Shown one piece after another: positions 1-64,000 of a stretch of DNA of 64,000 nt. The stretch comes from an uncultured Gammaproteobacteria bacterium (GTDB lineage: Bacteria; Patescibacteriota; Microgenomatia; Woykebacterales; RBG-16-39-9b), in NCBI GenBank assembly GCA_964360785.1, contig CAYHXX010000001.1:412264-476263 (forward strand). Reading direction: 5' to 3'. The position numbers and the translations under genes were made by a program. Positions within the stretch are counted from its first letter, which is position 1; the number at the start of each line of letters is the position of its first letter. The notes under the pieces are model-generated. The model was not told where the DNA came from and did no database searches. It saw only the letters and a list, made by a program, of their open reading frames with translations.

Positions 1-402
1 TCCCGAAAGTTTCTCAAAATAGCTTTTCTTCTTATCTTCGAGTTGGAATTTTTTAAGCTCCTCCATAGGGTTGACTTCTATATCGTAAAAAGCGCCAAAC
101 ATCTTTAACAATTCGACCAAAGTAAGTTGTGGATAAAATCCTGCAGCCTGGAGCTGTACTCCGATTCTCCGCTTCACCTCCCAAGGGTGTTTGAGAGCGT
201 CAATACCTTCAACTGTTATATCTCCTTCTGTGGGTTGCTGCAATGTTTCTACAATTTCCAAAGTAGTAGTCTTACCCGCCCCGTTTGGGCCAAGAATACC
301 AAAAACTTCTCCTTCATTTACCTGAAAAGACACCCCTTTAACTGCGGTAAAGTCACCAAATTTCTTTATTAAATTCTTCACTTCAATTATTTTTGAGGCC
401 AT
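1..402 (-). CDS. ABC transporter ATP-binding protein, partial (N-terminal 134 aa; C-terminus runs off the window start)
   Basis: Minus-strand ATG at 400-402. Translation is MASKIIEVKNLIKKFGDFTAVKGVSFQVNEGEVFGILGPNGAGKTT..., with a Walker A box. Open through coordinate 1. Not in the ORF track because it has no stop. Confidence 0.8.
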   Translation of the reverse strand, partial: MASKIIEVKNLIKKFGDFTAVKGVSFQVNEGEVFGILGPNGAGKTTTLEIVETLQQPTEGDITVEGIDALKHPWEVKRRIGVQLQAAGFYPQLTLVELLKMFGAFYDIEVNPMEELKKFQLEDKKKSYFEKLSG

Positions 403-461
403 GTATCAACGCAAATCAATTTAGAATCTTAACACAAAGTGCTAAGTACACAAGCCTGAGT

Positions 462-1745
462 TTAAGAACTAAAAGACCAGAATTTTGGGAGATGTAAAGT
501 AAATGTTGTTCCCTTACCCACGATACTTTCAACTGTTATATCCCCACCCATCCGCAACATGAGCTGTTTGGAAACATACAATCCGATACCATAACCCTTT
601 AGTTTAACTTCACCCGTATTACTGTTCTCAGTATAAAACTTATCAAAGATTTTAGCCTTTACCTCATCTGGAATCCCAACTCCGGTATCAGAAATAGAGA
701 ACAGTACATGTTTGTCTGTTGCCTGGGTACTGATTAGGATCTTTCCAAATTCTGGCGTGAAAAAAGTCGCATTTTCAACAAGTATTGCCAGAATTTCTTC
801 GAACCTTTCTTTGTCAATTAAAATCAAAGTCTCCTTGGGAACATTCAAAGTCAGATCAATTTCTTTTTGCTCAATCTCACTTCTTAAGTCATGAAGCACA
901 AATTCAACTGCCTCTCTCAAATCGATTTTCTGGAAATAGAAACGAATTTTTCCAGTTTCAATTCGGGCTACTTCCAGCAATAAAGCAATAATTGTGGCTA
1001 CTTTACTCCCAGTTGAGAAACTCTTGATGAGTAAGTTTCTCAAAGGTTCACTAAGCTTTATTTTCTTGTCCGTCGTTATAATCTCCAGATAACCTCTTAT
1101 AGCAGTTATCGGACTACGCAGTTCGTGGGCGATGATAAAGACAAACTCATCCTTCAGTTTGTCCAATTGCCTTAGCTGTTCGACCTGGAATTCTTGCTGT
1201 CTTCTCTGGATTATAACCAGTTCTGTTACCAGGAACCTTCCCAAAGCAGTCACTAACCAAATACCAAACAGATTCAGAATATAAATACTGAAGGCGTTTC
1301 CGAAATCACCTTTATCAAGGAAATTGATCAGATGAAAACTCATGACTACTGAAGCATAAATTGAACTAGCTATCGCGTAACGTTGGGGTAAGTTTGCGGC
1401 TGTGCTAAGTATAGGCAGGAAATAAAGAAAGGTGAAATAACTATAAGTACCGCCGGTAAAATGGACGATAAACAAAATTGCCGTGAGATAAACCAAAGTT
1501 TCTATGAAAAACTTCATTTCTTGAGAAAATAGCTTTGTGGGAAGTATTCGGTGCCATAAAAAAGCAAATATAATTAAGAAAACACAAATTGAGTAGATTC
1601 CTGGGAAATACTTTGGCAATATTTCAGTACCAAACGGGCTTGGGAGGGGAAATTGTAAAATAATAATTCCTAGTAAAATGAAAACTACCACAAAAATCTC
1701 GCGGAATCGTTCTATTCTCTTAAATTTTGCAATATTATTTTCCAT
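462..1745 (-). CDS. Sensor histidine kinase (multi-TM N-terminal sensor, HisKA, HATPase_c)
   Basis: H-box FIIAHELRSPITAI. G-boxes GVGIPDE and GYGIGLYVSKQLMLRMGGDITVESIVGKGTTF. Five or six hydrophobic N-terminal helices. Confidence 0.85.
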   Translation of the reverse strand: MENNIAKFKRIERFREIFVVVFILLGIIILQFPLPSPFGTEILPKYFPGIYSICVFLIIFAFLWHRILPTKLFSQEMKFFIETLVYLTAILFIVHFTGGTYSYFTFLYFLPILSTAANLPQRYAIASSIYASVVMSFHLINFLDKGDFGNAFSIYILNLFGIWLVTALGRFLVTELVIIQRRQQEFQVEQLRQLDKLKDEFVFIIAHELRSPITAIRGYLEIITTDKKIKLSEPLRNLLIKSFSTGSKVATIIALLLEVARIETGKIRFYFQKIDLREAVEFVLHDLRSEIEQKEIDLTLNVPKETLILIDKERFEEILAILVENATFFTPEFGKILISTQATDKHVLFSISDTGVGIPDEVKAKIFDKFYTENSNTGEVKLKGYGIGLYVSKQLMLRMGGDITVESIVGKGTTFTLHLPKFWSFSS

Positions 1746-3018
1746 GTTGTTGCTGTAAAGGCAAAGTAAAGTAGAAAGTTGTCCCTTTACCTACTTGGCT
1801 CTCAAACCAAATTTTACCTCCCTGTCTTTCTATCAATTCTTTTGTGACAAAAAGTCCTAAGCCAGTACCTTTAGATTCGGTGGAGCTACGATTGACTCGA
1901 TAAAATTTCTCAAAAAGATGTAATTTTGCCTCTTCTGGTATTCCGTAACCTTGATCAGAAATTCTTATTTGTGCAAAACCATCTGTTTTTACAAAAGAAA
2001 TACCAACCACTGTCCCCTTGGGTGAATATTTGACTGCGTTATCGATCAAATTTGCTAAAATCTCATGAAGCCTGGAGGAATCAGCCAAGACTATCAACTG
2101 TTCTTTGCTTGGTTCGTACTTCAAATCTATTTCTTTTTCAGAAGCACTCATACTAAAATCTGACAGGGTGGATCCTATCAAACCATTCAACTCTACTGGC
2201 TGCAAATCCAAACTCAATTTCTGGTTTTCTATACGCGATAAATCGGACAGATCACTCACCAATCGTGAAAGTCTCTGGCTATTCTCTCTTGTCTTTGTAA
2301 GCAGTTCCGTTAAATCCTCAGTCCAAGTATTGTCTTTGGATTTAAATGCAGAATCAAGGTAATTTTGCAAGGCGAGAATTGGCTGGCGAAGTTTGTTTGA
2401 AATAACAAATACAAACTCGTTCTTGACCAGATCAATCTGCCTGGCAACCTTAAGATGGTCAGAAATTTCTGAAGCTTTGGCAAGGCGCTCCTCATCAAAA
2501 ATCATTTTTCCATACAACCCAACTACTGTAAGCGACCAAATGTGTAGCAGTGCCAGACCAATGTTTTGCAGAAACGGTAGCTTGGAGAAACCAAAAGCCT
2601 CCAGAAGGATATATAGACAAATACTAACAACCACTACAGAGAAAAAACGGGTAGGAATTGAAGCTGCTGCTCCTAGAATTGTCAGATAAAAAAAGAATAA
2701 AGCAAAACTTTGAATCCCATTTGTAGAGTGAATTGCAACTGCTATGAAAATAACTGTGAACAAATAATAAACAAACGTTTTGGTAAATCCGGTGTATTTT
2801 TTGGGTAGTAAGCGAAACCAAAAAAAGGCAAAACCGAATATAAATATAAAAAGAAAATAAAGGGCTTTTCTTTCGACGGGGAAACTATAATGAAGTTGAG
2901 TCAAAATGAAACCGCTAAAAATACCGAGATAGGTAAATATTTCGGAAATCTTCTCGTAGCGAAAGTATTTTTCCTTTTCTGCGAGAGAGGTAGCATTTAT
3001 GGGTTGAGCAGATTCCAT
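1735..3018 (-). CDS. Sensor histidine kinase, paralog of the preceding gene
   Basis: H-box FVISNKLRQPILAL. GTGLGLFVTKELIERQGGKIWFESQVGKGTTFYF. Same architecture; stop overlaps the downstream kinase start by 11 nt. Confidence 0.85.
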   Translation of the reverse strand: MESAQPINATSLAEKEKYFRYEKISEIFTYLGIFSGFILTQLHYSFPVERKALYFLFIFIFGFAFFWFRLLPKKYTGFTKTFVYYLFTVIFIAVAIHSTNGIQSFALFFFYLTILGAAASIPTRFFSVVVVSICLYILLEAFGFSKLPFLQNIGLALLHIWSLTVVGLYGKMIFDEERLAKASEISDHLKVARQIDLVKNEFVFVISNKLRQPILALQNYLDSAFKSKDNTWTEDLTELLTKTRENSQRLSRLVSDLSDLSRIENQKLSLDLQPVELNGLIGSTLSDFSMSASEKEIDLKYEPSKEQLIVLADSSRLHEILANLIDNAVKYSPKGTVVGISFVKTDGFAQIRISDQGYGIPEEAKLHLFEKFYRVNRSSTESKGTGLGLFVTKELIERQGGKIWFESQVGKGTTFYFTLPLQQQHGK

Positions 3019-3052
3019 CTACTCTTCAATTCTAACAAAATTAGAACCAAGC

Positions 3053-4459
3053 TTAAAGCTGGAGTATTGCCTTCTCTATTCTTTCTAGAGTTTTCTCTTT
3101 CCCAATAAGCTCAACTGTCGAGAAAAGGGGAGGAGTTGCTTCTCTACCAGTTACTATTATTCTTAGAGTCATAAAAAGCTCTCGTCGGCTCCAACTTGTG
3201 CTTTCTTGAAACTTTGAAATTGTTTCTTCTAAAGCTGTTTCAGTCCAACTTAAGTTTTTCAAAGCTTCAACTAGGTTCCCTAGAATCTCTTTTGCTTGAA
3301 TATTTTCCTTGCCTTTTGGCAAATAACTTTCCTTCGGGGTTTCTATATCTTCAAAAAAGAAACTAACTAAAGTATCAAACTCTGAAAGTTTCTTCATTCT
3401 TTCTTTAACCAAAGGCAAAACTTTAATTATCTGTTCATTTGAATACTTAGAGAATTTTTCCTGCTGCAATCTTTTGACCAATTCAACTTCTGGCATTGCC
3501 CGAATATACTCTCCGTTTAGCCAATCGAGTTTTTGAACGTCAAATACCGGCCCACTCGGATCGATACGATCAAAACTAAAGGCTTCAATCATCTCCTCAA
3601 GTGAAAATATTTCTTGATCCCCAGACATAGACCAACCCATCAATCCCAAGAAATTCCTTAATGCTTCAGGTAGATAACCTTGCTGTCTGTAATAATCGAT
3701 GGCAACGGGATTTTTGCGCTTACTTATTTTACTTTTATCAACATTGCGTAATAAGGGTAAGTGCGCAAATTTTGGTTTTTCCCACCCAAAAGCTGAATAC
3801 AGCAAAACATGTTTTGGGGCTGATGAGAGCCATTCTTCCGCCCGAATTACATGAGATATTTCCATAAGATAATCGTCCACTACCGAAGCTAGATGGTAGG
3901 TTGGGAAACCATCGCTTTTGAGAAGCACTTGGTCATCAATCAGTTTGTTTTGAAATGTTATTTTTCCCCGAATCTCATCTTCTACAACAGTTTCCCCTTC
4001 CTCGGGGATTGCCAGACGAACAACTGTATTCTCAACTGATTTTGGCGGATTATAACGACATTTGCGATCATAATGTGGTACCGCGCCTTCTTTTTGTTGC
4101 TCGTCTCGAAGTTTCGTCAAACGCTCAGTTGTACACTCACAACGATAGGCTTTGCCTGAATTAATTAATTTCTCAACGTATTCTTTGTAAATATCCAATC
4201 TCTCAGATTGTCTATAAGGACCAGACCGGCCATCTTTTTCAGGACCTTCATCTGGTTCCAAACCCAACCATTTTAAAGCCTCATTAATTTCGTCTTCCGA
4301 ACCTTCGACAAAACGTGTACGATCGGTATCTTCGATACGCAGAATAAAATCCCCTTTGTTCTTTTTAGCGAAGCAATAGTTGAACAAAGCAGCATAAGCA
4401 GTTCCTATATGTGGGCTTCCTGTAGGGGAAGGTGCAATTCGAGTACGGACTTTTTCCAT
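3053..4459 (-). CDS. gltX: Glutamyl-tRNA synthetase
   Basis: Class I HIGH motif (SPTGSPHIGTAYAALFNY) and KMSKS-like KISKRK. 468 aa. Confidence 0.9.
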   Translation of the reverse strand: MEKVRTRIAPSPTGSPHIGTAYAALFNYCFAKKNKGDFILRIEDTDRTRFVEGSEDEINEALKWLGLEPDEGPEKDGRSGPYRQSERLDIYKEYVEKLINSGKAYRCECTTERLTKLRDEQQKEGAVPHYDRKCRYNPPKSVENTVVRLAIPEEGETVVEDEIRGKITFQNKLIDDQVLLKSDGFPTYHLASVVDDYLMEISHVIRAEEWLSSAPKHVLLYSAFGWEKPKFAHLPLLRNVDKSKISKRKNPVAIDYYRQQGYLPEALRNFLGLMGWSMSGDQEIFSLEEMIEAFSFDRIDPSGPVFDVQKLDWLNGEYIRAMPEVELVKRLQQEKFSKYSNEQIIKVLPLVKERMKKLSEFDTLVSFFFEDIETPKESYLPKGKENIQAKEILGNLVEALKNLSWTETALEETISKFQESTSWSRRELFMTLRIIVTGREATPPLFSTVELIGKEKTLERIEKAILQL

Positions 4460-4592
4460 AATCTTTTAAACTAATGCGTTGATTATAATCTCTACGGCTA
4501 GAAAGCGCGAGATGTTATCACAACAATGGTATTATTCTTTTCCAACCTAGCACAACTTGAGTGCGCAACTATAAAAAGTTATACTTTTAACA

Positions 4593-5663
4593 ATGACCGG
4601 CCTGCCCTATGTTGCTGAGAATATTAGATCTGTCCTCAAATGGAGTTTAATTTCCGTAGTTACGCTTTTTTCCTTGTGGGTTTTGTGGGTTGTCTTTAGT
4701 TTCACCTACAAACTAATTTTTCCTCCTCCCCCTGCACCACCTGATGTTGCTTTCGGAAAACTTAGGCAGCCAGTCACTTTTAATTCGACGTTCTCTGCAA
4801 ATCTTTTTATATTAGACACCCCGGGAAACACCTTTGTTTCTCCACCCAAAGCTTTGCAAGTTTATGAAATACCAAGGATCGAAGGAGAGTTTGCCTCTTT
4901 AGACAATGCAAAAAAGATTGCTAGAAACGCTGGTCTAGATAGTGAACCTCAGCAACTCTCCGATAATGAATGGCGATGGACCAACAAGAAAAACCCGAAT
5001 AAGTCTTTGAAGTTTAATATTGTAACTAACAATTTTGTTTATACCTACGACTGGAACGCTGACACAAAGGTTCTTGAGGGCAACTTTAAGACTAATGATG
5101 AAGCAATTATCTCAAAGGCTAAAGGCCAACTAACTTCCTTTAAAGCCTTGAAAGATGATTTAAAGAACGGAACAACACGAATCAGTTATTGGAAAATAGT
5201 TGGCAAGGATCGAAACAGTGTTGGAAGTTATTCAGAAGCCAATGCTGTAATGGTGGAATTCTTCCGCCAAGAAATTGATAAGGAAAATAAGCTAATTGAA
5301 CTAAATCCAGACCGAGCACAGGTAAACGTTTGGCTTTCACCTAGTGCTGGAGACAATCAGTTATTGGAATTAAATTACACCTATTTTAGTTACAGCAAAG
5401 ATAAAACAGCAACCTACCCACCAAAGTCAGGAACACAAGCTTTTGAGGATCTCAAGACTGCCAAAGCATTTATCGCAAAGGGCCTAAACGAAACTTTTGA
5501 AACCATTACGATTACCAAAACTTACCTTGCATATCTAAATCCAAATACTGATCGAAGAACTTTACAACAAGTTTATGTGTTTGAGGGAAACGGTATTGTG
5601 AAAGGCGAGAAAAAGGATTTTGTTGCCTATGTACCTGCAATTACCAAAGACTATCAGCGCTAA
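4593..5663 (+). CDS. Hypothetical membrane-anchored extracytoplasmic protein
   Basis: 356 aa. Single N-terminal TM (LISVVTLFSLWVLWVVFSF) then a polar domain with no motif I recognise. Lone plus-strand gene between two minus-strand aaRS genes. Confidence 0.5.
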   Translation: MTGLPYVAENIRSVLKWSLISVVTLFSLWVLWVVFSFTYKLIFPPPPAPPDVAFGKLRQPVTFNSTFSANLFILDTPGNTFVSPPKALQVYEIPRIEGEFASLDNAKKIARNAGLDSEPQQLSDNEWRWTNKKNPNKSLKFNIVTNNFVYTYDWNADTKVLEGNFKTNDEAIISKAKGQLTSFKALKDDLKNGTTRISYWKIVGKDRNSVGSYSEANAVMVEFFRQEIDKENKLIELNPDRAQVNVWLSPSAGDNQLLELNYTYFSYSKDKTATYPPKSGTQAFEDLKTAKAFIAKGLNETFETITITKTYLAYLNPNTDRRTLQQVYVFEGNGIVKGEKKDFVAYVPAITKDYQR

Positions 5664-5715
5664 TTCGCCTTTCTGAGTTTATTAATTATTCATTTTTAAT
5701 TTCTGGGTAAATATT

Positions 5716-7113
5716 TTATTCTTTTGAATCTACTAACTTGAGCCCAAGTTCCTTCAAGATTTTGTCAGAAACTTTACTCGGCGCATCCATTACTGAAATC
5801 TGGCCAGAGGAAGCGATCGGGAAAGCAATGACTTCACGAATTGATTTTTCGCCTTGAAGCACCGCGACGAGGCGGTCAAGCCCAATTGCAATTCCCCCAT
5901 GGACCGGTGCACCATAACTGTAGGCCTCAAGAATATGGCCAAAATCTGCTTCAATTTCTTTTGGTGAATAGCCCATGATTTTGAAAACCTGTTTCTGGAT
6001 CTGCGGTTCGTGAATCCGAATACTACCAGAAGCAAGTTCAAAACCGTTACAAACTAAATCGTATTGCAATGAGCCAATTTTATCGATGTCCTTTTCAGAC
6101 TTTAATTTTTCGATATCTTCAGGATCTGGAGCGGTAAAGGGGTTGTGGGAAAAAGTCCAGCGTTTCTCCTCTTCACTATACTCAAACAACGGAAAATCGA
6201 TCACAAAAGCAAAGGCGAGCTCATCTTTATCATCTTTATTCTTACGAGCGTCAAATTTATCGGCGCCATATTTTTTCATGGCCTCGGCGTAGGTGTAGCG
6301 CGGAAATGGTTTAGCAGCTACTTTCTTTCCAAGTTTTTCAGCTAAATTAATCATTAGCTTTTCGACCAAATCCAAAATATCTTCTCTTTCGACAAAAGCC
6401 ATTTCCAAATCTAGTTGGGTGTGCTCAAATTGACGATCAGCACGAAGATCCTCGTCGCGAAATGCTCTTGGGAACTGATAATAGCGGTCAATACCGGTTA
6501 ACATCAAAAGTTGTTTGTATTGCTGGGGTGACTGGGTCAACGCGTAAAATTCGCCTTTCTGTAGTCTTGAAGGCACCAAAAAATCACGGGCTCCTTCTGG
6601 AGTTGTCTTACTCATGTATGGTGTTTCCACTTCAATAAATTTTTCTTTATTAAGAAAATCTCGCATGCAAGAGACCACTTCATGTCGTGCTCTGAGGTTT
6701 TTTTGCAAACGTTGTCTGCGTAAGTCCAAATATCGATATTTTAATCTGATTACCTCATCGATTTCAGTTCCGTCAGTATCAATTGGAAGCGGTAATTCTT
6801 TGGCTTTACCGACAATTTCAATTTCAGAAGCTGTTAATTCAAGTTTTCCAGTTTCTAAATCCGGGTTAATATTTCCTTCTGGACGATTTTTAAGTTCACC
6901 TGTGACCCGAATACAATCTTCACTGGTTAAACCTTCGGCAATGTTGTACGCCTTTTCTTGTTTAGGCGTGGCAACCACTTGGAGTAGACCAGTCGAGTCC
7001 CGAAGGTCAAAGAAAATAAGTTTCCCATGATCGCGACGAGAATCGACCCAACCATAAACTTCAACCTCAGAACCTACTTTTTCTAATAAATCTGTTATAT
7101 ACGTTCGTTTCAT
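5716..7113 (-). CDS. aspS: Aspartyl-tRNA synthetase, short (archaeal/type-2-like, no GAD insertion) form
   Basis: Class II aaRS motifs FRDEDLRADRQFEHTQLDLEMAF and GGIAIGLDRLVAVL. N-terminal OB fold. 465 aa. Confidence 0.7.
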   Translation of the reverse strand: MKRTYITDLLEKVGSEVEVYGWVDSRRDHGKLIFFDLRDSTGLLQVVATPKQEKAYNIAEGLTSEDCIRVTGELKNRPEGNINPDLETGKLELTASEIEIVGKAKELPLPIDTDGTEIDEVIRLKYRYLDLRRQRLQKNLRARHEVVSCMRDFLNKEKFIEVETPYMSKTTPEGARDFLVPSRLQKGEFYALTQSPQQYKQLLMLTGIDRYYQFPRAFRDEDLRADRQFEHTQLDLEMAFVEREDILDLVEKLMINLAEKLGKKVAAKPFPRYTYAEAMKKYGADKFDARKNKDDKDELAFAFVIDFPLFEYSEEEKRWTFSHNPFTAPDPEDIEKLKSEKDIDKIGSLQYDLVCNGFELASGSIRIHEPQIQKQVFKIMGYSPKEIEADFGHILEAYSYGAPVHGGIAIGLDRLVAVLQGEKSIREVIAFPIASSGQISVMDAPSKVSDKILKELGLKLVDSKE

Positions 7114-7148
7114 TTAGCCACCATTCTATTCTAAAGTTGAGTTCTTGT

Positions 7149-7601
7149 CTAGAAGTTTATCCGTTCTAGTTTTCCTTTTATAAAAATTGGCTTCAGACCA
7201 TAAATTTCTTCTTCTATAGTTAATTTCCCTGAGATTTCATTAAGAATAAAGATCTTTTTCTTATTTAAAAAAGCAACCAACATTTCCATCAGTGTATTAC
7301 CACCGATATATCCATCAACCCCGTTCTTTTCGTAGTTTACGACTAAAATCGCATCTGATTTAAGAATTTTATTAAAATGATGAACCATTAGTTTCGTTTT
7401 CTTGGTGTAGTCTTTCTCGTTTTTAAACCAGGTTTTGTAGTAGGAAACATCAAAATTATTGTTTTTCTTCATAATATTTACTGTTTTTGGCGTTTTTACT
7501 TTAAAACCAAGCCTCTTTAGCTCTTTTTCGATTTCAAGAACCTGTTTGTAAAAAGACGCACTCGAGCAGATAGCGATTATTTTTGGATTTTTCTTTTTCA
7601 T
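7149..7601 (-). CDS. Nucleoside 2-deoxyribosyltransferase-like (YtoQ/DNPH1-like Rossmann) protein
   Basis: 150 aa. IIAICSSASFY...AILVVNYEKNGVDGYIGGNTLMEMLVAFLNKKKIFIL resembles the YtoQ/Rcl family architecture. Start overlaps the Nudix stop by 4 nt. Confidence 0.45.
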   Translation of the reverse strand: MKKKNPKIIAICSSASFYKQVLEIEKELKRLGFKVKTPKTVNIMKKNNNFDVSYYKTWFKNEKDYTKKTKLMVHHFNKILKSDAILVVNYEKNGVDGYIGGNTLMEMLVAFLNKKKIFILNEISGKLTIEEEIYGLKPIFIKGKLERINF

Positions 7602-8062
7602 ATTATTTTTAATTCCTTAAACCACTGAAACCATACTTCTTCAATTCCAGGCGACAGTTTCCAAACTTCATCGTCAATCTTTCCGGATAAATATTCTTCG
7701 GTTCTTTCGGCTAAAGACCTTATTTCTTCTTTTGAAAACCAACCAACCTTTTTTGTTTCGTCTTTACTACCGACTACTTGCCCACTTGTCTTCCCCTCAA
7801 AAATTTCCCAATCATGGTAGTTCCCATCTTCTCTTCTACACTTATTGTCTTTTTTCCCTTTAATCACAAGCTTTAATGCAGTTGCTGAAAGACCAACTTC
7901 TTCTTTCAATTCTCGACGAGCACCTTCTTCAAAGTTATCGCCATCCAAATGTCCTGCCGGAGGCGCAAAGCCAAACGGAAAATTCTTCCGCTCAATTAGC
8001 AACAGCTTATCCTTGTCCCAAACTAATATTCCCACACTGGTATGATCACAAACTTTGCTCAT
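7598..8062 (-). CDS. NUDIX hydrolase
   Basis: Nudix box GHLDGDNFEEGARRELKEEVGL. Confidence 0.8.
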   Translation of the reverse strand: MSKVCDHTSVGILVWDKDKLLLIERKNFPFGFAPPAGHLDGDNFEEGARRELKEEVGLSATALKLVIKGKKDNKCRREDGNYHDWEIFEGKTSGQVVGSKDETKKVGWFSKEEIRSLAERTEEYLSGKIDDEVWKLSPGIEEVWFQWFKELKII

Positions 8063-9702
8063 TTTTTTACTTTCCTCAAATCTTTAATTCTTGCTTCCAG
8101 TCGCTTGCGGCTGTTCCAGAAATTTTCTCGGGTGTTGTAAACAATGTCAACCATTTCACCTTCATTTGGCATGATAGAGCTTAAACCAAAACCAACTGCG
8201 TCCAAAATCCTTTGGTCCTTATCTTTTAAAGCTAGCTTAATATGATTATTTTCCTTACCAACCGTACGGACACTGACAACTTCAAGGTTTTTGGTTAAAA
8301 ACAACGGTTCCGGATTGCCCATACCAAAGGGCTCGAATTCTTTAAGAAGATTTGCTAACTCCTCGTTTATCTGCGAGAGCGAAATTTCCGTGTCGATTTT
8401 TAATATTGGAATCAGGTCCTTTTCAGAGAGAGACTCTTCAGCTAGTTGCTCAAGATTAGAGCGAAATTCCCGAATATTACTCTCCTCTATTGAAAACCCA
8501 GCCGCCATTGGGTGCCCTCCGTGTGAAACTAATAATTTTTCTTGTTTATGGATTGCTTCGGTAATATTAAAGTTGGCAATTGAACGCGCTGAGCCTTTGA
8601 ATAACTTCTCTCCTTTTCCGATTACTGCGGTCGGTCGATAAAACTCTTCCACCAACCGGGAAGAGGCTAACCCAACTACACCTTCTGGGTAAAGATAAGA
8701 ATCTACTACTAAGAACTTCGACCCTAAATAATCTTTTTTAATTGTTTCTCTGGCATGATCAATAACTTCGATAGTTTTTTGTTGTCTTTCTTTATTGGTA
8801 CTACCCAAGGTTTGCGCAAGAGAAGAAGCTCTATTCTTATTTTTTGTGAGAAGTAAACGCAACGAATCCATTGCCGAGTCAAGTCTTCCCATAGCGTTTA
8901 ACCTTGGCGAAATTATGAAACCAATTTCATATGTCCCAACTACTTTTCCTATCCCCGCTTCTTCGTAAAGCGCCTGCAATCCTAGTCTTTGGGTCTTGCC
9001 CAAACCAGACAACCCGTTTTTTACAATAATCCGACTGTCTCCAACCAAAGGCACCATGTCTGCTACAGTCCCGATTGTCGCTAGTTCCAAGTTTTTGATT
9101 GATTGCTGATCATGTTCACCACCGTAAGTGGCCATCAAAACCTCTGCAAGTCTAAAAGCCACACCGCTCCCTGCTAAAGTTGTCGTATGAATTAGAGCAA
9201 AGGGTTTTGGAAGTTGATCTTGTGGTTGGTGATGATCAGTAATTATCAGATCGAGACCAAGTTTCTTTGCGACTTGGGCTTCGGTGGTAGCAGTGATCCC
9301 ACAATCAACTGAGATAACAACTTTGGCACCTTGCTCAGCGAGTTGTTCTAATGCTTCAGAGTGAAGTCCATAACCCTCGCTTCTTCTAGAAGGGATATAG
9401 GGCAACACTGTACCACCTAAATGGTTAATCGTTTCCCAAAGAATTGCCACCCCAGTAATCCCATCCACATCATAATCACCATAAACAAAAATAAGCTCTT
9501 TGTTCTTTATAGCTTTTATAATTCGTGTTACTGCCTTTTCAATTTCCGGGAAAAGCTTATCTGTTTTGGTGAATTCGTTAAAATGCGGGTGCTGAAACTT
9601 CCTTTGTTCTTCTGCGCTCTTTAAGTTTCGATTCGATAAGATTTGGTTTCTTAGATCATCAGAAACTTTTTGTGCAACTACCCAACGTTTTTCCACCCAC
9701 AA
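8059..9702 (-). CDS. recJ: Single-stranded-DNA-specific exonuclease RecJ
   Basis: DHH motifs (FVYGDYDVDGITG, ITDHH) and a DHHA1-like C-terminal region. 547 aa. Confidence 0.85.
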   Translation of the reverse strand: MWVEKRWVVAQKVSDDLRNQILSNRNLKSAEEQRKFQHPHFNEFTKTDKLFPEIEKAVTRIIKAIKNKELIFVYGDYDVDGITGVAILWETINHLGGTVLPYIPSRRSEGYGLHSEALEQLAEQGAKVVISVDCGITATTEAQVAKKLGLDLIITDHHQPQDQLPKPFALIHTTTLAGSGVAFRLAEVLMATYGGEHDQQSIKNLELATIGTVADMVPLVGDSRIIVKNGLSGLGKTQRLGLQALYEEAGIGKVVGTYEIGFIISPRLNAMGRLDSAMDSLRLLLTKNKNRASSLAQTLGSTNKERQQKTIEVIDHARETIKKDYLGSKFLVVDSYLYPEGVVGLASSRLVEEFYRPTAVIGKGEKLFKGSARSIANFNITEAIHKQEKLLVSHGGHPMAAGFSIEESNIREFRSNLEQLAEESLSEKDLIPILKIDTEISLSQINEELANLLKEFEPFGMGNPEPLFLTKNLEVVSVRTVGKENNHIKLALKDKDQRILDAVGFGLSSIMPNEGEMVDIVYNTRENFWNSRKRLEARIKDLRKVKK

Positions 9703-9716
9703 AGTTTAACACAACT

Positions 9717-10016
9717 CTAAGTGCGTACCCAACCAAACGTTTTCAAATCTATTTTATTTTTTCGAAACACTACTCCTTCATCCTGTAGCAGCTTCATTTG
9801 AATATCTTTGCCACCAAAAGCAAACCCGTCTGCCAAGGTTCCATCTGAGTGAACAACTCTGTGGCAGGGGACAGCTCTTGGGTCTTTGTTTTGATGCAGA
9901 TACTTTCCGACAACTCTCGGTCCTGTTTCAACAAGTCTGGCAATTTGGCCATAGGTCGTCACCTTACCTTTTGGGATTGTTTTAACAACGGAATAAACTG
10001 CTGCTTTTGTACTCAT
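9717..10016 (-). CDS. MGMT-family DNA-binding domain protein (stand-alone Ogt C-terminal domain, active-site Cys retained)
   Basis: 99 aa. The PCHRVV motif keeps the catalytic Cys (PCHRV, not PWHRV as in Atl) within an HTH-like context. Confidence 0.75.
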   Translation of the reverse strand: MSTKAAVYSVVKTIPKGKVTTYGQIARLVETGPRVVGKYLHQNKDPRAVPCHRVVHSDGTLADGFAFGGKDIQMKLLQDEGVVFRKNKIDLKTFGWVRT

Positions 10017-10032
10017 ATTTCTATGATATTAT

Positions 10033-11817
10033 ATGAACTCCACCATGAGAAATATACTGAAAATAATTTCTATTTCCAAACCACTGCACAAACTTGTCTT
10101 GATAATCGGCTCGCTAATTTTAGTCGGAGCACTGCTGGATTTAATTCCACCAATCTTATCAAAATTTATCGTCGATGAGATAGTTAAGAAGCTCAATCAC
10201 GAAGGCGGGAGCGTAAATACCTTGGCCATTTTGATTGGGATAGGATTCGCTCTTCATTTTGTTGGAACGGTAGGCGATACAGTTAGCGAAAGGCTTGGGG
10301 ATCACTTTGCTGGACGGTTGCGAAAATTCTTAACCGAGAAATTTTACGATAAAGTTCTTTCACTGCCACAAAGTTATTTCGATGGGGAAATCTCGGGGAA
10401 AATAGTCAACCAGCTTAATCGCGCCATCACCTCAATACAAAATTTCATCAATAGTTCCACAAACTTTATTTTACCAACATTTTTGCAAAGTATCCTTACA
10501 ATTGCAGTACTGTCATTTTATAGTTTACCAATCGCCTTCTTTACCTTTCTACTCTTTCCAATTTACTTAAGTTTGAGCTACTACTCATCAAAACGTTGGG
10601 GGGCAGAAGAAGTCAAGAAAAATGCAATTGAGGATCTTTCTCGCGGACGAATCCAGGAAGTTGTCGGCAATATAAGGCTAGTCAAAAGTTTTAATAATGA
10701 ATTAAATGAATTTAAATTTATCCAAACCAATTTAGATAAATCAAACGAAATCTATGCACGTCAAAGCCGGACTTTCCATATTTTTGATTTCTTTCGCAAC
10801 CTAAGTCTAATCACGATTTTATTATTGATAAATATAGTAGCTTTCTACCAAACTTTCCAAGGGAATTTTTCCATCGGTACTCTTGTTCTTATTTTACAGC
10901 TAGTAAACCAAGCAAGACGGCCCCTCTTTGCCATGAGTTTCATTCTAACTAATGTTCAGAACGCAGAAGCAGGTTCAAAAGAATATTTTGAAATACTACA
11001 ACTACCTTCAAAAGAGAATTATTTGACGGACGAAGAAACTGAGATAATAAAAGACCCAACGATAGAATTTAAAAAAGTGTCTTTTAGTTATGAAAAATCA
11101 GAATCAGTTCTTGATGATATTAGTTTCAAATTGAACAAAAAAGAAAGCGTAGCTTTGGTTGGTCACTCTGGAGCTGGTAAGTCGACGATTATCAATTTAA
11201 TACTTAAGTTTTACGAGCCAAATAAAGGTGCAATATTTCTTAACGGTAATAAATATTCGAACTTGAGTCATAAAGCAATCAGACAAAATATTGCTTTGGT
11301 TTTTCAAGAAAACGAATTATTCTCAACGAGTATTCGCGAAAATGTGGCTTATGGAAAGCTCAAAGCAACCGATGACGAAATTATTGAAGCTTTGAAGAAG
11401 GCCAACGCTTATGAATTTGTCGAAAAACTTCCCCAGGGTATAAATAGCGAAGTCGGTGAAAGGGGCGTCAAGCTTTCGGGTGGGCAAAAACAAAGGGTTC
11501 AAATTGCCCGCGCAATTCTTAAAGATTCCCCAATCCTAATTTTGGACGAGGCAACCAGTAGCCTTGATGCAAAAAGTGAGCGGGAGGTTCATGAGGCTCT
11601 CAATGTTTTGATGAAGAATCGTTTGGTAATAATCATTGCACATCGATTCAGTACGATCCAAAATGTCGATAAGATCTTGGTTCTTGATGGCGGTAAAATT
11701 GTTGAGAGTGGAAATCCAGGAGAACTAGCCAAGAAACCTGGGATTTACTCAGAATTACTTAACTATCAGATAGAGGGTAATCGCAAACTTCTCGAGAAAT
11801 TTGACATAACTGAGTAG
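10033..11817 (+). CDS. ABC transporter permease/ATP-binding protein (MsbA-like exporter)
   Basis: Six N-terminal TMs. Walker A GHSGAGKST, signature LSGGQKQRVQIARAIL, Walker B ILILDEATS. Confidence 0.85.
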   Translation: MNSTMRNILKIISISKPLHKLVLIIGSLILVGALLDLIPPILSKFIVDEIVKKLNHEGGSVNTLAILIGIGFALHFVGTVGDTVSERLGDHFAGRLRKFLTEKFYDKVLSLPQSYFDGEISGKIVNQLNRAITSIQNFINSSTNFILPTFLQSILTIAVLSFYSLPIAFFTFLLFPIYLSLSYYSSKRWGAEEVKKNAIEDLSRGRIQEVVGNIRLVKSFNNELNEFKFIQTNLDKSNEIYARQSRTFHIFDFFRNLSLITILLLINIVAFYQTFQGNFSIGTLVLILQLVNQARRPLFAMSFILTNVQNAEAGSKEYFEILQLPSKENYLTDEETEIIKDPTIEFKKVSFSYEKSESVLDDISFKLNKKESVALVGHSGAGKSTIINLILKFYEPNKGAIFLNGNKYSNLSHKAIRQNIALVFQENELFSTSIRENVAYGKLKATDDEIIEALKKANAYEFVEKLPQGINSEVGERGVKLSGGQKQRVQIARAILKDSPILILDEATSSLDAKSEREVHEALNVLMKNRLVIIIAHRFSTIQNVDKILVLDGGKIVESGNPGELAKKPGIYSELLNYQIEGNRKLLEKFDITE

Positions 11818-11860
11818 AATTTTCTATTTAATTTCCTAAGTCTAAAAAGGTCAACAAAAA

Positions 11861-11885
11861 AGCGCCCTTTTCTGGCGCTCAACTT
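11861..11885 (-). terminator. Intrinsic terminator (stem AGCGCC/GGCGCT, T-run on minus strand) between convergent genes
   Basis: Perfect 6-bp GC stem with a 7-nt loop. On the minus strand it is followed by TTTTTTG. Downstream of 11963..12346. Confidence 0.5.
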
Positions 11886-11962
11886 TATATAGTATAGCAC
11901 AGACCATTATTTTCTGTCAATTTTTTTCGCATTAAGTTCGTTTTCAATTCTTTAAAAAAGTT

Positions 11963-12346
11963 TTACAAATACTTTCTCGCAAATTCGTCGGCTTGCATTT
12001 CCTGTCGATCGGTTTCCTGTTTTGTCTGAGGTTTCAGTATTGCATTGCGGTGATTTAATATCACATGACCAATCTCATGGAGTACTGTATATTCGATTTG
12101 CTCTTTGGCCTCGACAAAAAGTTCATCACTTAAGAAAACTAGATGCTTCCCTTGTAACTCATTGCCTGTCAGGACAAACCCCCAAGCGTCATCAAAACTA
12201 GAGATAAACCAAACATTTTTTATAACTTGATCGGAAATATCATCGGGAAGTTTCTGAATAGCCTCAACCACCGCTTTTTTCATCACATACTTACCTACTA
12301 GTCTACTACCAAGTTTTTCCTTTATCTGATCGATTGAATAGCTCAT
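11963..12346 (-). CDS. ImmA/IrrE-family (COG2856-like) HExxH metallopeptidase, minimal form
   Basis: HEIGHVILNH followed about 24 aa later by EMQADEFA, which matches the ImmA/IrrE HExxH...ExxANxFA pattern. 127 aa. Confidence 0.55.
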   Translation of the reverse strand: MSYSIDQIKEKLGSRLVGKYVMKKAVVEAIQKLPDDISDQVIKNVWFISSFDDAWGFVLTGNELQGKHLVFLSDELFVEAKEQIEYTVLHEIGHVILNHRNAILKPQTKQETDRQEMQADEFARKYL

Positions 12347-12481
12347 TTAACCTTGCCTCTCAAATTGTTGTTAAAGTATGGGCTTCTTGTGTATTGGTTG
12401 TAATGTGGCCTTAATAATAAACTTTGTTGTAACAATTCTCAAGAAAATGCTAGAATTCTTTTATTCTGAAGGAGGTGCGCA

Positions 12482-12748
12482 ATGGCAGACGAGCTTAGGC
12501 CTCAACTCCAGATCGAAGGAAAGCAAGCACTGCAAATAGTCGTCGGATGTTTGCTCTTGAGAGAACAAGATTGGGAAGGAGAAACACAACTCTCGATAAG
12601 TCATTGTTTTGTCCCCGGACAAAATACAGACTGCGGAGAACTGATAGCGGTTACAAAAATCAGAACCGACGAAAGCGAACTATCGGGAATCTGCCGGAGT
12701 TGCTGCTCGGTATTCACTGTCAGCTTCTCAGAACTGACTACAGACTAG
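12482..12748 (+). CDS. Small Cys-rich hypothetical protein (88 aa)
   Basis: Strong SD (GAAGGAGGTG, 6 nt before the ATG). Six Cys including SGICRSCCS. Its own 9-bp intrinsic terminator follows. GC is mildly raised relative to the flanks. Confidence 0.4.
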   Translation: MADELRPQLQIEGKQALQIVVGCLLLREQDWEGETQLSISHCFVPGQNTDCGELIAVTKIRTDESELSGICRSCCSVFTVSFSELTTD

Positions 12749-12774
12749 TAGGAAATGCACTCATGAATCTAGTA

Positions 12775-12808
12775 CTGCCCGCTTAGCCAACGACTGAGCG
12801 GGTTTTCT
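12775..12808 (+). terminator. Intrinsic terminator (CCCGCTTAG...CTGAGCGGG then TTTTCTTT)
   Basis: 9-bp stem with one G-U pair, 7-nt loop, then a T-run. Confidence 0.55.
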
Positions 12809-14578
12809 TTACCAACTACCGCCACCACCACCTCCAAAACCTCCTCCAGAGGAGCCTCCACCGCCAGACCCAGAACTACTAGGAGCTGAGGCAATCGAAC
12901 TCGAAACTGTGGAGGAGAAGGAATTCATAGCACTCCCAAACGCCATAACATTGAAAGCATTTGGGCTGTGGTACCAAGTTGGTTGTTGTGGTTCGATGCC
13001 CATCTTTTCGAAGGCTTTCGCAAACTTCCCTGTCAAGCCAAAAACTATCGCGTAGGGAAGTACCTCATTGAAAAGGTTCTTTTTCTCAAAGAACTGTTGA
13101 CGATATTTTTCTGCTGTTTCAATAAAAAGTTTGTAACCACTTGCTCGAACAAAAAGTTGTCTTCCTAGTGCTGTACGGGCAGGCATAAATTGCGCTGTAA
13201 CTAAAAATATTATTGCTAAAGAAACTACTACTATGCTCAACTCGAATAACCAACTACTAACTATCAAGAAACTCAACCAAAACACACCTGCTCCAACCGC
13301 ACCAAGTACCACAGCGAAAAGCGAGTATCTTAGCCTTACTTTGCTTGGATTTTCTACGAAAAATTTCTTATCAGCCAAATCCAGATATAGCTTTTCTTTG
13401 ACTGTCGCTAGATCCTTATAAAATTTATTCTTTAATTCCGACATTTTGACAACATTACCCTCGTCATCAAATAAACGAAGCAACAACTCCTCTTCATATT
13501 CCAATAAACCTTCTACCTTCTTTTCTAAACGTTCGAATATATAATCACTACTACCGAGAGCCCACGTTTTTGGTTCCTCAGTTATTGTCAAATAACCACG
13601 ACTAGCAAGATCGACAATAGTCGCGGTAACATCCAAGGTATCGGCTTTTTCGTCAATCAAGGCAGCCAATTCCGCCGGTCTTAAATTTTCTGGAGGGGAA
13701 TATTCGACCACTACAGTTTCCTTTGCCCCAACTGGAGATAACGCGGCTTTAGAACCTAGTAAATAGTTTCTTCCAAACCAAAAATCTCTGCCTTTTCGTA
13801 ACCACAACCTTATGATAAGAAAAACCCCAATCAAGAAAACTCCCAAAGAGAGAGCAAGGATCACCGGATTTCCGATATCAGACCAGACGGTTTTTGGTGG
13901 TTCCGCGATAAGCAATGGCACTAAACCCTTCTTGTAACCCAAGGCCACTGTCATACCTTCACCAATATAAAGTGTTCTCGTTGATTCGAAAAATATGTTC
14001 GTAGCTGTAGCTTCAGCTACACTACAGTCCTCTGCAGCATCAGTTACCCCTTGATAACAAGCTTTTTGTAAAACACCTTCTTTAGGTAAAGTAACATTTA
14101 CGCTTGCTTTTTCAATCTCTACTTCCCAATTGTTACCAGTCACATTCCAATAAAGTTCGTCAAACTCCTCATAACCCAAAAGGTTTCCTTTTACTAAGTA
14201 TTGGATTTTGTAACTTTGTGTGCCAGTAATTGTCTCGTTGGGATCTCCAATCTTAAGTACTACATCATTTCCTGAAGTAGTTTTTGAATACTTCTCGTTG
14301 TTGTCGTTGCGGCTTATTGATCTAATTTCAAACTCTAAATACGTCTTTGAACCATCTTTGTTTTGATAAATATATGGAATATTTCGAAATATCCCATGTT
14401 TCTGCAACGAGCCAAAATCAACAGTGATGGTTTCGACAACACTGACAAAACCGTCATCCTGAATCCGAATATCACCGTGAAGACTACTAATTTTCCAATC
14501 TTCTTGTGCCTCTGTGGAAGTATGAAATTGTAGTAAGAAAAAGAATGACAGTACTAAGCTATAAAGAAGTTTCTTCAT
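12809..14578 (-). CDS. DUF2207-family membrane protein with C-terminal Gly-rich tail
   Basis: Signal peptide, three TMs in the middle, C-terminal GSGGGGSSGGGFGGGGGGSW tail typical of DUF2207. Confidence 0.65.
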   Translation of the reverse strand: MKKLLYSLVLSFFFLLQFHTSTEAQEDWKISSLHGDIRIQDDGFVSVVETITVDFGSLQKHGIFRNIPYIYQNKDGSKTYLEFEIRSISRNDNNEKYSKTTSGNDVVLKIGDPNETITGTQSYKIQYLVKGNLLGYEEFDELYWNVTGNNWEVEIEKASVNVTLPKEGVLQKACYQGVTDAAEDCSVAEATATNIFFESTRTLYIGEGMTVALGYKKGLVPLLIAEPPKTVWSDIGNPVILALSLGVFLIGVFLIIRLWLRKGRDFWFGRNYLLGSKAALSPVGAKETVVVEYSPPENLRPAELAALIDEKADTLDVTATIVDLASRGYLTITEEPKTWALGSSDYIFERLEKKVEGLLEYEEELLLRLFDDEGNVVKMSELKNKFYKDLATVKEKLYLDLADKKFFVENPSKVRLRYSLFAVVLGAVGAGVFWLSFLIVSSWLFELSIVVVSLAIIFLVTAQFMPARTALGRQLFVRASGYKLFIETAEKYRQQFFEKKNLFNEVLPYAIVFGLTGKFAKAFEKMGIEPQQPTWYHSPNAFNVMAFGSAMNSFSSTVSSSIASAPSSSGSGGGGSSGGGFGGGGGGSW

Positions 14579-14895
14579 TAACTAAGATTAGAAAATATTA
14601 CAACAAATCCGATAAAAACGATTGCTGGGATGATTAGAAGTTGCAAACTGAAAAAGAAAGCACTTTCCATTCTTTCATGGTAATTCTCTCGTAGCTGAAT
14701 AAAATAAGAAAAACAAAAATTTCCTACAGCGAAGAGAAAGCTGGAGGAGAGAATTAGTGCGAATAAATTGCTGTCTTCAACTCCAAAGTTTTCAGACAAA
14801 ACGTTTGTTATGCTCTGGCCAAACCACAAAGCTGCACCAAAAAGAAGGAGGTATATGGAGCCGCCAAGAAATGAGGTTACCTTTGCAATGTCCAT
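14578..14895 (-). CDS. Small 3-TM membrane protein
   Basis: 105 aa, three hydrophobic helices. Translationally coupled (1-nt overlap) to the DUF2207 gene. Confidence 0.45.
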   Translation of the reverse strand: MDIAKVTSFLGGSIYLLLFGAALWFGQSITNVLSENFGVEDSNLFALILSSSFLFAVGNFCFSYFIQLRENYHERMESAFFFSLQLLIIPAIVFIGFVVIFSNLS

Positions 14896-14941
14896 CTTGC
14901 TTTATTTTAACTCAAATTTGTTTAGTTTTCATGAGCAAAAA

Positions 14942-15844
14942 TCATTTTCTGCGTTTTTGGCTGATATTTTGCCAAGTGACCAATAGCGGAGCGGCATTAA
15001 ATATAGAAGAATAGGTTCCGGAGATTATTCCGATAAGTAATGCTGCTACAAACCAACGAATTGAGATACCACCAAATAGAAGCAAAGCAAAAAGTACCAG
15101 AACCACCGTGAGCGAAGTGTTGATAGATCTTCCGATAGTCTGCATGATTGAGTGCTCAACAGTCTCCTCAAAACTCTTGTAGGAGGTACGATTTAGATTT
15201 TCTCTTATTCGGTCAAAGACGACAATTGTGTCATGGACTGAGAAACCAATTACCGTGAGTACTGCTGTTACAAAAAGAGCATCTACCTCAACTGCTAAGA
15301 AATGTCCCAGAATTGCAAAAACACCAAGAAGAACCAAGGCGTCGTGCAACATCGCAATAATTGCGCAAATACCAAACCGCCAACTACTTGCTGGCTTTGG
15401 AACGGAACGAAAGGCATAAGCAATGTAGAGTACGATTAGTAGCGAGGCAATACCTAGTGACAACAATGACTTCTTTAGTAACTCTTGGCCAATTGTCGGA
15501 CCAATTGTTTCCTTACGTAATATTGACAAATTGGGGTCTTTCTCTTTAAACGTGTTTGTTAGAGAATTCACTTGATTGTCGTCTAGAGGGTTTGACCTTA
15601 GTAGGTACGTGTTAGTAGCGGTTACTTGTATGCCGGTTTCTCCAAATTCAATGCTTTTTGTTTTCCCGACTTCAATTATTTCATTTCTAGAAACCTGCTT
15701 GGAAAATTTAACTTCTAAAAGGGTTCCGCCTGTAAAATCAGGTCCTAGTGGTAATCCCCAAAGTACCAAAGCAAATAATCCTGGCAAAATTACCGCCAGC
15801 GAAATAAAATAGTACCACTTCCTTCGACCAACTATATTTAACAT
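14942..15844 (-). CDS. secF: Protein translocase subunit SecF
   Basis: SecF N-terminus (IVGRRKWYYFISLAVILPGL) and six TMs. 300 aa. Confidence 0.85.
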   Translation of the reverse strand: MLNIVGRRKWYYFISLAVILPGLFALVLWGLPLGPDFTGGTLLEVKFSKQVSRNEIIEVGKTKSIEFGETGIQVTATNTYLLRSNPLDDNQVNSLTNTFKEKDPNLSILRKETIGPTIGQELLKKSLLSLGIASLLIVLYIAYAFRSVPKPASSWRFGICAIIAMLHDALVLLGVFAILGHFLAVEVDALFVTAVLTVIGFSVHDTIVVFDRIRENLNRTSYKSFEETVEHSIMQTIGRSINTSLTVVLVLFALLLFGGISIRWFVAALLIGIISGTYSSIFNAAPLLVTWQNISQKRRK

Positions 15845-16170
15845 TAGTTTGTTTCCTTAATTTCTCTAAAGTCTTCCATAATTTGCTCTTCAATTCCCAC
15901 AATTGCCTCTTTTACAATTTCCTCTAGATTTGCTATCTTCTGATGCAGAAACTCTAGATAATTTTCACCCGTACCAATCACCAAAAGCTCAAGAAATACC
16001 TGTTTGTCCTTTTCCTCTAAGTATTCTAAAACCCTGTTCAGAAGCTTTTGATGATAAAGTAGCGTGACTATCTCCGTCAACTTAACTTTTTCCTGCTCTT
16101 CTACATCAAGCTTTCCAATCTCGATAAATATTTTTGGTTCTTTTATAAAATGTCTTACTAAAATACTCAT
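15844..16170 (-). CDS. Hypothetical acidic helical protein
   Basis: 108 aa, Glu/Leu-rich. Lies between secD and secF with a 1-nt overlap to secF. Confidence 0.4.
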   Translation of the reverse strand: MSILVRHFIKEPKIFIEIGKLDVEEQEKVKLTEIVTLLYHQKLLNRVLEYLEEKDKQVFLELLVIGTGENYLEFLHQKIANLEEIVKEAIVGIEEQIMEDFREIKETN

Positions 16171-16191
16171 AACCTCTTTTTTGTGAGAATA

Positions 16192-17130
16192 CTAAATTGG
16201 CCCTAATTTTACTGTACCCCTCACGTCATCTATAAAAAATATTAGAACTTTTGCCTTTCGGCTACCACGATACATCTGCAGATGATCCATAAGTTCAGGT
16301 GAACCCCCGAAACTTTTTCCTGTCCACTTTGCTGGACCTGCGTCTGCTATATCGCCTACGACTGATCTACCATTTTCCGTGTTCACAACCAAAACCTTAC
16401 GGTGTTTGTACCACGCGGCCTTGCTGCTGTTGTAACCAGGAATATCAAAGGTTTGCACAACTACATAGTATTTCTCCTCCTCAATATTTTCTTTGGTAAG
16501 TGCAAACTTGTTCGGGGCAAAATACCCAAATGCGCCACGGTTTCTAGTCAACCTACTTTTTCCATAAATGTTTGCTGAAACTCCTGACTCAAAGTGCTCC
16601 TGTATATTGTCTCCAGGATAACGTGGTAAATGCTGTTCCAAACCAATTTTCCCATAACTTGTATTTAGGTGATTACCATCCAATTCCGCCGTGACTTTTA
16701 TCCCGATATTTTTAGATATTTCATCAGTCAAAACCCTTTCGTTTTCTACCGAAAGATGTTTGACGTTTCTTGGTAGGTGGTTGCTGAAAATTTTTAAAAG
16801 AGCTTCTTTCGTATCCTGTCTCCCAACTGCTTCGCCAATTATTTGATTCGTAATCAAAGACTCTCCAGCCGTATTAGTAGGTAAATTCTTTTCTGGTACC
16901 AGACCGCTAGAAAGCAGTACTATTCCGGCAGCCAAACCCGCGGCTGCTCTTCGTCCACCTTTTTGTAAGATGTGATCAGCATCAATCCCCCTTCTTTCTA
17001 GATACTCAAGTGCGTCTTTATGTTTCTCTTCGAACTCAGTTATAAGTTCTTGCGATCTTTTCTCTAATCTTCTAGAAAGAACAGCGAAATTTGGGTTTTG
17101 CTTTTTTCCCAAAATTTTTTTTAATTTCAT
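16192..17130 (-). CDS. RlpA-like double-psi beta-barrel (DPBB) domain membrane-anchored protein
   Basis: N-terminal TM. The C-terminal KVLVVNTENGRSVVGDIADAGP is very close to the RlpA DPBB core (VRVTNLENGRSVVVRINDRGP). Confidence 0.55.
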   Translation of the reverse strand: MKLKKILGKKQNPNFAVLSRRLEKRSQELITEFEEKHKDALEYLERRGIDADHILQKGGRRAAAGLAAGIVLLSSGLVPEKNLPTNTAGESLITNQIIGEAVGRQDTKEALLKIFSNHLPRNVKHLSVENERVLTDEISKNIGIKVTAELDGNHLNTSYGKIGLEQHLPRYPGDNIQEHFESGVSANIYGKSRLTRNRGAFGYFAPNKFALTKENIEEEKYYVVVQTFDIPGYNSSKAAWYKHRKVLVVNTENGRSVVGDIADAGPAKWTGKSFGGSPELMDHLQMYRGSRKAKVLIFFIDDVRGTVKLGPI

Positions 17131-17131
17131 C

Positions 17132-18487
17132 TCAAGACTTATATACTACTCTAAGAAATGTCCTTGTCACGGTGATGGCAGTAAACATCGACACTAAGAT
17201 ACCGATTGCAAGTGCGACAGCAAATCCTCTGACTTGCCCAGTTCCAAAACTAAAAAGCACTAAGGTCGTTATCAGCGAGGAGATATTGGAATCTCTGATC
17301 GAGTTCCACGCACGACCGAATCCTATCTCAATGGCTTGTTTCCGATTCCGACCAAGCCGCAACTCTTCTTTCATACGCTCAAAGATCAAAACATTGGCAT
17401 CTACTGCCATTCCGATAGAAAGGATAAACCCAGCAATACCTGCAAGGGTAAGCGTTACTGGGACAGATTTGAAAACTGCTAAAGTAACCATCGTGTAAAT
17501 TAAAAGCGCAAGATCTGCTAATAACCCTGGGATACCGTAGAAAAAGATCATGAAAATACCGATCACTGCTAAACCAATTGCACCGGCCACTAAACTGCGT
17601 TGCACTGATTCTTGCCCCAAAGTCGCCCCAACTGTTCTCTCAGATACAATATCGATCTTTTTAACCGGCAAAGCACCTGCTTTGAGTTGTGTAGCCAATC
17701 TTTTTGCTTGATCAACATCAACACCAGTTATCTGACCTTTATCACTTATTTCTGATTGCACTGTTGGTGCTGAAACGACTAGCCCATCGAGAAAAATAGC
17801 CAATGGTTTTCCAATTAATCTTTTTGTAAGAGCGCCAAATTTGGCTGCTGATTCACTTTTCATTTCAAAGGCAACCACTGGTTGGCCTGGGTTTTGACTG
17901 TCTTGAGCTTGCGGGTAGTCAATATTGGCAGACTTCAAATCTTTTCCAGAAATTCCAGTTTCCTTGGTATTCTCAAGTGTTGGGAAGGTACCGGCTGGCG
18001 CGTTCGGATCGGTAAGTTCGCGAAACTCGAGTTTTGCCGTTTCCCCAACCAGTTTCTTGGCCTCGTCAACATTTTTTACTCCAGGAAGTTGGACTATTAT
18101 TCGATACTCTTCTCCGACCTGAGAAGTCTGAACCACTGATTCAGAAACTCCAAACAAGTTTACTCGTCTTTCAATCACTTCTTTTGCAGCATCCAGGGCT
18201 TCCTTCTTTTTATCATTTGAGATATCTGACATATCTGCTCTGAGGATAAGGTCAGTACCACCTTGTAGATCTAACCCAAGTTTGACATCTAAATCCCGCT
18301 CAATTCTGGTACCAAAGACACTAAAATCAAGCTTGGGACCAGCCAAAACAGTATCAATGTAAATACTTTTCCCCTGGATTTTTATTGGACCGGAATTAAA
18401 TTTTATAGGTACTCTAGGCCAATCAACTAGTAACGCTACTATTACAATCGAAAATATTAATGTTAGTAGAATTCGGTTTCGGTTCAT
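17132..18487 (-). CDS. secD: Protein translocase subunit SecD
   Basis: 451 aa. Periplasmic domain followed by six C-terminal TMs with SecD/F motifs (e.g. GFILSIGMAVDANVLIFERM). Confidence 0.85.
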   Translation of the reverse strand: MNRNRILLTLIFSIVIVALLVDWPRVPIKFNSGPIKIQGKSIYIDTVLAGPKLDFSVFGTRIERDLDVKLGLDLQGGTDLILRADMSDISNDKKKEALDAAKEVIERRVNLFGVSESVVQTSQVGEEYRIIVQLPGVKNVDEAKKLVGETAKLEFRELTDPNAPAGTFPTLENTKETGISGKDLKSANIDYPQAQDSQNPGQPVVAFEMKSESAAKFGALTKRLIGKPLAIFLDGLVVSAPTVQSEISDKGQITGVDVDQAKRLATQLKAGALPVKKIDIVSERTVGATLGQESVQRSLVAGAIGLAVIGIFMIFFYGIPGLLADLALLIYTMVTLAVFKSVPVTLTLAGIAGFILSIGMAVDANVLIFERMKEELRLGRNRKQAIEIGFGRAWNSIRDSNISSLITTLVLFSFGTGQVRGFAVALAIGILVSMFTAITVTRTFLRVVYKS

Positions 18488-18535
18488 ATACGTGCTTAAG
18501 TTTACAATTTCTGAGGTTTTTTGGTCAACAAAGTC

Positions 18536-19159
18536 TTATCTCAAGATCTCCTCTTCATCACCAACAAGCATCACTCGAGTCTTTTCCAAAATTCCAGTTA
18601 CAAATGGGTCACGTCTGTGCTTACGGAAATTAAACTCATCTTCTGTCATAACAGTGTAGTTGATTTCACGCCCAACTTCGTTTTCGGCTCTTTTAACAAC
18701 CTGAGCTAGCTGAGGAATAACAACGTTACCTACAACCAATAGGTCAACATCAGCGGCACCAACAGGACGACGCCTTATATACCCGCCTGATAGAAGGGCA
18801 AATTTAATTTTTCCGAGTTTGCCGCGTTCTTTTATAATATCCCCACCCAAACCCTGCACCTTGGAAATCATTCTTGAGAGCTCATCATAGAAAATATAGT
18901 CTTTGCGGAAGCCATAGAACTTTCTGTTGGCTCTGTTTTCCGAAAAAACCATGTCAGCTTTATCCATGCGCTGAAGTTCTGCACGAACTGCATTTATTTG
19001 TTCACCTACCATTCGCACAAGTTCGCGCACGTAGAATATTTTTCCTGGGTTAGCAAGGAATACTGTGAGCAGTTTTACCCGAGTTTTTGATATAAATAGG
19101 TCTTTTAACATTAGTCCTCCATTTAGACAGATGTTCCGACAGGTATCATTTCCATCCAA
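18536..19159 (-). CDS. Winged-HTH + minimal nucleotidyltransferase (MNT) domain protein
   Basis: N-terminal wHTH (KIFYVRELVRMVGEQINAVRAELQRM). C-terminal GG-x10-DVDLLVVG nucleotidyltransferase signature. Confidence 0.55.
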   Translation of the reverse strand: MDGNDTCRNICLNGGLMLKDLFISKTRVKLLTVFLANPGKIFYVRELVRMVGEQINAVRAELQRMDKADMVFSENRANRKFYGFRKDYIFYDELSRMISKVQGLGGDIIKERGKLGKIKFALLSGGYIRRRPVGAADVDLLVVGNVVIPQLAQVVKRAENEVGREINYTVMTEDEFNFRKHRRDPFVTGILEKTRVMLVGDEEEILR

Positions 19160-20226
19160 AATTGTCCGCGATTAAACTCGACCTCCTTGCCAGCTGCATC
19201 GAAAAACTTAGTTCGCGCTTCTCTTGAATCTTTTTTCCAACTACCATCAATCATACTACCGTCTCTAAATATCTTTGCTGCTCCAGAACCCACAGTCTGT
19301 ACATCTCTGTTAAACACCTTCGGGGTAACTTCCTTTAAACCTGAATAGTTTAAGAAAGCTATCACGACATTTTTCACTGTAATCTGAACATTATGCTCCG
19401 AATCGAGGTGGCTTTGCCCTCCATTTACTCTTTTATAAGTATTGGTTGTAGTATCGTAATCCCACCTAACTGAATAGGCTCCCTTAAGCCCAATATTAAT
19501 TGTTGGGTTCGTAGGAGGGTTAACTGGGGAATCTTCTTTGAATTTCCATGACTCGATACTTACGCCAGAATTCACATTTCTTTTATTCGTTACTTCCCAC
19601 AATTTATCCGTGTGCGAAAACCCGCAGTGCTCTGACCGACAATTTGGCGGCAAACGGTAAAATGCTGCTGTCCCGATTGCAAATTGATCCAAATCCTTTG
19701 CCCCAAAAGTTTTACCGGCCAAGGATCTCACGTACTCATTTCCTCCCCAATGTGCATAAGCAGCTTTGTACTCTATTGCCCAGTCAAAATAATATTCTCT
19801 CGCGCTTCTCACTGGCCCCATCTGAGTTGAGTTTGTCAAGAAAACCGCCACAAACCTTGTGATGTCTCCCTCTGCAAGAGCTTCGTAGACAATATCTGCT
19901 TTCGATAAGCCTTTCTGTGGTCGGGCAGAAGTTGAATTTTCTACCATTACAGCCAGCGGAACCCGATTTTGCCATACTTCAGCTTCTTTCTTCGGGTACA
20001 AAACGCCCGTGATCGGATTAGCTACTCTTGTCTCCTCTGGTTTTCCACTTATCAACTTACCTTTAGGCGAGATAGCCTGATCTAGACTCTCCAGTTTTTT
20101 GGAACCAACCAAATACCCTGACCAGGCAGAAACTCCAATCAATATCAGAAATAACCCAACTACAATTGCCTTCTTGGGGGCGGAGAGATGGGCAAACTTC
20201 TCTTTTAAGTAAGCAAACGATTTCAT
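19123..20226 (-). CDS. DUF3048-like secreted/membrane-anchored protein
   Basis: N-terminal TM. RVPLAVMVENSTSARPQKGLSKADIVYEALAEGDITRF matches the DUF3048 N-domain signature. 367 aa. Confidence 0.5.
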   Translation of the reverse strand: MKSFAYLKEKFAHLSAPKKAIVVGLFLILIGVSAWSGYLVGSKKLESLDQAISPKGKLISGKPEETRVANPITGVLYPKKEAEVWQNRVPLAVMVENSTSARPQKGLSKADIVYEALAEGDITRFVAVFLTNSTQMGPVRSAREYYFDWAIEYKAAYAHWGGNEYVRSLAGKTFGAKDLDQFAIGTAAFYRLPPNCRSEHCGFSHTDKLWEVTNKRNVNSGVSIESWKFKEDSPVNPPTNPTINIGLKGAYSVRWDYDTTTNTYKRVNGGQSHLDSEHNVQITVKNVVIAFLNYSGLKEVTPKVFNRDVQTVGSGAAKIFRDGSMIDGSWKKDSREARTKFFDAAGKEVEFNRGQFWMEMIPVGTSV

Positions 20227-20343
20227 AACTTGAAATACTATAGAATCACCTTATTTTGCCTTAGAGAGTAACATAACTACTCGAAAATTTGCAAGAAGTG
20301 AGTTTAATACCTTGCGACGATCTTTTTTGTGTGCTAGCATTTC

Positions 20344-20652
20344 TTGCAGAAACAGATACTATTTCAGCTTATGCCAAAGAAAACTCGACAAGAAAAAATC
20401 CTAGCTAGACTCAGACGTCTTGAAAGAGTCCAGGAACCTAAAACTGCAAACGAGCAAAATTTGGCAGGAACTACTGAAATTCCTAAAGTCTCCTTTCAAC
20501 TCAAAACAGAGACAAATCCAGCAGCGGCCTCAACTATTAAAGCTACCAGTTTTGACTACTCATACGTCTACAAAGACCTTACAAGATCTTTGATTTTTGC
20601 TGCTGTGGCAGTTATTATTCAGGTTGTCTTAGCAATATTTGTAATTAATTAA
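20344..20652 (+). CDS. Hypothetical small protein with C-terminal TM (likely true start is the ATG at 20371)
   Basis: The track ORF starts at TTG. The internal ATG gives MPKKTRQEK.... C-terminal helix IFAAVAVIIQVVLAIFVI. An intrinsic terminator lies about 70 nt downstream. Confidence 0.4.
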   Translation: MQKQILFQLMPKKTRQEKILARLRRLERVQEPKTANEQNLAGTTEIPKVSFQLKTETNPAAASTIKATSFDYSYVYKDLTRSLIFAAVAVIIQVVLAIFVIN

Positions 20653-20715
20653 AGTTTATTTGAACCTAATTGTGCTTGACAGGCTCAGATAAGGTATGCT
20701 ACGATCATTTTCGAG

Positions 20716-20750
20716 GCTAGTTAGCCTCAAATTGTTTTTTTAAAGAAAGT
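20716..20750 (+). terminator. Intrinsic terminator (GAGGCT/AGCCTC stem, then TTTTTTT)
   Basis: 6-bp stem, 4-nt loop, seven-T run. Confidence 0.5.
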
Positions 20751-20903
20751 ATAGCTTTAAGCAAAGTAAAGCTTTCGGAAAAGTAACATCCTCTTTTACT
20801 ATTTTTATCCTCAATTGAAGGGAGGTGAATTAGGAAACAGTTAGTAGTAGCAGTAGCAGTAAACCCTGCATACAGCCTACTGTTTACTAATCCCTAGATA
20901 ACT

Positions 20904-21044
20904 ATGGCTTCAATGTATTGTGTTAAATGTCGTGCAAAGAAAGAAGTTGCCAACCCAGAGCAAGTAACCATGAAAAATGGTAAAAAAGCTCTTCGTGGTA
21001 CTTGTCCAGATTGTGGTACCAAAATGTTCAAGATTGGTGGTTAG
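20904..21044 (+). CDS. DUF5679-like zinc-ribbon microprotein (46 aa)
   Basis: MASMYCVKCRAKKEVANPEQVTMKNGKKALRGTCPDCGTKMFKIGG, with a CxxC...CxxC pattern. Missing from the ORF track (shorter than 60 aa). Confidence 0.6.
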   Translation: MASMYCVKCRAKKEVANPEQVTMKNGKKALRGTCPDCGTKMFKIGG

Positions 21045-21101
21045 TAATTTCTCACCGTCTTCAGAGAAACCCTTTTAGTATTTTGCTAGGGGGTTTTTCT
21101 G

Positions 21102-21707
21102 TTAAGCGGACAATTTTTCTTTGAGGAGGTGGTAGAAAGTTGGAAGCAGGGAAACAAAGATAATTACCGCTAAAACCGGCAAGATATACTTATCAACGTT
21201 GGGAATTGATTTGCCGGCAATATAACCTAGCGCTGTAATACCAATTGCCCATAAGAGACCACCAATAATATTATAGAAAAAGAAAGTGCTGTAGTTCATT
21301 CTGGCTGCCCCAGCAACGATTGGGGCAAAGGTTCGCACAATTGGGGTAAACCGGGCTAATATCAGTGTCTTTCCACCGTGTTTCTCGTAGAAAGCTTCCG
21401 CTTTTTGCAAATGTTTTTTGTGAAACCAGAAGGAGTCTTCCTTATTAAAGATCTTTGGTCCCAATCTTTTACCAAAAGCATAACCAACGTTGTCCCCCAA
21501 TACAGCCGCAACAAAACAACCAAAAGCTAAAGTATAGATATTGAAAAGCCCTGCGGAGGCTAAGAAACCGGCTGTAAAGAGCAGGCTATCTCCTGGCAGA
21601 AAAATTCCGATCAGTAGCCCAGATTCAGCAAAAACAATCCCGAAAACACCAAAGTATCCGATTGTTCTGATGAGATTTTCAAGGTCAAAATGTATTAGGG
21701 ATTCCAT
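21102..21707 (-). CDS. DedA-family membrane protein
   Basis: DedA/SNARE-associated motif VAAVLGDNVGYAFGKRLG. 201 aa. Confidence 0.8.
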   Translation of the reverse strand: MESLIHFDLENLIRTIGYFGVFGIVFAESGLLIGIFLPGDSLLFTAGFLASAGLFNIYTLAFGCFVAAVLGDNVGYAFGKRLGPKIFNKEDSFWFHKKHLQKAEAFYEKHGGKTLILARFTPIVRTFAPIVAGAARMNYSTFFFYNIIGGLLWAIGITALGYIAGKSIPNVDKYILPVLAVIIFVSLLPTFYHLLKEKLSA

Positions 21708-21708
21708 T

Positions 21709-23256
21709 CTAGGAGTCTGTTATTCTGTACTGTATTGCTTCGGCAATATGTTTACTTTTAATGTCGGTTGCACTTTCAAGGTCTGCAATAGTTCGTGCAA
21801 CTTTCAGTATTCTAACATAACCCCGGGCTGAGATCTGAAACCTGTTGATTGCAGATGTAATCAGACTCTTACTTTCTTCATCCAAAGTACAAATCTCCTT
21901 CACTTGCCTAGTGTTCATCTCTGAATTACTTATCAAATTCAGTTTTCTCAGGCGTGTTTGTTGAAGATCACGTGCTTTTTGGACTCTACTCCTTACTACT
22001 TTTGAGCTTTCACCAGATGGTAAATCTACTAACTCGTTTGTCCTCACAGCTGGTACATTGAGAAAGATATCTATCCGATCAAGAATTGGTCCAGACAAGC
22101 GTTTTTTGTATCTGGAAATTTGCCCTGGTAAACATGTACAGGTCTTAACATTATCGCCGAAATAACCACAGGGGCAGGGGTTGGCTGCCGCTACTAGTGT
22201 AAACTTTGCCGGAAATGAGACTGAACTACTTGCCCGGGAAACTGTTACAAAACCATCTTCAATCGGCTGACGCAGTGCTTCTAAAACACTTCGAGGAAAT
22301 TCTGGAAACTCATCGAGAAAAAGCACACCCCGATGGGCTAGGGATATTTCCCCAGGCTTTGGATTTGTCCCTCCACCAATTATCCCCACGCTACTTGCTG
22401 TATGATGGGGGGAGCGAAAAGGTCTTAGTGAGATCAAACCCTTCTCCACCCGTTTCAGAACTGAATATATTTTTGTAACTTCCACAGCTTCTGAGAAAGT
22501 TAGCTTGGGTAGTATTGAAGGAAAGGTCCGCGCCAAAAGCGTCTTTCCCGCTCCAGGAGGGCCTTGCAGTAACAAATTATGTCCCCCTGCAGCCGCTATT
22601 TCCAAAGCTCTTTTGGCCTGCTCCTGTCCTCTTACATCTTTCATATCAAACTCATCAGAAACATGATCATCAAACTGAAACGTGTTTTTCTCTAGTTTAT
22701 TTATTTCGGTTATCTTGGCAAGATGATCAAATATCTCTTTAATGCTCTTGGCTGGATAGATTGTTAAACCTTCAACAACTGAGGCCTCTATAGCATTCTC
22801 TGCCGGCAGAATAAGTTCCTTAAACCCAAACTCTTTTGCCATGGCAGCAAGTAGCAATGTGCCTTTGGTAGGGTTTATCGAACCATCGAGTGAAAGCTCC
22901 CCAAAAACTAGCGTGGATGAGAGGTCACAAACAAGCTGTCCAGAAGCAATCAAAATTCCGACTGCAATAGGCAGATCAAAAGCCGGTCCCTCTTTGGGTA
23001 AATCAGCTGGAGCAAGATTAACTGTAATTCTTTTTGCTGGAAAGTCAGCACCGGTATTTTTCAGAGCTGCTCGAACGCGTTCTTTTGATTCCTCAACTGC
23101 TTTGTCAGGCAATCCAACTATTGTAAAGGAAGGAAGACCTTGCGTAGCAATATCAACTTCGACCACCACTGGAAGCGCCGTCAAACCAACTACGGAACCC
23201 GAATTGATTTTTGCTAACATAAATAATTTTTTTTGCAAAAACATGGCCATTAACAA
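21709..23256 (-). CDS. comM: YifB/ComM-family Mg-chelatase-like AAA+ ATPase
   Basis: Walker A LLQGPPGAGKT, Mg-chelatase ChlI-like core, C-terminal zinc-ribbon-like CPCGYFGD...CTC. 515 aa. Confidence 0.85.
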   Translation of the reverse strand: MLMAMFLQKKLFMLAKINSGSVVGLTALPVVVEVDIATQGLPSFTIVGLPDKAVEESKERVRAALKNTGADFPAKRITVNLAPADLPKEGPAFDLPIAVGILIASGQLVCDLSSTLVFGELSLDGSINPTKGTLLLAAMAKEFGFKELILPAENAIEASVVEGLTIYPAKSIKEIFDHLAKITEINKLEKNTFQFDDHVSDEFDMKDVRGQEQAKRALEIAAAGGHNLLLQGPPGAGKTLLARTFPSILPKLTFSEAVEVTKIYSVLKRVEKGLISLRPFRSPHHTASSVGIIGGGTNPKPGEISLAHRGVLFLDEFPEFPRSVLEALRQPIEDGFVTVSRASSSVSFPAKFTLVAAANPCPCGYFGDNVKTCTCLPGQISRYKKRLSGPILDRIDIFLNVPAVRTNELVDLPSGESSKVVRSRVQKARDLQQTRLRKLNLISNSEMNTRQVKEICTLDEESKSLITSAINRFQISARGYVRILKVARTIADLESATDIKSKHIAEAIQYRITDS

Positions 23257-23340
23257 GAAAATATTTTTGCAAGCATTGGCAAAAGTATAATCATTTTATT
23301 CTTAAAAACAAGATGTTTTCTTTATTTCAAACTAATTGTT

Positions 23341-23736
23341 ATGATAAACAATAATATGACTGAAAAACCCAAACGAATACTGCTTGTTGAAGATGATGAT
23401 ATTTTGATAGATGTTTACAAACATTTTTTTGAAAAGTCTGGATTTTGGGTTTACACGGCCAATAATGGTCCTGACGCAGTCGCCTACTCTGAGAACCAAG
23501 ACTTTGATATTGTAGTATTGGATATTATTATCCCTGGCTTTGATGGATTCACTGTACTTCGGAAATTAAGAGAAAATCAAAAAACGGCTACTCTACCTGT
23601 TATGGTCATGACCAATCTTGATGAGGATAAGTACTTAACCAGAGCACTAAAACTCGGAGCTAGTGAGTATCTGATAAAAGCCAATACAACCCCTCAAGTT
23701 GCTGTCGATCATATAAAAACTATTATTGGTAAGTGA
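23341..23736 (+). CDS. Stand-alone response-regulator receiver (CheY-like) domain protein
   Basis: LLVEDDD...DIVVLDIIIPGFDG...MTNL...K. All REC acidic pocket, T and K positions present. 131 aa, no output domain. Confidence 0.8.
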   Translation: MINNNMTEKPKRILLVEDDDILIDVYKHFFEKSGFWVYTANNGPDAVAYSENQDFDIVVLDIIIPGFDGFTVLRKLRENQKTATLPVMVMTNLDEDKYLTRALKLGASEYLIKANTTPQVAVDHIKTIIGK

Positions 23737-23738
23737 GA

Positions 23739-24431
23739 TTAGATAGAAAATTCAATTACGACGTTTTCGTAAATAATTGTAAAGTTCTTTTCTGAAGTCG
23801 GAACTATGTAAGAAATAGTCATTTTTGTTGTTTCCGAAGGATTTATGCTCGAGTTGCTTGTCTGGGGAGAACCACCTTCGTAACCATAACCAGAGGTGTA
23901 TTGATTGTCCTTACTGTCTTTTAGTCGGAAACTGCTCGGTGAGTAATAAGCTACTTTGTCAGTAGTGTTCGTGACCGAGATTTTCAAAACGAGACTAGAT
24001 TGCTTGTAATACTCTGTATCGAGAGAGGCTGATTGTGACGCATTCTTTTCATAGTACTTCTTACTTTCTTCTTTTTGCTTCTCAAAGGTAGCATCATGTT
24101 TAGCTTCCTCAAGCTCAATTGCGATCCCATTTTTGGCTTTTACCTCTTCACCCAATTTTGCCTCTACCAGATCGGGAATATCTTCTTTTTCTTTTGTTTC
24201 TGATGCTGGCTTATCTGCTTTCTCGGCGACAACTTCTTTCCTAGCGCTGTCTTGGCCCAAAAAGTACGATCCGACTGAAAGTAACACCAATACCAGTACA
24301 CCAACCACAACAAGAACTATAAATTTTGTTTTCTGAAAGGTAATAGTTTTTGGAGGCGCTTTAGTGGGAGCGTCAAGATTGGTTTCTTCTTTTGTTGGTT
24401 CCGAAGGAACAGGGGCAGACTCTTCTGGCAT
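23739..24431 (-). CDS. Membrane-anchored hypothetical protein with DUF4352-like C-terminal beta domain
   Basis: Pro/Glu-rich N-terminus, one TM, charged linker. The C-terminal segment ends TISYIVPTSEKNFTIIYENVVIEFSI. Confidence 0.4.
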   Translation of the reverse strand: MPEESAPVPSEPTKEETNLDAPTKAPPKTITFQKTKFIVLVVVGVLVLVLLSVGSYFLGQDSARKEVVAEKADKPASETKEKEDIPDLVEAKLGEEVKAKNGIAIELEEAKHDATFEKQKEESKKYYEKNASQSASLDTEYYKQSSLVLKISVTNTTDKVAYYSPSSFRLKDSKDNQYTSGYGYEGGSPQTSNSSINPSETTKMTISYIVPTSEKNFTIIYENVVIEFSI

Positions 24432-24476
24432 TGAGTATATTATTTGTTAATAACTAGGGATTGTCAAATATTTAAC

Positions 24477-25676
24477 TTAGATGAGATTTTTCTTGCGAGC
24501 CTCAGTATAAATTTGTTTTTTTGAAATTAACCAACCACCAAGACCAAGCAAGGTAGCGAAAAGGCCAACTAAACCACCTATCACTGGAATAATTGTTAAT
24601 ATTCCGTAGACAACTAAACCGATTAGCAAAGCCCAAACCTGATGAATTTTCCAACCAAATTTGCCCATTAACCATTCACCGATCAGGTAAGTGACTAGAA
24701 CTCGTACGAAATACAACAATATCCCATAAAGAGCGAGCAAAACAATTCCAAAAGGAATTCCAACTAGAGTTACCATCAAAACTACCGCCAGAATTGGAGT
24801 TAGTACTAATGCAAGAAACCCCACCCCCAAAGCTGACCAAGGTTGTTCTTTCAGCGTGTTCACACTTCTATCAAAGAATCCGGGTACAAATTTTATAAGC
24901 AACAGACCCATTACAAACCAAACAAGCAAGTTTGCAAGTTTTAAGGCCAATGAAAATCCGGCAATAATTCCTAAAATCTTTGTTTTATCAACATACGATC
25001 TGTTCGTTGGCGACGTTTTTTTGGTAATCTCACCGCTGACCAATGCCGAATCATCAATAGAGGCCTCGGTGTCGCTCCAATAGGTAATGTTACCTTTAAC
25101 TACTGCTTTCGACGTAAGTCTGAGCACACCAACACCAGCATCAACATCCCCACCAACACTACTATTTAGAGTTAAGGTTCCAGCACCGGAATTTATGGTT
25201 GTTCCAACTGGAGCGTTAACGTTAACATTCCCGCCAAAAGCTATAAGTGCTTTTCCAATTGACGCAGATTCTGTAATATCAACACTTCCGCCCGCCACTG
25301 TTAGATTTTTCCCGATCTTTCCGCTTATTCTTATTTGTCCACCTGTAACCCGAATATCATCGGAAACCTCCCCAGAAACAGTTACCTCGCCACCAGCTGC
25401 TATCAGATCTCCGTTTATCTTTCCAGTCACCAACAATACACCACCGGCAACAAAAACATCTCCGTTTACAGTCCCTGCAATTTCTACTCTTTCGTTTGCT
25501 GCAAAATAGGTTCTATTTACGGTTTCATTTTTCTCTATACTAGTAACTTGGACTTTTTTTGAATCGCTAGATTGCGCCGCAACAGTGGAAGTGATAAAAA
25601 GTAAGAAAATTAATGGAACTATCAACCAAAGTCTCTTCATTAGGCCAATAATATTACTTGGATACTGGTCTGTCAA
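24477..25676 (-). CDS. Bactofilin/DUF4097-like beta-helix repeat protein with signal peptide and C-terminal polytopic membrane domain
   Basis: Repeats of the VNGDVFVAGG/INGDLIAAGG/VSGEVSDDIRVTGG/ISGKIGKNLTVAGG type, then about four TMs. Confidence 0.5.
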   Translation of the reverse strand: MTDQYPSNIIGLMKRLWLIVPLIFLLFITSTVAAQSSDSKKVQVTSIEKNETVNRTYFAANERVEIAGTVNGDVFVAGGVLLVTGKINGDLIAAGGEVTVSGEVSDDIRVTGGQIRISGKIGKNLTVAGGSVDITESASIGKALIAFGGNVNVNAPVGTTINSGAGTLTLNSSVGGDVDAGVGVLRLTSKAVVKGNITYWSDTEASIDDSALVSGEITKKTSPTNRSYVDKTKILGIIAGFSLALKLANLLVWFVMGLLLIKFVPGFFDRSVNTLKEQPWSALGVGFLALVLTPILAVVLMVTLVGIPFGIVLLALYGILLYFVRVLVTYLIGEWLMGKFGWKIHQVWALLIGLVVYGILTIIPVIGGLVGLFATLLGLGGWLISKKQIYTEARKKNLI

Positions 25677-25685
25677 GTCTCCTTT

Positions 25686-25725
25686 AACAACAAAAAACTC
25701 AAACCATTATCAGCTTGAGTCTTTT
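25686..25725 (-). terminator. Intrinsic terminator downstream of rnpB (ACTCAA/TTGAGT stem, then TTTTTTG)
   Basis: Seen on the minus strand immediately 3' of the P1 3' strand. Confidence 0.5.
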
Positions 25726-25728
25726 GGC

Positions 25729-26129
25729 GTTCAAAGGTAAATAATAAGCCAGATTCTGTTCTCCGCCAGATGGCGGATGATGGAAATCTATCTAAAGTTG
25801 ATCGTATTGGTCAACCTTTTCCGGTTTAGCCGGAATGCCCTCGACTTTGGTACTCAGGAAGCGCTGTCTTTGTCGTACCGTTCGGAGGTTACACCAAGGC
25901 GGATTGCCCGTTTCACTCTTTGACCAAATACTAGGGTCAAAGCTTCGTCACTGTTGCTCTCAGTAAATGTAATTTCACTTACTGTGTTGTCTGTCTCTCT
26001 AGTTAAGATACATACAACCACGAGACCTTGCGGCTAGCTGCTTACACAGCTCACTTTGCTTCGGGTGTCTGGACTTTCCTCTACCCCTAGCTTTAGCGGA
26101 GGGTAGTATCCATCCTTTTACCTTTGAAC
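25729..26129 (-). ncRNA. rnpB: RNase P RNA (bacterial type A)
   Basis: Perfect 13-bp P1 pairing (GTTCAAAGGTAAA with TTTACCTTTGAAC). P3 hairpin. GGAAAGTCCAGAC (P4 5' strand), GAGTGAAACGGG, and ACAGAATCTGGCTTAT (P4 3' strand) conserved blocks. Confidence 0.8.
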
Positions 26130-26136
26130 GAGCCTG

Positions 26137-26165
26137 ATTATACCAGAAAAAGCTTCAATTTTCAA
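26137..26165 (-). promoter_or_regulatory. Consensus sigma70-type promoter for rnpB (TTGAAA-17-TATAAT), with the -10 element 6 nt upstream of the P1 5' end
   Basis: Minus strand reads TTGAAAATTGAAGCTTTTTCTGGTATAATCAGGCTC then GTTCAAAGG. Confidence 0.5.
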
Positions 26166-26190
26166 GTCGCTAAGGGTTATAATAAAGTTT

Positions 26191-27162
26191 ATGCCTGAAA
26201 TAATCATTTTCATCGTCGCCCTCCTTGCTGCTATTAGAGGCGCTGACTGGGTGGGAAAAGCTAGTATCTCATTTGCCAAACGTCTTGGGGTTTCCCAGTT
26301 TATCATTGGTGTAACCTTTGTCTCAATAGCCACAACTTTACCCGAACTAGCTGTCGCCTTTATTTCCGGAACCATAAACCACAATCCGCCGTTTGGTCTT
26401 GGTAATGTTTTAGGATCACCCATAATCAACCTAGGTCTCATACTGGGTTCTTTCTTTATTATCTCAAAGCACCAACCTTCCCTAGGCTATTATTCACGCG
26501 CAATCAATATTTTTATCATTGTTTCAGCTATCCTGTTGATTGCATCATTTTTTAGACCTATCGGTGGATTACTCAGTATATTTCTAATACTCTTTGGAGT
26601 AGCTTTTATAGTACTGGAGTTTCTTTTAAGTCAAAGAACTAAAAGTTTAATTGACGGTGTGGAAAACCGCTTTGATAAATTTATCAGTTTCTTTCACCTT
26701 GCTGGAAATAGAGACGTGATCTTAGAGTTTATTTTCGGAACGGCCTTGTTAATATTTGGTTGTAAGTTCTTGGTGGATTCTGGGGTTGCAATTGCCAACA
26801 ACGTTGGGGTCAACAGCTTCTTTATCTCAGCGACTGTACTCGCAGCCGGAACCTCACTACCTGAACTTGTGACTATGATCACTTCAGTAATAAAAAAACG
26901 AGATGGGATCTCAATCGGAAATTTAGTGGGAGCTTCTGTAATTGATGCCACGATTGGTGTTGGACTTGCCACAATCGCAAAACCGGCAGCTCTTACAACG
27001 GTTTTCAGTATTTTATTTTTTGTGACCATGATTGGACTTGGAATAGTCTGTTTGATAGCCCTTTGGCGACGTATAAAAATTGAGGTTATTGGGGGGATTC
27101 TAGTTGCTACGGCCTTAGCCTTTGTAATACTGCTTTCTTTACTTGAATTTACTTCTCGTTAG
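26191..27162 (+). CDS. CaCA-family Na+/Ca2+ exchanger-like membrane protein
   Basis: Two alpha-repeat regions (GNVLGSPIINLGLILG and GNLVGASVIDATIGVGL). About 10 TMs. 323 aa. Confidence 0.75.
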   Translation: MPEIIIFIVALLAAIRGADWVGKASISFAKRLGVSQFIIGVTFVSIATTLPELAVAFISGTINHNPPFGLGNVLGSPIINLGLILGSFFIISKHQPSLGYYSRAINIFIIVSAILLIASFFRPIGGLLSIFLILFGVAFIVLEFLLSQRTKSLIDGVENRFDKFISFFHLAGNRDVILEFIFGTALLIFGCKFLVDSGVAIANNVGVNSFFISATVLAAGTSLPELVTMITSVIKKRDGISIGNLVGASVIDATIGVGLATIAKPAALTTVFSILFFVTMIGLGIVCLIALWRRIKIEVIGGILVATALAFVILLSLLEFTSR

Positions 27163-28159
27163 AAAACTCAAATATATCCAATACTATAACTTGAATCATT
27201 GCCGCTGCTGGAACCGCGATTAAAGCACCAGGAAAACCGAATAAAGTTGCTCCAATCAAAAACGATAATATGGCAAACAAAGGGTTCAGACCAACAGCAG
27301 CTTGCATTATCTTTGGTACGAGTAGATTATTTTCAAGTTGCTGCACTATCACAAAAAGTACTAATACACCTACAGCAGAAACTGGGCTACCGCTGGCGAC
27401 AGTCACTAGAATTGATATCACCCCAGAAAGGATTGGTCCAATATTTGGTATAAACTCCAAGATCCCAGCCATAACTGCAAGCGGTAGGGCATAAGGAACT
27501 TTAAGCAGAGATAGACCAATGTAGGTAGCAAGTCCCACAATAAACATCAGAGCAATCTCACCTCGTACCCAATGGCCAAGCTGAACATCGACCTTGCTAG
27601 CCAAGTTTGTAACTCGTTCTTTTGGCAAAAAGGGTATTACAAAATGGAGATTCTTTTTGATCCGATCCCTCTCAAGAAGTAGATAAAAGCTTAAGACAGC
27701 GATGGTGATAAGATTGAAAACACCATTGATTGTTGTAAATACCACTCTCATCAAACTATCCAGTCCAGAAGCTAAATAGTTGGCTCCGACGCTGAAGACT
27801 TGTTTGTTCTCTATCCCAGGTACAAAACTCCCACCATATATCTCACTTATCTTCAACAAATAGTTCGGTAAAGCAATAATAAATTCTCTCAGTTGTATTA
27901 ACAAAGGCGGCAAGACTAGAAATAGTAGGAGCCCCCAAAAGATTACAGCCAATATATACGCTGATATCGCAGCTCCAACACGATTGAAACCTCGGGCTTG
28001 AAGAAAATCAGCAATCTGCGCAAAAGCGGTCATCAGGATAACAGAAGCTAGTATTAGTATGAAAACAAAGCGAAGCTGCCAAGCAACAAAAAAGGCAAGG
28101 AGAATTAGTATTGTTTTGAATATTGTACCTGTTGAGATTTCTACAACCTGTGGTTTCAC
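27149..28159 (-). CDS. AI-2E family (UPF0118/PerM-like) transporter
   Basis: Eight TMs. Conserved IGLSLLKVPYALPLAVMAGILEFIPNIGPILSGV block. Confidence 0.8.
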   Translation of the reverse strand: MKPQVVEISTGTIFKTILILLAFFVAWQLRFVFILILASVILMTAFAQIADFLQARGFNRVGAAISAYILAVIFWGLLLFLVLPPLLIQLREFIIALPNYLLKISEIYGGSFVPGIENKQVFSVGANYLASGLDSLMRVVFTTINGVFNLITIAVLSFYLLLERDRIKKNLHFVIPFLPKERVTNLASKVDVQLGHWVRGEIALMFIVGLATYIGLSLLKVPYALPLAVMAGILEFIPNIGPILSGVISILVTVASGSPVSAVGVLVLFVIVQQLENNLLVPKIMQAAVGLNPLFAILSFLIGATLFGFPGALIAVPAAAMIQVIVLDIFEFSNEK

Positions 28160-28161
28160 AA

Positions 28162-29139
28162 CTAAATTCTATCAGATTCTGAAGCTTTCAACCACTGCGA
28201 AACTAACTCGGCTACTTCGTTTTCAAGATTTTCAACCAAAATGTCATACCAGTAGATACTCTGGTCACGTTTAAACCAAGTTAGTTGTCTTCTGATATAG
28301 CCATGTAGATCAAATTTTATCCTCTGCTTAGCTTCGTTTAAACCTAAGTTTCCTTTTATATAAGCAGCAACTTGGCGATAACCAAGAGAAGTCATAGCTG
28401 GTAGATCAATCGAATAGTCTTTTAATAAGTTCTTAACTTCCTCAACAAACCCAGTCTCAAACCACTTTTCCACTCTAATGTCGTTTCGATCATACAGATT
28501 TTCTCTCTCACAAGTTAACCCAATCTTCAAAATTTCAAAAGGAACTTTGTATCTTTTTTGCAAACTACTAAAACTTTCACCAGTTTGTCGATAAACTTCC
28601 AACGCCCGAATTATTCTTCGTTTATTGTTCTTATCTACTTTCTCGAAGTAGTTGGGGTCAACTTTTTCTAGCTCCAGGAGCAAATCCTCAAGTTTCTGGT
28701 GCTCAAGTTCTTCTCGCAATCTTTGGTCTGGAGCAACTTTGGGAATTTTCAGACCCTCAGTTACTGCTTGGATATATAGCCCAGTACCGCCTACTAGTAT
28801 TGGTAACTTATTTCTAGAATGAATGTCTTTAATTTTTTCTAAGGCTAGTTGTTGATACTCAGCCAAGGAAAAGCGCTCATCTGGTTTGACTATGTCATAA
28901 AGATAAACAGGAATCTGGTCAAAAACCCATTTTCCACTTTCTTTCTGAATCTTCCCTCCTGCTTTCTGCTCACTGCTCACTGTTCCCTGACTTTCCTTCC
29001 CAGTTCCAATATCCATGCCAATATAAACCTGTCGGCTGTCAGCACTGACAATTTCCCCATCAAATTTTTTTGCGAGCGTTAGCGCGATATCAGTTTTTCC
29101 GGTTCCCGTCGGCCCACAAATAACTAGTAATTTATGCAT
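28162..29139 (-). CDS. miaA: tRNA dimethylallyltransferase
   Basis: P-loop GPTGTGKT and SADSRQVYIGMDIGTGK motifs. 325 aa. Confidence 0.9.
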   Translation of the reverse strand: MHKLLVICGPTGTGKTDIALTLAKKFDGEIVSADSRQVYIGMDIGTGKESQGTVSSEQKAGGKIQKESGKWVFDQIPVYLYDIVKPDERFSLAEYQQLALEKIKDIHSRNKLPILVGGTGLYIQAVTEGLKIPKVAPDQRLREELEHQKLEDLLLELEKVDPNYFEKVDKNNKRRIIRALEVYRQTGESFSSLQKRYKVPFEILKIGLTCERENLYDRNDIRVEKWFETGFVEEVKNLLKDYSIDLPAMTSLGYRQVAAYIKGNLGLNEAKQRIKFDLHGYIRRQLTWFKRDQSIYWYDILVENLENEVAELVSQWLKASESDRI

Positions 29140-29164
29140 GAGCGGATTTTAACATAATGAACAA

Positions 29165-29193
29165 AAAGAAAAGCAGGCTATTATAACCTGCTT
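29165..29193 (-). terminator. Intrinsic terminator (AAGCAGG/CCTGCTT stem, then TTTTCTTTTTG on minus strand); the stop codon of the upstream gene lies in the loop
   Basis: 7-bp perfect stem, 9-nt loop, T-run. Confidence 0.55.
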
Positions 29194-29558
29194 GTGGCTA
29201 CTGATCTCAATTTATCTAGAGCTCTTTTCTCTATCCGACGCACGGTTGTCGACGAACAACCCATCTCCTGGCCAGTTTTTTCTTGAGTTCTCGGCTGTCC
29301 ATCTTTGATCCCAAAGCGAAACTCGATTACTCGTCTTTCCCTTTCATCCAAGGCCTCAAGTGATGATCTTGATCTTTCTTGAGGCAGAGACCTTCGTGAA
29401 TACTCTTGACGTATTTTTTCAACATCCTCTGGTTTTCTTGATCTGAGTTCCACTAGCGGTGGGTAGCCTCCAAATATTTGCCACAACAGCCGTTCCTCCA
29501 CTATGGTCTTGTCCTTAACCTCTTGCCAATCGACCTCGGAATACGGCATTACCTTCAT
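29181..29558 (-). CDS. Sigma-70 region 4-only protein (about 125 aa). The track ORF extends to 29696, but AAGGAG lies 7 nt before the internal ATG at 29558
   Basis: Region 4.1/4.2 motifs ERERRVIEFRFGIKDGQPRTQEKTGQEMGCSSTTVRRIEKRALDKLR. No region 2 or 3 upstream. Confidence 0.55.
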   Translation of the reverse strand: MKVMPYSEVDWQEVKDKTIVEERLLWQIFGGYPPLVELRSRKPEDVEKIRQEYSRRSLPQERSRSSLEALDERERRVIEFRFGIKDGQPRTQEKTGQEMGCSSTTVRRIEKRALDKLRSVATSRL

Positions 29559-29637
29559 CGCTACTCCTTTCCCGGCGATTATAGTTTTGGTCAGATTTCT
29601 AGTCAAGTAACTAGACTTTAGTGTTAAACTGTTATCT

Positions 29638-30465
29638 ATGGCTTTCAACCCGAACACAATCTGGATATCACATACCTCTTTGAATGATTTTGACAAGTGC
29701 AGACAGCTTTATTATCTGCGCAATCTCTACCGCGATAAGAAATATGGTAATAATTTTCGCTTGCAGGTGGCTTCTCCTTTTCTGTCTTTAGGCGAAGCTG
29801 TTCATGATGCGATCGATCATTTTACTGAGCGTTATGAACCAGAACAAAGAAATATTGATCGGTTGATGTATGAATACAAAAGAGGTTGGAGTTTAAAACC
29901 AGGGAAAATTGGTGGTTTTAAAGATGAGGGTCAGGAAAAAGAATTCAAAGAACGCGGTGAAACCATGCTTGAGAGATTTATGAAAAACACTTATTTCTCC
30001 AAAGGTAATCCGATCAGAGTAAGTTTTCCCAAACTACCCTTAGTTGGTGAAGATGATGTTGTCTTGGTCGGTAACTTTGATTGGTTGGAAAAAACTCCAG
30101 AGGGTTTACATATTCTCGATTTTAAAACTGGAAAGGAAGAGGCTGAAGATTCCCTGCAACTCCCGATCTATACCATTCTTGCTAAACACGTTTTGAAAGA
30201 ACCGGTTGCTAAGGTAAGTTACTGGTACCTAGATCGTGACGACGATCCGATCGAAGCTAAAATTCCTGATTTAAGTAAAACTTTAGAGACGGTCAAAGAA
30301 AAGGCTGCCAAAATGGAGGACGCGATAAAATTCCAAGACTTCCCATGTCAGGCAGAAATCGGTTACTGCAAGCACTGTCACGAATATCACAAAGCGAGCA
30401 ACGATCAAGCTGAACATGTCCAAACCGACTTTAAACGCAAACGAGAAGTATTTTTCCTAGATTAA
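29638..30465 (+). CDS. PD-(D/E)XK nuclease-superfamily protein, Cas4/RecB-like, with a 4-Cys (FeS-type) cluster
   Basis: One N-terminal Cys (DKCRQLYY) plus the C-terminal CQAEIGYCKHC. Motifs LGEAVHDAIDHF and ILDFKTGKEE with QLPIY are PD-(D/E)XK-like. Confidence 0.6.
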   Translation: MAFNPNTIWISHTSLNDFDKCRQLYYLRNLYRDKKYGNNFRLQVASPFLSLGEAVHDAIDHFTERYEPEQRNIDRLMYEYKRGWSLKPGKIGGFKDEGQEKEFKERGETMLERFMKNTYFSKGNPIRVSFPKLPLVGEDDVVLVGNFDWLEKTPEGLHILDFKTGKEEAEDSLQLPIYTILAKHVLKEPVAKVSYWYLDRDDDPIEAKIPDLSKTLETVKEKAAKMEDAIKFQDFPCQAEIGYCKHCHEYHKASNDQAEHVQTDFKRKREVFFLD

Positions 30466-30483
30466 TCATTGAACCTATAGCAC

Positions 30484-30512
30484 TTGACACTAGTTTTCAC
30501 CTTTGTTATAAT
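30484..30512 (+). promoter_or_regulatory. Perfect consensus sigma70 promoter (TTGACA, 17-nt spacer, TATAAT)
   Basis: TTGACActagttttcacctttgtTATAAT. Drives a ~128-nt leader that contains a hairpin plus U-tract at 30529..30584. Confidence 0.55.
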
Positions 30513-30646
30513 TTCTCCCTGTTCCAACGGCATCTAGTATTTGGACAAAACTTTTTGTTTTATCTAGCTACCAGATGCCTTTTGGTGTCCGGCATGGTTG
30601 TGAGCCCGAACAACTGTGAATGAAAAGGGCAAGGAGAAACAGTCGG

Positions 30647-30991
30647 ATGACAACAGAGGTACGGAAGATGCTCGAGACGGTGAGCCCGGACTGGGTGAGG
30701 GCGAACTTCGACGCGCTGAAGCGCGGCGGCCATGTGCTAGCCGGCACGCCACGGATGGGAGGCGACCTGATCCTGCTCAAGCCCGTTGACGCGGACGGCA
30801 CATGCTTCGAGGCGGTCAACGTCGGCCGCATCTGCGAGGAACCGACCACCGACGACGGCGTCCTGTTCGGCATCGCGACCGAGCTGTTCCCGACGGAGCC
30901 GACGGGGAACAACGGTTCGAGCGAGGTCAGGCGCAAGAAGATCCACGTCCAGCTCGCCGACGGCATCGCTGCCAACCGCTCGCGCAGGTAA
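30647..30991 (+). CDS. Hypothetical protein (114 aa) encoded in a very GC-rich island with actinobacterial-like codon usage
   Basis: AAGGAG lies 10 nt upstream. About 90% G/C at codon third positions in this frame only. Protein is MTTEVRKMLETVSPDWVRANFDALKRGGHVLAGTPRMGGDLILLKPVDADGTCFEAV.... Other ORFs in this segment are overlapping-frame artefacts of high GC. Confidence 0.5.
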   Translation: MTTEVRKMLETVSPDWVRANFDALKRGGHVLAGTPRMGGDLILLKPVDADGTCFEAVNVGRICEEPTTDDGVLFGIATELFPTEPTGNNGSSEVRRKKIHVQLADGIAANRSRR

Positions 30992-31065
30992 CCTCACAGC
31001 TCCCGGCGCCGCGAACAGTTTGCATGGTGGTAAGGCAACTTAGGTAAAAGCTATCCACCCACTTC

Positions 31066-31105
31066 GGCCGTTAACCCTCTCACCCCTTGGGAGAGTTAAC
31101 GGCCG
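31066..31105. repeat. Long GC-rich palindromic hairpin (GGCCGTTAAC-CCTCTC-loop-GAGAG-GTTAACGGCC) containing two GTTAAC sites
   Basis: A 10-bp perfect outer stem plus a 5-bp inner stem. No U-tract follows. Confidence 0.5.
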
Positions 31106-31143
31106 CCATCTTGAGCAAACAAAATTTGTTGGCTGAAGAGGAG

Positions 31144-31176
31144 AAACGACTTTTCGTATGAAGTCGTTTTTCTTTG
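31144..31176 (+). terminator. Intrinsic terminator (AAACGACTT/AAGTCGTTT stem, then TTTTCTTT)
   Basis: 9-bp perfect stem, 8-nt loop, T-run. Terminates the GC-island transcript. Confidence 0.6.
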
Positions 31177-31198
31177 GCAAAAATTGATAGAATAAGGT

Positions 31199-31771
31199 AT
31201 GGTCTTTAAATCAAAATTTATTTTACTTCGCCATAACGAACCGAAATCTTTTCCTGGTCCATGGATCCAACCTCACAATAACCCGCTGAGCCAGAATGGA
31301 ATCGAGCAAGCAAATTTAATTTCCAAAACTTTAGAAGATGAGAAAATTAGTGCTATTTATTCCTCTCCATTTGCACGATCCTTGCAAACCGCAGATATAA
31401 TCGGCAAGAATCTAAATTTAGAAGTTATAATAAAAGAAGATTTAAAAGAAAGAGCCCAGGGTGATTTGGAAAACCAATCCTTTTCCGAAGAAAAAATAAA
31501 CAATCTTTGGGAAGAGTTTGAAAAATTTAAATCTCTGTCTCTAGAAGAGCAGTGGGTTTCAAGACCGTTTCCAGGTTTTGAAACCGACGCAGAGTTGCTA
31601 AAAAGAGCCTTAAATTGTTTAGCGGAAATTTCCCAAGAAAATATTAACAAATTAATTTTACTTGTAACTCATGCGGGTTTAATAAAAGTACTCTTGATTC
31701 ATTTCGGTATTATCTCTTTGAAAAACCGGGACGATTTTAAAATTAAATTTAATGATATTTTTGAAATCTGA
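31199..31771 (+). CDS. Histidine phosphatase (phosphoglycerate mutase-like) family protein
   Basis: N-terminal LLRHNEP (RHG-like) motif, SSPFARSLQTADII, and C-terminal VTHAGLIKVLL. Confidence 0.7.
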   Translation: MVFKSKFILLRHNEPKSFPGPWIQPHNNPLSQNGIEQANLISKTLEDEKISAIYSSPFARSLQTADIIGKNLNLEVIIKEDLKERAQGDLENQSFSEEKINNLWEEFEKFKSLSLEEQWVSRPFPGFETDAELLKRALNCLAEISQENINKLILLVTHAGLIKVLLIHFGIISLKNRDDFKIKFNDIFEI

Positions 31772-31782
31772 GACACTTGTTT

Positions 31783-32088
31783 ATGGCAGATTACATTGTC
31801 GGAAGTAGAAAACCAAAACCAGGTGAAAAAGTTTTTGTAATTCAGAAAGTGGATTATGGAACTGAAGATTATGCGGAAGGTGTAGTTAAAGATGTTTTAA
31901 CGTCAAGGCCGGAACATCCCAGAGGACACAAAGTTCGGCTAACTAATGGAGTAATCGGCAGAGTCCAAAAATTTTCTGATCAAGGAGAGGTGACTCCCAG
32001 ACAACCAAAATACGAGAATAGAAACTTAAATGAACCAGAACAAATATTACCGAGTATTCTACCCACCGACCCTGACGACCTAATCTAG
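31783..32088 (+). CDS. YwbE-family (DUF2196) small protein
   Basis: GVVKDVLTSRPEHPRGHKVRLTNGVIGRVQKF matches the YwbE signature. The track start at 31777 is TTG; the ATG is at 31783. Confidence 0.55.
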   Translation: MADYIVGSRKPKPGEKVFVIQKVDYGTEDYAEGVVKDVLTSRPEHPRGHKVRLTNGVIGRVQKFSDQGEVTPRQPKYENRNLNEPEQILPSILPTDPDDLI

Positions 32089-32279
32089 TTTTAGAAAATC
32101 TAACCGCCGTTGCGAGCATTCCGTTAAGTGAGGCTTAAAAAAGCGAGATATTAAGTCGGACGTGTTTGACTCCGATTTATCGGAGGAGTTGTCGACGTAT
32201 ACGAGCGGCTTAAGCCGAATAGGAAGCGTAGTCAGGCGGCAATTTGGTGTTACCTTTGTTGCCAAAGGTAACAAAAACT

Positions 32280-32555
32280 TTATTTACGAACACTCTTCTT
32301 AATACTTTTGGCAGCAATAAACCCAACTGTGTTCATCTGTGGTAGTTGCAAACTTTGTCCTGTTTTTGGATTACGGCCTGTTCTAGCCTTTCGACCTCGG
32401 ATCACAAAGGTACCAAATCCAGAAATTACTACTTTATCTCCCTTTCTCAATGTTTCAATAATTGAGTCAAAGGTAGCATCAACAGCTTCTTTTGCAGCTT
32501 TACGAGTCAATCTTACATCTTTAGCTACTTTTTCGATTATGTCAGCTTTTAACAA
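32280..32555 (-). CDS. hup: DNA-binding protein HU
   Basis: 91 aa with GFGTFVIRGRKARTGRNPKTG arm motif. Confidence 0.9.
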   Translation of the reverse strand: MLKADIIEKVAKDVRLTRKAAKEAVDATFDSIIETLRKGDKVVISGFGTFVIRGRKARTGRNPKTGQSLQLPQMNTVGFIAAKSIKKSVRK

Positions 32556-32570
32556 AAAATTTCACCTCCT

Positions 32571-33374
32571 TTAAGGTAATGTTTTATCGATTCTCTTAAT
32601 ACTCTTGGCCTTCATTTTTGTCCCAGTTTCTATCAAAACCGAGCGGAAAAGTCTGGGACCTGTCTCAACCCATTCAAACTTAACTGGTTCAGTATCTTTC
32701 TGTTTACGGATGATGATTTCCGGAACAACTCCCAAAACTGAGTTTTGTGCCCCACACATTCCGACATCAGTAACAAAAGCTGTCCCAGCTGGCAGTAACC
32801 AAGTATCAGCTGTGGGGATATGAGTATGTGTTCCACAAACAGCTGTCACTCTACCGTCAAGAAACCAGGCAAGAGCGTTTTTTTCCGAAGTAGCTTCAGC
32901 GTGAAAATCGACGAAAATAAACTCTGGTTTTTCTTTGTTTACTTGATCGTTAAGTATTTGATCAATGGTGCGATACGGCTCATCAACAGGCTGGTCAATC
33001 CATTGTCGCCCGAGAAGATTAATGACCATTACTTTCTTGGTTTTTACCTTGGCAATTGTGAATCCAAAACCAGGGCTGTCTGAGGGATAGTTGGCTGGAC
33101 GAATTACAGTAGGATCATTATCTAGAGTTTCAGCAAATTCTGGTTTGAACCAAATATGATTTCCACTGGTAAAAATATCAACGCCGTACCCACGTAATTC
33201 ATCGACCTTGTCAGCAGTTGCACCTTTGCCATGGGAAAGATTTTCGATATTGGCAATCACCAAGTCAATTTTTTCTTTCTTGATCAATTCAGGTAAGACA
33301 GCGCCAACTGCCTTCCGTCCTTGCTTTGCAACGATGTCACCAATCATTAGTATTTTCATTTTTGTCTTCAACAA
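32571..33374 (-). CDS. ymdB: YmdB-like (TIGR00282) metallophosphoesterase
   Basis: MKILMIGDIVAKQGRKAV...GNH motifs. Immediately downstream of rny, as in the Bacillus rny-ymdB arrangement. Confidence 0.8.
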   Translation of the reverse strand: MLKTKMKILMIGDIVAKQGRKAVGAVLPELIKKEKIDLVIANIENLSHGKGATADKVDELRGYGVDIFTSGNHIWFKPEFAETLDNDPTVIRPANYPSDSPGFGFTIAKVKTKKVMVINLLGRQWIDQPVDEPYRTIDQILNDQVNKEKPEFIFVDFHAEATSEKNALAWFLDGRVTAVCGTHTHIPTADTWLLPAGTAFVTDVGMCGAQNSVLGVVPEIIIRKQKDTEPVKFEWVETGPRLFRSVLIETGTKMKAKSIKRIDKTLP

Positions 33375-33441
33375 ATATCGTGCGCAAATAATATTTTTTT
33401 AACTTTTCAAAGTTTCAATTAGCACGATATAAACCGACAAA

Positions 33442-34941
33442 TCACTTCGCCAAGGATTCTGCCCTAGTTTCCCGCATCACCGTTACTTTCACGGTACCCG
33501 GATAAGTCAGTGTGTCATGAATCTTAGTCGCGATATCGTTTGCTAGAATAGTCAAATCATTATCTCCCATTTGCTCTGGGTATACAATAACTCTTACCTC
33601 CCGCCCAGCCGCAATTGCGAAGGACTTGTCGACTCCTTTGAAGGAGCTGGCCACGTTTTCAAGCTCCGTAATTCTTTTTATATAATCTTGAACTTCTTCG
33701 TGTCGAGCTCCTGGTCTACTCCCAGAAATAGCATCGGCAATATAGACGATGATACTTTCAACAGAAGAAAATGGCTTATCTTCGTGATGCTCGGCCACTG
33801 CATTAACCACTCTTTGGTCAATGTTGAACTTCTTCAAATATTCTACTCCAAGCTCAACGTGAGAACCCTCTTGTTCTCCGGTAAAAACTTTTCCAATATC
33901 ATGGAACAAACAACCGAGTCGAACTATATTGGCATCCGCGCCAACTGTTTTTGCCACGGCAACCGCAATCTTTGTTTCCTCTAGTGTGTGAAGGAACAAG
34001 CTTTGGCCGTAGGAATAGCGCCATTTAAATCTTCCGAGGGTGTCGACTAGTTCTCCTGGAAGGTTGTGAACTCCAGCCATACTACAAAGTTTTTCTCCTT
34101 CTTCACGACGAATTTTCTCAAAATCTTTTTGCACCCGATCCACCACTTCTTCTATTCGTGTTGGTTGTATTCGGCCATCAGCCATCAATCTCTCAAGAGC
34201 AATCTTGGCTACTTCCCGTCTTTCCCCATCAAAACATGACAATCGAATTGTTCCTGGAGTATCATCCAGATCCACATCTACACCAGTGGCCATCTCAAAA
34301 GCTTTGATGTTGCGACCTTCTCTACCGATAATACGACCTTTCATATCATCATCTGGCAACCGCACAATCGAAGTTGTGTACTCGGGCACGTAGTCAGTTG
34401 CACCCGCCCGCATAGCATCGACCAGAATACCTTTGGCTTTTTCATCAGCCTCTCGTTTGATTTGCTCTTCGGCTTCGCGAATTCTTCTGGAAACCTCATC
34501 CTTTAGCTTGCTTTCGGTAGCATCAATGATCAGCTTTTTAGCTTCCTCACGAGTAATAGATGCAACTTTTTCTAATTTAGTTGCTAGCTCTGTACGAGTT
34601 TTCTCCAGATCTGCCTCTTTGCTCTTTAAACCCTCCTCCTTGTTCTCAAGATCACCAAGCTTTTTGTCGAGGTTTTCCTCTTTAGCAGCTAATCTTGCCT
34701 CAAGCTGCAACACTTCTGAACGGACTTTGCTTGATTCCACTTCTGCTTCACGTTTTATTTTCAAGGCTTCATTTTTGGCATCGAGAATTATTTCCCGAGA
34801 ATCTGCTGATTCGGAAACTTCTCCTATTTTCTCAATTGGCTTTTTATTCTTTTGGGATTTAGCTACAAATTTCTGGTAACCGAAATATCCTGCGCCACCT
34901 GCCAACAGGATTGCTATAACTGCTATTGATATTGGATCCAT
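33442..34941 (-). CDS. rny: Ribonuclease Y
   Basis: N-terminal TM, coiled-coil, KH domain, HD domain (LFHDIGK). 499 aa. Confidence 0.9.
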   Translation of the reverse strand: MDPISIAVIAILLAGGAGYFGYQKFVAKSQKNKKPIEKIGEVSESADSREIILDAKNEALKIKREAEVESSKVRSEVLQLEARLAAKEENLDKKLGDLENKEEGLKSKEADLEKTRTELATKLEKVASITREEAKKLIIDATESKLKDEVSRRIREAEEQIKREADEKAKGILVDAMRAGATDYVPEYTTSIVRLPDDDMKGRIIGREGRNIKAFEMATGVDVDLDDTPGTIRLSCFDGERREVAKIALERLMADGRIQPTRIEEVVDRVQKDFEKIRREEGEKLCSMAGVHNLPGELVDTLGRFKWRYSYGQSLFLHTLEETKIAVAVAKTVGADANIVRLGCLFHDIGKVFTGEQEGSHVELGVEYLKKFNIDQRVVNAVAEHHEDKPFSSVESIIVYIADAISGSRPGARHEEVQDYIKRITELENVASSFKGVDKSFAIAAGREVRVIVYPEQMGDNDLTILANDIATKIHDTLTYPGTVKVTVMRETRAESLAK

Positions 34942-35052
34942 AATTTTTCTTCGCTTTCATAAAACTTTCTTAAGGTTTATATCACTCAAAGAGAGATATT
35001 GGTAAATAGATTGATACAACAAGAACTTTTACTAAAAAGTAACACAGCCAGT

Positions 35053-35712
35053 TTACTCTTTTTCAGAGAGTGTGTCAACGGCCTTTTTGACAATTTCCCA
35101 GTCAAACCCTTTTGCGGCCAGAAAGCGAGTCATCTTCTCGCGAAATATTTTCTGGTCATATTTTTGATAATTTCTTTCTTTTTTTCTACCTGCTTCCAAA
35201 GCCAATTCCAGAGGATTTATAGAAACTTCTGAAAAAATCTGGTCTATTAATTCTTTTTTTATTCCTTTTTTCAGTAATTCTGACTTTAATATTCTTGGCG
35301 AAGTTTTCTTGAAACGGGTTCTTTGTTCCACCCACCAGTGTGCAAATTCTGAGTCGTCAATTTGTCCTATATTTGTTAGTTTCTTGACTACTTCTTCAAT
35401 TGAAGCTTCAAAATTCTTTTTTTCCTCTTCCCCTTTGTCAGTTTTCCAAAGTTTCTGCAATAAATTGTCTTTTATCTCTTTTTCCGATCGTGGTCTATAG
35501 GAAAGGAACTTGATTGCCTTTTCGTAAAGTCTTTCAACTTGATCGTCAAAAATTAACCTCTGGGTTTTTTCCTCGTTCAACTCGTCATTAATTCTTAATT
35601 TATTAATGATTTTTGATTCCAGCGAAATACCAAATGCAAACTCGCCATCGATAAAAATGTTAACCCTCTTTGGGTTCTTTTTTTGAGGTTCGATATTGGT
35701 AATCTGGTTCAT
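35053..35712 (-). CDS. recX: Regulatory protein RecX
   Basis: Three-helix repeat architecture. Directly downstream of recA. 219 aa. Confidence 0.75.
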   Translation of the reverse strand: MNQITNIEPQKKNPKRVNIFIDGEFAFGISLESKIINKLRINDELNEEKTQRLIFDDQVERLYEKAIKFLSYRPRSEKEIKDNLLQKLWKTDKGEEEKKNFEASIEEVVKKLTNIGQIDDSEFAHWWVEQRTRFKKTSPRILKSELLKKGIKKELIDQIFSEVSINPLELALEAGRKKERNYQKYDQKIFREKMTRFLAAKGFDWEIVKKAVDTLSEKE

Positions 35713-35770
35713 GAAATTAATTATAGCGGAGAAATTACACGCTCGAGTTTTTTTACTGCGGGGGTAAAAA

Positions 35771-36820
35771 TTACTTCTCTTCTTCCTCTTCGGTATCTTC
35801 AGAAGCTTCCTTCATATCCATTGGAGCACCACCTTTGGCAAAAGCATCTTTGACTTTTTTCTCGACTTCGGCAAAGACTTTGGGATTATCCTGCAAGTAG
35901 CCCTTGGCTGCTTCGCGGCCCTGAGCGATATTTTGGCCCCCGTATTGGAACCAAGCCCCACTTTTATTAACAACCCCGGTCTCAACAGCAGCGTCAAGCA
36001 AGGACCCTTCTGAAGAGATTCCCCGATCAAACATGATGTCAAACTCCACAGTTCGAAAAGGCGGTGCAACTTTATTTTTGACCACCTTAACTTTCACACG
36101 AGAGCCAACTGTGACTTGGCCTTCGGTAATTGCTTCGACACGGCGAACATCGAGCCGAACAGAGGAGTAAAACTTCAAAGCTCTCCCACCAGGAGTAACT
36201 TCGGGATTTCCAAACATGATCCCAACTTTTTCGCGCAATTGATTGATGAAAATAACTAAAGTGTGAGATTTTGAAATTGCCGAAGCTAATTTTCGCATTG
36301 CCTGACTCATTAATCGAGCTTGGAGACCAATGAAAGAGTCTCCCATTTCACCTTCAACTTCAGCTCTAGGGACAAGAGCGGCAACAGAGTCAACAACGAT
36401 AACATCAACAGCACCGGATCGGACTAGAGTCTCGACGATTTCGAGCGCCTGCTCCCCAGTGTCAGGTTGGGAGATCAAAAGTTCTTTGATATCGACACCA
36501 ATACTAGCAGCCCGAGCCGGATCAAGAGCGTGCTCAGCATCAACAAAAGCAGCAATCCCACCTTTTTTCTGTCCTTCCTTAACGACGTGCAGTGCAAGTG
36601 TAGTTTTTCCACCACCTTCTGGACCAAAGATTTCGATAATTCGCCCTTTTGGTAAGCCACCAACACCCAGAGCCAGATCTAGCCCCATCACTCCAGTCGA
36701 AATAACATCTACATCAAGCTTGCCAGCGTTTTCACCAAGCTTCATGATCGAACCTTTTCCAAACTGTTTCTCGATCTGACCCATTGCGGCTTTGATGGCT
36801 TCTAGTTTTTGGTTTTCCAC
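35771..36820 (-). CDS. recA: Recombinase RecA
   Basis: GPEGGGKTT Walker A and a full RecA core. Acidic C-terminal tail. Confidence 0.95.
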
Positions 36821-36901
36821 GTAAATTCCTTTCTGAACTAAGAATGTTTAATTAGTTAAAAAGTAGCACAAAAACAATTACTATACAACGATCTCTAAAT
36901 A

Positions 36902-36914
36902 GAACAAACTGTTC
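36902..36914. promoter_or_regulatory. 13-bp palindrome GAACAaacTGTTC 82-94 nt upstream of recA (SOS/Cheo-box-like, spacer one nt longer than canonical)
   Basis: GAACA and TGTTC half-sites are perfect inverted repeats. Confidence 0.3.
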
Positions 36915-36973
36915 CTTATTACCCAAAGCATATAACTATTGACTGTGTGTATGATGTGGTGTAATGTTAACAT

Positions 36974-37213
36974 ATGAAAAAATCAAATTTCGAACGCATA
37001 AACATAATCTTTCCTAAAGAAGTGGCTGAAAAATTGAGAAAAATCCCTTCCGGCAGCCGCAGCAACTTAGTTGTTGGCGCTACAGAAAAAGCTTTACAGG
37101 AAAAAAGTAAGGCCGGAATTTACGAAAGACTCTTGGAACTTAGAAGGAACCAAAAACCTCTCCCTCCTGGAACTATTGTTAAATGGGTGAGAGAGGATAG
37201 AAACAGCCACTAA
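36974..37213 (+). CDS. Putative VapB-like antitoxin
   Basis: 79 aa. Immediately upstream of a PIN gene (7-nt gap). TTGACT-17-TAATGT promoter-like element upstream. Confidence 0.45.
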   Translation: MKKSNFERINIIFPKEVAEKLRKIPSGSRSNLVVGATEKALQEKSKAGIYERLLELRRNQKPLPPGTIVKWVREDRNSH

Positions 37214-37220
37214 TTACCCC

Positions 37221-37640
37221 TTGCGAATGAAACTCGTTATTGATGCCTCGGTAATACTCAAGATAACTCTTGTTGAAAACGAAGAAGATCAACAAATAGC
37301 ATTAGCTATTCTTAAACTTTTTCAAGATGGAGAGATCGACATTGTCTTGCCAAGTTTTTGGTTGTTTGAGGTTGGAAACACTTTGATTAGGAAAAATGTT
37401 GATTTTGAAGAACTTTACTCCTATCTGCTTGAAATCGGATTCCGACAGCATAATTTTAGCAAAGCAGAACTAATCGAGATTGGCACTTTTGCAAAAACTT
37501 TTAACGTTTCATTCTATGATGCATCGTACCACGTACTTGCAAAGTTAATAAACTATACTTTTGTAACCGCAGACGAAAAGTATTTTGAAAAAACAAAAAA
37601 AACTGGCAATATCGCTTTGTTAAAGAATTTAAAAATTTAA
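37221..37640 (+). CDS. vapC: PIN-domain (VapC-like) ribonuclease toxin
   Basis: LVIDASVILK N-terminal PIN motif with conserved acidic positions. 139 aa. Confidence 0.7.
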   Translation: MRMKLVIDASVILKITLVENEEDQQIALAILKLFQDGEIDIVLPSFWLFEVGNTLIRKNVDFEELYSYLLEIGFRQHNFSKAELIEIGTFAKTFNVSFYDASYHVLAKLINYTFVTADEKYFEKTKKTGNIALLKNLKI

Positions 37641-37647
37641 GCACCTA

Positions 37648-37722
37648 CGGGGTGTAGTTCAGTGGTAGAACGCAGGGCTGGGGGTCCTGATGTCGGAGGT
37701 TCAATTCCTCTCACCCCGACCA
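37648..37722 (+). tRNA. tRNA-Pro (anticodon GGG), CCA-encoded
   Basis: Cloverleaf: acceptor CGGGGTG/CACCCCG; D arm GTTC-AGTGGTA-GAAC; anticodon stem CAGGG/TCCTG with loop CTGGGGG (U33, G37); T arm GGAGG-TTCAATT-CCTCT; 3' terminal ACCA. Confidence 0.85.
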
Positions 37723-37742
37723 AGGTTTCTGAGGCTAATCAC

Positions 37743-38681
37743 TTACTTCACTACAACAACTATTTTTCCTTTTGGATGTTGGGTCTCAAAATACTCAAAG
37801 GCGGTTTTTGTTTCTACAAATGGCAAGGTTTTTTCGATTTGCACTTTCACTTTTCCACTGTCTACTAGTTCGGCAAGTTCTTTGAGTTGTTCGGTACTAA
37901 CAGTTGTCATCTGACTAATTGCTGTAACTTCGTGCTGTTTGGCCAACTCTTGGTCAGGCTGACCTGCCATTGAAACTAACTTTCCGTCTTTTTTCAAAAT
38001 AGAGAAGAGTTTATTTAGCCCTTCACCACCAGCTGTATCAAAAACCCCATCGTAATCTTTCAAAGCTTTTGTTACATCTTGTGTTTTATAGTCTAAAACT
38101 TCATCGGCTCCAAGATTTTTTGCAAAGTCTATCTCACTGCCTGCAACAGTAGTTGCAACGTAAGCACCTTTCAGTTTTGCAATTTGGATTGCCAGCGAGC
38201 CAACCCCACCAGCTCCTCCTTGAATGAGAATCTTTTGACCAGATTGAACATTCAGTTCTTCGAAAACTCCTTGCAAGGCACTTGCTCCTGCTAATGGAAG
38301 CGCTGCCGCTTGACTAAAATCAAGAGATTTTGGTTTGTGAGCTGTATTTGCACTATTTGCTGATACAAACTCTGCCAAAGCTCCGGAACCACCTTTAAAA
38401 GTTCCAGCGTTACCGTATACCTCATCACCTACTTTAAACTTAGAAACACCATCTCCTAGTTCAGTAACAACTCCAGCAAAATCCCCACCTAAAGTTAATG
38501 GCATTTGAACTGGCATCATTTTTTTTAAATACCCCTTTCGAAAAGCTGAATCAATTCTGTTAAGACTGGCTGCGTGCACCTCAACCAAAATTTGCCCGGC
38601 TTTCAGTGTGGGTTTCTTAGCTTCACTATTAAATTCAATTGCTTCTACCCCACCATAATTAGCTATCTGTACTGCTTTCAT
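37743..38681 (-). CDS. Zn-dependent/MDR-family NADPH:quinone oxidoreductase
   Basis: GroES-like N-domain and a Rossmann GGAGGVGS motif. 312 aa. Confidence 0.8.
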   Translation of the reverse strand: MKAVQIANYGGVEAIEFNSEAKKPTLKAGQILVEVHAASLNRIDSAFRKGYLKKMMPVQMPLTLGGDFAGVVTELGDGVSKFKVGDEVYGNAGTFKGGSGALAEFVSANSANTAHKPKSLDFSQAAALPLAGASALQGVFEELNVQSGQKILIQGGAGGVGSLAIQIAKLKGAYVATTVAGSEIDFAKNLGADEVLDYKTQDVTKALKDYDGVFDTAGGEGLNKLFSILKKDGKLVSMAGQPDQELAKQHEVTAISQMTTVSTEQLKELAELVDSGKVKVQIEKTLPFVETKTAFEYFETQHPKGKIVVVVK

Positions 38682-38775
38682 AAAACACCTCTCTTGTTAT
38701 CTATTAAACTAAGTTTTAGAATATACTTATTACTTCATTAAGTAAAGTAGTTACCAAAAGGAAAGTAATAGAATT

Positions 38776-39093
38776 ATGGATGGTACTAAGGATCTACACA
38801 CAAATTGTGGGATGAATAAAACATTAAAAATAATTGGTCGTAAATGGACAGTATTAATTATCCACAATCTTTTGGAAGGTACTAAAAGATTTGGTGAAAT
38901 CCAACATTCGCTACCTGGTATTAGCCCAAAGACCCTAACGCAACGATTAGTGGAGCTAGAAAAAGAAGGAATACTAAAAAAGAAAGTGTTCGCCGAGATT
39001 CCTTTACACGTTGAATATACCTTAACTACCAAGGGATTATCGCTAAATGAGGTTTTTGGAAAAATGATTGAGTGGGGAGAAAAACCTATTTAA
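38776..39093 (+). CDS. HxlR-family transcriptional regulator
   Basis: C-x-KTLKIIGRKWTVLIIHNLLEGTKRFGEIQ winged helix. Divergent from the oxidoreductase, with the palindrome TTACTTcattAAGTAA in between. Confidence 0.85.
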   Translation: MDGTKDLHTNCGMNKTLKIIGRKWTVLIIHNLLEGTKRFGEIQHSLPGISPKTLTQRLVELEKEGILKKKVFAEIPLHVEYTLTTKGLSLNEVFGKMIEWGEKPI

Positions 39094-39229
39094 ATTCTCT
39101 AACTATATCTATGATCATTCAGTCGGAACCAAAGGTTCATGATAACTACTAACTATCAGCAGCCCGATCAAACAAGACCGAATAGCTGTTAAAATAGAGT
39201 AAAATAAAAATGGAGGAAAAGAATAAGCT

Positions 39230-39655
39230 ATGACAAACAACAAAAAGGTCAAAGGATTCTCGAACGAGGAACGGGCTGCGATGAGGGAGCGTGCCCAAGA
39301 GCTTAAGACGGAAGCGCAGAAGGCGGATGGGGAGATGGCCGTGCTTGCTGCGATTGCTGCGATGTCAGAACCGGATCGCACCATTGCCAAACGGCTTCAC
39401 ACACTCATTAAAGAAAGCGCACCAACGCTCACGAGCAAAACTTGGTATGGATTTCCTGCATATGCTAAGGATGACAAGGTAATCTGCTTCTTCCAATATG
39501 CGGGAAAGTTCAAAACGAGGTACGCGACTTTTGGCTTCAGTGACACTGCCAAACTTGACGAAGGGAACATGTGGCCTGTCGCTTTCGCGCTGACAAAGTT
39601 GACAGACAGTGAAGAGGCGAAGATCGCTGCGTTCGTGAAGAAAGCCGTGAACTGA
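39230..39655 (+). CDS. DUF1801 (YdhG-like) domain protein, GC-elevated
   Basis: [25 protein letters not shown] is the core DUF1801 motif. GC is clearly above the window background. Confidence 0.6.
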
Positions 39656-39688
39656 TGTCAATAATTTGATAATATTTATTCAGAGGAG

Positions 39689-39913
39689 GTGGTTAATTTG
39701 TCAGACGAAAAAACTTTTTTCAAATTCCAACACGCGGAAAAAGTAGTGAACAATGGTGGCTCAGGAGCTATTTATGGACTGGGTATTATTGGGGCATTTA
39801 TATACTTTATGCAACAAGCAGATGGGTTTTGGGCCGTTGTTTGGGGGATTATACAAGCAATTTTTTGGCCAGCCGTTCTTGTATACGAAGCCCTGAAACT
39901 TCTAAACTTGTAA
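39689..39913 (+). CDS. Small 2-TM membrane protein
   Basis: AGGAGG precedes a GTG/TTG start. GAIYGLGIIGAFIYFMQQADGFWAVVWGIIQAIFWPAVLVY. Confidence 0.4.
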   Translation: MVNLSDEKTFFKFQHAEKVVNNGGSGAIYGLGIIGAFIYFMQQADGFWAVVWGIIQAIFWPAVLVYEALKLLNL

Positions 39914-39987
39914 AGTTGTGCTTCTCAAGTTACCCAACAAAGGCTGTCAAAAACACTTTAGCCATCGTGGAAAAATACTTTTCTCAT

Positions 39988-40430
39988 TTATCCCTTCCCT
40001 TCTTTAAAAGTTGGGATATCTTTCCATAATTGGCTCTTATCATGTGGGTTTCCAGAATTATAATTAACTATAATCTCCTCATCTTTCTTTATATCTTTAA
40101 TCGCTTTAAACTCAAGTGTTTTATCTTTTGAAATTTTTCTATAGGTAGCGTTTGGTTCGTATGAATGATTGTAAACGGAACCAAAACCCAAAACTATGGC
40201 GAGCAGGTTTCTGTCATCATCAAAAGAAAAATAATAAGTAGCTAGAATACTTTCCTGCAATACAAATACATCATCAACTGGAATTTCAATCATAGGACAG
40301 ATTTCGATAATCTCATCTTTATCGATATCTTGAGAAGCAAAGACTCCTCGCCCCGCGTTTTTTATTTTGGATTTCGCTAAATATATTTTCTTAGACGGAT
40401 AGATGGTTTTCATAGCTGTCGGTTTAGCAC
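39988..40430 (-). CDS. SET-domain protein (putative protein-lysine methyltransferase). The track ORF extends to 40563; likely start is the ATG at 40430
   Basis: GRGVFA...EIIEICP...NHSYEPN...EEIIVNY are classic SET motifs. Confidence 0.6.
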
Positions 40431-40457
40431 TTTTATAAATAGGTTGGGAGCCTAGGA

Positions 40458-40868
40458 CTAGATCGGCTCCCGGATCTTTCTCGCTGAGATTTCTTCCAAA
40501 ATCCAAGTAGCAGGGTATGAAGTTTTGATCATGTCTTCCCGGCACCAACAGTAGAGAAACCAAGAAGCTACTGATACTCCGATAACAACCAGAGGCACTC
40601 CCACTTGTGGGTAACCTCCGAAGGCAAGACCTAGACCCGGGGCAAGCACAGCCATTGCCTCAAGAAAACGGCGGATCGAAGAGTCACACAGAGCAATTCC
40701 AATCACTACAAATGTAACGGCTAAACCTACAGTTACCTGCCACAAAGTCCTGCGAGTTAACAGGACAATCCGGACCAAGATCGGTGTTGTCAGCGGTTGT
40801 GAAGATGGCGTTCGTCCATATCTTCTCTCCCACCTTAGCCCCGAGCCCGGTTTACATGAAGTTTTCAC
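40458..40868 (-). CDS. Hypothetical membrane protein (GC-elevated segment); could be a GC-driven spurious ORF
   Basis: Two or three TM helices. Weak or distant SD. Confidence 0.3.
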   Translation of the reverse strand: MKTSCKPGSGLRWERRYGRTPSSQPLTTPILVRIVLLTRRTLWQVTVGLAVTFVVIGIALCDSSIRRFLEAMAVLAPGLGLAFGGYPQVGVPLVVIGVSVASWFLYCWCREDMIKTSYPATWILEEISARKIREPI

Positions 40869-40945
40869 ACTTACACCTCCAAAACGATCTCGCGCTACCT
40901 GCCCTCAACCACACCATTCTAGCACTTTAGTGGTAGAATCTGAAT

Positions 40946-41497
40946 ATGAAAATACCAAAAGAAGCAAAAAGAGTTTTTGAGGGAATTATTTTTGATGTTT
41001 ACCATTGGGAACAGAAAATGTTTGATAGTAGCACGGCAACTTTCGAAGCCCTGAAAAGACCTGACACCGTTCAGATAATTCCTGTCCAAGACGAGAAGAT
41101 TTTACTTGCCTATGAAGCACAGCCAAACCGAGAAGCAACTTACACTTTTTTCGGTGGTCGAGTTGAAAAGGGTGAAGACCAGATAACCGCTGCAAAGCGA
41201 GAGCTACTTGAAGAAACTGGTCTCGAATCAAACGATTGGGAACTCTACAAAATCTATGACATCGAATCAAAGATTGAGTGGGAGGTCTATTTATATTTCG
41301 CACGAAACTGTAAGAAAGTAGCCGAACCACATCTTGATGCTGGCGAAAAGATAGAAGTGAAAGCAGTAAATTTTGAAGCATTTCTCAAAATTACCGCTGA
41401 CGAGAAGTTTTGGGGAACTGAAATCGCCATTGATATTTTCCGAATGAAAGAAGATACGGAAAAATTGGGAGAATTTAGGAATAAGTTGCTGGGCTAA
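40946..41497 (+). CDS. NUDIX hydrolase
   Basis: Nudix box GGRVEKGEDQITAAKRELLEETGL. Confidence 0.8.
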   Translation: MKIPKEAKRVFEGIIFDVYHWEQKMFDSSTATFEALKRPDTVQIIPVQDEKILLAYEAQPNREATYTFFGGRVEKGEDQITAAKRELLEETGLESNDWELYKIYDIESKIEWEVYLYFARNCKKVAEPHLDAGEKIEVKAVNFEAFLKITADEKFWGTEIAIDIFRMKEDTEKLGEFRNKLLG

Positions 41498-41521
41498 AGT
41501 CCACTCAACCTCCAGAAACTT

Positions 41522-41875
41522 TTACAAGTTTTCCTTCACTCTAAACTCCACGATCTTGGTGACCAGCTCTAAGGGTAAGGGTTGATCTAGAGGAAATTGG
41601 ACAGAGCCCTTTCCTTGTTTATACGCAGACAATTCCTTTTTGAAGGCTACAATGCCAGAGGGTACCGGGTAAAATCCAATATGACTCTTGAACGCTGCAA
41701 AATGTACTAAATTTTTACCGTTTAGTTTAAAGGTGGGCATTTGATAGCTGATCGTTTCTTGTGCTTCGGGCGCCGCTTTTTTGACCGCCTGGCAAAAAGT
41801 CCGCAGCAAATCTTGCACTTCTTTCGGAAAGGTGCTGATATACTGATCTATGGTTTTGAAATCGCTTTTTTTCAT
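41522..41875 (-). CDS. DUF1801 (YdhG-like) family protein
   Basis: TIDQYISTFPKEVQ...ISYQMPTFKLNGKNLVHFAAFKSHIGFYP matches the YdhG family closely. Confidence 0.7.
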   Translation of the reverse strand: MKKSDFKTIDQYISTFPKEVQDLLRTFCQAVKKAAPEAQETISYQMPTFKLNGKNLVHFAAFKSHIGFYPVPSGIVAFKKELSAYKQGKGSVQFPLDQPLPLELVTKIVEFRVKENL

Positions 41876-41879
41876 CTAC

Positions 41880-42566
41880 CTAATCTCCCCCGCCAAAATG
41901 CGAACTATTCTCCCCAGATGAATCAGAACCATCTGATTTTTGCTCTGAATCCTTGGGACTACTCCCTTTATTTTCAGACTCCTTATTAATTTGCTCACCT
42001 TTAACATCACCTTCGTTAAGTACTTTTTCAATCTCCTCTTTTGATTTTTCTGAGGCCCCTTCTTGTGCCTTTTTTAAATTGTCCTCTGCTTGCCTGATAC
42101 TATCTTTATTCTCAGACTCAGAGGATTGTTTCTGGTAGTCTTCCAAACTCTTTTTAATTGAGTCGTCATTTTCGTTTTTCTCGATCAAACTTTTTACCTC
42201 TTCACTACGGCGAACGGGAATATCATCTTTAAATTCAGGATTAATCTGCTCAAACACAGTTTCTGACAACCTTTTTACCGGATAAAGCGGCTCGCCGGGA
42301 AGGCTCCCCTGCGAAGCAAAAACAGATGCTCCAGCTAGAGATAAACCTCCAAGCGCTAGACCAAAAGGCCTTATATAACGTCGCCAATCAAAACCGGAAC
42401 GTTTATTAAGCTGACCTAATACTTGATTAACGTTTTTTAGCTTAAGTTCTTGGCTTCTTTCGAACATTGGTTTTTTCAAAGACTGTTCAAAATTTGCCAG
42501 TTCTGCTGCCTCCGACGGTTCGGCTCCAGCAGCGATTAGTTCATTTATTAAATATTTACTGTCCAT
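41880..42566 (-). CDS. Putative membrane-anchored anti-sigma factor
   Basis: Overlaps the ECF sigma stop by 11 nt. One TM (FGLALGGLSLAGASVFA). Acidic low-complexity extracytoplasmic tail. Confidence 0.5.
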   Translation of the reverse strand: MDSKYLINELIAAGAEPSEAAELANFEQSLKKPMFERSQELKLKNVNQVLGQLNKRSGFDWRRYIRPFGLALGGLSLAGASVFASQGSLPGEPLYPVKRLSETVFEQINPEFKDDIPVRRSEEVKSLIEKNENDDSIKKSLEDYQKQSSESENKDSIRQAEDNLKKAQEGASEKSKEEIEKVLNEGDVKGEQINKESENKGSSPKDSEQKSDGSDSSGENSSHFGGGD

Positions 42567-43035
42567 TTAATTCCTCTTTTAATTTTTTTAACCCTCTAAA
42601 CTGTAGTATTCGAACATTACCTTCACTTATCCCCAGAATAGCACCAACCTCAGCAGCACTTAAGTCCTCAAAAAACCTGAGGATAACTACTTCTCGCAAA
42701 TTCTCCGGAAGTTTGACCAAAGCTTGCTGCAAACTTTGAGCGGCTTCATCCTTTTCCAGATTCTCAACCAAATCTTGATCGACACTTATTTCTTCTGCCA
42801 GTTCAAGCGAACTTGTCTTCTTCGCGCGGTAAAAATCAATCAGTAAATTACGTGCAATCCGGAAAAGCCAAGCTTGCGGATAGCCTTCTTTGAACCCTTT
42901 CCATTTTTTGAAAGCCTTAAAAAACACTTCGCTTGTCAAATCCTCAGCTCTAGGAACATCTTTAAGGTGCCAGTAAAGGAATCGGAAGATCTTATCAGAA
43001 TATTTAAGGTAAATTTCGGTAAACTCGTCAACCAT
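42556..43035 (-). CDS. ECF-type RNA polymerase sigma factor (sigma-70 regions 2 and 4)
   Basis: Region 2 (FKAFKKW...AWLFRIARNLLIDFYR) and region 4 (LPENLREVVILRFFEDLSAAEVGAILGISEGNVRILQFRGLKKLK). Confidence 0.85.
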   Translation of the reverse strand: MVDEFTEIYLKYSDKIFRFLYWHLKDVPRAEDLTSEVFFKAFKKWKGFKEGYPQAWLFRIARNLLIDFYRAKKTSSLELAEEISVDQDLVENLEKDEAAQSLQQALVKLPENLREVVILRFFEDLSAAEVGAILGISEGNVRILQFRGLKKLKEELNGQ

Positions 43036-43066
43036 AGAATCTTCATTCTACCATCCCTCTAAAATA

Positions 43067-43096
43067 TGTAACGTATCACTTAGCTTTTCGTTATAC
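43067..43096. promoter_or_regulatory. Candidate bidirectional ECF-type promoter: TGTAAC-N16-CGTTA on plus, mirrored TATAAC-N16-CGTTA on minus
   Basis: The element is end-palindromic (TAACG...CGTTA). It sits between the ECF sigma operon (minus) and the His-rich secreted protein gene (plus). Resembles the Bacillus sigW/sigX-type AAC-N16/17-CGT motifs. Confidence 0.35.
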
Positions 43097-43152
43097 ATGT
43101 ACAGAGGGCAATATTAGCCCCTCTTTATTAACCTAAAGGAGTTTTTCGAAAA

Positions 43153-43596
43153 ATGAGAAAATTATTTTTGGTTCTTCCGACCCTTTTATTATTAGCTACT
43201 CCGGTTGCTGTTCTTGCTGAAAAGGACAGTCATGAAAATCATGGCTCTGAAGTTTCAGTGGTTGCAAAAGAAAATGATGACGACCACGGTTCAAAGGTTT
43301 CCCTTGTTGCCAAAGATAATCATGGAACAAACTTAGGAAACAGGGAAAATGATGAGGATGAAGGTAATGAGATTGAAAGAGAAGATCATCACAAGAATGC
43401 AACCATTTCTGCAAATGCACACGGAAACCAACAGCTAAAAATTAAAATAAAAATTAAAGGTGACAATAGCTTAGGATCGGCAGTGTCTGCTACTCACTCG
43501 GCTACTCCAAGTGCTTCTCTCAAGATTAGTGGTCCGCTCGACCAGGTAATTGACGTACTCAACAAAGTATTAGATTTCCTCAAAAGTTTGGTCTAA
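43153..43596 (+). CDS. Secreted His/Asp/Glu-rich repeat protein
   Basis: Signal peptide. Repeats HGSEVSVVAKEND / HGSKVSLVAKDNHG, then KIKIKIK. 147 aa. Confidence 0.5.
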   Translation: MRKLFLVLPTLLLLATPVAVLAEKDSHENHGSEVSVVAKENDDDHGSKVSLVAKDNHGTNLGNRENDEDEGNEIEREDHHKNATISANAHGNQQLKIKIKIKGDNSLGSAVSATHSATPSASLKISGPLDQVIDVLNKVLDFLKSLV

Positions 43597-43752
43597 ACCA
43601 AAGAGCGAAGGGGGCAGTCTGCGGATTGCCCTTTTCTGCTTGACCCTCTATCTCTCCTCCCAGTTAAAATTTATCTCCAAGTCTATTGTTATTCAGGCTA
43701 AATTAAGTTATTCTATAGTCTCGCAACCAAACCTAAATCTGATTAATAAATT

Positions 43753-45159
43753 ATGAGTCCCTTTTCAACAAAAAAAGTTAAGGTCATTGCAACGCTTGGT
43801 CCTGCTTCAGATTCTCGAGAAAAAATTCTTGAGTTAGCTCAAGCTGGAGTTAATGTTTTTCGAATTAACCTGTCCCATGCAGTTAAAGACGAAATTCTTG
43901 ACCGAATCAATAGAGTCCGCCAAGCAGAAAAAATACTAGGCCAACCCCTGGCAGTTATGGGGGACTTAGTCGGACCGAAAATACGTATTGGGACTGTAGC
44001 CCCGGGAATAACGCTCGAGCCGGGTAAAAAGATCAAAATTTTAGCTAAACAAATCTATGGGTCTAGCGACGCAATTTCACTTAACTTCCCAGCAATAATT
44101 AAAAATTTGGAAAAAGGCTATGATATTTATCTTGGTGACGGCGAAATAAAACTCGTAGTAATTGAAAAAACTCCTGAAGGAGTGGTTACTAAAGTAATTG
44201 TTGGCGGAGACTTGCGTGACCGTATGGGTTTTTCCTCTCAAGGTATTTCAATGCGTTTTCCTTTGACTGAGAAAGACGAGAATGATATCAAAATGATGGC
44301 TGATTTGGGAGCTGATGCACTTGCGGTTTCGTTTGTTCAAAGTAGCAAAAACATCGAAGAGGTCAGAAAACTACTCCCGCCAAGAAAACCGTTGATGTTA
44401 ATCGCCAAGATTGAAACCTTGGAAGCAGTTGAAAGGGCCGAGGAAATCCTGGAGGTTTCCGATGGCCTGATGGTCGCCAGAGGCGATCTTGGTTTTTCTG
44501 TTCCCTTAGCCGAACTTCCCCACATCCAAAAGAGTTTGATTAACCTTTGTTTAAGAAAATCCAAACCGGTAATTACAGCCACTCAAATGCTCGAATCAAT
44601 GATCAACAGTCATATCCCCACCAGAGCTGAGGTAACTGATGTCGCCAATGCAATTCTCGACGGAACTGATGCGGTGATGCTTTCAGCTGAAACGGCGATT
44701 GGAAAGTTTCCGATTGAAACAGTCAACATGATGGTAAAAATTATCAAGGAAGCAGAAACTAAGATTCCTAAAAAGGATTTTACTGATTCTGATATTATTG
44801 CTGATGCTGTTAGTACCTCTGCTGTTGATATTGCCGATCGAACCAATTCGCAATTAATTATTGTCTTTTCCCAAAGCGGTCACACTGCCCGCTTGATTTC
44901 CCGCCATCGTCCAAACCAGTTGATTATTACCTGTTCTCCCGAACCTGCGACTATTCGCAATTTAAATTTTACCTGGGGTGTTTACTCGCATCTGATTAAA
45001 CCAACCAAAAATTTTGATGGGCTTCTTTTGGATGCTAGGAATATTGCCAAAAATAATAACTTTCTAACTATCAAGAAAAAAGAAAATTTTGTAATTTGCG
45101 CCGGCGCTCCCTTTGGACGCAGCGGGACTACAAATTTGGTTTGGGTGAATAAGGTCTAG
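43753..45159 (+). CDS. pyk: Pyruvate kinase
   Basis: Full PK barrel/A/C domains including the MVARGDLG motif. 468 aa. Confidence 0.9.
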   Translation: MSPFSTKKVKVIATLGPASDSREKILELAQAGVNVFRINLSHAVKDEILDRINRVRQAEKILGQPLAVMGDLVGPKIRIGTVAPGITLEPGKKIKILAKQIYGSSDAISLNFPAIIKNLEKGYDIYLGDGEIKLVVIEKTPEGVVTKVIVGGDLRDRMGFSSQGISMRFPLTEKDENDIKMMADLGADALAVSFVQSSKNIEEVRKLLPPRKPLMLIAKIETLEAVERAEEILEVSDGLMVARGDLGFSVPLAELPHIQKSLINLCLRKSKPVITATQMLESMINSHIPTRAEVTDVANAILDGTDAVMLSAETAIGKFPIETVNMMVKIIKEAETKIPKKDFTDSDIIADAVSTSAVDIADRTNSQLIIVFSQSGHTARLISRHRPNQLIITCSPEPATIRNLNFTWGVYSHLIKPTKNFDGLLLDARNIAKNNNFLTIKKKENFVICAGAPFGRSGTTNLVWVNKV

Positions 45160-45212
45160 GTCTTGCAGAGTATATCTGCTACTATAAAGGTTGAAATCTA
45201 ACCTCCGCAAAA

Positions 45213-47600
45213 ATGACAAACATTATTTGGTTTAAAGACCTCACAATTGCTGACGTCCCAAATGTCGGCGGGAAAAACGCTTCACTAGGGGAAATGTATT
45301 CAAATTTAGTTAAAGAGGGGGTGAGTATCCCCAATGGCTTCGCCCTCACTGCCCAAGCTTACCAAAAATTCCTGGATGTAAATGGTTTGGAATATAAAAT
45401 CAGAGATATACTAAAAACATTAACCACCAAAAATCTCACTAACCTCCAAGACCACGGTCAAAAAATCAGACAACTAATCCGATCTGCAGAAATCCCAAAG
45501 GATATGGGGTCAGAAATTTTTGAGGCTTACCAAACCCTTTCAAAACAATTTGATTCTGAGAATACCGACGTCGCGGTTCGCTCTTCTGCAACAGCAGAGG
45601 ATCTGCCGGGCGCAAGTTTTGCCGGTCAACAAGCTTCTTTTTTAAATGTTGTCGGAAAAGAAAATTTACTTAAAGCAGTCAAGGAGTGTTTCGCTTCTCT
45701 TTTCACTGACCGAGCGATATCTTATCGTGAAGATCAAGGCTTTGATCATCTAAAAACTTATCTATCGGTTGGAATACAGAAAATGGTCCGTTCTGACAAA
45801 GCTAGTTCGGGCGTCATGTTTACACTGGACCCCAACACCGGTTTTGAAGGTGTTGTTGTACTAACTAGTACTTGGGGACTAGGTGAACTCATTGTCCAAG
45901 GCGAAGTTACTCCTGATGAGTTTCAAATATTTAAAGCTGGTTTAAAAAAAGGTCTTCCGGCAATCATCTCAAAAGTATTAGGTAGCAAAGAAAAAACGCT
46001 AATTTATGGTGAGGGTAGCAAAGCAACAAAATTAATACCAACCACACTGGAAAAACAGCATAGTTTTACTCTTACCGATGAGGAAATCTTAACTTTATCT
46101 AGATGGGGTGTAATTATCGAAGATCACTACCAAAAACCCATGGATATTGAATGGGCCAAGGACGGTGTTTCGGGAGAGCTTTTCATTGTCCAAGCCAGAC
46201 CAGAAACAATCCACGGTACTAAAAAGGTGAAGGAAATAAAGCATTACAAAATGAAAAAAACCACCGAACTAATCACGAAGGGTGCGGCTGTGGGAACAAA
46301 GATTGGCGAAGGAAAGGCCAGGATAATTGATGACCCTAGTGGGATCAAGACTTTTGAGGAAGGTGAGGTTTTGGTTACCAGAATGACCGATCCGGACTGG
46401 GAACCAATTATGAAAATCGCTTCGGCAATCGTTACCGATGAAGGTGGACGAACTTCACATGCCGCGATTGTCTCACGGGAACTCGGAATACCAGCAATTG
46501 TAGGAACAGGAAACGCGACTGAAAAGATTTCCAAAGGAGAATTGGTAACAGTTGATTGTTCCAGCGGCACTGATGGTTTTGTCTGGAAAGGAAAAACCGA
46601 CTGGGAAATTGAAACCTTTTCGTTTGAACACTTGGAAAAACCAAAAACTCACATTATGGTCAATATCGGCAGTCCTAACGAAGCCTACGAAGCTTCCTTT
46701 TTACCCAACGACGGAGTTGGTCTTGCCCGGGAAGAATTTATTATCGCTTCCCATATCAAAATCCACCCGCAAGCTCTGATCAATTTCGAGAAATTGGAAG
46801 ATGAAGCACTGAAAAATAAAATTGATAAACTAACCCGCGGTTACAAGGACAAGATTGATTTTTATACCCAAAAACTGGCCTCGGGAATTGCGCAAATTGG
46901 AGCCGCGTTCTACCCCAATCCAGTTATTGTCCGTTTTAGTGATTTCAAAACCAACGAATATGCCACCCTTCTTGGAGGCAAAGCATTTGAGCCAAAGGAA
47001 GAAAATCCAATGATTGGCTGGCGTGGTTCATCCCGCTACTATGATGATCGTTTTTCGCAGGCTTTTGGATTAGAATGCGCCGCCATAAAAATAGTTCGGG
47101 AAGAGTGGGGTGTTGAAAACGTAATTGTCATGGTTCCCTTCTGCCGAACCCCACAAGAAGGTGAACAAGTTTTAGAAACCATGAAAAAATACGGCCTTGA
47201 AAAAGGTCAAGCTGGTTTGAAAGTTTATATGATGGTCGAAATTCCCAGCAATGTCATCCAGGCCGAAGAATTTATCAAACTCTTTGATGGTTTTAGCATT
47301 GGCTCAAACGACCTGACCCAACTTACCTTAGGAATTGATCGGGACAATGCAGGGCTTTCCCACATCGCTAATGAGCGCAATGACTCGGTTAAAACTTTAA
47401 TTAGCCAGGTTATTAAAGTTGCCAAAGCACACCAAAAGTATATCGGGATTTGTGGACAAGCACCGAGTGACTATGAAGATTTTGCCCAATTTTTGGTCGA
47501 ACAAGGAATAAGTAGCATTTCACTAAACCCAGATACAGTTATAAAGACAACACTGGCAATACTTGATAAGGAAAAGAAACTAAAGCAATCTAGCAGTTAA
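45213..47600 (+). CDS. ppsA: Phosphoenolpyruvate synthase
   Basis: N-terminal VGGKNASLGEM, phosphohistidine domain GGRTSHAAIVSRELGIPAIVG, C-terminal PEP-utilising TIM barrel. 795 aa. Confidence 0.85.
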   Translation: MTNIIWFKDLTIADVPNVGGKNASLGEMYSNLVKEGVSIPNGFALTAQAYQKFLDVNGLEYKIRDILKTLTTKNLTNLQDHGQKIRQLIRSAEIPKDMGSEIFEAYQTLSKQFDSENTDVAVRSSATAEDLPGASFAGQQASFLNVVGKENLLKAVKECFASLFTDRAISYREDQGFDHLKTYLSVGIQKMVRSDKASSGVMFTLDPNTGFEGVVVLTSTWGLGELIVQGEVTPDEFQIFKAGLKKGLPAIISKVLGSKEKTLIYGEGSKATKLIPTTLEKQHSFTLTDEEILTLSRWGVIIEDHYQKPMDIEWAKDGVSGELFIVQARPETIHGTKKVKEIKHYKMKKTTELITKGAAVGTKIGEGKARIIDDPSGIKTFEEGEVLVTRMTDPDWEPIMKIASAIVTDEGGRTSHAAIVSRELGIPAIVGTGNATEKISKGELVTVDCSSGTDGFVWKGKTDWEIETFSFEHLEKPKTHIMVNIGSPNEAYEASFLPNDGVGLAREEFIIASHIKIHPQALINFEKLEDEALKNKIDKLTRGYKDKIDFYTQKLASGIAQIGAAFYPNPVIVRFSDFKTNEYATLLGGKAFEPKEENPMIGWRGSSRYYDDRFSQAFGLECAAIKIVREEWGVENVIVMVPFCRTPQEGEQVLETMKKYGLEKGQAGLKVYMMVEIPSNVIQAEEFIKLFDGFSIGSNDLTQLTLGIDRDNAGLSHIANERNDSVKTLISQVIKVAKAHQKYIGICGQAPSDYEDFAQFLVEQGISSISLNPDTVIKTTLAILDKEKKLKQSSS

Positions 47601-47651
47601 TATTTTTACCCATTTTTTACTAACCTTTTCGACTGTAATATAATAAAATTA

Positions 47652-48086
47652 ATGTCCAAACATTGGTTCGGCGTAAACCGTTACTGGGGTTGGTATCCCA
47701 CTTCTTGGGAAGGCTATGTTGTCTTGGTAGGAATGGTAGTCTCAATTGTCTCAACCGTATATATAGTCGACATAAAATCTCATTCCCTTTCTGATACCCT
47801 CATCGGCATTTTTCCATTTGTAAGTCTGACCATTGCTTTTACCATGCTCGTAGCCAGCCTGATGGGCATCTCACCAAAATTTGGTAAGGCAAACAAACAC
47901 CAAAGTAACTACTCGCCGGATTTGCCAAATGCATATCTTTTTCTTGCACTACTTGTTATTCCAGCAATTGCTTATTACCTAATCTTTAAAGAGTATGTCG
48001 GAGCGGCAGTTTTGCTTGTCGTTTTTCTTTTACTGTTTTTTGTTTACAAAAATCTGAGTAAAGCATCATCAGCTCCTTATAGCTAG
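47652..48086 (+). CDS. Hypothetical 4-TM membrane protein
   Basis: 144 aa, four hydrophobic helices. Confidence 0.45.
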   Translation: MSKHWFGVNRYWGWYPTSWEGYVVLVGMVVSIVSTVYIVDIKSHSLSDTLIGIFPFVSLTIAFTMLVASLMGISPKFGKANKHQSNYSPDLPNAYLFLALLVIPAIAYYLIFKEYVGAAVLLVVFLLLFFVYKNLSKASSAPYS

Positions 48087-48125
48087 GTTGACAGTCCCTA
48101 CAAACTAGCCTAAGATTTAGTTATT

Positions 48126-48590
48126 ATGGAAAATCAAATTGGCCCCAAGAAGTCTTTAATACCTCAGTTAGAAGATCTATTGGATCTTTATTTAGTAAAG
48201 AAAGCACCTTTTCAGCTCCCTCCTGGGGTAAAACAATTTATCGTCAACGTTGGTCCGTGGATTACTTTAGTTCTAATGATTTTATTGGCTCCAATAATTC
48301 TCGCGGCAATTGGTTTCTCGGCCTTCTTTCTGCCTGCAGCGGCAGTAACAAATGCAGGAATTGGAGTTTCCGTAATGATATCCTTGGTTGTGGCCATAGT
48401 CGAGCTTGGTTTCTACGCTTTGGCTTTACCAGGACTATTCAAGAAGTCAAAAACTGGCTGGAACTTTCTTTTTTATGCAACTCTGATTTCCGCAGTATAT
48501 AGCTTGGTGAGTATGGACATTTTGAGTCTGATAGTTGGAACCCTAATCAGTCTCTACATACTTTTCCAAATCAGATCTTACTACAAATAA
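48126..48590 (+). CDS. Hypothetical 4-TM membrane protein
   Basis: 154 aa, hydrophobic helices. Confidence 0.45.
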   Translation: MENQIGPKKSLIPQLEDLLDLYLVKKAPFQLPPGVKQFIVNVGPWITLVLMILLAPIILAAIGFSAFFLPAAAVTNAGIGVSVMISLVVAIVELGFYALALPGLFKKSKTGWNFLFYATLISAVYSLVSMDILSLIVGTLISLYILFQIRSYYK

Positions 48591-48599
48591 GATCAGTTT

Positions 48600-48797
48600 A
48601 TGTCTGAATACAATCAGTTCGATAGCCCCTGGGTCCGGATCAAAAATCTTAGCCCACTGGTTTGGGGTATTGTACTGATCTTGATTGCTGGAGGCCTTGC
48701 ACTTATCCCGATAGGATTCTTCCGCACACTTGCTATACTCCCACTTCTTGTCGGTGGGCTTTTTCTTTACCAAGCAATTTACAGAAACAAATACTAG
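48600..48797 (+). CDS. Small 2-TM membrane protein
   Basis: 65 aa. Starts 10 nt after the preceding gene. Confidence 0.35.
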   Translation: MSEYNQFDSPWVRIKNLSPLVWGIVLILIAGGLALIPIGFFRTLAILPLLVGGLFLYQAIYRNKY

Positions 48798-48881
48798 CCT
48801 CTTGCTTGTTTACTCAAACTTAAAAATAGTTTAAGATGGCTTCGGCCTTCCTTTTGCCCTGGAGAGACGGAGGAGAAACAC

Positions 48882-49478
48882 TTGCGAAGTACTCTCGTCT
48901 TCGGCGCTGCGGTGCTTACGGTCTTCATAACCGTGACAACTGCCTCAACACCGAACCCAAGAGTGGCTGGCGAAGGGGACTCAGAGTCTCTCAATTCTCA
49001 GCTGCTAACTGAAAGTGGGACGAGGACACAACCTGATTGGTTAGCTGTTTCGCCAACAGCGACGCTGTTCAGCCCAACCCCGTTTGTTTCAAGTCCTACT
49101 GCCACAGCAGTGGTAATCCTGGCGACTCCAACTATTGCACCGATTCCTGCACCAGAGCACCTGGCAGCAACAGTTGAACCTGGCAGTCCCATCGGAACTT
49201 TCCGCATTTCGTTCTATACCTGTGCGGAAAACCCGAACTGCCAAGATGGTTGGCCAACCGATGCCACCATCGCTACGGACCCGGCGCGAATCCCGCGGGG
49301 AGCTTGCGTCGTTATCGAGGGGATAGGCCAAAAGATCGTTGATGATGCTGGCGGTGGAATCAAAGGAGATCGAATCGACGTGTTCTTGCCAGCGGAACCA
49401 GGCGAAAGCATGGAATCAGTACACCAACGAGCTCTTGTACTCGGAGTAGTCTACCGAGACGTCTTTAGGTGTACATAG
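48882..49478 (+). CDS. 3D-domain (MltA-like Asp-Asp-Asp) protein with signal peptide; GC-rich, TTG start
   Basis: GGAGG 8 nt before the TTG. GACVVIEGIGQKIVDDAGGGIKGDRIDVFL is the 3D motif. Segment GC is roughly 55-60%. Confidence 0.6.
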   Translation: MRSTLVFGAAVLTVFITVTTASTPNPRVAGEGDSESLNSQLLTESGTRTQPDWLAVSPTATLFSPTPFVSSPTATAVVILATPTIAPIPAPEHLAATVEPGSPIGTFRISFYTCAENPNCQDGWPTDATIATDPARIPRGACVVIEGIGQKIVDDAGGGIKGDRIDVFLPAEPGESMESVHQRALVLGVVYRDVFRCT

Positions 49479-49506
49479 TCTAATCAAGAACTCTCTGGGG
49501 CACCTT

Positions 49507-49562
49507 GGGGATCGGACTGTGGTTAACAACTGCTTTTCGATCCCCTTCTTTTTTTCTTTTTT
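49507..49562 (+). terminator. Intrinsic terminator (GGGGATCG/CGATCCCC stem, long T-run)
   Basis: 8-bp stem followed by TTCTTTTTTTCTTTTTT. Confidence 0.55.
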
Positions 49563-49585
49563 ATGGAGATTTGAAGCGCAAAGTA

Positions 49586-50029
49586 TTATCGTTTTGGAGA
49601 TTGTTTGCGGGCTCGGGCTTTGCCGGCAAGACCGTACTTGCGACGTTCTTTAACCCGACTATCACGTGTCAGAAGTTTTCTTTTTGCCAAAGGAGAACGG
49701 AAAGTTTCATCAAACTCTAAGAGTGCTCGGGAGATACCATGAACCACTGCTGCCGCTTGTGAAGCTACTCCCCCACCAACAACTTTTATAGTTCCAGAAA
49801 TTTGACCGATTCGGTTAACAACTCGAAAAGGCTCTTCCAAATATTTTCTGTCCGTCATATACGCAAAATACTCTTCCATAGGTTTATCGTTTACAAGAAT
49901 TGGGCCTTTTTCTAGTTTCAACCACACTCTTGCAACGGACTGCTTTCGGCGACCTACTCCACGATAGGTTGGACTGGTTTTTGCGGTTTTCTTTACTTTA
50001 GGTTCTTCTTTTTCGACTTCTGCTTTCAT
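49586..50029 (-). CDS. rpsI: 30S ribosomal protein S9 (Lys-rich N-terminal extension)
   Basis: YRGVGRRKQSVARVWL; C-terminal RKYGLAGKARARKQSPKR. Confidence 0.85.
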   Translation of the reverse strand: MKAEVEKEEPKVKKTAKTSPTYRGVGRRKQSVARVWLKLEKGPILVNDKPMEEYFAYMTDRKYLEEPFRVVNRIGQISGTIKVVGGGVASQAAAVVHGISRALLEFDETFRSPLAKRKLLTRDSRVKERRKYGLAGKARARKQSPKR

Positions 50030-50031
50030 AT

Positions 50032-50538
50032 TTAAATCTTTATCTCTTCTAATTTCTGAGCTTCATGTGGGTGAACTTCTCCCGGATAAACATAAAGCTT
50101 CTTAATAATCTGTTTTCCCAACTTTGTTTTCGGCAGCATTCCTGAGACTGAATGCCGAATAATTTCCTCTGGTTTTTCTACTCTCAATGTTTTCAGAGAC
50201 CTTACTTTCAAACCTCCAGGATAACCTGAATAGCGGTAATAGTTCTTCTGGTCTTCTTTTCTGCCGGTTGAAGAAACTTTGGCTGCGTTTATCACTACTA
50301 CGTAATCCCCACTATCCTTATAAGGAAGAAACTCGACTTTACTCTTGCCCAAAAGCATAGTAGCGATCTTGGTAGACATCCGTCCAATTATCTTTCCTCT
50401 CGCATCAATCAAAAACCATTTCTTCGCTGGTTCTGTCTTTGGCGCTTTTGCCTTTGCCTTTTCTTTAGTTTCTTTGTTTTGCCCCTTCATTTTGGTTTCC
50501 GAAAGAGCACTCTTTGGAGTTTTACTTTGCTTTTGCAT
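50032..50538 (-). CDS. rplM: 50S ribosomal protein L13
   Basis: KWFLIDARGKIIGRMSTKIATMLLGKSK. Confidence 0.85.
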   Translation of the reverse strand: MQKQSKTPKSALSETKMKGQNKETKEKAKAKAPKTEPAKKWFLIDARGKIIGRMSTKIATMLLGKSKVEFLPYKDSGDYVVVINAAKVSSTGRKEDQKNYYRYSGYPGGLKVRSLKTLRVEKPEEIIRHSVSGMLPKTKLGKQIIKKLYVYPGEVHPHEAQKLEEIKI

Positions 50539-51049
50539 CTTTGTCCTTCGGAGTTTTGTTATTTAAAACCTTCTTTACCCTTTTCTTAGTTTCTATTTTT
50601 GTAACTTTTGCGTCTGTTTCTTTCTTGGGAGGTTTTTCCTCAGTTGTTTTCTCTTCTTCGGAAGCTTTGACTTTTGCGAGAGCGATGCTACTGAAATCCT
50701 CAACAAACATCAAACTTACCATCTTGGCCTGATCCCCTAGCCGTGATCCAATTCTAACAATACGGAGATAACCACCAGACCTATCTTTGAATTTTGGACC
50801 AACAACTTCAAGCAATTTTCTGACGACGTTTTCTGAACCAATCTCTTTTAAAAGCAATCTTCGACTGTGAAGTGAATCGCTTTTGGCTCGAGTAACTAGC
50901 TTTTCAATCATCGGTTTGACTGCCTTTGCCTTTGCTTCAGTAGTCGTAATCTTTTCATGCAGGATCAAAGAGGAAGCGAGTCCTTTGAATAAGGCGGTGC
51001 GCTGGTTCTTTGTTCGTCCGAGTTTTTTTCCTGCAATTCTGTGCAACAT
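50522..51049 (-). CDS. rplQ: 50S ribosomal protein L17 (Lys-rich C-terminal extension)
   Basis: MLHRIAGKKLGRTKNQRTALFKGLASSLILHEKITTT. Confidence 0.85.
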   Translation of the reverse strand: MLHRIAGKKLGRTKNQRTALFKGLASSLILHEKITTTEAKAKAVKPMIEKLVTRAKSDSLHSRRLLLKEIGSENVVRKLLEVVGPKFKDRSGGYLRIVRIGSRLGDQAKMVSLMFVEDFSSIALAKVKASEEEKTTEEKPPKKETDAKVTKIETKKRVKKVLNNKTPKDKDAKAK

Positions 51050-51957
51050 TATTCCTTCAAAAGTCCTTTCTCACGAAGTTTCTCTTCTATATCTGAGAGT
51101 GACTTTGCTCCCATATTTTTAAGTTTTACTAAGTCTTCTTTTGGTGCGTTGAGCAAATCATCAATTGTTTCAATTCCAGAATTTTTCAAGGAATTTGTGA
51201 TTCTTGTGGCGAGCTCAAGTTCTTCGATTGTTGCCGCTTTATCAATCTTTGGCTTGGCTTCACTTTCTTCTTTTTCTTTCTTGGGAGCCTTCTTTTGCTC
51301 AACTAGAACGTTGAAGTAGTCTGTGAGAATCTTTGATGCTTGTTTGATAGATTCTGCAGGCGTGACCGTACCATCGGTAACTATGTCAAAGACCAACTTG
51401 TCAAAGTTGGTTATTTGTCCAACACGAGTAGCTTCAACACGATAGTTTACCTTAACTACTGGTGTAAAGTTAGCATCCAAAGGAATGGTGCCAATACCAA
51501 GACCACGTCTACCCTCAACACTTGTGTAACCAACACCTTTTTCAGCCGCCATCTCGACTTCAAGTTTTGACTTGTTATCAGAAAGCGAAGCGATCAACTG
51601 GTCAGGGTTTGTAACTTTGACTCCTGCCGGTACCTTTATATCTGAAGCCTTAACTTCTTTTGGCCCTTTTTCATCAATACTAAGTTTGATCTCTTTGTCT
51701 GTGTCGACTTGCAATCGAACTTTTTTCAAATTCAAAAGAATTTGGACGACGTCTTCTTTTACACCCTTGATTGTGGAGTACTCATGGGCTGCACCAGCAA
51801 TCTTGGCTTGGGTAATAGCAGCACCTTCCAAGGAAGATAGAAGAACTCTTCGCAAGGCGTTGCCAAGAGTCATACCAAAACCCTGTGGAAGCGGCTCGAT
51901 AATAATTGAGCCTTCTGAGTTGCCACCGCTGTGGCTAATTTTAACCTGATCTACCAT
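51049..51957 (-). CDS. rpoA: DNA-directed RNA polymerase subunit alpha
   Basis: GFGMTLGNALRRVLLSSLEGAA, plus C-terminal alpha-CTD helix-hairpin-helix. Confidence 0.9.
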   Translation of the reverse strand: MVDQVKISHSGGNSEGSIIIEPLPQGFGMTLGNALRRVLLSSLEGAAITQAKIAGAAHEYSTIKGVKEDVVQILLNLKKVRLQVDTDKEIKLSIDEKGPKEVKASDIKVPAGVKVTNPDQLIASLSDNKSKLEVEMAAEKGVGYTSVEGRRGLGIGTIPLDANFTPVVKVNYRVEATRVGQITNFDKLVFDIVTDGTVTPAESIKQASKILTDYFNVLVEQKKAPKKEKEESEAKPKIDKAATIEELELATRITNSLKNSGIETIDDLLNAPKEDLVKLKNMGAKSLSDIEEKLREKGLLKE

Positions 51958-52068
51958 TTTAATTTATTCCTCCTAGCCCAATCTAAAGTAGGCTATTTAT
52001 TAATTACTTTCTTTATTCTAAACAAGCTCTGCAGCCTAACGGCTGTAGAACTCTGCAAGCTCTGCTCG

Positions 52069-52692
52069 CTATCGCGAGTAGAACTCGACAATTGCTTGCT
52101 CGTTAATTTCTGAAGCTATTTCTTCTCGCTCTGGCAAACGTGCAAGCTTACCTACCAGTGCTTTTCTTTCCACCCATTCTGGAAGTTTGATATCTTCTGA
52201 ACTAGCTTCTTTTACAAAAATAAAATTGTTGGCTTTACTATTTAAGCTTATCACGTCACCGACTTTGACTGAATATGAAGGTATATTTACCTTCTTTGCG
52301 TTTACCAGAACATGACCATGGGAAGTAAGTTGTCTTGCCTGAGCTCTAGAATAGGTCAAACCCAAACGGTAAACAATATTATCAAGTCTGCTCTCTAAAA
52401 GCTGCAACAAAGTTTCTCCAGTTGCACCTTTTTGTTTAGCTGCTTTTTGATAGTAACGACGAAACTGCTTCTCCAAAACTCCATAGATTCTTTTTACCTT
52501 CTGCTTTTCCCGAAGTTGGAATCCATAATCTGATACCTTTTTCCCAGCAATCTTTTGACCGTGTTGTCCTGGAGGAACCGCCCCTTTTTTGTTTAACGGG
52601 TGTTTTTGGGAAGCGCTGCGCTTACCCTTTAGCATCAAGTTTGTGCCTTCACGTCGGTCCAACCTAAATTTTGGTCCCGTATATCTTGCCAT
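52069..52692 (-). CDS. rpsD: 30S ribosomal protein S4
   Basis: [16 protein letters not shown]. Confidence 0.9.
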   Translation of the reverse strand: MARYTGPKFRLDRREGTNLMLKGKRSASQKHPLNKKGAVPPGQHGQKIAGKKVSDYGFQLREKQKVKRIYGVLEKQFRRYYQKAAKQKGATGETLLQLLESRLDNIVYRLGLTYSRAQARQLTSHGHVLVNAKKVNIPSYSVKVGDVISLNSKANNFIFVKEASSEDIKLPEWVERKALVGKLARLPEREEIASEINEQAIVEFYSR

Positions 52693-53069
52693 TAAGCTCT
52701 CCTTCGCTTTCTTGGTCTCGGACCGTTGTGGGGAATTGGCGTTACATCGGCAATTGCCCTAATAGAGAGACCAGTGTTCTTCAAAGCTCTGATTGAAGCA
52801 TCCCGACCAGATCCCGGACCTTTTATATAAACCTCTACTTCTCGTAAACCCCTTTCCATAAGTCTTCTAGCCAAACCCTCTACTGCTGTTGTCGCTGCAT
52901 AAGGAGTGGATTTCCTGGCCCCTTTGAAACCAACTGCACCGGAACTACTCCAACCCAAAGTGTTACCTTTGGAGTCTGTAATAGTAACTAAGGTGTTGTT
53001 GAAAGTTGCACTTACGTACACTTTTCCGGTTGTTACTTCTTTTGCAGTTGTTTGTTTTTTATTTTGCAT
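52692..53069 (-). CDS. rpsK: 30S ribosomal protein S11
   Basis: [28 protein letters not shown]. Confidence 0.9.
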
Positions 53070-53071
53070 TT

Positions 53072-53494
53072 TTATTTACTTGCGGCAGCTTGATCTTTTT
53101 GCGCAGCCACTTCCATTTTTTGAGCCACTTCTTTCTTAATAGCACCGACGGTCATTCTCTTACCACGTTTTGTACGTGCGTTACTTCTAGTTCTTTGTCC
53201 TCGAGCTGGCAGGTTCTTGCGATGACGTAATCCACGATAAGTTCCAATCTCTTCCAAACGTCGGATGTTTTGTTGAACTACTCTACGAAGATCTCCTTCA
53301 ATTATTAGATCGTCAGCAGCTTTCTGAAGCTTTGAAACTTCCGCTTCAGTCAAATCCTTGACTCTTTTATCAGGATCTACTTTTGTCTCAGTAAGTAGTT
53401 TTTCTGACAAAGTCCTACCAATCCCGTAAACATAGGGGAGAGCAAAAAGTATTTTCTTGTTTGCCGGTAGTTCAATTCCAGATATTCTAGCCAT
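53072..53494 (-). CDS. rpsM: 30S ribosomal protein S13
   Basis: [15 protein letters not shown]. Confidence 0.9.
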
Positions 53495-53572
53495 AATTGT
53501 TTCTTAACAAATATATCGTGCGCATATTGATTTCATAATTTTTCAAAATTTCCTTTAGCACGCTATTTTTTT

Positions 53573-53686
53573 TTAACCTTGCCTTTGCTTGTGGCGAGGG
53601 TTCTCACAAATCACGTAAAGAACACCTCGTCTTTTGACGACTTTACATTTCATGCAACGTCTCTTGATTGATGCTTGTACTTTCAT
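53573..53686 (-). CDS. rpmJ: 50S ribosomal protein L36
   Basis: [37 protein letters not shown]. 37 aa, so missing from the ORF track. Confidence 0.85.
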
Positions 53687-53713
53687 AAATTCCTATTTAT
53701 ACGCTTCGTAAAA

Positions 53714-53950
53714 TTACCTTTCTCTGTAAACAATTCTACCTTTGGTCAGGTCATAGGGACTAATTTCTAGCTTTACTTTGTCTCCTGGCAATATTCGGAT
53801 GTAATTCATCCGCAGCTTGCCTGCCAAGTGACAAAGAATAGTACTGCCGGCTAAACCTTCCGGAGCAGCCTTATCAATTTCTACCCGAAATTGGGTGTTT
53901 GGCAGATTTTCCAAAACTTTTCCATTTACTTCAATGTTATCTTCTGGCAT
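53714..53950 (-). CDS. infA: Translation initiation factor IF-1
   Basis: S1-like fold [17 protein letters not shown]...[24 protein letters not shown]. Confidence 0.9.
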
Positions 53951-54004
53951 TTCTATCTTTTTATATCAAAATATATCAACGTCAACGGCCGTAATTTTAA
54001 CAAA

Positions 54005-54775
54005 TTACTGCTCAGACGTCAACACTACAGGCCCTTTTTTTGTTATGGCGATTGTTCTTTCGAAAAGCCCTGCTAGACTACCATCTTTGGAGGCAATTGT
54101 CCAGCCGTCATCAAGTAGCATTATGCCTGGTTTTCCTAGGTTGTAAATGATTTCAACTGCAATCACCATACCCTCTTGCAGCAATTCCCCGGCACCTTTT
54201 TTACCTTTACCTGGGATCATTGGTTCTTCGTGAAGTACTTTCCCAACCCCATGACCAACAAGCTCTTTCACAACTGAATAGCCCCCACCCTCGACAATTG
54301 ACTGGATTTTGTTGCTTATGTCCCCAACTCTATTTCCGGGTTTTGCTTGTTTAATAGCTTCCCAAAGTGCTTTCTTGCCTGTCTCAAGAAATTTTCTGGT
54401 TTCTTTTGAAACAGTGCCGATGATAAATGTCTCGGCCATGTCTGAATTATAATCTTTGTAAAGTGCTCCGAGATCTATCCCAACTATATCGCCATCTTTC
54501 AACCGATAACCATCGGGTATCCCGTGTACAACTGCGTCGTTTGGAGTAGTGCAGATACTGTACTTATATTTCTCTACTTTTTTGAAAGCGCTATCTGCTC
54601 CGTGTTCTTTAAAGACTTTCTCAACTATTCTGTCTATCTCAAGAGTGCTAATACCAGGTTTGAGGTGTTTTTCTACCTCTTTCATGGCCAAGGCACTAAT
54701 TCTACCCGCCTCACGCATTATTTGAATTTCCTTTTCAGTTTTTAAGTAGCTCATCAATGTTCTTTCTAACCTCAT
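54005..54775 (-). CDS. map: Methionine aminopeptidase type I
   Basis: Pita-bread fold with metal ligands (D...D...H...E...E). Confidence 0.85.
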   Translation of the reverse strand: MRLERTLMSYLKTEKEIQIMREAGRISALAMKEVEKHLKPGISTLEIDRIVEKVFKEHGADSAFKKVEKYKYSICTTPNDAVVHGIPDGYRLKDGDIVGIDLGALYKDYNSDMAETFIIGTVSKETRKFLETGKKALWEAIKQAKPGNRVGDISNKIQSIVEGGGYSVVKELVGHGVGKVLHEEPMIPGKGKKGAGELLQEGMVIAVEIIYNLGKPGIMLLDDGWTIASKDGSLAGLFERTIAITKKGPVVLTSEQ

Positions 54776-55268
54776 CTTCAGTTGGAGAATTGTCTATATC
54801 GACTATCCTTATACCATTGGATTTGTAATAATCAATCAAAGGTACTGTATTCTCCTTATGCCACTCAATACGGTTTTTTATCGCCTGCTCAGAATCATCG
54901 TGTCTCCCACGATTCAAGAGTCTCTTTAACGCTTCGTCTTCATTCAGACTCACTATTATTACTAGATCAACCTTGTGACGAAATAGTTTTTCTTGTGTTA
55001 AGTTTCGCGGTGCTCCGTCTAAAACAAAACCTTCAGCCATGTCTTTCTCATTCAAACGCTCATTTATTATCTTCATTGTTTGCTCATCGGAGACAAACCT
55101 GCCTTGATCAATTAACGATTTGACTAGTCTACCTGTTTCTGAGTCTTCCTCGCGCAATTTCCGAAAAATGTCGCCGGTAGAAACAAAGGGCACACCAAAT
55201 TTGTCGGCAATATACTTTCCGATTGTACTTTTACCTGAGCCTTGAATTCCAAAAAGAAGAGTTTTCAT
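54735..55268 (-). CDS. adk: Adenylate kinase, short-LID form
   Basis: P-loop GIQGSGKST. 177 aa with no zinc LID insertion. Confidence 0.85.
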   Translation of the reverse strand: MKTLLFGIQGSGKSTIGKYIADKFGVPFVSTGDIFRKLREEDSETGRLVKSLIDQGRFVSDEQTMKIINERLNEKDMAEGFVLDGAPRNLTQEKLFRHKVDLVIIVSLNEDEALKRLLNRGRHDDSEQAIKNRIEWHKENTVPLIDYYKSNGIRIVDIDNSPTEDEVRKNIDELLKN

Positions 55269-55269
55269 C

Positions 55270-56553
55270 TTACTTGTTCAAGAACCCTTCGTAGGAACGC
55301 ATTATTAACTGAGACTCAAGCTGTTTAGTTGTTTCCAAAACTACAGAAACTACAATCAAAAGCCCAGTTCCTCCGAAAGCTACAGCACTGATCTTTGTAA
55401 TTTCCTGCAACATAAACGGCATAATAGCGATCAGCCCTAGAAACACGGCTCCTACCAAAGTTATCCTGTTTGATATAAAGGCTAGGTAGTCACCCGTCGC
55501 TTTTCCAGGCCTAATTCCAGGTATGAAACCACCGTATTTCTTGATTTCGTCAGAGACCTTGGTTGGGTTGAACACAATCGACGTGTAAAAGTAAGTAAAG
55601 ACCACAACCATTGTGAAGTAAACCGCGCTGTACAGTGGTACGTTTTGAGAAAAAGTGGAACTCCATTCTCCAATTTGTTTCAGAATTTGGTTTTGGGCAC
55701 CAGAGAGCAATTGCCCAAGAATCCCTGGTAACAGAATCAACGAAACCGCAAAGATTATTGGGATAACTCCTGCTTGATTAACACGGATAGGAAGAAAGGT
55801 TGTCTGGCCACCATAAAGCTTATTACCACGTACTCTTTTGGCATATTGAACCAAAATTTTTCGCTGCCCTTCAGTTCCAACAACTACTCCCATGATAATA
55901 GCTATACCAACCACCAACAAAGCCGCAATTGTGAGAGCGTTGTCAGCAGTTACAATAGATCCTGCCTGCCCTAAATACACTGGCAGTCTTGAGACTATTC
56001 CAACGAAAATTATTACGGATATTCCATTTCCGATACCTTGTTCTGTGATCAACTCTCCCAACCACATCAATAGCATAGTTCCTGCTGTCATAGTTGCCAT
56101 CACTGCTAGTGTTTCAAGCAGATTGAGGTTACCAACAACACCAGTACCACCTTGCTTCAGAAAGATCAAAACTGCGTAAGATTGTACAAAAGCTAAGGGA
56201 ACAGTAATGTAGCGTGTAAATTGGTTTATCTTCTGCCTGCCGTATTCGCCTTCTTTTTGCAGCTCTTCAACTTTTGGGATGATTATTCCTAACAATTGCA
56301 TAATGATCGAAGCGTTGATATATGGATTTAGACCCAATGCGATTAAGGAGAAATTAAGCAAAGTACCACCAGTAAACAAATCAAGTAGTTGGAGAAGTTG
56401 GCTGGTTGAAAAAAGGTTTGCGAGTGCATCTGGATCTACACCGGGCATCGGGATATGGGAAAGTAATCGGTATACAAAAATTACTCCTAAAGTAAAAAGT
56501 ATTTTCTTTCGCAAATCAGGAGTTCGCAGTATATCCTGAAGTGTCTTAAACAT
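55270..56553 (-). CDS. secY: Protein translocase subunit SecY
   Basis: Ten TMs. 427 aa. In the conserved position in the spc operon. Confidence 0.9.
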   Translation of the reverse strand: MFKTLQDILRTPDLRKKILFTLGVIFVYRLLSHIPMPGVDPDALANLFSTSQLLQLLDLFTGGTLLNFSLIALGLNPYINASIIMQLLGIIIPKVEELQKEGEYGRQKINQFTRYITVPLAFVQSYAVLIFLKQGGTGVVGNLNLLETLAVMATMTAGTMLLMWLGELITEQGIGNGISVIIFVGIVSRLPVYLGQAGSIVTADNALTIAALLVVGIAIIMGVVVGTEGQRKILVQYAKRVRGNKLYGGQTTFLPIRVNQAGVIPIIFAVSLILLPGILGQLLSGAQNQILKQIGEWSSTFSQNVPLYSAVYFTMVVVFTYFYTSIVFNPTKVSDEIKKYGGFIPGIRPGKATGDYLAFISNRITLVGAVFLGLIAIMPFMLQEITKISAVAFGGTGLLIVVSVVLETTKQLESQLIMRSYEGFLNK

Positions 56554-57019
56554 TTTGTTCTTCTTTCTGTTTCTCTTTAACTACGCTACCTTTTGCTTTT
56601 TCAATTGCCTTCTGGGCTGATTCTGAAACTGCAACTTTGACGGTTAGAGCCTTTGTTAGCTCACCACCCCCGACTACCTTGACCTGAGCTGCTTTATCGG
56701 TTTTCTTTAGAAGACCTTTCTTTATCAGACTTTCTTTATCTACTGTTTCACCGTTATCAAACTTTTCAAGCATTGAAAGGGTAACTGTCAAAATATTCTT
56801 TGCCAAGTTGTTTCCAACACCCCGACGGAAAGGCAATCTCTTAATCAAGGGTAATTGCCCACCTTCAAAACCTATCCTTACTTTGCCACTACCGCGAGCT
56901 TTCTGGCCTTTGTTACCCTTTCCAGAGGTCTTACCTTTTCCAGAAGATTCCCCACGCCCAACTCTTTTGGCTTCTCTTAAATTTTTTGCTTTGGCTAGTT
57001 TACTCAATTGCATCTTCAA
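56546..57019 (-). CDS. rplO: 50S ribosomal protein L15
   Basis: KRVGRGESSGKGKTSGKGNKGQKARSG. Start overlaps the rpsE stop, leaving no room for an L30 gene. Confidence 0.85.
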   Translation of the reverse strand: MKMQLSKLAKAKNLREAKRVGRGESSGKGKTSGKGNKGQKARGSGKVRIGFEGGQLPLIKRLPFRRGVGNNLAKNILTVTLSMLEKFDNGETVDKESLIKKGLLKKTDKAAQVKVVGGGELTKALTVKVAVSESAQKAIEKAKGSVVKEKQKEEQNV

Positions 57020-57491
57020 CCTCTTTTTTATCTTTATTATTTTTTACCGGACGCAGTCTTCGAAAAGCTTCGATAGTTGCATAGACATTTGAAGCTTTGT
57101 TTGACGTTCCAAGTACTTTTGAGAGAATGTCATGAATTCCTGCAGCCTCAGTCACAGCTCGAACTGCTCCTCCAGCAATGACACCAGTTCCAGCTGACGC
57201 TGGTCGTAGCATTATTTTGGCTGCTCCAACCTTGACATTGATCGGGTGAGGGATAGTGGTACCTCTCATAGGTACTGTCACAAGGTGTTTCTTCGCATAA
57301 GTAACCGCTTTTCTGATAGAAGATTGGACTTCTGGAGACTTTCCAAGCCCAACTCCAACGCGACCTTTACGGTCCCCCACGACTACAAGAACCGAAAAAC
57401 CAATCTTGTTGCCACCTTTCGTCTTCTTTGAAACCCGACTTACCTGGACAATTTTTTCTTGAAATTCGTTATCGCTATAAGAGTTCATCAT
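57000..57491 (-). CDS. rpsE: 30S ribosomal protein S5
   Basis: VSRVSKKTKGGNKIGFSVLVVVGD. Confidence 0.9.
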   Translation of the reverse strand: MMNSYSDNEFQEKIVQVSRVSKKTKGGNKIGFSVLVVVGDRKGRVGVGLGKSPEVQSSIRKAVTYAKKHLVTVPMRGTTIPHPINVKVGAAKIMLRPASAGTGVIAGGAVRAVTEAAGIHDILSKVLGTSNKASNVYATIEAFRRLRPVKNNKDKKEVEDAIE

Positions 57492-57501
57492 AAATAGTTT
57501 A

Positions 57502-57843
57502 TTAGAATTCTAACCCTCCCTCACGAGCGCCCTCTGCTAATGCTCTTACCCGTCCATGATACAAGTAACCGGCGCGATCAAAAACAACTTTCTTAACCTT
57601 TTTCTTACTTGCCTCTAGTGCGAAGTTTTTTCCAACTTCTTTTGCTTTCTCTAGTTTTGTTATTTTCTTAGTCGCGGTCTTGTCTGAGACAGAAAACAGA
57701 ATTTTACCGTTTTTTTCATCGACCAAGCTTGCATAGATATGTTTGCTTGAACGAAAAACTGTCAATCTAGGTAGATTGCTAAATCTGGTTCTTTCAACTA
57801 TTTTTTTGTGTCTGCGGCTGCGCCGTTCTTGTGCCTTATTCAT
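57502..57843 (-). CDS. rplR: 50S ribosomal protein L18 (start taken at the internal ATG; the track ORF runs to 57900 and would overlap rplF by 53 nt)
   Basis: MNKAQERRSRRHKKIVERT... matches the L18 N-terminus. Confidence 0.8.
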   Translation of the reverse strand: MNKAQERRSRRHKKIVERTRFSNLPRLTVFRSSKHIYASLVDEKNGKILFSVSDKTATKKITKLEKAKEVGKNFALEASKKKVKKVVFDRAGYLYHGRVRALAEGAREGGLEF

Positions 57844-57847
57844 AAGT

Positions 57848-58405
57848 TTAAGCTCCCGCTGCCTTCCCAGCTTTACCAGCCTTGCGGCGAATAACTTCAC
57901 CTTCGTATTTGATACCCTTACCTTTGTAAGGTTCTGCTGGCCTTACTTTTCTAATCTTGCTTGCAATCTCCCCAACCAAGGCTTTGTCAAACCCAGAAAC
58001 TGTTATCTTGTTTTCAGTTACTTTAAAACTAATTCCTTCTGGAGCTTCAATCTCAACTTGGTGAGAAAAACCCACATTCAGAGTCAACTTGTTACCTTGA
58101 ACTTGGGATCGGAATCCAACACCGGAGAGCTCGAGTGTTTTCTCATACCCTTTGGTAACACCTTCGATCATGTTGGCGATCAACGTTCTGGTCAGTCCGT
58201 GCATTGCTTTAGAACGATCAGTGTCATCCCTGCGTTGTACTTTGATTTCCTGCCCATCAATAGACAGACTAACCTCAGGTGGGAATCTAAAATTCAGAGT
58301 ACCTTTCGGTCCAGTCACGCTGATGCTACTACGTTCTTCTTTGATCTGAACTTGATTGTCGTATTTAACTGGTAACTTTCCAATTTTGCTCATATTGATT
58401 ACCAA
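57848..58405 (-). CDS. rplF: 50S ribosomal protein L6
   Basis: Two L6 alpha/beta repeats; SKIGKLPVKYDNQVQIKEE N-terminus. Confidence 0.85.
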   Translation of the reverse strand: MVINMSKIGKLPVKYDNQVQIKEERSSISVTGPKGTLNFRFPPEVSLSIDGQEIKVQRRDDTDRSKAMHGLTRTLIANMIEGVTKGYEKTLELSGVGFRSQVQGNKLTLNVGFSHQVEIEAPEGISFKVTENKITVSGFDKALVGEIASKIRKVRPAEPYKGKGIKYEGEVIRRKAGKAGKAAGA

Positions 58406-58785
58406 ACCTCACAAAGAATTTCGCCTCCTACTTGATTCTTTCTAGCTTCCCTATCTGACAACAAACCTTTATTAGTAGAGATTATCGCTACACCCAAACC
58501 ACCATAAACATAAGGAATCTTGTCTTTATTCTTATAAACTCTTAGTCCTGGTTTGGAGACTCTTTTTATTCCTTCGACCTCTGGTTTACCATTCTCGTAG
58601 CGAAGTTTCATTGCTAGATATTTTTTATTTTCGACAACTTCTTCTTTAATATCTTCCAAATAACCTAGTTTCTTGAGCTTGTCGCCTAGGTTCTTCTTTA
58701 ATTTTGAAAACGGAACTTTTACCTCAGTTTTTGAGGCTTTGTAACCATTGCGAATAATTGTTAGCATGTCTGCGATAGAATCCAT
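58399..58785 (-). CDS. rpsH: 30S ribosomal protein S8
   Basis: DSIADMLTIIRNG...GGEILCEVW. Confidence 0.9.
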   Translation of the reverse strand: MDSIADMLTIIRNGYKASKTEVKVPFSKLKKNLGDKLKKLGYLEDIKEEVVENKKYLAMKLRYENGKPEVEGIKRVSKPGLRVYKNKDKIPYVYGGLGVAIISTNKGLLSDREARKNQVGGEILCEVW

Positions 58786-58795
58786 AGATTTTCCT

Positions 58796-58981
58796 TTACC
58801 AACTGGCTTTTACTACACCAGGTAATTCTCCTTTATGGGCAAGTTGTCTAAAACATATTCTGCAGGTTTTAAATTTGCGAATATACGCTCTCGAACGGCC
58901 ACAGATGTTGCAGCGGTTCTTTGCTCGAACTGGATATTTTGGTACTTTTTTTGATTTCACTACCATTGCTAGTCTAGCCAT
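58796..58981 (-). CDS. rpsZ: 30S ribosomal protein S14 type Z (zinc-binding)
   Basis: 61 aa with [10 protein letters not shown]...CRICFRQ. Confidence 0.85.
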
Positions 58982-59538
58982 TAGTTGTTAACCTTTCTGA
59001 AAGGTATTCCGATACCTTCCAACAAAACCTTTCCTTGTTCGTTGTCTTTTGCTGTTGTAGTGATAGTCACTTCTACCCCGGAACCTCTATCCCCTTTGGT
59101 GTACTCAATCTCAGGAAAAACAGTTACTTCTCGAAACCCAAGTGAGTAGTTGCCTCTACCATCAAAGGAAGTCTCAGAGACCCCACGAAAATCTCGAACC
59201 CGGGGAAGAACAACTGCGGTTAGCTTGTCGAGGAAAGCAAACATTTTCTTACCGCGCAAAGTCACCTGAGCTCCGATAATCTGTCCTTGTCTAATCTTAA
59301 AAGAAGCAATAGCTTTCTTTGCCTTTCGGGTTGCTGGTTTCTGCCCACTGATTAGGTTCAGATCATGAATAATAGCGTCTCGGCTTTTTTCATCGCTGGA
59401 TACTTTTCCAAAACCAACATTGAGCACCACTTTTTCAAGTTTTGGTATTGCCATAGAATTCTTAATTTCGAATTCTTTCTTAAGAGAGTCTTTTACTTTT
59501 TGTTCGTACTTCTCTTGTACTTTCATAGTATTAATCAA
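58981..59538 (-). CDS. rplE: 50S ribosomal protein L5
   Basis: [16 protein letters not shown]. Confidence 0.9.
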
Positions 59539-59839
59539 TTATTTGTTCACACTTTTTACAAACTCTATTTTTCTTGTCACCTTTTTGCACGTAACCAATT
59601 CTGGTTGCAAGTTTACACTTTGGGCATACTAAAGATACATTGGCGACACTTATTGGTCTGACGATATCGATAATCCCGGCTTGCTTTACCTTACCGCTAC
59701 CTTTTGAATTCCGCTTGTACATATTTATCCCGGCAACTGCTACCTTACTGATAGTAGGTAATACTTTATCAACCTTTCCTTTTTTTCCTTTATCTTTCCC
59801 AGCGGTTACCAAGATTTCATCCCCAATTCGAAGTTTCAT
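59531..59839 (-). CDS. rplX: 50S ribosomal protein L24 (KOW domain) with a C-terminal Cys4 zinc-ribbon-like tail
   Basis: MKLRIGDEILVTAGKDKGKKGKV...; CPKCK...CKKCEQ at the C-terminus. Confidence 0.85.
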   Translation of the reverse strand: MKLRIGDEILVTAGKDKGKKGKVDKVLPTISKVAVAGINMYKRNSKGSGKVKQAGIIDIVRPISVANVSLVCPKCKLATRIGYVQKGDKKNRVCKKCEQIID

Positions 59840-60208
59840 CTAGATTACCTCCGGTGCTAAAGATACAATCTTTAAAAAGCCTTTTTCGCGAATTTCCCTT
59901 GCTATTGGACCAAAAATACGAGTTCCTTTTGGGTTGCCTGCATTGTCGATCACTACAGCCGCATTTTCATCAAAACGAACATACGAACCGTCAACACGAC
60001 GGTTTTCCTTTTTTGTACGTACCAAAACAGCTCTGACAATCTCAGCATCCTTAACAGTCCCGTTTGGGTCAGCTTTTTTGACTACGCAGGTTACAACATC
60101 TCCCAAACTAGCAAATCTCTGACGAGACCTTCCAGGTTGCCCAATCATCATTAACTTTTTAGCGCCGCTGTTGTCTGCCACGGCAATCATTGATCGGTGT
60201 TGTATCAT
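59840..60208 (-). CDS. rplN: 50S ribosomal protein L14
   Basis: [23 protein letters not shown]. Confidence 0.9.
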
Positions 60209-60453
60209 TTTGTTTTTGCCTTTTCCTCTTTGTTAAGCACTCTTACAACTTTGAATTTCTTTGTTTTTGAATAAGGCCTTGTTTCGACTATTTCGACTGT
60301 TTCTCCTTCTTTTATTGGTTGTTCTGAGTGAACAGCAAAACGGCTAGTTCTCTTTAATCTTTTCTTGTACATCGGATGCACTACAAGCCTTTCAACTTCG
60401 ACAAGAATAGTGTTATTCATTTTTGTGCTGACAACTTTACCCTGCATTAGCAA
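60205..60453 (-). CDS. rpsQ: 30S ribosomal protein S17
   Basis: [27 protein letters not shown]. Confidence 0.9.
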
Positions 60454-60649
60454 CTAACCGCCTTTCATTAATTTTTGTTTTTATCAAAGCAATTTCTTTT
60501 TTCTTAAAATAAATACTTTTTACATTCTTTAATTTTCGCAATTTGTTTTCGACTCTCAAATCTAGCAAAGCTCGTTCGCTTTCTGAAAGAGTCTTCTTAA
60601 GCTCTTCCATATTTGTGATGTCTTTTATATGTTTTGTTTCTTTTTTCAT
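60437..60649 (-). CDS. rpmC: 50S ribosomal protein L29
   Basis: ELKKTLSESERALLDLRVENKLRKL. Confidence 0.85.
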   Translation of the reverse strand: MKKETKHIKDITNMEELKKTLSESERALLDLRVENKLRKLKNVKSIYFKKKEIALIKTKINERRLVANAG

Positions 60650-60713
60650 AAATTCTTATTTATATCGAGCGTCTACTAATTTCATAATTCATTAACTACA
60701 TTTCAGCTCGTTA

Positions 60714-61127
60714 TTATGTTTCTCCTCGATAAACTGTTCGGACTTCCAAAGGAATCTTTCTACCGGCTAGTCTCATGGCTTCGCTTGCAACTTCTCTACT
60801 GACCCCTCCCATCTCAAATAGGATCGTTCCCGGTTTGACTACGGCAACATACCCCTCGACGTTTCCCTTACCAGAACCCATACGAGTTTCCGGTGGTTTT
60901 TTTGTCACCGGCTTATCTGGAAAGATTCTGATCCAAATACGACCACCTCTTTTTGTGTGATGGGTCATGGCTCGTCGTGCAGCTTCAATCTGTCGAGCTG
61001 TGATCCAACCAGCCTCCATAACTTTTAAAGCGTAGTCTCCAAACTCGATGTTTGCTCCACGTGTTGCAACACCAGCTATGCTGCCACGAAACTGTCTTCG
61101 GAATTTAACTCGCTTTGGTTGCAACAT
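60714..61127 (-). CDS. rplP: 50S ribosomal protein L16
   Basis: [15 protein letters not shown]. Confidence 0.9.
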
Positions 61128-61168
61128 AAGTATTCTTATGCGGATCGCGAAGCGACCGACATAGTCCT

Positions 61169-61816
61169 TTATTTCCCCTCTTCTTTTACTTCTGGTTTAT
61201 AAATCCAAACTTTCACACCAGTCACTCCAGCAGTCAAAGTCTTGGCTGGTACAGCTGCATAATCAATGTCTGCTCTGAGAGTATGAAGCGGAATTGAGCC
61301 GATTGATCTTTTTTCGTAGCGTGCAATTTCTGCTCCATTCAGTCGTCCCGAAACAATAATCTTGACTCCGCGGGCACTTGAGCGCATGACTCGATCACAA
61401 GATTGGACCAAAAGTCTTTTGACTGGCATTCGTCTTTCTATCTGATCCGCAATATTCTGGGCTACCAAATGAGCGTCCAAGTCCGGTCTCTTAATCTCTT
61501 CGACATTGATCGTAATTTTCTGATTAGTTAATTTTTCTATTTCTTTCTTCAACTCTTCAATCCCAGCGCCAGAGCGACCAATAACCATTCCTGGACGAGA
61601 AACTAATACATTTACTGTAATCTTATTAATCGAACGTTCAATAATCACTTTGCTGATACCAGATTGTTTTAGCTTCTTCATGACAAAGTTCCGAATCTTG
61701 ATATCCTCTGCCAAAAGCTCACCATAACGGTTCTTGGTTGCAAACCATTTTGAAGTCCAGTTTTTATTGATTGGTAATCTAAATGCAATTGGATTTACTT
61801 TTTGTCCCATTTTCAA
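61169..61816 (-). CDS. rpsC: 30S ribosomal protein S3
   Basis: [14 protein letters not shown] domain, C-terminal domain. Confidence 0.9.
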
Positions 61817-61855
61817 CCAACCCTTTCTATAATTAGAAAATATGTCTTCATAATT

Positions 61856-62194
61856 TTAGTTAGCCTCTTCCAAAACAACCTTAATATGAGTACTCTGTTT
61901 AAGAATTGGATGCGCCATACCACGACTTCTTGGTCTAGATCTCTTTAAAACTTGCCCTTCGTTTACCACAATTTCTTTGATAATCAACTTCTTCTCGCTT
62001 AACTTATTGTTGTTTGTGGCGTTGGCAATGGCTGATCTTAGAACCTTTGAGATCAAAAGTCCGGCTTTCTTTGGTTGAAATCTCAAAGATTCTACTGTAT
62101 TAACAGCATTTTTGCCGACCAAAGTACTTGCTACCAAACGAGCCTTTCGTGTTGAAATTCTTAAATTTTTTCCTTCAGCAAAGACGTTGTTCAT
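61856..62194 (-). CDS. rplV: 50S ribosomal protein L22
   Basis: ISTRKARLVASTLVGKNAVNTVESLRFQPKKA. Confidence 0.9.
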   Translation of the reverse strand: MNNVFAEGKNLRISTRKARLVASTLVGKNAVNTVESLRFQPKKAGLLISKVLRSAIANATNNNKLSEKKLIIKEIVVNEGQVLKRSRPRSRGMAHPILKQSTHIKVVLEEAN

Positions 62195-62195
62195 A

Positions 62196-62480
62196 TTAGG
62201 TTGGTGTCACGGTTCTATCTGTAACTCGTCCATGAGATCTAAAAGTTCGGGTTGGAGAGAACTCGCCCAAACGGTGTCCTACCATTGGTTCAGTTACAAA
62301 CACATCAATAAATTTCTTACCATTGTGGACAGATAAGGTCAACCCCACCATTTCAGGTGAAATTTGGGAACCACGAGCCCAGGTCTTGATACCAGTACGA
62401 GTACCTTGATTCTTAGCTTCTAATACTTTTTTCATTAATTTTTCGTCAACGTATGGTCCTTTTTTCAGTGAACGGCTCAT
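62196..62480 (-). CDS. rpsS: 30S ribosomal protein S19
   Basis: [19 protein letters not shown]. Confidence 0.9.
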
Positions 62481-62508
62481 AAATTCCTATCTATACGTCC
62501 CCGTATTA

Positions 62509-63330
62509 TTATTTTTTCCTCCGGCTAATAATCAATTTATCGCTTTGCTTTGGTTTCCTAGTTTTTCCAACGGCTTTCTTTCCCCAAGGTGTCTTTGGCG
62601 AGCTCATTCCGATACCAGACCTACCTTCTCCTCCACCATGTGGGTGACTACTTGGATTCTGGGCTACGCCACGAACAGTCGGGCGAATGCCCATATGCCT
62701 ACTTCGACCAGCTTTCCCAAGATTGATATTCTTGCGGTCAATATTTCCCAAACTTCCAAAAGTTGCCATGCACTCAAGTTTTACCTTTCTAACTTCAGTC
62801 GAAGGTAAACGCAAATGTGCCCAACCACTTTCTTTGGCCATCAAAGTCGCAGAACCGCCAGCCGAACGCACTATTGCTCCGCCGGCTCCAGCATCTAGCT
62901 CAATATTGTGGACAACACTACCCACCGGAATATTTTTCAACGGCATACTGTTTCCTAGCTTAACCTCTACCTTCTCCCCAGAAACCACTTCATCACCAAT
63001 TTCCAGCCCCAACGGAGCCAGAATATAACGCTTTTCACCATCTATATAGTTTATTTGGGCAATCAAACTTGTGCGGTTTGGGTCGTATTCAATACTTACC
63101 ACTTTTCCTGAAATATCAAACTTATTTCTCTTGAAATCAATACTTCGGAAGAATCTCTTGTGACGACCACCGATATGGCGAACACTCACTTGACCGGACG
63201 AGTCTCTACCGCCTGTTTTTGGCAATATTGTTGACAAACCCTTCAAAGGCCTCTTCTTACTTATCTTTTCACTTGTTGTGGTCATAAACCTTCGGCTAGG
63301 AGTTGACCCACCCAACTTCTTTATTGCCAT
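62509..63330 (-). CDS. rplB: 50S ribosomal protein L2
   Basis: [25 protein letters not shown]. Confidence 0.9.
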
Positions 63331-63331
63331 A

Positions 63332-63628
63332 TTAGCTTTTTACCTCAAATATATCGATTTTTTGTTCTTTACCGACTCTTACCATCGCCTTCTTAATAGC
63401 TGGTTGAATTGCTCTTTGTCTAGTACGCAGCACTCTTTTGCTGCGGTTTTTGAGAATACTAGTTTTTACTCTCAAAACATCGACTTTGAAAAGTTCTTTA
63501 ACAGCATGAGCGATTTCAATCTTGTTGGCTGTCTTGGCGACCTCAAAAGTGTATTCTCCCGAAGCAGCATCGTGCAAAGATTTCTCTGTTAATATTGGTC
63601 TTCTAATTATTTTTGACGCCTGTATCAT
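63332..63628 (-). CDS. rplW: 50S ribosomal protein L23
   Basis: [45 protein letters not shown]. Confidence 0.9.
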
Positions 63629-63629
63629 A

Positions 63630-64000
63630 CTATTTCCTCCCTACAAAAAGCTCTTCCATTTTTTTAACTGCTTCTTTTGTCAATAATAGTTTTTTATTAT
63701 CCAAAACTTGATACGTATTTAAGTTGTTAACAGTCGCAACTTTTGTATCTTCGATATTTCTGAATGCTAGTTTCTGGTTGTCTTTTAATTCCGAAGTAAC
63801 CACTAACACCTTCCCTTTTAGTTCCAACTTTTTCAAAATTCCAAAAGCCTCTTTTGTTTTGGCACCCTTCAACTCTAAGTCTTTGATAATTACTAGGCTC
63901 TTGTCACCAAACTTCACTGAGAGCGCCGAGAGCAGTGCTTTTTGTTTCATCTTTTTTGGCATCTCAAGTGAATAATCTTTTGGTTTTGGTCCAAAAGAAA
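63630..64000 (-). CDS. rplD: 50S ribosomal protein L4, partial (N-terminus beyond the window end)
   Basis: The frame stays open upstream of the track ATG (...SFGPKPKDYSLEMPKKMKQKALLSAL...). C-terminal half matches L4. Confidence 0.8.
   Translation of the reverse strand, partial: SFGPKPKDYSLEMPKKMKQKALLSALSVKFGDKSLVIIKDLELKGAKTKEAFGILKKLELKGKVLVVTSELKDNQKLAFRNIEDTKVATVNNLNTYQVLDNKKLLLTKEAVKKMEELFVGRK

Follow-up and report, generated by a model that had tools for sequence, protein, structure and literature searches.

A short gene on the reverse strand (29181..29558) of the window – the whole 64-kb stretch of DNA analysed here – encodes a 125-residue protein that, on the comparisons described below, is a member of a rare and unannotated family that derives from the C-terminal portion of an RpoD-type primary sigma factor. 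This gene, which we call the sigma-tail gene, is intact and probably expressed. It is best explained as an unlinked cassette carrying one member of the primary-sigma-derived family and encoding a putative DNA-binding regulator – a function that we propose tentatively, at somewhat under an even chance. The primary-sigma features retained by the family, including a C-terminal tail in some members, would fit an RNA-polymerase-facing role equally well.

A primary-sigma region 4 with an N-terminal domain of its own

The sigma-tail protein consists of an N-terminal domain (residues ~5–55) followed by sigma-70 regions 4.1/4.2 (residues ~60–120), the latter already recognised in the initial annotation and here confirmed by profile and structural comparison. 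Pfam Sigma70_r4 (PF04545) matches residues 67–118 (E=4e-17; 61.9 bits, cut-off 24.1), whereas the ECF-type model Sigma70_r4_2 (PF08281) reaches 17.3 bits, below its gathering threshold of 25.7. The AlphaFold (AF2) model has pLDDT values of 81–94 across region 4 and fits solved chains of SigA region 4 with an r.m.s.d. of 0.9–1.8 Å over 59–65 residues and 41–44% identity (Foldseek); identity to RpoD region 4 is ~40–45%, and the region 4.1 motif RFGLxDGRxRT is retained. The same fold and clear homology thus link the protein to RpoD/SigA, from which it nonetheless differs in several respects: it has only 125 residues and neither region 1.2 nor region 2 – and hence no core-binding or −10-recognition module – it is encoded by an accessory rather than a core gene, and its −35-reading residues have been replaced.

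An exhaustive HMMER search showed this two-part architecture to be shared by at least 27 clusters of homologues (50% identity): a conserved N-terminal motif (EERLLWxIFGxYPPxEExxxR, ~55 aa) precedes an RpoD-like region 4. This motif occurs in 29 proteins and in none of 113 RpoD hits. Across the family, R41, E74, V77 and G83 are invariant, with E37 (96%) and P33 (93%) close behind, while the linker between the two parts is short and varies in length. The first ~60 residues are not filler: they form a helical domain conserved across the family. This domain has no match in Pfam, NCBIfam or PHROG, and no description of such a family was found in the literature searched. Descent from RpoD is indicated by a family profile search, which returned seven family members only and then RpoD region 4 as the next match, by the alignment of the family with RpoD (hhalign, E=1.5e-26), and by the RpoD C-terminal tail (PxxSRRLRDYL), kept in several members and absent from the window's protein.

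Broader searches returned little. A word-indexed homologue search with the sigma-tail protein recovered the query alone, and scanning GTDB genomes for the N-terminal motif, in a narrower alignment, found one locus; either family members are rare or their peptide patterns vary too much for the scan method. Two metagenome scans yielded nothing or RpoD region-4 loci only, with the N-terminal motif in 0 of 80 such loci. Among 50,697 phage records (GenBank, tblastn) there was no full-length family member, the matches being to region 4 of phage sigma factors, as they also were in PHROGs, and two 14-residue matches from a viral contig scan were judged spurious.

The initial annotation held that the gene leaves no room for sigma regions 2 and 3. 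For region 2 this stands: the protein has no Pfam match to it, and tblastn of two full RpoD proteins against the whole 64 kb finds the region-4 stretch only, with no region-2 similarity. Without region 2, the protein is unable to act alone as a sigma factor. For region 3 the claim is only partly right, because the conserved N-terminal domain aligns weakly to RpoD region 3.0/3.1: hhalign places the motif there when anchored by region 4 and, for the motif alone, gives E=0.0027 with a probability of 11%. Pfam Sigma70_r3 (PF04539) matches 0 of 19 family members, and Foldseek returns nothing for a model of the domain in isolation. The domain is possibly, on this weak similarity, a degenerate region 3.

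A sigma-4 module without sigma-2 has a precedent in SigO, which together with RsoA (the sigma-2 subunit) forms the YvrI–YvrHa two-subunit sigma of Bacillus subtilis (PMC8103513). The sigma-tail protein, with region 4, perhaps a region-3 relic and no region 2, could likewise be one half of a split sigma whose region-2-only partner is encoded elsewhere. However, SigO is ECF-like and its sigma-2 partner lies in the same operon, the two genes being co-transcribed, whereas the sigma-tail region 4 is RpoD-like and has no adjacent partner in the loci examined: there is no region-2-like sequence in the 64-kb window and no sigma region-2 domain among the neighbours in any of eight loci (the window and seven other family loci). 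We consider a split sigma very unlikely.

The gene also carries its own expression signals, much as had been described from a good Shine–Dalgarno sequence and a terminator. All lie on the reverse strand: the Shine–Dalgarno AAGGAG (29564..29569), read from the sequence, stands 5 nt ahead of the start codon (ATG, 29558); a near-consensus sigma-70-type promoter (TTGACT-17-TATAAT, 29578..29606) is predicted from its match to 11 of 12 consensus positions alone; and a terminator-like hairpin of 10 pairs (29171..29193), followed by a TTCTTTTTGT T-run, overlaps the stop codon with its stem. Compared with every sigma factor the protein is a truncation, and one might take the gene for a 3′ fragment of the resident rpoD, duplicated and now decaying. 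The intact reading frame and its signals argue against this, as does an identity to RpoD region 4 of only ~40–45%, and the frame upstream of the ATG, looked at as the place where a pseudogene would betray itself, holds no sigma-like sequence and no frameshifted sigma frame. An architecture and N-terminal motif shared by so many clusters refute the pseudogene reading, which we regard as hardly credible.

A cassette between miaA and a nuclease gene

The sigma-tail gene lies between miaA, which encodes a tRNA isopentenyltransferase (28162..29139, reverse strand; Pfam IPPT, E=2.6e-72), and a divergent gene for a 275-residue PD-(D/E)XK nuclease of the RecB/Cas4-like type (29638..30465, forward strand). 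Synteny identifies miaA as the gene that originally lay divergent to the nuclease gene, itself a conserved chromosomal gene. In each of four related lineages, whose nucleases fall into the same 90%-identity cluster as the window's, miaA and the nuclease gene stand back to back, and the order miaA–nuclease–DUF2196–HU–YmdB–RNaseY–RecX is kept, 19–60 bp apart, with no sigma-tail gene. Block boundaries from blastn, together with gene maps, delimit a promoter–gene–terminator cassette without counterpart in these lineages (29140..29621), and a three-way alignment places the extra DNA at ~29159–29585, which makes for a single-gene insert of ~430–480 bp. The window's nuclease is nested among those of its relatives (81.8% identical to that of L016, the highest value of all pairs), so that gain of the sigma-tail gene is more parsimonious than loss, a polarity taken from pairwise identities rather than from a rooted tree. 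The third-position GC content (GC3) of the sigma-tail gene, 0.421, also exceeds that of all 41 other window genes measured (z=2.3). On this evidence the gene is a recently inserted, lineage-specific accessory gene. A search for target-site duplications or terminal repeats turned up just an 11-nt imperfect direct repeat, its copies 487 nt apart and one of them inside miaA, which was taken as chance.

The nuclease fits its initial description in part. PDDEXK_1 (PF12705) matches with E=3e-24 (86.7 bits against a gathering threshold of 22), and the motifs GNFD148, LDFK163 and QLPIY178 are present; four cysteines in the proposed one-plus-three arrangement (C21, C237, C244, C247) are conserved in five orthologues. 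These features – RecB-type GxxD, DxK and QxxxY plus a putative Fe–S site – are shared with the Cas4/AddB-type nucleases. Membership of Cas4 proper does not hold, as both curated models score under their cut-offs (PF01930, 20.1 versus 22.7 bits; TIGR00372, 22 versus 65 bits); a PHROG annotated as 'exonuclease' matches at 1.2e-15. Also unlike Cas4 are the cysteine spacing, C-X6-C-X2-C, which differs from the canonical Cas4/AddB spacing, and the genomic setting: no CRISPR-like array, and indeed no regularly spaced repeat, occurs in the 64-kb window, as had been remarked before, and the gene sits within a conserved housekeeping block (miaA ... HU, YmdB, RNase Y, RecX, RecA), its neighbours being housekeeping genes in every lineage compared. 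A GC-rich orphan gene next door (30647–30991) has a GC3 of 0.89, against a genome average of 0.34. A GC-rich island was considered as a structured RNA and discarded: it has no Rfam match even at E≤1, weak folding z-scores and strong codon periodicity.

The two divergent start codons are 79 nt apart, so the control regions of the sigma-tail and nuclease genes overlap, and between them lies a perfect inverted repeat, TCTAGT-N6-ACTAGA (29598..29615), which covers the −35 hexamer and is a candidate operator. It is the sole perfect copy in the window, copies with up to two mismatches occur at chance level, and as a single instance it carries no statistical weight. From this layout one might suppose that the Cas4-like nuclease is regulated by the sigma-tail protein or works together with it; lack of conservation of the pairing in related genomes had been named beforehand as grounds for rejection. 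Conserved it is not: the four related lineages keep the nuclease gene divergent from miaA without any sigma-tail gene, and the seven other family loci examined (L008, L009, L010, L013, L014, L020 and L021) present seven different neighbourhoods, with no nuclease and no conserved neighbour. Functional pairing is thus largely refuted by the neighbourhood survey and in our estimate highly improbable; on the evidence of these loci, the two genes are neighbours, not a functional pair. Two family members are found in variable regions next to toxin–antitoxin or abortive-infection genes, one near AbiEii (L009) and the other near a PIN/AbrB-like pair and an integrase (L014).

The recognition helix and possible modes of action

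The initial annotation suggested that a free region 4 might compete for −35 elements. Where primary sigma factors have TRERIRQIE, the window's protein has SSTTVRRIE, and in the family alignment RpoD VTRERIRQIE becomes RSxRTVxRIE. The positions of R584, E585, R586 and Q589 (E. coli sigma-70 numbering), the residues that read TTGACA, are occupied by S, T, T and R in the window's protein and are replaced family-wide. Sequence entropy in the family peaks at the equivalents of R584, E585 and R588 (2.8, 2.0 and 2.1 bits) and is low (0.2–0.8 bits) at the conserved S102, T105, R108 and E110, a pattern expected of a helix–turn–helix (HTH) whose specificity diversifies; alternatively, the variable positions could reflect relaxed constraint on a disused surface. 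As the −35-reading residues are replaced and the base-contact positions are the most variable, a −35 competitor is disfavoured, and the same pattern argues for a stand-alone DNA-binding regulator.

In the mechanism that we tentatively prefer, and hold to be somewhat short of probable, a self-contained cassette of promoter, ribosome-binding site, reading frame and terminator would have landed between the core genes miaA and a repair nuclease, bringing with it a stand-alone DNA-binding transcription regulator. Its region-4 recognition helix would have been re-tuned to operators other than the −35 hexamer, while dimerisation or a partner contact would fall to the N-terminal domain. The protein may regulate its own promoter, where the inverted repeat overlaps the −35 element. 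Stand-alone DNA-binding HTH domains with the sigma-4 fold occur outside sigma factors, in LuxR/GerE-type HTH and in small proteins such as YlxM. Unlike the LuxR/GerE type, the sigma-tail protein scores as a true Sigma70_r4, GerE being matched weakly and by 2 of 19 family members, and the family has a conserved N-terminal domain of its own.

A possible alternative, on balance unlikely, is that the protein docks on the beta-flap tip of RNA polymerase (or at another region-4 dock), instead of or against region 4 of the primary sigma; in that event it might, with similar reservation, be a trans-acting inhibitor or appropriator that damps or re-targets −35-dependent transcription. Its region 4 is of the primary-sigma rather than the ECF type, with 41–44% identity to the SigA region 4 of flap-tip chimera structures; several members keep the RpoD tail, and loss of the −35-reading residues is what one would predict for a protein that has no more need to read DNA. 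The hydrophobic framework of regions 4.1/4.2 is conserved too, but these residues also form the core of the fold and hence do not discriminate. Against docking, the DNA-facing S102, T105 and R108 stay conserved, the window's protein is without the C-terminal tail, and the N-terminal domain is joined on by a short linker of variable length.

A free region-4 module could also serve as a decoy, titrating a region-4 binder – an anti-sigma of the Rsd/AsiA type, an activator or a phage factor – and so protecting or modulating host transcription. There is precedent for mimicry by a non-functional sigma-like domain in PhyR, which titrates the anti-sigma factor NepR (PMC8103513), and the sigma-tail protein, similarly sigma-derived and devoid of promoter and core functions, could by analogy act through protein–protein titration. 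The toxin–antitoxin or abortive-infection neighbours in two family loci and the recent gain of an accessory gene would be in keeping with such a role. PhyR, however, is ECF-like, has both sigma-2 and sigma-4, is fused to a receiver domain and is encoded with nepR/ecfG, none of which applies here; no partner gene is conserved beside the family, PADLOC reports no more than a weak match to MzaA, in region 4, and the phage records hold no full-length member. We regard a decoy as distinctly unlikely.

Implications for sigma-derived proteins

Reading frames with sigma region 4 only are as a rule written off as fragments or annotated 'sigma-70 region 4 domain protein'. The frame described here is instead an intact gene, probably expressed, of a rare conserved family, with an N-terminal domain of its own and a recognition helix that appears to have been re-tuned. 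It also counsels caution: relatives should be checked before function is read into two divergent genes, which in this case were brought together by a recent insertion. Should the sigma-tail protein be no more than a DNA-binding regulator, it is an example of a primary-sigma tail recruited as a transcription factor. Should the family instead act in trans by binding RNA polymerase or region-4-binding factors, bacteria with minimal transcription machinery would have a further layer of regulation. It is conceivable, though rather unlikely, that a rare family of primary-sigma C-terminal modules, each a region-3 relic and region 4 lacking region 2, move among small-genome bacteria as single-gene cassettes and act in trans on RNA polymerase, either by docking on the beta flap instead of the resident sigma's region 4 and so re-targeting or throttling transcription, or as decoys for factors attacking region 4; if so, phage 'sigma appropriation' would have a counterpart encoded by the host.

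The sigma-tail gene and its product

The sigma-tail gene comprises 125 codons on the reverse strand (29181..29558). Residues 67–118 of its product match Pfam Sigma70_r4 (E=4e-17), with a score under the Pfam threshold for the r4_2 model of ECF sigma factors, to which this region 4 therefore does not belong. In an AlphaFold model built with seven family sequences as input, pLDDT is 81–94 across region 4, which lies within 0.9–1.8 Å of solved SigA region-4 chains (identity 41–44%). Profile and modelled fold thus bear out the region 4 recognised in the initial annotation. While sharing a bona fide Sigma70_r4 with sigma factors, the protein differs from them in the absence of region 2: tblastn of the 64-kb window with two complete RpoD proteins matched only the region-4 stretch of the sigma-tail gene, so the window holds no region 2, intact or decayed. 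That absence rules the protein out as a sigma factor.

The Shine–Dalgarno sequence and terminator described initially are both present on the reverse strand. The former, read from the sequence as AAGGAG, is spaced 5 nt from the ATG (itself 79 nt from the nuclease gene), while the stop codon falls within a terminator-like hairpin of 10 pairs that leads into a T-run (29193..29171). In addition, there is a predicted promoter, TTGACT-17-TATAAT, matching the consensus at 11/12 positions (29606..29578, reverse strand). That the gene is a pseudogene is largely excluded; it is accessory and intact, belongs to a rare family and probably has a regulatory function.

A family close to primary sigma factors

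An exhaustive HMMER search with the sigma-tail protein yielded 7,800 matches at E≤1e-3, nearly all of them region 4 of sigma factors, and among the top 150 are small proteins (about 110–210 aa, with a few longer fusions) that align across the entire query. A profile HMM built from the N-terminal ~55 residues selects 29 proteins and 0 of 113 retrieved RpoD sequences. The family consensus reads (WPEGTP)xxxxDLxxKTTxEERLLWxIFGxYPPxEEIxARTPEDV in the N-terminal part and, after a variable linker, LxxLxxRERxVLxLRFGLEDGRSRTxxEVGxEIGRSxRTVxRIExxALxKLRxP in region 4; R41, E74, V77 and G83 are invariant, and P33, E37, D86, G87 and S102 at least 93% conserved. The family is real but rare.

Its closest relatives are the primary sigmas: RpoD proteins come directly after family members in a family profile search, family and RpoD align in hhalign at E=1.5e-26, and the RpoD-specific tail PxxSRRLRDYL survives in several members. 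The N-terminal motif aligns to RpoD region 3.0/3.1 when anchored on region 4 and also, weakly, alone (E=0.0027, probability 11%). Thus, of the initial claim that there was no room for regions 2 or 3, the part concerning region 2 stands, while that concerning region 3 is less secure. No family member matches Pfam Sigma70_r3, and Foldseek returned no match for the isolated N-terminal domain model (pLDDT 80); a degenerate region 3 is plausible but unproven.

The HMMER search also brought up proteins with 2 to 11 tandem region-4-like repeats: P0014 (1692 aa), P0017 (938 aa), P0015 (721 aa) and P0021 (522 aa), each with 5–11, and P0030 (176 aa). The repeat unit is ~75 aa long, with the motif RLRYGLDxGKPLT..., and the recognition helix is canonical in some (TRERVRQIE in P0030) and divergent in others.

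The divergent nuclease and the insertions around it

The divergent gene (29638..30465, forward strand) encodes a 275-aa PD-(D/E)XK nuclease (PDDEXK_1, E=3e-24; PHROG 'exonuclease', 1.2e-15). It was initially placed in the RecB/Cas4 family, and the RecB-type motifs (GNFD148, LDFK163, QLPIY178) and four cysteines (C21, C237, C244, C247) are indeed there, but both curated Cas4 models score under their cut-offs; by those thresholds, it is no Cas4 but belongs to PDDEXK_1. In agreement with the first reading, a repeat search found no CRISPR-like array in the 64-kb window.

Four distinct related lineages (contigs L001, L004, L015 and L016) share the gene order Na/Ca exchanger, AI-2E transporters, miaA, divergent nuclease, DUF2196, HU, YmdB, RNase Y, RecX, RecA. 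In all four, the starts of miaA and the nuclease gene are 19–60 bp apart, with no sigma-tail gene between them. By blastn and three-way alignment, the window has about 430–480 bp of extra DNA (29140/29159 to 29585/29621), roughly the promoter–ORF–terminator cassette of the sigma-tail gene. Pairwise nuclease DNA identities are 76–82%, and since the highest is between the window and L016 (81.8%), the window lineage appears nested among the others, which would make gain of the gene more parsimonious than repeated loss. Its GC3 (0.421) is higher than in any of the 41 other genes measured in the window (mean 0.344, z=2.3). The nuclease is well conserved, with 11 members in its cluster at 90% identity, compared with 2 in that of the sigma-tail protein.

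The surroundings of family members at the seven other loci are unrelated to one another: DnaJ, an AbiEii pair and ClpB; EF-Tu and S10, then small ORFs; a colicin V/CAP-domain protein (PF02674, PF00188) and SNase; FtsH, TrpRS and an integrase with a toxin–antitoxin pair; a hydrolase and a MarR-like protein; or small hypothetical ORFs. None of the seven has a PD-(D/E)XK-type neighbour or a region-2-only gene. With the nuclease kept without the sigma-tail gene in four lineages, and the family without the nuclease elsewhere, the functional pair suggested initially is unsupported and largely excluded; the pairing is apparently an accident of recent insertion. Separately, tandem AI-2E paralogues between the exchanger and miaA number two in the four lineages and one in the window (26191-29139).

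A second lineage-specific cassette lies directly downstream of the nuclease (30484-31175). It comprises a perfect consensus promoter, TTGACA-17(TG)-TATAAT (30484..30512; 12/12, with TG), a structured leader of ~127 nt (z=-2.95), an orphan ORF of 114 aa (30647..30991, forward strand) and a perfect hairpin with 16-bp arms (31066-31104), then a terminator. The ORF is 66% GC overall, with GC1/2/3 of 0.63/0.47/0.89, GC3 being 16 sd over the window's mean of 0.34. The cassette has no match in Rfam, Pfam, NCBIfam, PADLOC or PHROG and is absent from the four related lineages. L022, a locus from another sample, carries at the same site a homologue of the same length, equally GC-rich and 72% identical (dN/dS about 0.5); the leader (90.6% identity) is better conserved than the ORF (82%). 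Between this cassette's terminator and DUF2196 lies a histidine-phosphatase gene (31199..31771, forward strand; His_Phos_1, E=7.7e-31; GC3 low, 0.29). It makes three single-gene insertions in a stretch of 2.6 kb around the nuclease and is confined to the window lineage and L008, which is identical; L022 and the four other relatives lack it.

The window's arrangement recurs identically in L008 and L023, assembled independently from one and the same population in groundwater of Hainich well H52 (0.1-µm fraction). In the ribosomal run L18-S5-L15-SecY (56546-57491, reverse strand), S5 and L15 overlap by 20 nt and there is no L30 gene. Bacteria of the candidate phyla radiation (CPR, Patescibacteria) are not known to carry L30; its absence, the 0.1-µm filter fraction, about 40% GC and a contig of 497 kb would be in keeping with such a bacterium. 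Two adjoining intergenic 33-nt units upstream of the ribosomal protein genes (52023-52088; 73% identical) each contain a short inverted repeat and may act as terminators in tandem or in regulation. The second GC peak in the composition profile stems from a moderately GC-rich (52-60%) ORF (48882-49478, forward strand) for a 198-aa proline/threonine-rich protein with a hydrophobic N-terminus.

The recognition helix and possible functions

In the alignment of family and RpoD region 4, the primary-sigma recognition helix VTRERIRQIE corresponds to the family sequence RSxRTVxRIE, and to CSSTTVRRIE in the sigma-tail protein itself. The residues that read the -35 hexamer (R584, E585, R586 and Q589 in E. 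coli numbering) are thus all four replaced, a difference from primary sigmas that makes the initially proposed -35 competitor seem unlikely. The most variable helix positions within the family are the equivalents of R584, E585 and R588 (2.8, 2.0 and 2.1 bits), whereas the flanking DNA-facing S102, T105 and R108 and the structural V106, I109 and E110 are conserved, as would be expected of an HTH that still binds DNA but has diversified its target. This pattern favours, tentatively, a stand-alone DNA-binding regulator. A candidate operator would be the perfect repeat TCTAGT-N6-ACTAGA over the gene's own -35 element, a single instance without statistical weight.

The retained primary-sigma framework residues, with the C-terminal tail in some members, keep two other models alive: a mimic docking on the β-flap, which is possible but doubtful, and a decoy for region-4-binding factors, which seems improbable, although sigma mimicry is known from PhyR (PMC8103513). 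A SigO–RsoA-type split sigma (PMC8103513) is unlikely, and the least credible of these, because a partner gene adjoins the sigma-tail gene at none of the loci inspected, which sets it apart from that pair. The stand-alone regulator thus remains our preferred, if cautious, reading.

Among the papers covered by a literature search, none describes the family. Stand-alone region-4 proteins are frequent in databases and mostly uncharacterised; the sigma-tail family is not categorically new, but its N-terminal domain is conserved, its tail resembles that of RpoD and its recognition helix is re-tuned, which together set it apart.

Follow-up and report, generated by a model that had tools for sequence, protein, structure and literature searches.

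Several described systems resemble, each in part, the locus analysed here. Allelic specificity loci of the pherotype or immunity type combine conserved flanks with a hypervariable centre. The leaders of ompA and aprE, riboswitches and RNA thermometers rely on stabilisation by a 5' stem-loop or on pairing of the initiation region, and diversity-generating retroelements (DGRs) carry target-recognition elements akin to a GC-rich box with hairpins. For compositionally atypical acquired genes Lawrence and Ochman reportedly put forward an amelioration model, and atypical G/C content at third codon positions (GC3) is routinely taken as a timestamp of recent transfer; in the present case the anomaly persists across allele classes. 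No account of the gene or of the phenomenon was found in the literature. We read the locus, with evenly balanced confidence, as an accessory expression cassette that recombines and encodes a small, fast-evolving protein, with its G/C richness being actively maintained.

The window, by which we mean the complete 64-kb stretch of DNA that was analysed, originates from the genome, with a GC content of about 40%, of an ultra-small groundwater bacterium of the Saccharimonadales (candidate phyla radiation, CPR/Patescibacteria). The cassette itself is a self-contained, accessory unit of about 700 bp with one gene. Its central block at 30586-31110 has a GC content of 0.627 and the ORF inside it (30647-30991) one of 0.661, while the flanks stay at 0.39-0.40 and the remaining 525-nt windows of the 64 kb average 0.402 (sd 0.034, maximum 0.552). 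The GC-rich block named in the preliminary description is thus real, although the figure is 63% rather than 65%. The cassette occupies a variable slot between a gene for a PD-(D/E)XK nuclease and a DUF2196 gene. The neighbours, described before as a Cas4-like nuclease and a protein consisting of sigma region 4 only, were identified by domain search as PDDEXK_1, with a weak match to Cas4 as well, and as a Sigma70_r4-only protein. No homologue of the sigma-r4 gene was detected in the loci of the relatives, and this slot was seen together with the cassette solely in the window and in an identical contig, L001. The locus is, as originally proposed, a single-gene cassette in which the codon usage of a high-GC organism stands under strong, host-like signals.

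For comparison we used two contigs identical to the window (L001 and L002, from ENA and Logan) and four further cassette loci (L003, L006, L007 and L008) from other samples that show the same architecture. The resulting set comprises five DNA sequences that fall into three allele classes, on which both covariation and rate estimates are thin.

All features described in the following lie on the plus strand. The cassette opens with a sigma-70 consensus promoter at 30476..30512, in which a conserved CCTATAGCAC is followed by the -35 element TTGACA, a 17-nt spacer with a TG preceding the -10 element, and TATAAT. The TTGACA-17-TATAAT arrangement at 30484-30512, previously noted as perfect, matches the consensus in 12 of 12 positions and is the only perfect one in the 64 kb, where 0.04 were expected; L003, L006 and L007 are 74-94% identical to the window over the promoter. 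From a putative transcription start at about 30519, the predicted transcript would extend over some 660 nt, beginning with a structured leader of 128 nt. The leader hairpin with a U-tract that had been proposed earlier was found at about 30530-30584, where it folds and is conserved with compensatory changes. This hairpin 1 (30530..30584) is a long, imperfect stem with the base GGCAUCU...AGAUGCC, followed by UUUUGG, and it is kept in all five loci, with 97.5% of the cells in its 24 pairs being paired and four pairs changed on both sides. Hairpin and UUUU are conserved, and alternative pairings are predicted downstream by RNAalifold and by single-sequence folds. Candidate roles for the element are those of a 5' stabiliser, an attenuator or a short RNA.

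The second part of the leader (30585..30646) contains hairpin 2, formed by CAUGGUUGU and ACAACUGUG, and the Shine-Dalgarno (SD) sequence AAGGAG at 30631-30636, located 10 nt upstream of the ATG as stated in the preliminary description; SD and start codon are conserved among the loci. A GCCC in the loop of hairpin 2 pairs with a GGGC immediately 5' of the SD, and this GCCC:GGGC pairing of the window is GCGC:GCGC in the other loci, a change on both sides. Direct reading of the L006 sequence shows a hairpin 2 built from other bases, CACUACCG and CGGAUAGUG. The translation-initiation region as we read it lies within this second conserved structure, with the segment adjacent to the SD predicted to be paired, and the first codons are probably base-paired as well, as UUUUGGUGUC can pair with codons 2-5 in RNAalifold and single-sequence predictions. 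An upstream ATG at 30620 was considered as the start, but is out of frame in L007 and L008. At the gathering threshold Rfam returned a tRNA-Pro only for the window, and with permissive thresholds the cassette and its four relatives produced nothing beyond chance apart from weak, terminator-like matches. With one hairpin some 10 nt from the putative 5' end and several at the 3' end the transcript is similar to stabilised mRNAs, and the conserved pairing, which lies beside the SD, covers the first codons and shows compensatory changes, is similar to translational riboregulators. It differs from the ompA and aprE leaders, riboswitches and RNA thermometers in that it matches no Rfam family, and both stability and regulation are what we infer.

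The ORF (30647..30991) encodes 114 amino acids plus a stop codon, with GC1/2/3 values of 0.626/0.470/0.887. This bears out the earlier estimate of about 90% GC3 in this frame; the 52 other ORFs of at least 150 aa in the window average 0.36 (sd 0.038, maximum 0.498). In its codon usage GGC and CCG reach 0.78 each and CTG 0.61, while ATC, AAG, TTC and CAG stand at 1.0; the base content of the coding strand is 0.21 for A and 0.13-0.15 for T. Across alleles the ORF has a length of 110-115 codons, and the gaps in the orthologue alignment, 9 and 12 nt, are multiples of three. Across all orthologues the sense frame alone stays open and none of the antisense frames does, in line with the view that ORFs in the other frames and on the other strand are artefacts; an antisense ORF considered as a gene was discarded as unconserved. 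L007 carries an in-frame TAG, which would mean that at least one lineage can do without the protein, unless the base is a sequencing error.

The protein is acidic and beta-rich, with a basic C-terminal tail (RSRR), a conserved hydrophobic pattern and no hydrophobic helix. A type I toxin-antitoxin toxin was rejected on account of these properties and the length of 114 aa. The pLDDT of the AF2 model rose from 46 to 65 once the five sequences were used. The preliminary description had not recognised the protein, and indeed only six homologues were found among about 15 billion proteins, all those with DNA lying in the same cassette. Searches against Pfam, NCBIfam, PHROG, PADLOC and a PDB sequence profile, as well as tblastn against phages and plasmids, gave no match, and neither sequence nor structure matched a known family or fold significantly. 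For CPR episymbionts the cassette defines a new family of orphan proteins and a structured leader not recorded before.

Downstream of the stop codon, the 3' end of the predicted transcript holds three conserved hairpins (A, B and C) and a terminator. The first part of the 3' UTR (30992..31065) combines GCUCCCGGCGCCG, a GC-rich box that is conserved, with hairpin A, in which GGUGG (31026-31030) pairs with CCACC (31055-31059); both are missing from L006. Hairpin B is the GC palindrome with two GTTAAC sites reported before, now confirmed at 31066..31104 as a perfect palindrome, GGCCGUUAACCCUCUC-loop-GAGAGUUAACGGCC, with a 16-bp stem and a 7-nt loop. L003 and L007 are identical to the window here at ungapped positions, and L006 has a shorter version with a compensatory exchange of GUUAAC for GCUAAC/GUUAGC, which argues that the element works as a hairpin and not as a restriction site. 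A search with the palindrome pattern yielded no match in genome collections and none in viral collections; two metagenome matches (L004, L005) belong to an unrelated long palindrome and lack nearby ORFs of the kind usual in bacterial genomes. Hairpin C (31109..31139, UCUUGAGCAAACAAAAUUUGUUGGCUGAAGA) has 12 pairs with 97.9% of cells paired and includes changes between G-C and G-U and between G-U and A-U. The intrinsic terminator recognised earlier at 31144..31176, with the stem AAACGACUU / AAGUCGUUU and UUUUUCUUU, appears in the minimum-free-energy fold as a hairpin with a U-tract, shows compensatory changes in three pairs altered on both sides among four loci, and has weak terminator-like Rfam matches; a simple terminator scanner did not include it in its list.

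The comparison of the loci revealed a pronounced contrast between arms and ORF. At least three divergent classes of ORF alleles exist, with protein identities of 35-72% and a GC3 of 0.89-0.94 in all five sequences, whereas the UTR arms are AT-normal, conserved well above the ORF and marked by compensatory base-pair changes. Hairpin 1 of L007 shares 98% identity with the window and 78% with L008, while the ORF of L007 shares 96% with L008 and 65% with the window, and the sequences thus indicate that ORF alleles and arms have recombined with one another. Most close relatives do not have the cassette, and it is missing at the same site in L009, L011, L012, L013/14, L016 and L017. In L010 a different gene occupies the cassette slot; its protein is unrelated to the family. 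The neighbouring slot in L013 and L016 contains GC-rich orphan genes with a GC3 of about 0.73 each, whose products were considered as one family and found to be mutually unrelated. With such a patchy distribution, the age of the cassette relative to its neighbours is a matter of inference. Accessory genes, a DGR included, are exchanged at both of the slots that flank the conserved gene for the PD-(D/E)XK nuclease.

In the preliminary description the cassette was taken to be either a recently acquired foreign gene or an assembly chimera. The GC content does change abruptly at either end of the block, and both short contigs that cover the region stop at window position 31384, as might be expected of a high-GC fragment misjoined into a low-GC contig. 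However, the ENA and Logan contigs cross both GC boundaries with no mismatch to the window, the four additional loci, which stem from other samples and other assemblers, present the same joined architecture in diverged sequence, and both boundaries lie in UTRs that are conserved and structured, leaving a chimera with a negligible probability. Recent transfer from a high-GC donor, for instance an actinobacterial host of the episymbiont, with the gene placed under native signals and amelioration still pending, is the other proposal. Cultured Saccharibacteria live on Actinobacteria as their hosts (PMC7784981), the codon usage matches that of high-GC bacteria with a GC3 of 0.887 against 0.36 in the window ORFs, and both the patchy occurrence with same-site absences and the GC-rich orphans of L013 and L016 would fit. 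Like horizontally acquired ORFans, the gene is small, familyless and patchy, sits in a variable slot and has foreign-looking GC3 and codons. It differs from them in that a donor was not found, with neither some 15 billion proteins nor phage and plasmid records containing a homologue from outside the cassette, and in that the anomaly, at a GC3 of about 0.9, is undecayed across divergent classes. Allele classes that are only 35-41% identical share a common AT-normal promoter, leader and 3' arms, and their divergence therefore took place within low-GC genomes. About one turnover per third position has occurred with GC3 still at 0.89-0.94, and third-position differences between A/T and G/C are balanced, which would be expected of equilibrium rather than decay. 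The claim of a recent acquisition did not hold up against orthologues that retain their GC3 in co-inherited, AT-normal UTRs, and we consider this explanation unlikely: judging from the sequences, the ORF is probably not a recent import, but it may be of ancient foreign origin.

An alternative in which the functional product is an RNA (structured, dual-function or short, ending at hairpin 1) and the ORF is incidental or decaying draws on the far better conservation of the UTR arms than of the ORF, a naive dN/dS of 0.5 to about 1 and the in-frame stop in L007; a consensus promoter with a terminator is usual for small RNA genes, and hairpin 1 with its U-tract could terminate an RNA of about 65 nt. 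Yet a non-coding RNA cannot yield the period-3 GC pattern, the sense frame alone is open with indels in multiples of three, SD and start codon are conserved, second positions evolve more slowly than third positions after composition correction (0.72 vs 1.01), no Rfam family matches and the ORF has neither conserved nor excess structure, so that we regard an RNA product as quite improbable. Programmed hypermutation by a DGR or a like system would explain both the divergence and the odd composition of the ORF. The relative L013 does have a true DGR in the adjacent slot, with an Avd gene, a GC-rich target gene, and a template repeat (TR, 757-865) and a variable repeat (VR, 1317-1425) that are 86% identical and differ exclusively at TR adenines in gene sense, a pattern that served as positive control; the GC-rich box and hairpins after the cassette's stop codon are also reminiscent of DGR target-recognition elements. 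The cassette shares with the variable-protein genes of CPR DGRs its accessory nature, its fast variation and its neighbourhood, but lacks a template repeat and the adenine pattern, and its variation extends beyond a C-terminal variable repeat. The 64-kb window contains no second copy of any cassette part, allele differences are ORF-wide and involve all bases, and the coding strand is not adenine-poor, all of which makes this mode of diversification very improbable. Neither an Avd gene nor one for a reverse transcriptase lies next to the cassette. With integron cassettes the locus has in common a short ORF followed by an inverted repeat and a slot whose cargo differs by genome, as in L010; it departs from them in having its own 12/12 promoter and terminator and a perfect palindrome without extrahelical bases. 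An attC site was rejected for these features and for cores, CGTTAAC/GTTAACG, that misfit RYYYAAC/GTTRRRY, and no array or repeated attC-like element was found in the 64 kb.

The best reading of the sequence data is that high GC3 is a long-kept property that is actively maintained and equilibrium-like. Corrected for composition, the distance that separates the allele classes at third positions is about 1.0, compared to 0.9-1.7 in the adjacent DUF2196 gene. Exchanges between G and C constitute 24-27 of about 40 third-position changes in the cassette ORF, but 2-4 of about 45-60 in DUF2196, and in the closest pair third-position changes towards G/C and towards A/T are in balance. As the anomaly persists after silent-site turnover inside genome-typical UTRs, some force must hold the level at about 90% G/C in this one ORF of 340 nt. 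The G/C richness would then be an old stationary state, sustained by a fixation bias towards G/C at silent sites that by our own arithmetic would amount to approximately ln16 = 2.8 in population-scaled units.

The likeliest cause of such a bias may be selection on message composition that would result in an mRNA with few single-stranded, AU-rich sites for nucleases, with the message being capped by hairpins at both ends. Folding of the ORF mRNA, with z scores between -1.55 and +1.35 relative to synonymous-codon shuffles, shows no excess structure, and no conserved fold was found inside the ORF, where the covariation term of RNAalifold is unfavourable. Any selection at the RNA level would therefore have to target bulk composition, an unusual mode. 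Alternatively, the bias might be caused by GC-biased conversion at a hot spot of recombination, but conversion of this strength is to our knowledge undocumented in bacteria. Selection would make the cassette a natural case of coding-region composition as a phenotype, and conversion would make it the strongest local case in any bacterium by a wide margin. Translational selection was dismissed, as no other long ORF (at least 150 aa) in the window exceeds a GC3 of 0.50, and this includes an unannotated group of short ORFs, clustered at about 49.5-61 kb, which we take to be ribosomal-protein genes. It is extremely improbable that G/C-rich codons are kept for function with a high-GC partner cell, for example through a transcript or DNA that is delivered to the high-GC bacterial host and read there, with the conserved arms acting as a swappable socket, for expression and recombination, of host-tuned alleles.

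Under the preferred reading of a maintained, recombining expression cassette, its organisation suggests an output that would be high, yet post-transcriptionally gated, and a product that we would guess to be a fast-evolving interaction or immunity-type protein. Pherotype and immunity-type loci provide the parallel in this respect, with highly divergent allele classes between near-identical arms, recombination breakpoints at the borders of arms and ORF, and changes between the closest pair in one loop. The cassette differs in that it has no partner gene for a toxin, receptor or peptide inside, its arms are the UTRs of its own transcript and its variable part is compositionally alien. The most variable part of the protein is a loop formed by codons 77-96, and in the closest pair of sequences the amino acid changes cluster in one loop.

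The block at 30586-31110 has a GC content of 62.7%, against 39-40% in its flanks and a mean of 40.2% (sd 3.4, maximum 55.2) in the remaining 525-nt windows across the 64 kb, and the ORF within it, 30647-30991, reaches 66.1%. Its third codon positions, described beforehand as about 90% G/C, have a GC3 of 0.887, while the 52 window ORFs of at least 150 aa average 0.36 +/- 0.038 and reach at most 0.498, so that a GC-rich gene in low-GC surroundings is indeed present. Host values for GC1/2/3 are 0.505/0.362/0.357 (13,141 codons) and those of the ORF 0.626/0.470/0.887; positions 1 and 2 are thus also shifted towards G/C (0.63/0.47 versus 0.51/0.36), and codon usage is throughout of the high-GC-bacterium type. 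Note that a mildly GC-elevated ORF (39230-39655, 141 aa) has a GC3 of 0.59, and that a 198-aa Pro/Thr/Ala-rich protein with a hydrophobic N-terminus, possibly exported, is encoded at 48882-49478 with a GC of 0.55 but a GC3 of just 0.48, its GC elevation therefore being driven by amino-acid content.

The preliminary description left open whether the gene was an assembly chimera or a recent foreign acquisition. Two contigs encode exactly the window protein, one from ENA (sample ERZ1292617, name prefix Hain_H52_01um) and one from Logan (ERR3858112). These two contigs match window positions 29196-31384 and 30296-31384 with 0 mismatches and hence span both GC steps, and a diverged copy of the whole cassette is found in four loci from other samples (L003, L006, L007 and L008), which all but disposes of the chimera. 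Both independent short contigs, L001 and L002, end at 31384, inside a His_Phos_1 gene (31199-31771) that lies between the cassette and the DUF2196 gene and is found only in the window lineage; the shared end hints at strain heterogeneity there.

Homologues were sought in 5.8 billion clusters by word-indexed search, in 1.84 billion representatives by exhaustive HMMER search, and with a profile; combined, these searches yielded a family of six proteins, P0001-P0006, with 35-72% identity to the window protein. All members for which DNA is available share promoter, leader, Shine-Dalgarno site, 3' hairpins and terminator; for a JGI member, a protein record only, the gene spacing fits the same arrangement. 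The sense frame is the only one open in all loci, save for one in-frame TAG in L007 (661-663) where L008 has GAG and beyond which the frame is intact. No antisense frame is consistently open, and the ORFs in other frames and on the other strand are artefacts, as had been proposed. Alignment gaps measure 9 and 12 nt, the start codon 10 nt after AAGGAG is conserved, and an upstream ATG at 30620 was rejected as the start, being absent or out of frame in L007 and L008. The invariant positions are G, P, L and F residues of the core, and strand-like hydrophobic patterning persists. By this comparative evidence the ORF encodes a protein. It is also a rapidly evolving one, judging from the 35-41% identity between genomes whose adjacent DUF2196 proteins share 76-78%; within codons 77-96, nine of the ten differences in the closest pair are amino-acid replacements. 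Family and fold searches gave no significant match to the 114-aa protein, which accordingly stays as unrecognisable as it first appeared; the AlphaFold pLDDT rose from 46 with two sequences to 65 with five, and the predicted model is beta-rich, beginning with a beta-alpha-beta-beta-beta unit. Our guess would be an interaction or immunity-type factor, as this fits the evolutionary rate, the variable loop, the accessory status and the slot.

Expression signals are as described earlier. The promoter TTGACA-17-TATAAT (30484-30512, + strand) matches in 12 of 12 positions with a TG ahead of the -10 element, a perfect match that occurs just once in the 64-kb window (0.04 expected); AAGGAG lies 10 nt ahead of the ATG, the leader carries a hairpin with U-tract, and the palindrome (31066-31104, +), read in sequence within the 3' UTR, is followed by an intrinsic terminator (31144-31176, +) with three two-sided pair changes. 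Hairpin 1 of the leader has 24 pairs, with 97.5% of cells paired and four pairs changed on both sides, and hairpin 2 is remade from different bases in L006. A loop segment of hairpin 2, GCSC, pairs with GSGC adjoining the Shine-Dalgarno site (GCCC:GGGC in the window, GCGC:GCGC elsewhere), and the U-tract with the following GUGUC has a predicted pairing potential with codons 2-5, which would explain the invariant Met-Thr-Thr; together these pairings resemble a control gate for the start of translation. In L006 the palindrome shows covariation (GUUAAC to GCUAAC/GUUAGC), and hairpin C of the 3' UTR shows wobble changes. In whole-structure controls 95.4% of leader cells were paired versus 38-46% with partners slid, and 97.8% versus 35-60% in the 3' UTR; the covariation scores were reached by 0 of 500 and 1 of 500 shuffles, respectively. 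With five leader and four 3' UTR sequences, these figures are supportive of conserved structured RNA arms, but not conclusive. Neither leader nor cassette matches an Rfam family. A CCTATAG/CTTATAG motif directly upstream of the -35 element (30476-30482) also lies upstream of the promoters of the GC-rich genes in the other slot of L013 and L016. Possible roles are a common UP element or a regulator site.

The segments of the L007 cassette differ in their closest relatives. In L007, hairpin 1 is 98% identical to the window but 78% to L008, the ORF 65% to the window but 96% to L008, and the first 3' UTR segment 87% to L003 but 69% to L008, while window, L003 and L007 share one identical palindrome. 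Recombination between ORF alleles and arms has thus taken place, with junctions near both ORF ends. Between the window and L003, silent and replacement divergence are both raised in codons 7-40 and 101-114 (dS 0.5-0.6 versus 0.18 in the middle), a pattern that suggests a mosaic origin. L007 further carries a ~95-nt insertion with GC-rich inverted repeats (210-300) between nuclease gene and cassette promoter.

GC3 is 0.90-0.94 in all homologues with DNA, at a flanking GC of 0.42-0.53; with the window ORF included the GC3 range is 0.89-0.94. The composition-corrected third-position distance between allele classes is ~1.0, and that of DUF2196 for the same genome pairs 0.9-1.7; nearly all third-position changes in DUF2196 are A/T versus G/C swaps with only 2-4 G<->C, whereas 24-27 of ~40 in the GC gene are G<->C. 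In the closest pair, changes from A/T to G/C (10) and from G/C to A/T (8) are balanced. Silent sites have therefore turned over without ceasing to be G/C, and on this substitution pattern the anomaly appears old and stationary. A recent acquisition does not fit this evidence, and no donor homologue was found in protein searches or phage and plasmid records; an ancient foreign origin is possible.

Such persistence would call for a G/C-ward bias at silent sites, which for a GC3 of 0.9 over a background equilibrium of 0.36 amounts by our own arithmetic to a population-scaled ~ln(9/0.5625) = 2.8 per site. Several candidate causes fail. The ORF contains no conserved secondary structure (covariation term +7 kcal), and its five mRNAs are no more stably folded than shuffles of synonymous codons (z -1.55 to +1.35). 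No conserved antisense ORF was found across the loci. Translational selection is rejected because no other window ORF of at least 150 aa exceeds a GC3 of 0.50; the surveyed set includes a short-ORF cluster at ~49.5-61 kb that we presume to be ribosomal-protein genes. A diversity-generating retroelement is rejected as well, as the 64 kb hold no template repeat and variation is not adenine-specific. The cause we favour is selection acting on the overall base composition of the message. RNase Y/E-type nucleases prefer AU-rich single-stranded sites, of which a G/C-rich message would offer few, and this fits the hairpin caps at both message ends; the gene at 33442-34941 codes for a putative RNase Y homologue, so named solely from its 84-87% identity to the genes in syntenic position in the three relatives' MAGs. 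GC-biased conversion, for which the evident recombination hot spot would provide the setting, is the alternative. We give roughly even credence to the overall reading, in which the ORF would define a new orphan protein family and a compositionally atypical accessory gene, notable because its anomaly is maintained by a G/C-ward bias rather than decaying.

The neighbours, announced as a Cas4-like nuclease and a sigma-region-4-only protein, proved to be a nuclease of the PDDEXK_1 family, its Cas4 hit being weak, and a Sigma70_r4-only protein, joined by His_Phos_1 and DUF2196 proteins. Three syntenic loci occur in GTDB genomes, L009, L010 (a Candidatus Saccharimonadales MAG) and L011 (a Patescibacteria MAG), with the common order MiaA - PDDEXK - DUF2196 - HU - YmdB - RNase Y and protein identities of 47-92%, in most cases at least 67%. 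L009 (CAYIWY010000001.1) is labelled 'uncultured Gammaproteobacteria bacterium', probably wrongly given its synteny with the window, most proteins being 67-87% identical, as in L010 and L011. The cassette is absent from all three, and from the contigs on which the nearest homologues of the PDDEXK protein (81-92% identity) are encoded. In L009 and L011 PDDEXK lies directly beside DUF2196, and in L010 the slot is occupied by an AT-normal ORF of 139 aa (1538-1957), an unrelated orphan that has a terminator of its own. The cassette is a real accessory unit with very strong signals, conserved structured arms and recombination between arms and alleles.

The slot between MiaA and PDDEXK is likewise variable in content, with a sigma-r4 gene in the window and a 124-aa AT-normal orphan in the relative L012. 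L016 has a GC-rich 249-aa orphan there (4126-4875, - strand, GC3 0.73) with a strong promoter; on both its 5' and 3' sides the flanking sequence is similar to that around the L013 gene (~65-68% identity), the two ORFs being unrelated. In L013 the slot contains what looks like a complete diversity-generating retroelement module (338-2108): Avd is encoded at 338-730, the template repeat spans 757-865, and the variable repeat, 1317-1425, falls at the C-terminal end of a 279-aa gene that is GC-rich (GC3 0.74). The repeats are 86% identical and all differences are T-to-N on the + strand, that is A-to-N in the gene sense, a signature by which this gene is a true target. Elsewhere in the window, a 61-nt intergenic element with the inverted repeat ATATCGTGCGC...GCACGATAT is present in two copies (33370-33430 and 53506-53566, 74% identity). 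The window's Sigma70_r4-only ORF (29181-29696, - strand) had no homologue among the relatives' loci. As listed, its start overlaps with the beginning of the nuclease gene, which is divergent; a near-consensus promoter, TTGACT-17-TATAAT (29606-29578), points instead to translation from the Met at 29558 and a product of ~125 aa.
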